DNA of 16,193 nucleotides from Vulcanimicrobiota bacterium (GTDB lineage Bacteria > Vulcanimicrobiota > Vulcanimicrobiia > Vulcanimicrobiales > Vulcanimicrobiaceae), in NCBI GenBank assembly GCA_003133025.1, contig PKZK01000063.1, forward strand, positions 1-16,193, given 5' to 3'. The translations under genes and the position numbers were made by a program. Of this stretch, positions 1-16,193 are shown in pieces. Numbering within the stretch: position 1 is the first letter of the stretch; every line of letters starts with the position of its first letter. The notes under the pieces were generated by a model that saw only the letters and a program-made list of their open reading frames with translations, had not been told where the DNA came from and searched no databases.

Positions 1-383
1 AAGATGCCGCCCGCGCCGATCGCTTGAATCGCGCGGGCGGTCAAGAAGATGCCGAAGGTCGGAGCGACGATCGCGAGCACGCTGCCCGCCGCGAAGATCG
101 AGACGCAGAGCGTGTAGATCGGCCGCCGCCCGTAAACGTCGGAGAGTTTCGACATGACCGGGATGGCCACGATGTCGGCAAACAGATAGAGCGTGAAGAC
201 CCAGGCGATCGCGCGCGGCTGAGCGCCGAACGTCTTAGCGATCGACGCGAGCGCCGGCGAGAGCACCCCGAGATCGAGCGCGCCGGCAAAGACGCCGAGC
301 CCGAGCGTGATCAGCAGCAGCAGATCGCCGCGGTCGAACGAGTGGCCGGCGACGCGCGCCGGCTGCGCTTGCGCTGCAGTCAC
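1..383 (-). CDS. MFS transporter, DHA2/EmrB-like drug:H+ antiporter (N-terminal part; runs off the window edge)
   Basis: Not in the ORF track because it is open at the edge. Manual translation from GTG at 383: MTAAQAQPARVAGHSFDRGDLLLLITLGLGVFAGALDLGVLSPALASIAKTFG...WVFTLYLFADIVAIPVMSKLSDVYGRRPIY...FLTARAIQAIGAGGI. Contains MFS motif A (KLSDVYGRR), a motif B-like RAIQAIG, and the TM1 LDxxxxxPAL pattern. Confidence 0.9.
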   Translation of the reverse strand, partial: MTAAQAQPARVAGHSFDRGDLLLLITLGLGVFAGALDLGVLSPALASIAKTFGAQPRAIAWVFTLYLFADIVAIPVMSKLSDVYGRRPIYTLCVSIFAAGSVLAIVAPTFGIFLTARAIQAIGAGGI

Positions 384-393
384 CCGCGGCGCC

Positions 394-1314
394 TCAGCGG
401 ATGACGCTGTCGAGCACCATCGCCACGCACATCAGCGCGAGATAGAGCAGCGAGTATTTGAAGAGCGCACGGGCGGCGGGCTTTACCGGGCCGCCGCGCA
501 ACAGCTTCCATGCGTCCCACATGAAGAACGCGCCGAGCCCGAACGCGGGCACGAAATACCACAAGCCGAACACGCCGAGCGGCGTGAGCGCGAGCGAGGC
601 CAGCACCAAGAGCACCGAGTAGACGAAGATCTCGATCTTCGTCTGCGCCACGCCGCGCACGTTGGGCAGCATCGGCACGTTGGCGCGCGCGTAATCGGTG
701 TTGGTCATCAGGGCCAGCGCCCAGAAGTGCGGCGGCGTCCACAAGAATATCACCGCGAAGAGACCGACCGCCGGCCAGCCGACGTGACCCGTGATCGCCG
801 CCCAGCCGACCAGCGGCGGAACGGCGCCCGCTGCGCCGCCGATGACGATGTTGAGCACGGTCGTGCGCTTGAGCCACAGCGTATAGACGACGACGTAGTA
901 GACGTTGCCCGCGAGCGAAAGCCAGGCGGCGAGCGGATTCACCAAGAGGTACAACATCGCGAACCCGAGCACGCCGAGTACGCTCGCGAACACGACGGCG
1001 GGTATCACGGCGATGCGCCGCGCCGCGACGGGCCGCGAGGATGTGCGCGCCATCAAGCGGTCGATGTCGCGATCGAGCACGCAGTTGAACGCGCCCGCCG
1101 AGCCCGCGGCCAGGCCGCCGCCGATCAGCGTGAAGATGGTCAGTTCGAGCGGCGGCACGCCGTGCGCGGCCATGATCATCGCGGCCAGCGTGGTGAGCAA
1201 CAGCAAGAAGATGATGCGCGGCTTGGCCAGCTCGTAGTAGTCGTTGATGGAGCCGCGCCACCCGGCTGCGAGCGCGGGTGAGGTGCCGTCGAGGCGCGAG
1301 AGGGTCGAGCTCAC
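394..1314 (-). CDS. ctaB: Protoheme IX farnesyltransferase (heme O synthase)
   Basis: Motifs ELAKPRII, FNCVLDRDIDRLMARTSSRP, YTLWLKR, NIVIGGAAGAVPPLVGWAA, LWTPPHFWALA, DYARANVPMLP. Start set at GTG 1314, which overlaps the ctaA stop (GTGA); the upstream part of the 447-aa track ORF lies inside ctaA. Confidence 0.96.
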   Translation of the reverse strand: MSSTLSRLDGTSPALAAGWRGSINDYYELAKPRIIFLLLLTTLAAMIMAAHGVPPLELTIFTLIGGGLAAGSAGAFNCVLDRDIDRLMARTSSRPVAARRIAVIPAVVFASVLGVLGFAMLYLLVNPLAAWLSLAGNVYYVVVYTLWLKRTTVLNIVIGGAAGAVPPLVGWAAITGHVGWPAVGLFAVIFLWTPPHFWALALMTNTDYARANVPMLPNVRGVAQTKIEIFVYSVLLVLASLALTPLGVFGLWYFVPAFGLGAFFMWDAWKLLRGGPVKPAARALFKYSLLYLALMCVAMVLDSVIR

Positions 1315-2255
1315 CGGCTCGTCGCGATCCGCGTAACGCGTCCGCTCCGCACGGCGACGCTTTCGCGCGCGGGCGCGCGTTCGAGCGTCGCAAAGGTTGC
1401 GCCGAGCACGAAGGCGATGAAGGTCAGGCAGGCGTTCGCCGCATGCAGTTCGCGCAGCGCGACGGGCATCGCCGCATACACGTTGGCCGCGCCGAGCGCC
1501 GCTTGTAGCACCACGAGCGCGCAGGCGCAGTAGGCGGTTATCCGCACGCGCCGCGAGGCACCGGTTGCCGCGACGAGGGCGGCGACGAGCGCCGCCACGA
1601 TTACGAGCAATGCGGCCGCACGGTGCAGCATCTGGGCGATCTGCGCGTCGCCGGACCCGAACGGCTCGGCGCCGCACAGCGGGAAGGAAGCGCAGGCCAA
1701 GCCCGCATGGCTGGAACTGACGTAGGCGCCCAGGCACATCGCCACGAGCACTGCGGCGGCCGCGGCGATCAGGGCGCCGGCCGCCCGCGCCGTGCCGGTA
1801 GCGCGCGCCTCAGGAGATCGCACGACCACCGCTCCGGTGAACCCGAGCGTCGCGAGCACGGTCAGCGTAGCGAGCAACGCCATCGCCATGGCCCAATGCA
1901 GCACCACGGAAATCGGGCTGTTGCCCAGCTCCACGGTGGCGCCGCCCAGGAGCACCTGCACCGCGAAGACGCCCGCCAGAACGGCGAGCCCCCGGCCCAG
2001 GAATGGAATCACGGTGCGTAACCGCCAGCCCGCGACGAAGACACCCAGCACGAGAAAGCCTTCCAGAAAAACACCGGCGCGGTGCGACCACTCCAGCACG
2101 ACGCCTCCGCTCAGCGCCGGCACGACCGAGCCGCGGCAGAGCGGCCAGTCGGGACAGGTCAGCCCTGCGTCGTTGATCCGTACCCAACTTCCGAGCACCG
2201 CCACCAGAAAGGCGAGTCCGGCGGCGCCCAGCGCCAAGCCGCGAAAGGTTCTCAC
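1311..2255 (-). CDS. ctaA: Heme A synthase (COX15/CtaA family)
   Basis: GSWVRINDAGLTCPDWPLC, EWSHR, VLHW, second-half GAYV...AGLACASFPLC...QMLHR, ELHAA; about 8 hydrophobic helices. Start set at GTG 2255, downstream of the predicted promoter. Confidence 0.93.
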   Translation of the reverse strand: MRTFRGLALGAAGLAFLVAVLGSWVRINDAGLTCPDWPLCRGSVVPALSGGVVLEWSHRAGVFLEGFLVLGVFVAGWRLRTVIPFLGRGLAVLAGVFAVQVLLGGATVELGNSPISVVLHWAMAMALLATLTVLATLGFTGAVVVRSPEARATGTARAAGALIAAAAAVLVAMCLGAYVSSSHAGLACASFPLCGAEPFGSGDAQIAQMLHRAAALLVIVAALVAALVAATGASRRVRITAYCACALVVLQAALGAANVYAAMPVALRELHAANACLTFIAFVLGATFATLERAPARESVAVRSGRVTRIATSR

Positions 2256-2265
2256 GTCGTGCCTA

Positions 2266-2294
2266 AGTGTATGCCCGCGACGCGAGCCGGGCAA
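2266..2294 (-). promoter_or_regulatory. sigma70-type promoter of the ctaA-ctaB-MFS operon
   Basis: Minus strand TTGCCC (2294-2289) - 17 nt - TACACT (2271-2266), 10 nt before the ctaA GTG. Confidence 0.65.
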
Positions 2295-2303
2295 CGACAA
2301 GCG

Positions 2304-3008
2304 TCAAGAACACCCGCTGACGGCCTCGTCGCCGTGCAGCGCCGCGCGCGTCTCGTCGGCCGACACGGCGCCCAGACGGCTCGCGAAGTCGCTCGCCGCG
2401 GCCCGGGCCATGCGGTTGGGCGATCCCGCCGACTGATACGGCGACGAGAGCGGACCGCTGGGCGGGTCGTTGCCGGCGAGGTGGTGGAGCGGGTCGGCCG
2501 CGGCCTGATGCGCCAAGTCGTTCTCGGTCATGTTCTCGCCGCGCACCTCGACGTTGGTCAGGTAGACGGTCAGGGCGGCGAGGTCGGTCCCGATGCGCCG
2601 GTGCTCGGCCGACGAGGCGTACAGCGCGTCGCTGAACGTACGAAGCTCGGCGCGATGCGCCGCGGGCAGCCGGTCGGCGGCGTCGCCGAGACGGTGCAAT
2701 TCGTCGTCGGTGCGGACCGCGTCGTCGTGAATCTGCGCGGAAAGGCCGCTCAGGTCGCCGAGCGCGCCGTGGGCGGCAACGGCATTGCCCTCCACGTCGA
2801 TCGAGCGCAAGCGAGCGATCGTCCGTACGAGCCATTGGCGGTTGCGCAATTCGGCTGCGATCGCCGCGTTCGCGTGCACCACCAGCGCACCGCATACGCC
2901 CGCGGGCGCTCCGCGCTCGCCGATCTCGTGCAGGGGCGTGGTGTCGTTCGCGGCCGGCGCGCCGGCTGCGGCTAGGAATGCGACCAACCAAATCCCGGAG
3001 GCGAGCAT
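2304..3008 (-). CDS. Hypothetical secreted alpha-helical protein
   Basis: ATG 3008 preceded by GGAGGA. Signal-peptide-like N-terminus MLASGIWLVAFLAAAGAPAA, amphipathic helical body, only two Cys (GVCG near the start, GCS at the C-terminus). Confidence 0.75.
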   Translation of the reverse strand: MLASGIWLVAFLAAAGAPAANDTTPLHEIGERGAPAGVCGALVVHANAAIAAELRNRQWLVRTIARLRSIDVEGNAVAAHGALGDLSGLSAQIHDDAVRTDDELHRLGDAADRLPAAHRAELRTFSDALYASSAEHRRIGTDLAALTVYLTNVEVRGENMTENDLAHQAAADPLHHLAGNDPPSGPLSSPYQSAGSPNRMARAAASDFASRLGAVSADETRAALHGDEAVSGCS

Positions 3009-3085
3009 GGACGATCCTCCCATCGACGCCGTCACCAGCGCGAATTCGCTAGGCCGAGGAGCCCGTTCCTCGAAGCGTCAGGGTG

Positions 3086-3529
3086 ATGTCAGGTTTAGGG
3101 AGGCTCGCTGCGGCGGTGCTCGCAGTCGGACTTCTGAGCGGATGCCGGGAAGTGCGGGTGCGGACGTACGCGCAAGGGACCACGATCGTCGCCGGAGGCG
3201 CGCACGTTTCCGTCGTCCGCGACCGTCGCGATCTGGAAGCCTACGGCGTCCACGCGCCCGTGCGCTTCAACCACGAATTCGGGGTGCTGCTGGTCATGGG
3301 GCCGCACCGCGAGACGGGCTGGCGTCAAGTCATCGAATCGATTCGCGCCAACGAGAGCAGGGTCCGCATCGTCGCTTTCGAACGCGCGCCAGCGGACGGC
3401 GGCGAACCCACCGCCGAATATCACACGTATACGCTGTGGATCGTGCCGAACTCGGTCTACCGTTCGGGTTCGGTCATCGACGTAGTCACGCCGGACGACG
3501 TTCCGGTCGCATCGACCGCTCTGAAATGA
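3086..3529 (+). CDS. Lipoprotein with a PrcB C-terminal-like domain
   Basis: Lipobox LLSGC after a hydrophobic stretch. VLLVMGPHRETGWRQVIESI...VRIVAFERAP...PTAEYHTYTLWIVP resembles the PrcB_C pattern (recognised by eye). Alternative start GTG 3083. Confidence 0.65.
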   Translation: MSGLGRLAAAVLAVGLLSGCREVRVRTYAQGTTIVAGGAHVSVVRDRRDLEAYGVHAPVRFNHEFGVLLVMGPHRETGWRQVIESIRANESRVRIVAFERAPADGGEPTAEYHTYTLWIVPNSVYRSGSVIDVVTPDDVPVASTALK

Positions 3530-3542
3530 GGACGTCCGACCC

Positions 3543-4646
3543 GTGAGTGAGCACGCGCTCGAATCGATCGAATCCACCGTCACGCGGCTCGGCGTGGTTT
3601 TGCGCGCCAACGACGATCCGGCCGAATCGGAAGGCGTGCTCAATCCCGCGAGCGCGCGCACGCGGGACGGCAAACTCTTGCTCTATCCGCGCGCGGTTTC
3701 GCGCGGCAACGTTTCGCGCATAGCGCTCGTCGAGGCGACCGGCGGCGCGGACGATCCCGCCTTCGAACGGCACGGCTACGCGCTGGAGCCCGATACGCCG
3801 TACGAATTTCGGGATACGCCCGGCGGCTACGGCTGCGAGGATCCGCGCGTCACGTTCGTACCCGCGCTGGATCTCTACGTCATGGCCTATACCGCCTATG
3901 GACCGGAAGGGCCGCGCATCGCGCTGGCCACCTCGCACGACGCCTACGAGTGGACGCGACTCGGTTTGGTCGACTTCTCGGGGCCGGGTTTGCCGCGCGG
4001 CGACGATAAGGACGCGGCGTTTTTTCCCGAACCCGTGCTCTCGCCCAAAGGCCAGCCCAGCTTCGCATTTTATCACCGTCCGATGTTGCACTTGTCCGCG
4101 CTCGACGGATGCAGCGCGGTGCCGGTGATCCTCGACATGCCGCCCGATCAGCGCGAGTCCACGCACATCGCATACGTGGCGCTCGAACCGGCCTTGCGCG
4201 ATTCGCGCAATCTGCTGAAGGTGAGCGAGAGCGTGCTGGTGCTCGCGCCGGAGGCCGCCTGGGGCTCGATCAAGACGGGCGGCGGCACGCCGCCCGTGCG
4301 CGTCGCCGAAGGCTGGATGTCGCTCTTCCACGGCGTCGACGGACGCTTCGATGCGAGCGGTCACTGCGTGGGCATGCGCTACAGCGCGGGAATGGTGATT
4401 CACGACGCGCAGCATCCGCACATCGTGCGCTATCGTTCGCCCGCGCCGCTGCTCGCGCCCGAGACCGGCGACGAAATGCACGGCATCGTGAACGAGGTCG
4501 TCTTCCCCACGGCCATCGACGTGCGTCCCGGTTCGCCGCCGCGCACGTACGACGTGTACTACGGCATGGCCGACGCCCGCATCGGGCGCGTGCGCTTCGC
4601 GTTGGGCGAGAGTACGGCTGCGGCGGACGAGGAGAGCGCCGCCTAA
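3543..4646 (+). CDS. Glycoside hydrolase family 130 protein (beta-mannoside phosphorylase-like)
   Basis: GVLNP, LYPRA, GCEDPRV, YVMAYTAY, DKDAAFFPE, YHRP, KTGGGTPP, FHG, VVFP, YYGMAD: the five-bladed beta-propeller GH130 motif series. Confidence 0.88.
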   Translation: MSEHALESIESTVTRLGVVLRANDDPAESEGVLNPASARTRDGKLLLYPRAVSRGNVSRIALVEATGGADDPAFERHGYALEPDTPYEFRDTPGGYGCEDPRVTFVPALDLYVMAYTAYGPEGPRIALATSHDAYEWTRLGLVDFSGPGLPRGDDKDAAFFPEPVLSPKGQPSFAFYHRPMLHLSALDGCSAVPVILDMPPDQRESTHIAYVALEPALRDSRNLLKVSESVLVLAPEAAWGSIKTGGGTPPVRVAEGWMSLFHGVDGRFDASGHCVGMRYSAGMVIHDAQHPHIVRYRSPAPLLAPETGDEMHGIVNEVVFPTAIDVRPGSPPRTYDVYYGMADARIGRVRFALGESTAAADEESAA

Positions 4647-4669
4647 TCGGACGGCCCGACCGGCCTTCG

Positions 4670-5158
4670 ATGCTGCCCTACTACGGGATCGCGGCGGTCA
4701 TCGTGATCGCCGGCGTGATCCTCTTCGCCGCGGGCGCGGGTCGCGGCCGCGACGTGGAGGTCAAGACGGAGCCCGCCCACGGCACGCCGAGCCCGCCGCG
4801 CCACGAAGCCGCCTCGACGTTCCGGCCCGGGCCCGTCACCGGCAGCGCCCCCTGGGCGCTCTCGGCCGTGCCCGAATGCTTTCGGCAAATCAAGCACGAT
4901 CGCGGCACCGCGGCCTTCGCGGCGCGGCGGCTGCCGCCGGGGGCACGGCGTCTTGCGCCGGGCACCGTCATGGCCGTTGCCGATTGCAGGCTGCTGGTGG
5001 GTGCGGCGACCCTGACGCTCGAGCGCGGCGACGAACGGCTGGTGGTGCCGCCCCGGACCGCTGCGTACGCCGCCGGCGATACCCTCTCGGTGTTACGCAC
5101 GACCGGAAATGCGGGCGATCTGCGCGTCTATCGCCGGGTTTCGGCGTCCGGACCCTGA
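4670..5158 (+). CDS. Hypothetical protein with an N-terminal membrane anchor
   Basis: 3' part of the track ORF 4109..5158. MLPYYGIAAVIVIAGVILFAAG TM helix, Pro-rich linker, then a domain with two Cys. Fills the gap between GH130 and prfC exactly. Start uncertain. Confidence 0.65.
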   Translation: MLPYYGIAAVIVIAGVILFAAGAGRGRDVEVKTEPAHGTPSPPRHEAASTFRPGPVTGSAPWALSAVPECFRQIKHDRGTAAFAARRLPPGARRLAPGTVMAVADCRLLVGAATLTLERGDERLVVPPRTAAYAAGDTLSVLRTTGNAGDLRVYRRVSASGP

Positions 5159-5170
5159 ACTGCGTTTCGG

Positions 5171-6808
5171 ATGGACCACGACGCTCACGAACACATCGTC
5201 GAAGAAGTCGAGCGCCGGCGCACGTTCGCGATCATCTCGCATCCCGACGCGGGCAAGACCACGCTCACCGAAAAGCTGCTGCTCTACGGCGGCGCGATTG
5301 CGACCGCCGGCCAGGTGTCGGCACGCCGCCGCGCGCGTCAGGCCACCTCCGACTGGATGGAACTCGAGCGCGAGCGCGGCATCTCGATCACCTCGACCGT
5401 GCTGCAGTTTCCCTATCGCGAGCACACGATGAACCTGCTCGACACGCCGGGTCACCAAGATTTCGGCGAAGACACGTATCGCACGCTGCTCGCCGCCGAT
5501 AGCGCGGTCATGCTGCTCGATGCGGCCAAAGGCGTGGAGCCGCAGACCAAAAAGCTCTTCGCCATCTGCCGCGCGCGGCGCATTCCGCTCTTCACGTTCA
5601 TCAACAAGATGGACCGCCCCAGCCGCGATCCGCTCGAACTCCTCGACGAACTCGAAAACGTGCTCGGCATCGGCGCCTATCCGATGGTCTGGCCGATCGG
5701 CAGCGGTCCCGCTTTTCGCGGCGTCTACGATCGCCGCTCGCACGAGGTGCATCTCTTCGAGCGCACCGAGCACGGCGCCAAGCGCGCGCCCGTGCGCGTG
5801 ACCGACGTGCGCGATCCGGCGATCGCCGCGCTCAGCGACGAGTATACCTATCGCGAATTCATCGACGGCCTCGAGTTGCTCGAGGGCGCGGGCGAAGGCT
5901 TCGATCGCGACGCGATGTTGCGCGGCGATTCCACGCCCGTGTTCTTCGGCAGCGCGGTGACCAATTTCGGCGTGCAACTTTTCCTCGACGCGTTCCTGGA
6001 TATGGCGCCCCCGCCGCGGGCCCGCTTGGCCACGCGCGCGGGCTCGCCCGAACCCGCGCCCGTCGATCCGGAATCGGATCAGTTCTCGGGCTTCGTGTTC
6101 AAGATCCAAGCCAACATGGATCCGCGCCACCGCGACCGCGTGGCCTTTCTGCGCGTCTGCAGCGGCCGCTTCGAGCGCGACATGCTGGTGCGCAACGTGC
6201 GCACGGGCAAGGAAGTGCGTCTCACCCGCGCGATGAAACTCTTCGCGAGCGATCGCGAGGTGGTGGAAGAAGCGTTCGCGGGCGACGTGGTGGGCTTGGC
6301 CAACCCGGGCACGTTCGCGATCGGCGACACGCTGTGCAACGGTCCCGCGCTGCGCTACGACCGCATTCCGTCGTTCGAGCCCGAACATTTCTCGAGCGTG
6401 CGCAACGTCGATACCGGCGGCTACAAGTCGTTCCAGAAGGGCATCGCGCAACTCGCCGAGGAGGGCGCGATCCAAGTCTTCTACGCGGCCGGCGACGTGC
6501 ACAGCGAGCCGGTCTTTGCGGCCGTGGGTGAGTTGCAATTCGAGGTGGCCAAGTACCGCCTCGAATCCGAGTACAACGTCAAGACGCAATTCTCTCGGCT
6601 GCCCTATTCGCTGGCCCGGCGCGTGGTGGGCGATGCGGCCGGCGCGGCGTGGCCGTCGAGCGCGAAACTCGTCGAAGACGCCTCGGGTACACCGTTCGCG
6701 CTCTTCGAGAGCGACTGGAGTCTGCGGCTGGCCGAGGAGTGGAATGCGGGATTGCGCTTCCTACCGTTCTCCGCCGAGCCCGAAACGAGGGAGATCGTCA
6801 CATCATGA
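5171..6808 (+). CDS. prfC: Peptide chain release factor 3
   Basis: RRRTFAIISHPDAGKTTLTEKLLLYGGAI, SDWMELERERGISIT, NLLDTPGHQDF, INKMDR, FKIQANMDPRHRDR, EEGAIQ, AVGELQFEV..YRLESEY. Confidence 0.98.
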   Translation: MDHDAHEHIVEEVERRRTFAIISHPDAGKTTLTEKLLLYGGAIATAGQVSARRRARQATSDWMELERERGISITSTVLQFPYREHTMNLLDTPGHQDFGEDTYRTLLAADSAVMLLDAAKGVEPQTKKLFAICRARRIPLFTFINKMDRPSRDPLELLDELENVLGIGAYPMVWPIGSGPAFRGVYDRRSHEVHLFERTEHGAKRAPVRVTDVRDPAIAALSDEYTYREFIDGLELLEGAGEGFDRDAMLRGDSTPVFFGSAVTNFGVQLFLDAFLDMAPPPRARLATRAGSPEPAPVDPESDQFSGFVFKIQANMDPRHRDRVAFLRVCSGRFERDMLVRNVRTGKEVRLTRAMKLFASDREVVEEAFAGDVVGLANPGTFAIGDTLCNGPALRYDRIPSFEPEHFSSVRNVDTGGYKSFQKGIAQLAEEGAIQVFYAAGDVHSEPVFAAVGELQFEVAKYRLESEYNVKTQFSRLPYSLARRVVGDAAGAAWPSSAKLVEDASGTPFALFESDWSLRLAEEWNAGLRFLPFSAEPETREIVTS

Positions 6809-7254
6809 AGCAAATCGGCCCCGCCCCCGGCACGCCGAGCGCGCCCGTTACCGCCGCCCGCCGCTCGCCGCCGACGGTGTGGCTCGTGCTGCTGCTCGTC
6901 GTGCTCGCCGCGTGGCTGCTCTTGCGCCCGCACGAGAACAAAGCCGAGCATCTGGCCAACGACGTGACGCAGGCGATCTTGAAGAACGACATGAGCCCCG
7001 TGCGCCAGGACTTCAACGCGATCACCCGCGCGCAGCTCGACAACCGGGCCAAAGTCGGCCGTCTCTCCGACGACCTGCACGCGCTGGGCACGCTCAAGAG
7101 CATCAAGGAAGATACGCCGAAGGATGCGGCTGCCGGCTATCACCATTTCGCCGCGCAGTTCGAGAAGGGCACGTGGGCCGAAGATCTCACGATCGATAGC
7201 GAGGGGAAGATCTCGGCATTCCACGTACACCCGACCGACGATGCCGGACACTAA
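6805..7254 (+). CDS. Hypothetical single-pass membrane protein (possibly DUF3887/NTF2-like extracytoplasmic domain)
   Basis: ATG 6805 overlaps the prfC stop (ATGA) with GAGGGAG upstream. TM segment VWLVLLLVVLAAWLLL, then a helix plus beta-strand domain ending ...FEKG...DSEGKISAFHV. Confidence 0.72.
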   Translation: MKQIGPAPGTPSAPVTAARRSPPTVWLVLLLVVLAAWLLLRPHENKAEHLANDVTQAILKNDMSPVRQDFNAITRAQLDNRAKVGRLSDDLHALGTLKSIKEDTPKDAAAGYHHFAAQFEKGTWAEDLTIDSEGKISAFHVHPTDDAGH

Positions 7255-7263
7255 CGCAGCGGG

Positions 7264-8238
7264 ATGATCTCCCAAGCCGAAGCGGCGACGTTCGCCGACG
7301 TCGTCGAAGCCGCCGCGCGCTTACGCGGCGTGGCGCATCGCACGCCGGTCGTCACCTCGCGCACGCTCGACGCGCGCACGGGAGCGAGCGTCTTTCTGAA
7401 GTGTGAAAACCTGCAGCGCATGGGCGCGTTCAAGTTCCGCGGCGCCTATAACCGGATCGCGCAACTCGACGCCGGCGCGCGGGCCCGCGGCGTGGTGGCC
7501 TTTTCGAGCGGCAACCACGCGCAGGGCGTAGCGCTCGCGGCGCACCTGTTGGGCGCGCCCGCCATCATCGTCATGCCCTTCGACGCGCCGGCAGCCAAGG
7601 TCGCGGCGACGCGCGAATACGGCGCCGAAGTGGTCTTCTACGAGCGCGCCGCGATGAATCGCGCGGAACTCGCCGGGACGATCGCGCGCGAACGCGGCGC
7701 CACGCTCGTGCCGCCGTACGACGATCCGAACGTGATCGCGGGTCAAGGCACGGTCGCGCTCGAGTTGCTCGAAGACGTTCCGGATCTCGACGTCCTCTTG
7801 GTCTGCGTCGGCGGGGGCGGACTCCTCGCGGGCAGCGCGCTCGCGGCGACCGCGCTGCGCCCCGGCATTGCGATCTACGGCGTGGAGCCCGAAGCTGGCG
7901 ACGATTTCGCGCGCTCCTTCGCGAGCGGCGAGCGCATCGAGATCCCGGTGCCCGATACGATTGCGGACGGTCAGCAGACGACGTCGCCCGGCGTATTGAC
8001 CTTTCCGATCGTCAAGCGCCTCTGCGCCGGTTTCCTAACCGTCTCCGACGACGATCTACGCGCGGCGATGCGCTTCGCCTTCGAACGCTTGAAGCTCGTC
8101 GTCGAGCCCAGCGGTGCGTGCGCGCTTTCGGCGCTGCTGGCCGATAAGCTCGACGTTCGCGGCAAACGCGTAGGCGTGCTGATCAGCGGCGGAAACGTCG
8201 ATCCCAGCCGCTACTCAGAAATCCTGAACGCGCGATAG
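7264..8238 (+). CDS. PLP-dependent threonine/serine dehydratase family enzyme (serine racemase / threo-3-hydroxyaspartate ammonia-lyase type, no ACT domain)
   Basis: LKCENLQRMGAFKFRGA (PLP lysine), SSGNHAQG, GQGT, VGGGGL, VEPSGA, SGGN. Confidence 0.93.
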   Translation: MISQAEAATFADVVEAAARLRGVAHRTPVVTSRTLDARTGASVFLKCENLQRMGAFKFRGAYNRIAQLDAGARARGVVAFSSGNHAQGVALAAHLLGAPAIIVMPFDAPAAKVAATREYGAEVVFYERAAMNRAELAGTIARERGATLVPPYDDPNVIAGQGTVALELLEDVPDLDVLLVCVGGGGLLAGSALAATALRPGIAIYGVEPEAGDDFARSFASGERIEIPVPDTIADGQQTTSPGVLTFPIVKRLCAGFLTVSDDDLRAAMRFAFERLKLVVEPSGACALSALLADKLDVRGKRVGVLISGGNVDPSRYSEILNAR

Positions 8239-8368
8239 GTCCGTTCGGCTCGTTGGGCAGGAAGGGAACGTCTGGCCCGGGAGGCGCCTCTTCCGGCCAC
8301 GGCTGATCCGGTGGTTCGCCGGGATTGGTCGGTGGAATCGGATTCGGCACGTAGGCGTGGAGCGACAT
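8183..8368 (-). CDS. Proline-rich microprotein (61 aa)
   Basis: MSLHAYVPNPIPPTNPGEPPDQPWPEEAPPGPDVPFLPNEPNGPIARSGF...; 16 Pro in the first 44 residues. ATG lies 9 nt after GGGTAT. The tail overlaps the dehydratase 3' end. Confidence 0.55.
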   Translation of the reverse strand: MSLHAYVPNPIPPTNPGEPPDQPWPEEAPPGPDVPFLPNEPNGPIARSGFLSSGWDRRFRR

Positions 8369-8377
8369 GCCGGGGTG

Positions 8378-8403
8378 ATACCCTGCCGAACCGCGACGCA
8401 ATC
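8378..8403 (-). promoter_or_regulatory. SigB/SigF-like promoter of the Pro-rich ORF
   Basis: Minus strand GATT (8403-8400) - 16 nt - GGGTAT (8383-8378) - 9 nt - ATG. Confidence 0.55.
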
Positions 8404-8479
8404 TCCGCTTGGCCATAAACTAGTGCGTTCGGCTCGAATCGGCCGGCGCTCGAGCGTGATTGGCTCAGCGAATGAACGG

Positions 8480-8836
8480 CTACGTTGACCGGCGCAAGGC
8501 TGCGGGCTTGAACGCGAGTGCGTCGTCGACCGAATCGAAAACGCCCATCTGGTGGGCCAGGCCCGTAATGTCGAAGATACGCCGGGTCTGCGTGGCGGGC
8601 GGCACCACCACGGCGAACGCCTCTCCGAGTTCGTTGGAGAGTCGCACCAGCACGCGCAGGCCGCTGCTATCGATGTATGGGCACTCGGCCAGCGAGACGA
8701 TGATGAAGTCCGCGCCGTCGGCGGCTTGATCGAGGCGTTCCCCCAGTGCGTCGGCCGATGCAATGTCGATCTCCCCGCAGATATCGACGATGCGGGCCCC
8801 GTCGTGAAGGCTGAGCTGGGTCAAGGTCTGATGCAT
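8480..8836 (-). CDS. STAS-domain anti-sigma factor antagonist (RsbV/SpoIIAA-like)
   Basis: GEIDIASA...IVSLAECPYIDSSGLRVLV...RRIFDITGL...FDSVDDAL; DSSGL carries the conserved phospho-acceptor serine. RBS GAGGAG upstream. Confidence 0.93.
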   Translation of the reverse strand: MHQTLTQLSLHDGARIVDICGEIDIASADALGERLDQAADGADFIIVSLAECPYIDSSGLRVLVRLSNELGEAFAVVVPPATQTRRIFDITGLAHQMGVFDSVDDALAFKPAALRRST

Positions 8837-8878
8837 CGGTTGGCGGCTCCTCTGCCTGGTTTGTCGCTGACCGCGCCT

Positions 8879-8903
8879 ATACCCAAATTCTCAGCCGGAA
8901 ATC
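8879..8903 (-). promoter_or_regulatory. SigB/SigF-like promoter of the STAS gene
   Basis: Minus strand GATT (8903-8900) - 15 nt - GGGTAT (8884-8879). Confidence 0.62.
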
Positions 8904-8904
8904 C

Positions 8905-8963
8905 TCGCCGGGTCGACCGGCTACAACGGGAGTAGAGGGCCCGTCAGGCCGCCCACCCAGCGA
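8905..8963 (-). other. Long imperfect RNA hairpin (candidate sRNA or leader structure)
   Basis: Minus strand UCGCUGGGU pairs with ACCCGGCGA, CGGC with GCCG, and UGACGGG with CCCGUUG, around the loop CCCUCUACU. Several pairs are G-U on the minus strand and A-C mismatches on the plus strand. Confidence 0.4.
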
Positions 8964-9033
8964 TATGCCGCCCGCCTCTTGCCCACGGTCGCGCTAGCCG
9001 CGCAAACGCGCTCGCCCGGCGAGCGGCGTCGCC

Positions 9034-9058
9034 GTTTCGCGCCGCACTCGCGGGGTAA
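9034..9058 (+). promoter_or_regulatory. SigB/SigF-like promoter of the 9092-10118 operon
   Basis: GTTT (9034-9037) - 15 nt - GGGTAA (9053-9058), then GGAGG and ATG 9092. Confidence 0.7.
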
Positions 9059-9091
9059 GCATCGGCACGTGAGTTTCGGAGGGACGAAGGT

Positions 9092-9445
9092 ATGATGGAT
9101 ACGACGGATGTGATCGAGCGCCGCACGAGCGAAGTGGGCGAACACGTGGGGGCCGCAGCGCAGGGCCTGCACCAATTCGCTGATGAGTTGCGCGACAGCG
9201 CCGGCGGCAAGAATCTGTTTTCGGCGGCGGCCGACGAGGTCGCACGCCGCGGCGACGGTCTCGCCGATTACTTGCGCAATTGCACGACCTCGCGGCTGAT
9301 AAGAGATGTGGAGCGCGTCGCGCGACGCGCGCCGCTCAGCGTGGCGGCAGCCGGTTTCGTTGCCGGCTTTGCGGCTTCACGCGCACTGAAGATGCGCGAG
9401 TTGCGCGACGGCTTCGGCGGCGCGCTCGATGGAGAGGCACGATGA
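9092..9445 (+). CDS. Tail-anchored general-stress-type protein (YqjD/ElaB-like architecture)
   Basis: Helical acidic N-terminus, then LADYLR...LIRDVERVARRAPLSVAAAGFVAGFAASRALK, i.e. a C-terminal membrane helix after an RRxP motif. Confidence 0.72.
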   Translation: MMDTTDVIERRTSEVGEHVGAAAQGLHQFADELRDSAGGKNLFSAAADEVARRGDGLADYLRNCTTSRLIRDVERVARRAPLSVAAAGFVAGFAASRALKMRELRDGFGGALDGEAR

Positions 9446-9603
9446 AGAAGATGTGGGAACGCGATCCGTTCAACTTCGCGCTCGGCGCCACGACCGTCGG
9501 GTTTCTGTTGGGCTTGATCGTTCCGGTGACGCGCCTGGAGACCGAGAAAATCCCCGCCGCGGTCGAGGCCGTGCGTTCGAGCCTGCAAGAGAGCACGGCG
9601 TGA
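9442..9603 (+). CDS. Small membrane protein (53 aa)
   Basis: MKKMWERDPFNFALGATTVGFLLGLIVPVTRLETEKIPAAVEAVRSSLQESTA. RBS GGAGAGG; ATGA overlap with the upstream stop and GTGA overlap with the downstream start. Confidence 0.75.
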   Translation: MKKMWERDPFNFALGATTVGFLLGLIVPVTRLETEKIPAAVEAVRSSLQESTA

Positions 9604-10118
9604 GCCGCGCCGCGGGCGCCCTCGCGCTCGGGCTCGCGCTCTGCGCGCTGCCGGCGGCGGGCCGCGCGCAGAGCTCCAACGATGCCACGTTCGTCCGCCA
9701 GGCCGCCGCCGCGAACGAGCAGGCGATTCGCGACGCACGTTTGCAGTTGCGAGCGGGCAGCGGCGAATCGGTGCGCACGTACGCTCAGTCGTTGATCGAC
9801 GACGATTCGCTGGCGCTCGTGATGTTGCGGGCGGCCGCGCGCGACGCCCACCTGGTCGTGCCAGTCGACGCGAGTTTGCCGCCCTCGCCCGTGGTCGCTC
9901 GCGGCGCCGCGCCCGTGGTCAATGCGGTCGCGCCCGATTACTTCCGGGTCGTGATCGCGGATCAACGCCAAATGCTCGCGCTCTTACAGGCTGAGGCCTC
10001 GGGAACGGGTTCGGCCGCGCTGCGAACGTGGGCCGCCGACGAGCTTCCGGTGGTGACGCGACAACTGGCGCAAGCCGAGGTGCAACTCGCCGAAGCGACG
10101 CAGTTCACGCACCCGTAG
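9600..10118 (+). CDS. Secreted DUF4142-like (ferritin-like four-helix) protein
   Basis: GTG 9600 coupled to the previous stop. Signal peptide ending AGRA-Q, then NDATFVRQAAAAN, SESVRTYAQSLIDD, LRTWAADELPVV. Confidence 0.72.
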   Translation: MSRAAGALALGLALCALPAAGRAQSSNDATFVRQAAAANEQAIRDARLQLRAGSGESVRTYAQSLIDDDSLALVMLRAAARDAHLVVPVDASLPPSPVVARGAAPVVNAVAPDYFRVVIADQRQMLALLQAEASGTGSAALRTWAADELPVVTRQLAQAEVQLAEATQFTHP

Positions 10119-10133
10119 GCGCGCGGCGCGCGT

Positions 10134-10922
10134 TTAGATTGCGCGCATGACCATGATCGAGGCGTCGTCGCGCAGGGTACCCGCGGCGTGCTCCTCGACG
10201 CGTGCGAAGAGCACGTCGGCCAGTGCCTGGGCGCCGAGCGGAACGTGCTCGAGCAAACACGCCTTGAGGTGCGCCAGCGTAAACTGTTCGCCGCGCGGGT
10301 TGCGCGCTTCGGCGAAGCCGTCGGTGTACAGCACCACGAAGTCTCCCGGCCCCAGCGGCGCGCGTTGCTCTTCGAAGATCCAGGCGCGTTGGATGCCGAG
10401 CACCAGCCCCGACGATGGCAATTCCTCGACCTCGTCACGTTCGCGGCGGTAGATCAGCGGCGGATCGTGGCCGGCGTTGACCACCGAGAACATGCGGCCT
10501 TCATCCGTGATGGAGCAGAGGAGCATCGAGAAATACTCGTCGGTCAGGAGCGCGTCGGCCATGACCGCGTTTGCCGTCGAGACGACCTCGACCAGCGTGT
10601 GCCCGGCTGCGATCAAGGCGCGCACGACGAACTTCAGCGTCAGCGAGCGCAGCGCGGCGGGCAGCGAACGGCCCGAGGCGTCGCCCATGGCGAACACCGG
10701 CGCGTCGCCGTTGCGCGCGACGACGTCGAGATAGTCGCCGCCGGCGATGCGCGCGGGTGCCGCGCGGATGCCGACGTCGAGACCGGCATAGCGGACATCG
10801 CGCACCTCGAGCAACGTGCGCTGAATGTCGCGCGCCACGTTGTCGAAGTCGTTGAACAAATCGCGGCCGTCGAGCGCGGCAAGCGCTCGACCCAGCGAGA
10901 AGATGTCGACCGGAGGACCCAC
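10134..10922 (-). CDS. Stand-alone PP2C/SpoIIE-family (RsbU-like) protein phosphatase
   Basis: ARDIQRTLL, GGDYLD, MGDASG, VNAGHDPP, GLVLGI, LYTDGFAEARN, DDASI; the metal-binding Asp residues are present. Only about 25 residues precede the catalytic region. Confidence 0.92.
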   Translation of the reverse strand: MGPPVDIFSLGRALAALDGRDLFNDFDNVARDIQRTLLEVRDVRYAGLDVGIRAAPARIAGGDYLDVVARNGDAPVFAMGDASGRSLPAALRSLTLKFVVRALIAAGHTLVEVVSTANAVMADALLTDEYFSMLLCSITDEGRMFSVVNAGHDPPLIYRRERDEVEELPSSGLVLGIQRAWIFEEQRAPLGPGDFVVLYTDGFAEARNPRGEQFTLAHLKACLLEHVPLGAQALADVLFARVEEHAAGTLRDDASIMVMRAI

Positions 10923-10969
10923 GCTGCCTTCCTACCCAGCACTCGTCCGAGCCACCTGCGCGAATTCCC

Positions 10970-10995
10970 GTTTTGGACCGGCTCGATGAGGGCAA
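10970..10995 (+). promoter_or_regulatory. SigB/SigF-like promoter of the Cys/His microprotein
   Basis: GTTT (10970-10973) - 16 nt - GGGCAA (10990-10995) - 10 nt - GTG 11006. Confidence 0.5.
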
Positions 10996-11005
10996 CAATC
11001 GGGAC

Positions 11006-11212
11006 GTGTCCATCGAGCGCCTCATCGTGTGTCCCTGCGAACACGATATCGACCAACACGATCACCGCGGTTGCTTGATCCGCACCTCCGCCGGCCGGTG
11101 CGGCTGCACGCGCCACCGCGACGCGGTGCTCGAAACGCTGCTCAGTTTGGAGCGCGAGGAGATCCGCCGGCAGTGGCTTCCGACGGAACGGCCTGAGCGC
11201 CGTTCGGGCTAG
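11006..11212 (+). CDS. Small Cys/His-rich putative zinc-binding protein (68 aa)
   Basis: MSIERLIVCPCEHDIDQHDHRGCLIRTSAGRCGCTRHRDAVLETLLSLEREEIRRQW...; motif C-x-C-x-H-x4-H-x4-C-x8-C-x-C followed by an amphipathic helix. Start moved from the track's TTG 10973 because the promoter motif overlaps it. Confidence 0.68.
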   Translation: MSIERLIVCPCEHDIDQHDHRGCLIRTSAGRCGCTRHRDAVLETLLSLEREEIRRQWLPTERPERRSG

Positions 11213-13244
11213 GCGCCGCCCGGCGCCGCGGCCGCCGCAATGGCGGGAGGACCGCGCGAGCGTGGCTGCCCCCGCGCGCGCGCCGAACGACGCTGAAATC
11301 CTCGGCGATGCTCGCCACGATGTAGAGGCCGCGCCCGCTCTCACTCAGTTGACTCGGTAACTGCGGCGTCTGGGAACGGTAGCCGGGCCCGTCGTCGAGC
11401 ACGTGAATCACCGGGTGGGTGCCGGCCCAGACGAGCGAGGCTTCGATTTCGCCGTTGGCGTGACGAATGGCGTTTCCCAACAATTCGCCGAAGACCAACT
11501 GCGCGCCGGCGATCTCGTCGGCTTCGAAGCCCGATTCACGGAGCACGTCGGCCAGCGCGCGCCGCGCCTCGACCGCCTGACGCACGTCTTCTGCGGCAAA
11601 CCGCCAGGTGCGAATCGTGCGTCCTTCGGCCACGGGCTCGCGCACCGCGTTCACGCGTACGGTGAGGATCGCGACGTCGTCGCGGGAGCCGTTGGGCAGT
11701 AAGCGGCGGCGTAAGGCTTTGGCCGGCGAGTCGTTTTCGAACAGCGACGGCTTCGCCAGCTCCGCGCGCAGGCGCGCCTCGCCTTCGAGCACGTCGCGCG
11801 TCGACTCGGTCAGGCCGTCGGTGTAGAGCACGAGCAGCGCGTCGCGCGGCACGACGATGGTCTCCGCGTTGCTGCGCAAGTGTTTCCCGCGCAGCCCGAG
11901 GGGCAGTCCCGAGGTCCACAGTTCCGCGATCGTTCCGTCGGCTTCGCGCAGGAAGGCGGGCGGGTGACCCGCGCTCGCATAGGTCAATTCGCCGGTAAAC
12001 GGATCGAGCACGCCCACGAACGCCGTCACGATCCGGTCCGGGTCGTGCGCGCGCAAGGTGCGGTCGGCGGCATCGAGGATGGCTACCGGATCAGGCGTCG
12101 TCTGGCCGACCGCGCGGATCGATTGGCGCATCAGACCCATCGTGACGGCCGCGCTCAAGCCGCTGCCGCAGACGTCGCCGATGGAAACCAGAATGCGGCC
12201 GCCCAGCAACTGCACGGCGTCGTACCAGTCGCCGCCGACCAGCGCTTCGCTGCGGCCCGCCTCGTACACCGCGTCGAAGAAGACGTCGCTGCGTTCGGGC
12301 AGGGTTTGCGGCAATGCTGCGCGTTGAAACGTTCCGGCCACGCGTTGTTCGTGCGCGTAGGTTTCGGCGTTGTGCAGCGCCAGCGCCAGGCGGCGAGCGA
12401 GTTCGCAGAAGAGCGGCAGGTCCGCGTCGCCGAAACGCTGCGCCGTGTTGCGCCGAAACGCAACCAGCACGCCGGCGTTGCGATAGTCCAAGCGGATCGG
12501 CGCGGTTATCGCGCTGTCGGACTCCACGCCGGCAAAAGCATCCTGCGCCACCGGCGAGAGATTGCCGAGCCAATCGGGGCCGAGTTGCGTCTCGACGTAT
12601 GGAAAGCCCGAGCGAGCCGAACGCAACGCGGGCGCGAGCGGATCGAGCACCGTGTTCTGCAGCAATCGAGCCGCGCGCGATGCGTCGTCGCGGGCCCGGC
12701 TCGTCGCGACGATGCGCGTCTCGCCGTCGGCATCGGTTGCCGCGATGAAGGCCCAGTCCGCGCCCGCCGGTACGACGGCGTCGAGCAGCGCCGCATACGC
12801 GTCGGAGGCATCCAGCGACGCGGCCAAGCGCGTCCCGGCGTCGATGAGCAGGCGTAGCGCCGCTTCACTCTGCGCGCGCTCGTCGATGTCGGTCTCGCTG
12901 CCCAGCCATCCGGTCAGTACGCCGTCTTCGAAGATCGGCAGCACCTTGGCGAAGAACGTCCGGTAGCGGCCCGTGCGCGAGTCGAGCAATCGCGTTTCGT
13001 ACGAAAACTCGGCGTGCGAACTGAGCGCGCGGCGCCACTGTTCGCGCACGTACGCACGGTCTTCGGGATGTACCGCGTTCTGGATCCAACGCCAGCCGTA
13101 ACTCGAGGCCGGCTCGAGGCCGGTCTCGCGCTCCCAGCGGTCGTTGGAAGAGAAGCGCTCGCCAAATGCGTCGCAACGCCAAATGATGTGCGGCAACGAC
13201 TCGAGCAAAGGAGACTCCATCGATGAGCGGTGCTTCGCGTCCAA
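11142..13244 (-). CDS. PAS-GAF-PP2C(SpoIIE)-HATPase (RsbW-like) multidomain sensor phosphatase/kinase
   Basis: PAS (LESLPHIIW, VHPEDR, GSETDID); GAF (LAASLD...SAITAPI...FGDADLPLFCELARRLALALHNA); PP2C (FQRAALP, VGGDWYD, IGDVCGSG, SAGHPP, YTDGLTE, DDVA); RsbW-like kinase (ELLGNAIRHA, DDGPG, ESGRGLYIV). Start TTG 13244 or ATG 13220. Confidence 0.93.
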   Translation of the reverse strand: MDAKHRSSMESPLLESLPHIIWRCDAFGERFSSNDRWERETGLEPASSYGWRWIQNAVHPEDRAYVREQWRRALSSHAEFSYETRLLDSRTGRYRTFFAKVLPIFEDGVLTGWLGSETDIDERAQSEAALRLLIDAGTRLAASLDASDAYAALLDAVVPAGADWAFIAATDADGETRIVATSRARDDASRAARLLQNTVLDPLAPALRSARSGFPYVETQLGPDWLGNLSPVAQDAFAGVESDSAITAPIRLDYRNAGVLVAFRRNTAQRFGDADLPLFCELARRLALALHNAETYAHEQRVAGTFQRAALPQTLPERSDVFFDAVYEAGRSEALVGGDWYDAVQLLGGRILVSIGDVCGSGLSAAVTMGLMRQSIRAVGQTTPDPVAILDAADRTLRAHDPDRIVTAFVGVLDPFTGELTYASAGHPPAFLREADGTIAELWTSGLPLGLRGKHLRSNAETIVVPRDALLVLYTDGLTESTRDVLEGEARLRAELAKPSLFENDSPAKALRRRLLPNGSRDDVAILTVRVNAVREPVAEGRTIRTWRFAAEDVRQAVEARRALADVLRESGFEADEIAGAQLVFGELLGNAIRHANGEIEASLVWAGTHPVIHVLDDGPGYRSQTPQLPSQLSESGRGLYIVASIAEDFSVVRRARGGSHARAVLPPLRRPRRRAAPSPNGAQAVPSEATAGGSPRAPN

Positions 13245-13300
13245 ACGGCTACGTCATAGACGCCGAGGGATGGCTCGCTCGCACGGAGTCCGGCGCGCCC

Positions 13301-13326
13301 GTTAGCCCGGAGGCGGTCTCGGGAAC
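13301..13326 (+). promoter_or_regulatory. SigB/SigF-like promoter of the 39-aa acidic ORF
   Basis: GTTA (13301-13304) - 16 nt - GGGAAC (13321-13326) - 9 nt - ATG 13336. Confidence 0.55.
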
Positions 13327-13335
13327 GTGTCGGGC

Positions 13336-13455
13336 ATGATCGAAGAACGTGCTACCGACGACCATGCCTGGGAGAACGAACTGACCGAGGAAGACATGCC
13401 TTCGCCCGAACAGCGCGAGGACGAGGCTCACGAGATCACGCTCGATCCGCAGTAG
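13336..13455 (+). CDS. Acidic microprotein (39 aa), absent from the ORF track
   Basis: MIEERATDDHAWENELTEEDMPSPEQREDEAHEITLDPQ*; 15 of 39 residues are D/E; codons fit the genome's style; promoter motif immediately upstream. Confidence 0.6.
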   Translation: MIEERATDDHAWENELTEEDMPSPEQREDEAHEITLDPQ

Positions 13456-13473
13456 TCCGCGACGGGGTCGGGC

Positions 13474-13647
13474 CTAGAAGTGCTCGTCCTCGGTGGGATG
13501 CTCTTCGTCTTTGTGGTCGTCGGCGTTGGGCTCGTACGAGTTGTCGCCGTAGACGGTTTCCGGCGTCTGGCTGATGCCGGCTACGTCGGCCTCGCGCCGG
13601 GTGAGGGTCGGTTCGTCGTCGGGGCTGCGTTCGATCTCGTCACTCAT
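13474..13647 (-). CDS. Acidic microprotein (57 aa), absent from the ORF track
   Basis: MSDEIERSPDDEPTLTRREADVAGISQTPETVYGDNSYEPNADDHKDEEHPTEDEHF*; 19 of 57 residues are D/E; third codon positions mostly G/C; TATGGT lies 6 nt before the ATG. Confidence 0.65.
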   Translation of the reverse strand: MSDEIERSPDDEPTLTRREADVAGISQTPETVYGDNSYEPNADDHKDEEHPTEDEHF

Positions 13648-13697
13648 ACCGTCACCATACCGCAGAAGGCGCCCGGCGTCACTTGCAGCGTCGTGGA

Positions 13698-14177
13698 CTA
13701 GCGCGCGGCCTCGACGGCCTCGGCCGGTTCGAGCGAATCGAGGGCGCGGCGCAACACGTCGCGTAGCAGGCGCTGGTCGGCGAGACTCAAGTTGGCGATG
13801 GCGGGCGGAGCCTGCTCCATGCGCGCGGCTAGGCGTGCGTGGGCGATCTTGCCGCTGTCGGTGACCACGAGAACTTTGACGCGCCGGTCGTGACCCGCCG
13901 CTTTACGCTCCACGAATCCGCGCGCTTCCAGCCGATCGATGATTGCGGTGACGTTTGAGGCGTCGCAACTGAGCGCCGTGGCCAATTCGCTCATCGTCGA
14001 CGGCTCGTCGGCGACCAAGAGCTTGAGCGTCCACGCCTGGACGGGCGTCATGTCGAAGTCGGCGGCGATCGCCTCGATGTGCGGTTTGCTCGCTTTGGAA
14101 ACTTCGAACATCAACTGCCAGGCCTGCGCACCGGGCGACACGGGCCGACGTCTGGATCGCTTGGGAAGCGCGGTCAC
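13698..14177 (-). CDS. MarR family transcriptional regulator
   Basis: FDMTPVQAWTL...TMSELATALSCDASNVTAIIDRLEARGFVER...DRRVKVLVVTDSG winged helix. Confidence 0.95.
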   Translation of the reverse strand: MTALPKRSRRRPVSPGAQAWQLMFEVSKASKPHIEAIAADFDMTPVQAWTLKLLVADEPSTMSELATALSCDASNVTAIIDRLEARGFVERKAAGHDRRVKVLVVTDSGKIAHARLAARMEQAPPAIANLSLADQRLLRDVLRRALDSLEPAEAVEAAR

Positions 14178-14183
14178 GCAGGT

Positions 14184-14212
14184 ATCTTAGCGCACCTCTT
14201 CGGAACTAGCAA
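14184..14212 (-). promoter_or_regulatory. sigma70-type promoter of marR (leaderless)
   Basis: Minus strand TTGCTA (14212-14207) - 17 nt - TAAGAT (14189-14184) - 6 nt - GTG 14177. Confidence 0.7.
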
Positions 14213-14213
14213 G

Positions 14214-14234
14214 ACTGTTGACTTGGTCAATAGT
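14214..14234. promoter_or_regulatory. Palindromic operator, probably bound by the adjacent MarR
   Basis: ACTGTTGACTTGGTCAATAGT (ACT.TTGAC-N3-GTCAA.AGT) in the divergent marR/doxX gap; contains TTGACT, a possible -35 for doxX. Confidence 0.7.
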
Positions 14235-14274
14235 TGGTGATACAAAGCATTTGCCCCATGCCGGAGTTGACTCG

Positions 14275-14652
14275 TTGACGATCTTCCTCGCCGTCCTGCG
14301 AACGCTCGTGGGACTGGTCTTCGTGGTGTCGGGAGCCGCCAAGCTCTTCCAGCATCAACTTTTCGCGGCAAAGTTCGCCGGTTGGGGTGTGCCCGCGCCG
14401 GATGTTTCGGTGCTCGCGGTCGGTGCGTTGGAAATCGTTTGCGGCGGGCTGTTCGCGCTCGGCGCGCTGACGCGCCCGGTGGGCATGCTGTTGGCGACGA
14501 TCATGGTGGCGGCCGCATATTTTGCAGGCCGCGCGGAACCCGTGCCGCACCTGATCGTGACCCCAATCCTTTTCGTTTTATGCGTGTTCTTTGCGTGGCG
14601 TAGCGGCCGGGTGCCCGGCCGCACACCGCTGCGGCGCCCGGGAGTGCAATGA
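14275..14652 (+). CDS. DoxX family membrane protein
   Basis: LRTLVGLVFVVSGAAKL...FAGWGVPAP...GALEIVCGGLFALGALTRP. Start uncertain: TTG 14275 has GGAG 8 nt upstream; TTG 14251 is also in frame. Confidence 0.88.
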   Translation: MTIFLAVLRTLVGLVFVVSGAAKLFQHQLFAAKFAGWGVPAPDVSVLAVGALEIVCGGLFALGALTRPVGMLLATIMVAAAYFAGRAEPVPHLIVTPILFVLCVFFAWRSGRVPGRTPLRRPGVQ

Positions 14653-15197
14653 GCGATACTGGAGACACGGCGCTGGTCGATGCCGCGCGGCAAGGTTCGG
14701 ATGAAGCGTTCGCCGAGCTGGTCGACCGGTATCGCGCGCCGGTCGTGCGCCTCGCCTACCGGCTGACGCACGATCCCGACGAAGCCAAGGACATCGCACA
14801 GGATGCGTTCCTGCGTGCGTACCGCGGTCTGCGCGACTTCCGCACCGACCGGCCCTTCGCGCGCTGGCTCTTCGTGATCGCCCGCAACGCGTCGCTGGAT
14901 TCGATTCGCCGGCGCAAGCGCACGAGCAGCGTCGACGCGGTGCCCGACGAAGATCAGAGTCCGACGCCTGAAGAATCGGCGCTGCGCAACGACGAGGCCG
15001 TGCGCGTGCGCGAAGCCGTCGCCGCGTTGCAACCGCGGTACCGCGCGGCGCTCGAGTTGTATTACGTGCGCGGTTTACGCTATCGCGAGATCGCGCTCGA
15101 ATTGGGCATCCCGCTCGGCACGGTAAAGACGTATATCTCCCGCGCGAAGCGCAAGCTGCGCGAAGAGTTGGAAGGCGACCTCGGCCTAGCGGCCTGA
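14649..15197 (+). CDS. ECF RNA polymerase sigma factor (sigma70 group 4)
   Basis: Region 2 AFAELVDRY...DIAQDAFLRAY...FARWLFVIARN; region 4 GLRYREIALELGIPLGTVKTYISRAKRKL. ATGA overlap with the doxX stop. Confidence 0.95.
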   Translation: MSDTGDTALVDAARQGSDEAFAELVDRYRAPVVRLAYRLTHDPDEAKDIAQDAFLRAYRGLRDFRTDRPFARWLFVIARNASLDSIRRRKRTSSVDAVPDEDQSPTPEESALRNDEAVRVREAVAALQPRYRAALELYYVRGLRYREIALELGIPLGTVKTYISRAKRKLREELEGDLGLAA

Positions 15198-15815
15198 CGC
15201 GCCGGGCGGCGCGAGCCGGCCCATCTCGTAGAACTCGCGATTAGGGCGCATGTCCATCAAGCCCGCCATGCGGTTGGAAAATCCGAAGAATGCGGCGATC
15301 GCTGCGATATCCCAGATATCGTCGCGGGAGAAGCCCGCGGCCTGCAGCGCGTCGATCTCGGCATCGCTCGCGGCGAAGCCGCGCTCGTTCACGCGCGACG
15401 CAAAGGCGAGCATCGCGCGCCAGCGCGGCGTGAGATCGGCCGTCGTCCAGTTCGTCGCGATCTGGTCGGCGAGAATCGGATCTTTACTCAGGATGCGCAG
15501 CGCCGCGCCGTGCGCCGTGACGCAATAGAGACACAGGTTTTCGGCCGACACCGCCACGACGATCGCCTCGCGCTCCGCGCGCGAGAGACCGCTCGGACCG
15601 CGCATGAGGACGTCGTGGTATTGCATGAAGGCTCGAAAGTGCTCGGGTCGCTGCGCGTACGCCCGGAAGACGTTGGGCACGAAGCCGACCTTGGTGCGAT
15701 TCTGGGCGTAGATCTCGCGGAGGTCGTCGGGCAGTTCGGCCTCGGGCGGCTCGCCGAAGCGCGAGGGCCGAAAGCGGGCGCCGTCGTGGGTTGAGGATTC
15801 GCCGGGAGAGGGCAT
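15186..15815 (-). CDS. AhpD-like / CMD-family peroxidase-related enzyme
   Basis: GFVPNVFRAYAQRP, SGLSRAEREAIVVAVSAENLCLYCVTAHG (CxxC-x3-H), DIWDIAAIAAFFGFSNR. Start set at ATG 15815, since the track ORF extends into the padR region. Confidence 0.9.
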   Translation of the reverse strand: MPSPGESSTHDGARFRPSRFGEPPEAELPDDLREIYAQNRTKVGFVPNVFRAYAQRPEHFRAFMQYHDVLMRGPSGLSRAEREAIVVAVSAENLCLYCVTAHGAALRILSKDPILADQIATNWTTADLTPRWRAMLAFASRVNERGFAASDAEIDALQAAGFSRDDIWDIAAIAAFFGFSNRMAGLMDMRPNREFYEMGRLAPPGASGR

Positions 15816-15849
15816 GCGGCGCGGTTCGGCGGTCGAACGAGCGTTCCGC

Positions 15850-15886
15850 TTGACGTATCGCGATATATCGTGATAGTGTCGCGATA
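15850..15886 (+). promoter_or_regulatory. padR promoter with overlapping palindromic operator repeats
   Basis: TTGACG (15850-15855) - 18 nt - TAGTGT (15874-15879, preceded by TGn) - 6 nt - ATG. The spacer region is TATCGCGATA-TATCGTGATA, with a third unit TGTCGCGATA at 15877-15886. Confidence 0.72.
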
Positions 15887-16193
15887 TGAGTTTTGAACAT
15901 AACCTTTTCCACGACCTCGGCCGGGTCGCCGTGGCTTTCAGCGCCGGCAAGCGCTTCGGCCGCGGACGCCACGGCCGGGATTTCGGCGTGTGGGGTCCGC
16001 CTCCGGGCGCCGGTTGGCCGGGCGAGCGCCGCACCCGGCGGGGCGACGTCAAGTACGCCATCCTCGAAGTGCTGGCCGAACAGCCGCGCCACGGCTACGA
16101 CGTGATCAAGGAACTCGAAGGCCGCCGCGGCGGCGGTCGTCCGAGCGCGGGCTCGGTCTATCCGACCCTGCAGATGCTCGAAGACGAAGGCTG
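15886..16193 (+). CDS. PadR family transcriptional regulator (YqjI-like; runs off the window edge)
   Basis: Manual translation MSFEHNLFHDLGRVAVAFSAGKRFGRGRHGRDFGVWGPPPGAGWPGERRTRRGDVKYAILEVLAEQPRHGYDVIKELEGRRGGGRPSAGSVYPTLQMLEDEG. Confidence 0.93.
   Translation, partial: MSFEHNLFHDLGRVAVAFSAGKRFGRGRHGRDFGVWGPPPGAGWPGERRTRRGDVKYAILEVLAEQPRHGYDVIKELEGRRGGGRPSAGSVYPTLQMLEDEG

Follow-up and report, generated by a model that had tools for sequence, protein, structure and literature searches.

The window, the whole stretch of 16,193 nucleotides that was analysed, belongs to a member of the Vulcanimicrobiota (Eremiobacterota) from soil or peat, whose genome is 80% complete. Eremiobacterota is a barely studied phylum, abundant and mostly uncultured in soil and peat. 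Genes for partner-switching proteins are interspersed here with small genes, and several of them are preceded by a shared two-box DNA motif (Table 1).

Table 1. Genes of the cluster and predicted promoter sites (scores in bits, from a matrix trained on relatives only)
Feature	Position	Strand	Evidence and context
Pro-rich ORF, 61 aa	8183..8368	-	shares 56 nt with the 3' end of the threonine dehydratase gene; predicted leaderless
SigB-type promoter GATT-N16-GGGTAT	8378-8403	-	9.4 bits; 9 nt before ATG 8368; predicted +1 8368
STAS anti-sigma antagonist, 118 aa, D-S-S-G phospho-acceptor motif	8480..8836	-	PF01740 E 9e-17; TIGR00377 over cut-off
Predicted +1 of STAS promoter	8869	-	
SigB-type promoter GATT-N15-GGGTAT	8879-8903	-	11.4 bits; 42 nt before STAS start; leadered, SD present
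SigB-type promoter GTTT-N15-GGGTAA	9034-9058	+	15.0 bits; divergent from STAS promoter; leadered, SD present
Predicted +1 of 9092 promoter	9068	+	
117-aa protein, C-terminal hydrophobic helix	9092..9445	+	hydropathy; homologues in 29/100 relatives
53-aa membrane-helix ORF, coupled to 9092	9442..9603	+	corresponds to the C-terminal part of one 192-aa G063 gene
DUF4142 protein, signal-peptide-like N-terminus	9600..10118	+	PF13628 E 5.5e-13; third gene of 9092 operon, overlapping stop/start
Stand-alone SpoIIE-type PP2C phosphatase, 262 aa	10134..10922	-	PF07228 E 3e-43
Weak site GGTG-N15-GGGTAG (PP2C)	10932-10956	-	5.7 bits; 9 nt before GTG 10922
SigB-type promoter GTTT-N16-GGGCAA	10970-10995	+	12.4 bits; 10 nt before GTG 11006; predicted +1 11005
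68-aa Cys/His microprotein, C-terminal helix	11006..11212	+	overlaps fusion 3' end by 71 nt
PAS-GAF-PP2C-HATPase (RsbW-type) fusion, ~690-700 aa	11142..13244	-	Pfam; start TTG 13244, ATG 13220 or TTG 13208
SigB-type promoter GTTA-N16-GGGAAC	13301-13326	+	13.9 bits; 9 nt before ATG 13336; predicted +1 13336
39-aa acidic microprotein (38% Asp+Glu)	13336..13455	+	motif LTEE..P.P..Re......lDP; alignment, composition and codon test
57-aa acidic microprotein (33% Asp+Glu)	13474..13647	-	motif VYGD.s..PNadD
Weak seventh site GTGA-N16-CGGTAT	13657-13682	-	6.2 bits; 9 nt before ATG 13647; predicted +1 13647

Pfam agrees with the first-pass annotation on the STAS, PP2C and PAS-GAF-PP2C-HATPase domains. 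The solved chains nearest to the STAS protein are anti-sigma antagonists, including RsfB. On the evidence of sequence alone, its phospho-acceptor Ser and the catalytic Asp residues of the phosphatase are present, and the fusion keeps intact phosphatase and N, G1 and G2 kinase motifs; the alignment shows all four metal-binding Asp motifs of the stand-alone PP2C intact. The orthologue of this phosphatase in the relative G049 (51%) lies in the same gene order, with no site before it, and a pattern scan of the genome contigs with PP2C gave one distant match. The fusion is one of eight PP2C-HATPase fusions in the genome, and this architecture is expanded, with matches at E<=1e-90 in 89 of 150 genomes of the family.

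Three of the small ORFs define conserved families without a Pfam match; the small ORFs carry the motif, as had been proposed, and they are conserved proteins. The Cys/His microprotein encoded at 11006 has the invariant residues C9, C11, H13, H18, C23, C32 and C34 in the alignment, is predicted to bind metal, and occurs in 49 of 214 family genomes and in none of 36 from two other families. Its search returned 445 clusters at E<=0.001, and its model (pLDDT 86) gave no fold match (Foldseek E>7, best VIA Z 2.9); it belongs to no Pfam family and its atlas matches are unnamed. It probably serves as metal-binding cargo. For its closest homologues, 19 of 27 loci (12 of 17 genera) have a PP2C, RsbW-type or STAS gene no more than 1.5 kb away, compared with 12 of 87 for a set of three further families of the cluster; this link to partner-switch genes weakened on replication in more distant loci (10 of 40, with 8 of 76 in flanking windows). 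The 39-aa microprotein has matches at E<=0.05 in 41 of 150 family genomes (7 of these unpublished). The 57-aa one occurs in 28 of 90 (3 unpublished) and among 559 database proteins, with no Pfam domain among the 120 matches listed and atlas matches below 0.9. In most relatives the homologue of the 117-aa protein heads an operon that includes a PF07332 holin-like gene, a family not found in the 80% complete host genome; colinear BLASTP matches join the 9092 and 9442 products in one ORF of G063. A protective cargo role is likely for the 9092-9442-DUF4142 operon, in which the DUF4142 gene has no site of its own (4.2 bits), and for the acidic microproteins. The 61-aa ORF has the weakest support among the small genes: it has no Pfam or NCBIfam match, its third-position bias is against coding, and 150 family genomes hold one convincing homologue (G057, E 5e-12, same place).

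All six sites listed in the first-pass annotation are present at the genes named, with the boxes and spacers given there. A seventh site, before the 57-aa ORF, was absent from that list; sites of 6 bits or more stand at the same distance to the start in 45 of 1920 genes, and a site of at least 10 bits precedes 11 of 26 homologues of this ORF. For the 9092 family, scored with a matrix trained without it, the count is 16 of 25. In a genome scan of the suggested kind, with a two-box matrix trained only on relatives, five sites of the cluster stood above background, but the PP2C site is weak at 5.7 bits. Sites of at least 9 bits precede 5 of 8 promoter-bearing genes of the cluster versus 142 of 1920 elsewhere (binomial p 1e-4), and at 11 bits 4 of 8 versus 47 of 1920 (p 2e-5), p-values which are optimistic because the region was chosen on the motif. 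The statement that housekeeping genes lack the motif holds for 14 of the 15 genes outside the cluster; the exception, ctaA (9.7 bits), was read as chance, and its site is not kept in five of five relatives.

It could be argued that such matches arise by chance in DNA of 67% GC, or that the G-rich box serves ribosome binding and is no promoter. Indeed, a pattern loose enough for all six sites matches 18 places in the window, and therefore the pattern alone proves little; gene-blind spacing counts were nearly flat and, like plain pattern counts in intergenic DNA, gave weak peaks only. The PP2C site is ambiguous because it overlaps the SD-like sequence AGGAAGG. However, with gene starts from a custom caller, sites genome-wide peak 9-10 nt before start codons. 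A matrix from the sigB operon alone finds 25 genes at this offset in the host genome and 0-6 at any other, and at a 10-bit cut-off there are 20 such sites versus 3.1 expected (3201 genes). Matrices with a wrong spacer give 9 and 10 genes instead of 20; thus the -10 box by itself, which also peaks there (27 genes), accounts for part of the peak, whereas the correct spacing doubles it. In held-out DNA of relatives, an ATG follows at 9-10 nt for 10 of 116 sites (2.1 expected), versus 0 and 5 (5 of 95) with wrong spacers. Moreover, the motif is kept before homologues within otherwise diverged DNA, and before the sigB operon it lies about 35 nt ahead of a separate SD in 68 of 73 relatives. The TANNNT element peaks at 6-7 nt before starts, 3 nt closer than the motif, an offset that agrees with the prediction from the SigB structure in the available part of its report. 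We therefore regard chance or ribosome binding as a highly improbable origin of the motif, and the matrix and position tests agree on a two-box promoter with a 15-17 nt spacer at -35/-15. At 10 bits the genome has 73 matches, about 44 of them expected by chance, and the high scorers include ordinary genes.

In the SigB open complex, as given in the accessible part of that report, the box occupies -15 to -10, so that +1 falls 9 nt downstream (PMC11156646). As the sites peak where +1 would lie in this complex, many targets are predicted to be leaderless, among them three clear and two weak ones in the stretch. Leaderless mini-ORFs upstream of 9092 and ytxG were rejected, their frame not being conserved (20 homologues), as was a 5' hairpin in the sigB-operon leader as a marker of transcription starts (median z -1.2, scattered start offsets). 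The stretch contains no Rfam family, tRNA, sigma-70 consensus promoter or excess of terminators. Contigs from five RNA-library runs match parts of the cluster at depth 2-5; one ends at 13646, adjoining the predicted +1 at 13647, and others cross the 13336 promoter. These contigs were not counted as evidence because they were selected with the stretch, are unstranded and may hold DNA.

The unlinked sigma of the SigB/F/G family that had been predicted was found by genome search in a ytxH-rsbV-rsbW-sigB operon on contig C188. An assembly gap splits the sigma gene, with loss of 22 codons, and its halves score 100.9 and 133.1 bits on TIGR02980; an intact orthologue reaches 290 bits versus the family cut-off of 234, which is passed in 35 of 36 published relatives and five of five close ones. 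The best PDB match of the orthologue is the open complex of S. aureus SigB (8x6g_H). The residues which, according to the available part of its report, read the bases (S235, Q236, M237 and R241; R97, R100 and R110; PMC11156646) are all kept in the G063 orthologue, and R100 and R110 fall in the gap in the host; among four further contacts one is identical, F86 is replaced by Y, and F79 and R244 are changed. Among 80 sigma loci of relatives, rsbW is present in 76 and rsbV in 74. With a leave-family-out matrix the motif precedes the sigB operon in 48 of 73 relatives, which are kin and not independent samples; the host's own promoter region is off the contig. Control genes carry it rarely (rarA 0/44, iscS 1/59, alaS 2/68, lptA 1/35, rsbW 1/73), with rsbV (13/74) and one unrelated gene (8/52) above the rest. 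On these points the earlier interpretation is supported: the motif is lineage-wide and precedes the operon of that sigma in relatives. The stretch is a small stress-gene cluster behind a genuine lineage-wide DNA motif, for which the likely reader is a SigB-type stress sigma whose gene lies elsewhere in the genome; GTTT/GTGT-N15-17-GGG(T/A)A(T/C/A) is likely the promoter of this SigB/SigF-type sigma on another contig. Elsewhere, sites precede genes for catalase, PfpI, YihY/BrkB, GlsB-type, hemerythrin and glycosyltransferase proteins, which are examples and not an enrichment test because they were picked by eye.

Nowhere else in the genome are sites packed so densely (5 within 5.5 kb, and 3 in the next densest patch), the cargo of the stretch varies among relatives, and a second, divergent SigB-like sigma is encoded on contig C73 (133 bits, below cut-off). 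An ECF sigma is encoded at 14649 in the stretch. These features would suit an autonomous, possibly mobile module read by one of these other sigmas. However, GC content is 67.6%, with flanks at 68.5% and 66.3%, the window genes include no integrase, and there is no tRNA or boundary repeat; the same chromosomal site is occupied in G057, G063 and G010. In the C73 protein, three of the seven base-reading residues listed in the available text are missing, and the cluster shares its motif with the sigB operon and with genes spread over many contigs. An independent module therefore has very little probability. The description of the island as self-contained has to be abandoned as well: the sigma, the anti-sigma, the main antagonist and most of the regulon lie elsewhere, and of the genome's 17 PP2C and 7 STAS domains the stretch holds two and one, leaving 15 and 6 outside.

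A SigB-type sigma reading this motif might instead serve a developmental programme (a resting-cell or spore-like SigF/SigG system) rather than general stress, since SigB, SigF and SigG fall under a single family model and the orthologue stays below every equivalog cut-off, reaching 230 of 315 bits on TIGR02941 (Bacillus-type SigB). However, Sigma_B (230) and actinobacterial SigF (254) outscore sporulation SigF (194) and SigG (156), the operon carries DUF948 and YtxH genes, and among the targets are catalase, PfpI and an lmo0937-family gene. We consider the developmental option improbable, and a general stress role the better reading.

Unlike in Bacillus-type SigB systems, the operon RsbW, as its sequence reads, has Thr for the N-box Asn and lacks the G1 DxG; across the class both kinase motifs are kept in 45 of 109 rows. 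In M. smegmatis SigF, RsbW1 is an anti-sigma without kinase activity, RsbW2 is the kinase and RsfA/RsfB take part (PMC7693655, available part). As the operon RsbW resembles RsbW1 in this respect, the fused HATPases are candidate kinases. In unstressed cells, the operon RsbW would hold the sigma, and separate HATPases (the fusion of the stretch, its seven paralogues and a stand-alone one on C45) would maintain the STAS antagonists in the phosphorylated form. A signal reaching the PAS/GAF domains may turn the fusions from kinases into phosphatases; STAS proteins without phosphate would then bind RsbW, and the freed sigma would transcribe the cluster, with leaderless mRNA for several genes. The STAS gene of the stretch would amplify the response because it is itself a target, although only 5 of 15 STAS homologues have their own site. 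Feedback on the regulators, as had been proposed, thus applies to the STAS gene and not to the phosphatases: the PP2C site is weak, 1 of 17 PP2C genes reaches 9 bits, and the fusion has no SigB-type site (5.4 bits), which would make it a constitutive input. Taken as a whole, the stretch is very probably the densest patch of a genome-wide motif-sharing set controlled by such a partner switch. A wider reading for Eremiobacterota, which combines a largely leaderless SigB-type regulon and an anti-sigma kinase role moved to sensor-PP2C-HATPase fusions with the 11006 protein as a new metal- or redox-sensitive switch component acting on those HATPase or phosphatase domains, is unlikely as a whole.

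With a real motif and an unlinked SigB-type sigma that likely reads it, the system belongs to a familiar kind of stress switch. The regulatory logic is already known; new here are the lineage and three undescribed conserved microproteins as predicted targets. A literature search on stress, sigma, anti-sigma and sporulation in Eremiobacterota, WPS-2 and Vulcanimicrobium, mostly outside subscription titles, found no paper on the system. A mostly uncultured soil and peat phylum thereby gains a testable promoter code and a master stress switch, and a cultured member of the phylum encodes a homologue of the 11006 microprotein. The fixed distance from box to start gives exact predicted transcription starts and reveals small genes missed by callers, three microprotein families without a Pfam match acquire a regulatory context, and the patchwork of operon RsbW proteins with and without kinase motifs within one class offers a natural series for the separation of anti-sigma and kinase roles.

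The following comparisons refer to the available parts of the cited reports. As in M. smegmatis SigF (PMC7693655), the promoter is of the GGWWT-N16-17-GGGTAY or GTTT-N15-17-GGGTA type, anti-sigma and kinase roles apparently reside on separate proteins, and regulators under the sigma's own control act as boosters; unlike there, rsbV forms part of the sigma operon together with DUF948 and YtxH genes, 17 PP2C domains are present, 8 of them fused to HATPase, and loss of the RsbW kinase motifs is patchy. With B. subtilis and S. aureus SigB (PMC9847131, PMC11156646) the host shares the rsbV-rsbW-sigB order, the consensus GTTTAA-N15-GGGTAT and similar cargo, to which its relatives add the seven base-reading residues (G063 orthologue) and, in 48 of 73, a site before the sigma operon. 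It differs from them in its score below the TIGR02941 cut-off, a looser -35 (GTTT, GTGT, GTTA, GCTT) and many predicted leaderless targets, and RsbU_N (PF08673) and RsbRD_N (PF14361) were not found in the 80% complete genome. The mapped promoters of the S. coelicolor SigB homologues show variants that also occur here, GTGT, GTGA, GTTA, GATT and GCTT at -35 and GGGAAC, GGGCAA and GGGTAG at -10 (PMC8346170); the last column of that table lies mostly 8-11 nt past the box, its transcription start marks not being legible. Nine such homologues are described there, whereas most genomes here have one family member over the cut-off. PAS/GAF sensors are also joined to PP2C in OsaC of S. coelicolor and Rv1364c of M. 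tuberculosis, the latter with a C-terminal anti-sigma-type domain (PMC12143880); unlike these, the fusion of the stretch has no STAS domain and belongs to an architecture expanded in the host's family.

The cluster of stress genes in the window belongs to the family of SigB/SigF general stress regulons known from Bacillus, Staphylococcus and mycobacteria (consensus in PMC9847131 and PMC4694148) and works in the same way, although it lies outside the Bacillus SigB equivalog. SigB-type promoter variants of Streptomyces (PMC8346170) offer a further comparison. Literature searches found no paper on this SigB-type regulon in this phylum. The observation of the first-pass annotation holds: all six of its two-box sites lie where it placed them with the boxes it described, and Pfam agrees with its STAS, PP2C and fusion gene assignments (Table). 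As the independent run X6 assembly spans the stretch by two overlapping contigs, which are about 99.6% identical to it and show no listed difference within sites, the stretch is no assembly artefact.

Table. Features of the window
Feature	Position	Strand	Basis
Site GTTG-N15-GGGCAT before ctaA	2271-2295	-	9.7 bits; none of 5 relatives has it
STAS	8480-8836		Pfam
DUF4142	9600-10118		Pfam
Stand-alone PP2C	10134-10922		Pfam
PAS-GAF-PP2C-HATPase fusion	11142-13244		Pfam

A pattern loose enough to take in all six sites matches 18 places in the window, and therefore an independent test of the motif was needed. A two-box matrix was trained on upstream DNA of relatives only, seeded with the -10 box plus one G, with gene starts from a simple purpose-written caller, and converged on GT(T/G)T-N16(15-17)-GGG(T/A)A(T/C/A); this first matrix included rows from unpublished genomes, and a cleaned matrix was trained without them. 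When each family was scored with a matrix that excluded it, and in genomes that are kin, sites of at least 10 bits preceded the sigB operon at 48 of 73 loci; they also stood before homologues of the small ORFs (named by start position) 9092 (16/25), 11006 (13/27), 13647 (11/26) and 13336 (8/24), and of the STAS (5/15), fusion (4/17) and PP2C (1/4) genes. Controls at this threshold gave 0/44 (rarA), 1/35 (lptA), 1/59 (iscS), 2/68 (alaS), 1/73 (rsbW), 3/79 (sigB), 4/67 (ytxH), and 1/21 and 2/19 for two others; two controls stood above the rest, rsbV at 13/74 and an unrelated gene at 8/52. In the window, the relatives-only matrix scored 9092 at 15.0 bits, 13336 at 13.9, 11006 at 12.4, STAS at 11.4, 8368 at 9.4, 13647 at 6.2 (a site missing from the original six), PP2C at 5.7 (one of the six) and the fusion at 5.4. 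Of 15 non-island genes in the window, one, ctaA, has a site (9.7 bits), which is absent in five of five relatives.

The inference of an unlinked sigma is borne out: the SigB/F/G-family sigma for which a genome search had been proposed is present on contig C188 of this 80% complete genome, behind a YtxH-like gene, rsbV and rsbW, and is interrupted by an N gap; since 22 codons are missing relative to five relatives, the break is an assembly gap. Its closest named records are mostly Vulcanimicrobiota (Ca. Eremiobacterota, WPS-2; 76-87% identity), with 3 of 80 records bearing other genus or order names. Of 40 relatives, unpublished genomes included, 38 have an orthologue above the TIGR02980 cut-off (35 of 36 without those genomes), and the order DUF948-YtxH-rsbV-rsbW-sigB recurs (75, 67, 74, 76 and 80 of 80 loci, respectively). 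The best PDB match of an orthologue is 8x6g_H, and it retains all seven base-reading residues named for the S. aureus SigB open complex, with its box at -15 to -10, in PMC11156646. A second, divergent SigB-like protein (C73, 14814-15548, L002; 133 bits, below the cut-off) lacks three of those seven, and its gene adjoins lytic-transglycosylase-like and secretion ATPase genes (labels by eye).

The island is not self-contained, contrary to what had been proposed. The suggested scan against shuffled controls (first matrix, 1928 upstream regions) gave 73 sites versus 44 in shuffles at 10 bits or more and 19 versus 3.5 at 13 bits, and therefore the rest of the genome has roughly 30 real promoters or more. 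Examples of sites elsewhere stand before genes for long catalase, PfpI, a TPP enzyme, YihY/BrkB, a transglycosylase-associated protein, hemerythrin and a glycosyltransferase, before an operon that includes an lmo0937-family gene, and before a stand-alone RsbW-type gene on C45; being chosen by eye from top lists, these examples are no enrichment test, and ordinary genes are also among the high scorers. The window is the densest site cluster (5 in 5.5 kb; next C89 with 3), a ranking biased towards it because small ORFs are missed elsewhere. The genome encodes 17 PP2C, 7 STAS and 11 RsbW-type domains, 8 of the last fused to PP2C. Since just 1 of 17 PP2C genes has a 9-bit site, the phosphatases look like inputs to the switch, and the proposed feedback through them is not borne out. 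A second stress cluster, larger than the window's, lies at about 11300-24300 on C89 (L327); it has five sites of at least 8.9 bits in 10 kb, with STAS, topoisomerase IB fragment, SDR, long catalase, YqcI/YcgG, ETR1-like-PP2C-HATPase fusion and TPP enzyme genes.

Outside the window's contig, 20 of 3201 genes had a site of at least 10 bits 9-10 nt before the start (3.1 expected, first matrix), and wrong-spacer matrices gave 9 and 10. The cleaned matrix placed 16 of 1920 genes at these offsets (0-5 at others), and one built from the sigB-operon leader alone placed 25 (0-6 at others). Held-out DNA of relatives (448 kb) had an ATG 9-10 nt after 10 of 116 sites (2.1 expected), compared with 0/72 and 5/95 for wrong spacers. 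In the SigB structure, +1 comes nine bases after the box (PMC11156646), and these genes are therefore predicted to give leaderless mRNAs, which are common in mycobacteria (PMC6448022). This spacing occurs at five island genes (8368, 10922, 11006, 13336 and 13647; two weak) and at none of the 15 flanking genes (best 2.1 bits). TANNNT also peaks 6-7 nt before start codons (39 and 25 genes versus about 11), as at the window's MarR and PadR genes (14177, 15886); thus leaderless genes under the housekeeping sigma also seem common. On C61 (518-1811, L331), the genes for cytochrome c oxidase subunits III and II are divergent and have leaderless-distance sites of 12.0 and 9.1 bits, respectively, which suggests an oxidase under stress control.

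In this genome, Thr replaces the N-box Asn of the operon RsbW, and the G1 DxG is absent. Among 11 RsbW-type domains of the genome, 10 keep the Asn and nine both motifs, including the window's fusion. In relatives, 45 of the 109 rows for the operon RsbW keep both (counting distinct sequences, 38 of 103, with 8 unparsed), against 15 of the 16 domains that are fused or stand alone. The Ser of operon RsbV is invariant (74/74), and that of window-type STAS proteins is kept in 14 of 15. An operon RsbW without kinase motifs parallels RsbW1 of M. smegmatis, described in PMC7693655 as an anti-sigma without kinase activity, RsbW2 being the kinase; the fusion would act as kinase-phosphatase on STAS proteins.

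The island is a variable regulon cluster. In G057, G063 and G010 a cluster with differing cargo (hemerythrin, lmo0937-family gene, SRPBCC, ABC transporter) occupies the same chromosomal place, between threonine dehydratase and the CMD gene; in G049 the order is fusion-11006-PP2C-STAS, with other flanks; G061, G068, G153, G162, G021, G054, G101 and G103 carry subsets, several with further sites. It is no mobile island: its GC is flank-like, and it has no tRNA, integrase or boundary repeat.

Homologues are many for 11006, 13336, 13647 and 9092, in tallies that rest in part on unpublished genomes, with a single good one for 8368; in all five tested ORFs most mismatches fall on third codon positions, and none has a Pfam or NCBIfam match. 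In G063 one 192-aa ORF matches both 9092 and 9442, which are what remains of an operon that, in other relatives, has three genes and includes a PF07332 gene. The 11006 protein has seven invariant Cys/His (alignment with two rows from unpublished genomes; pattern fits 264 of 269 fetched proteins) and a confident small structure model, for which no similar fold was found. Partner-switch genes adjoin its closest homologues at 20 of 29 loci (19 of 27 when unpublished rows are left out), compared with 12 of 87 for other island families and 4% of random windows. Among 40 new, more distant loci, 15 have the motif and just 10 such a neighbour (flanking windows 8/76), and a dedicated role in the switch is therefore a minority reading.

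Plus-strand 13336 and 11006 (regions 13146-13646 and 11006-11212) sit between minus-strand genes, with no terminator-like site found between those genes; antisense read-through, as in a non-contiguous operon, is possible. Unstranded RNA-library contigs cross the 13336 promoter. The acidic microprotein families 13336 and 13647 are fused in one ORF in an unpublished genome (G018, L196/L205), the sole case among fetched loci. In two genera, rpoB is closely preceded by an 11006 homologue in the same orientation, and the homologue often has a strong site (L246, L247, L250, L254, L259, L356-L359, L362).
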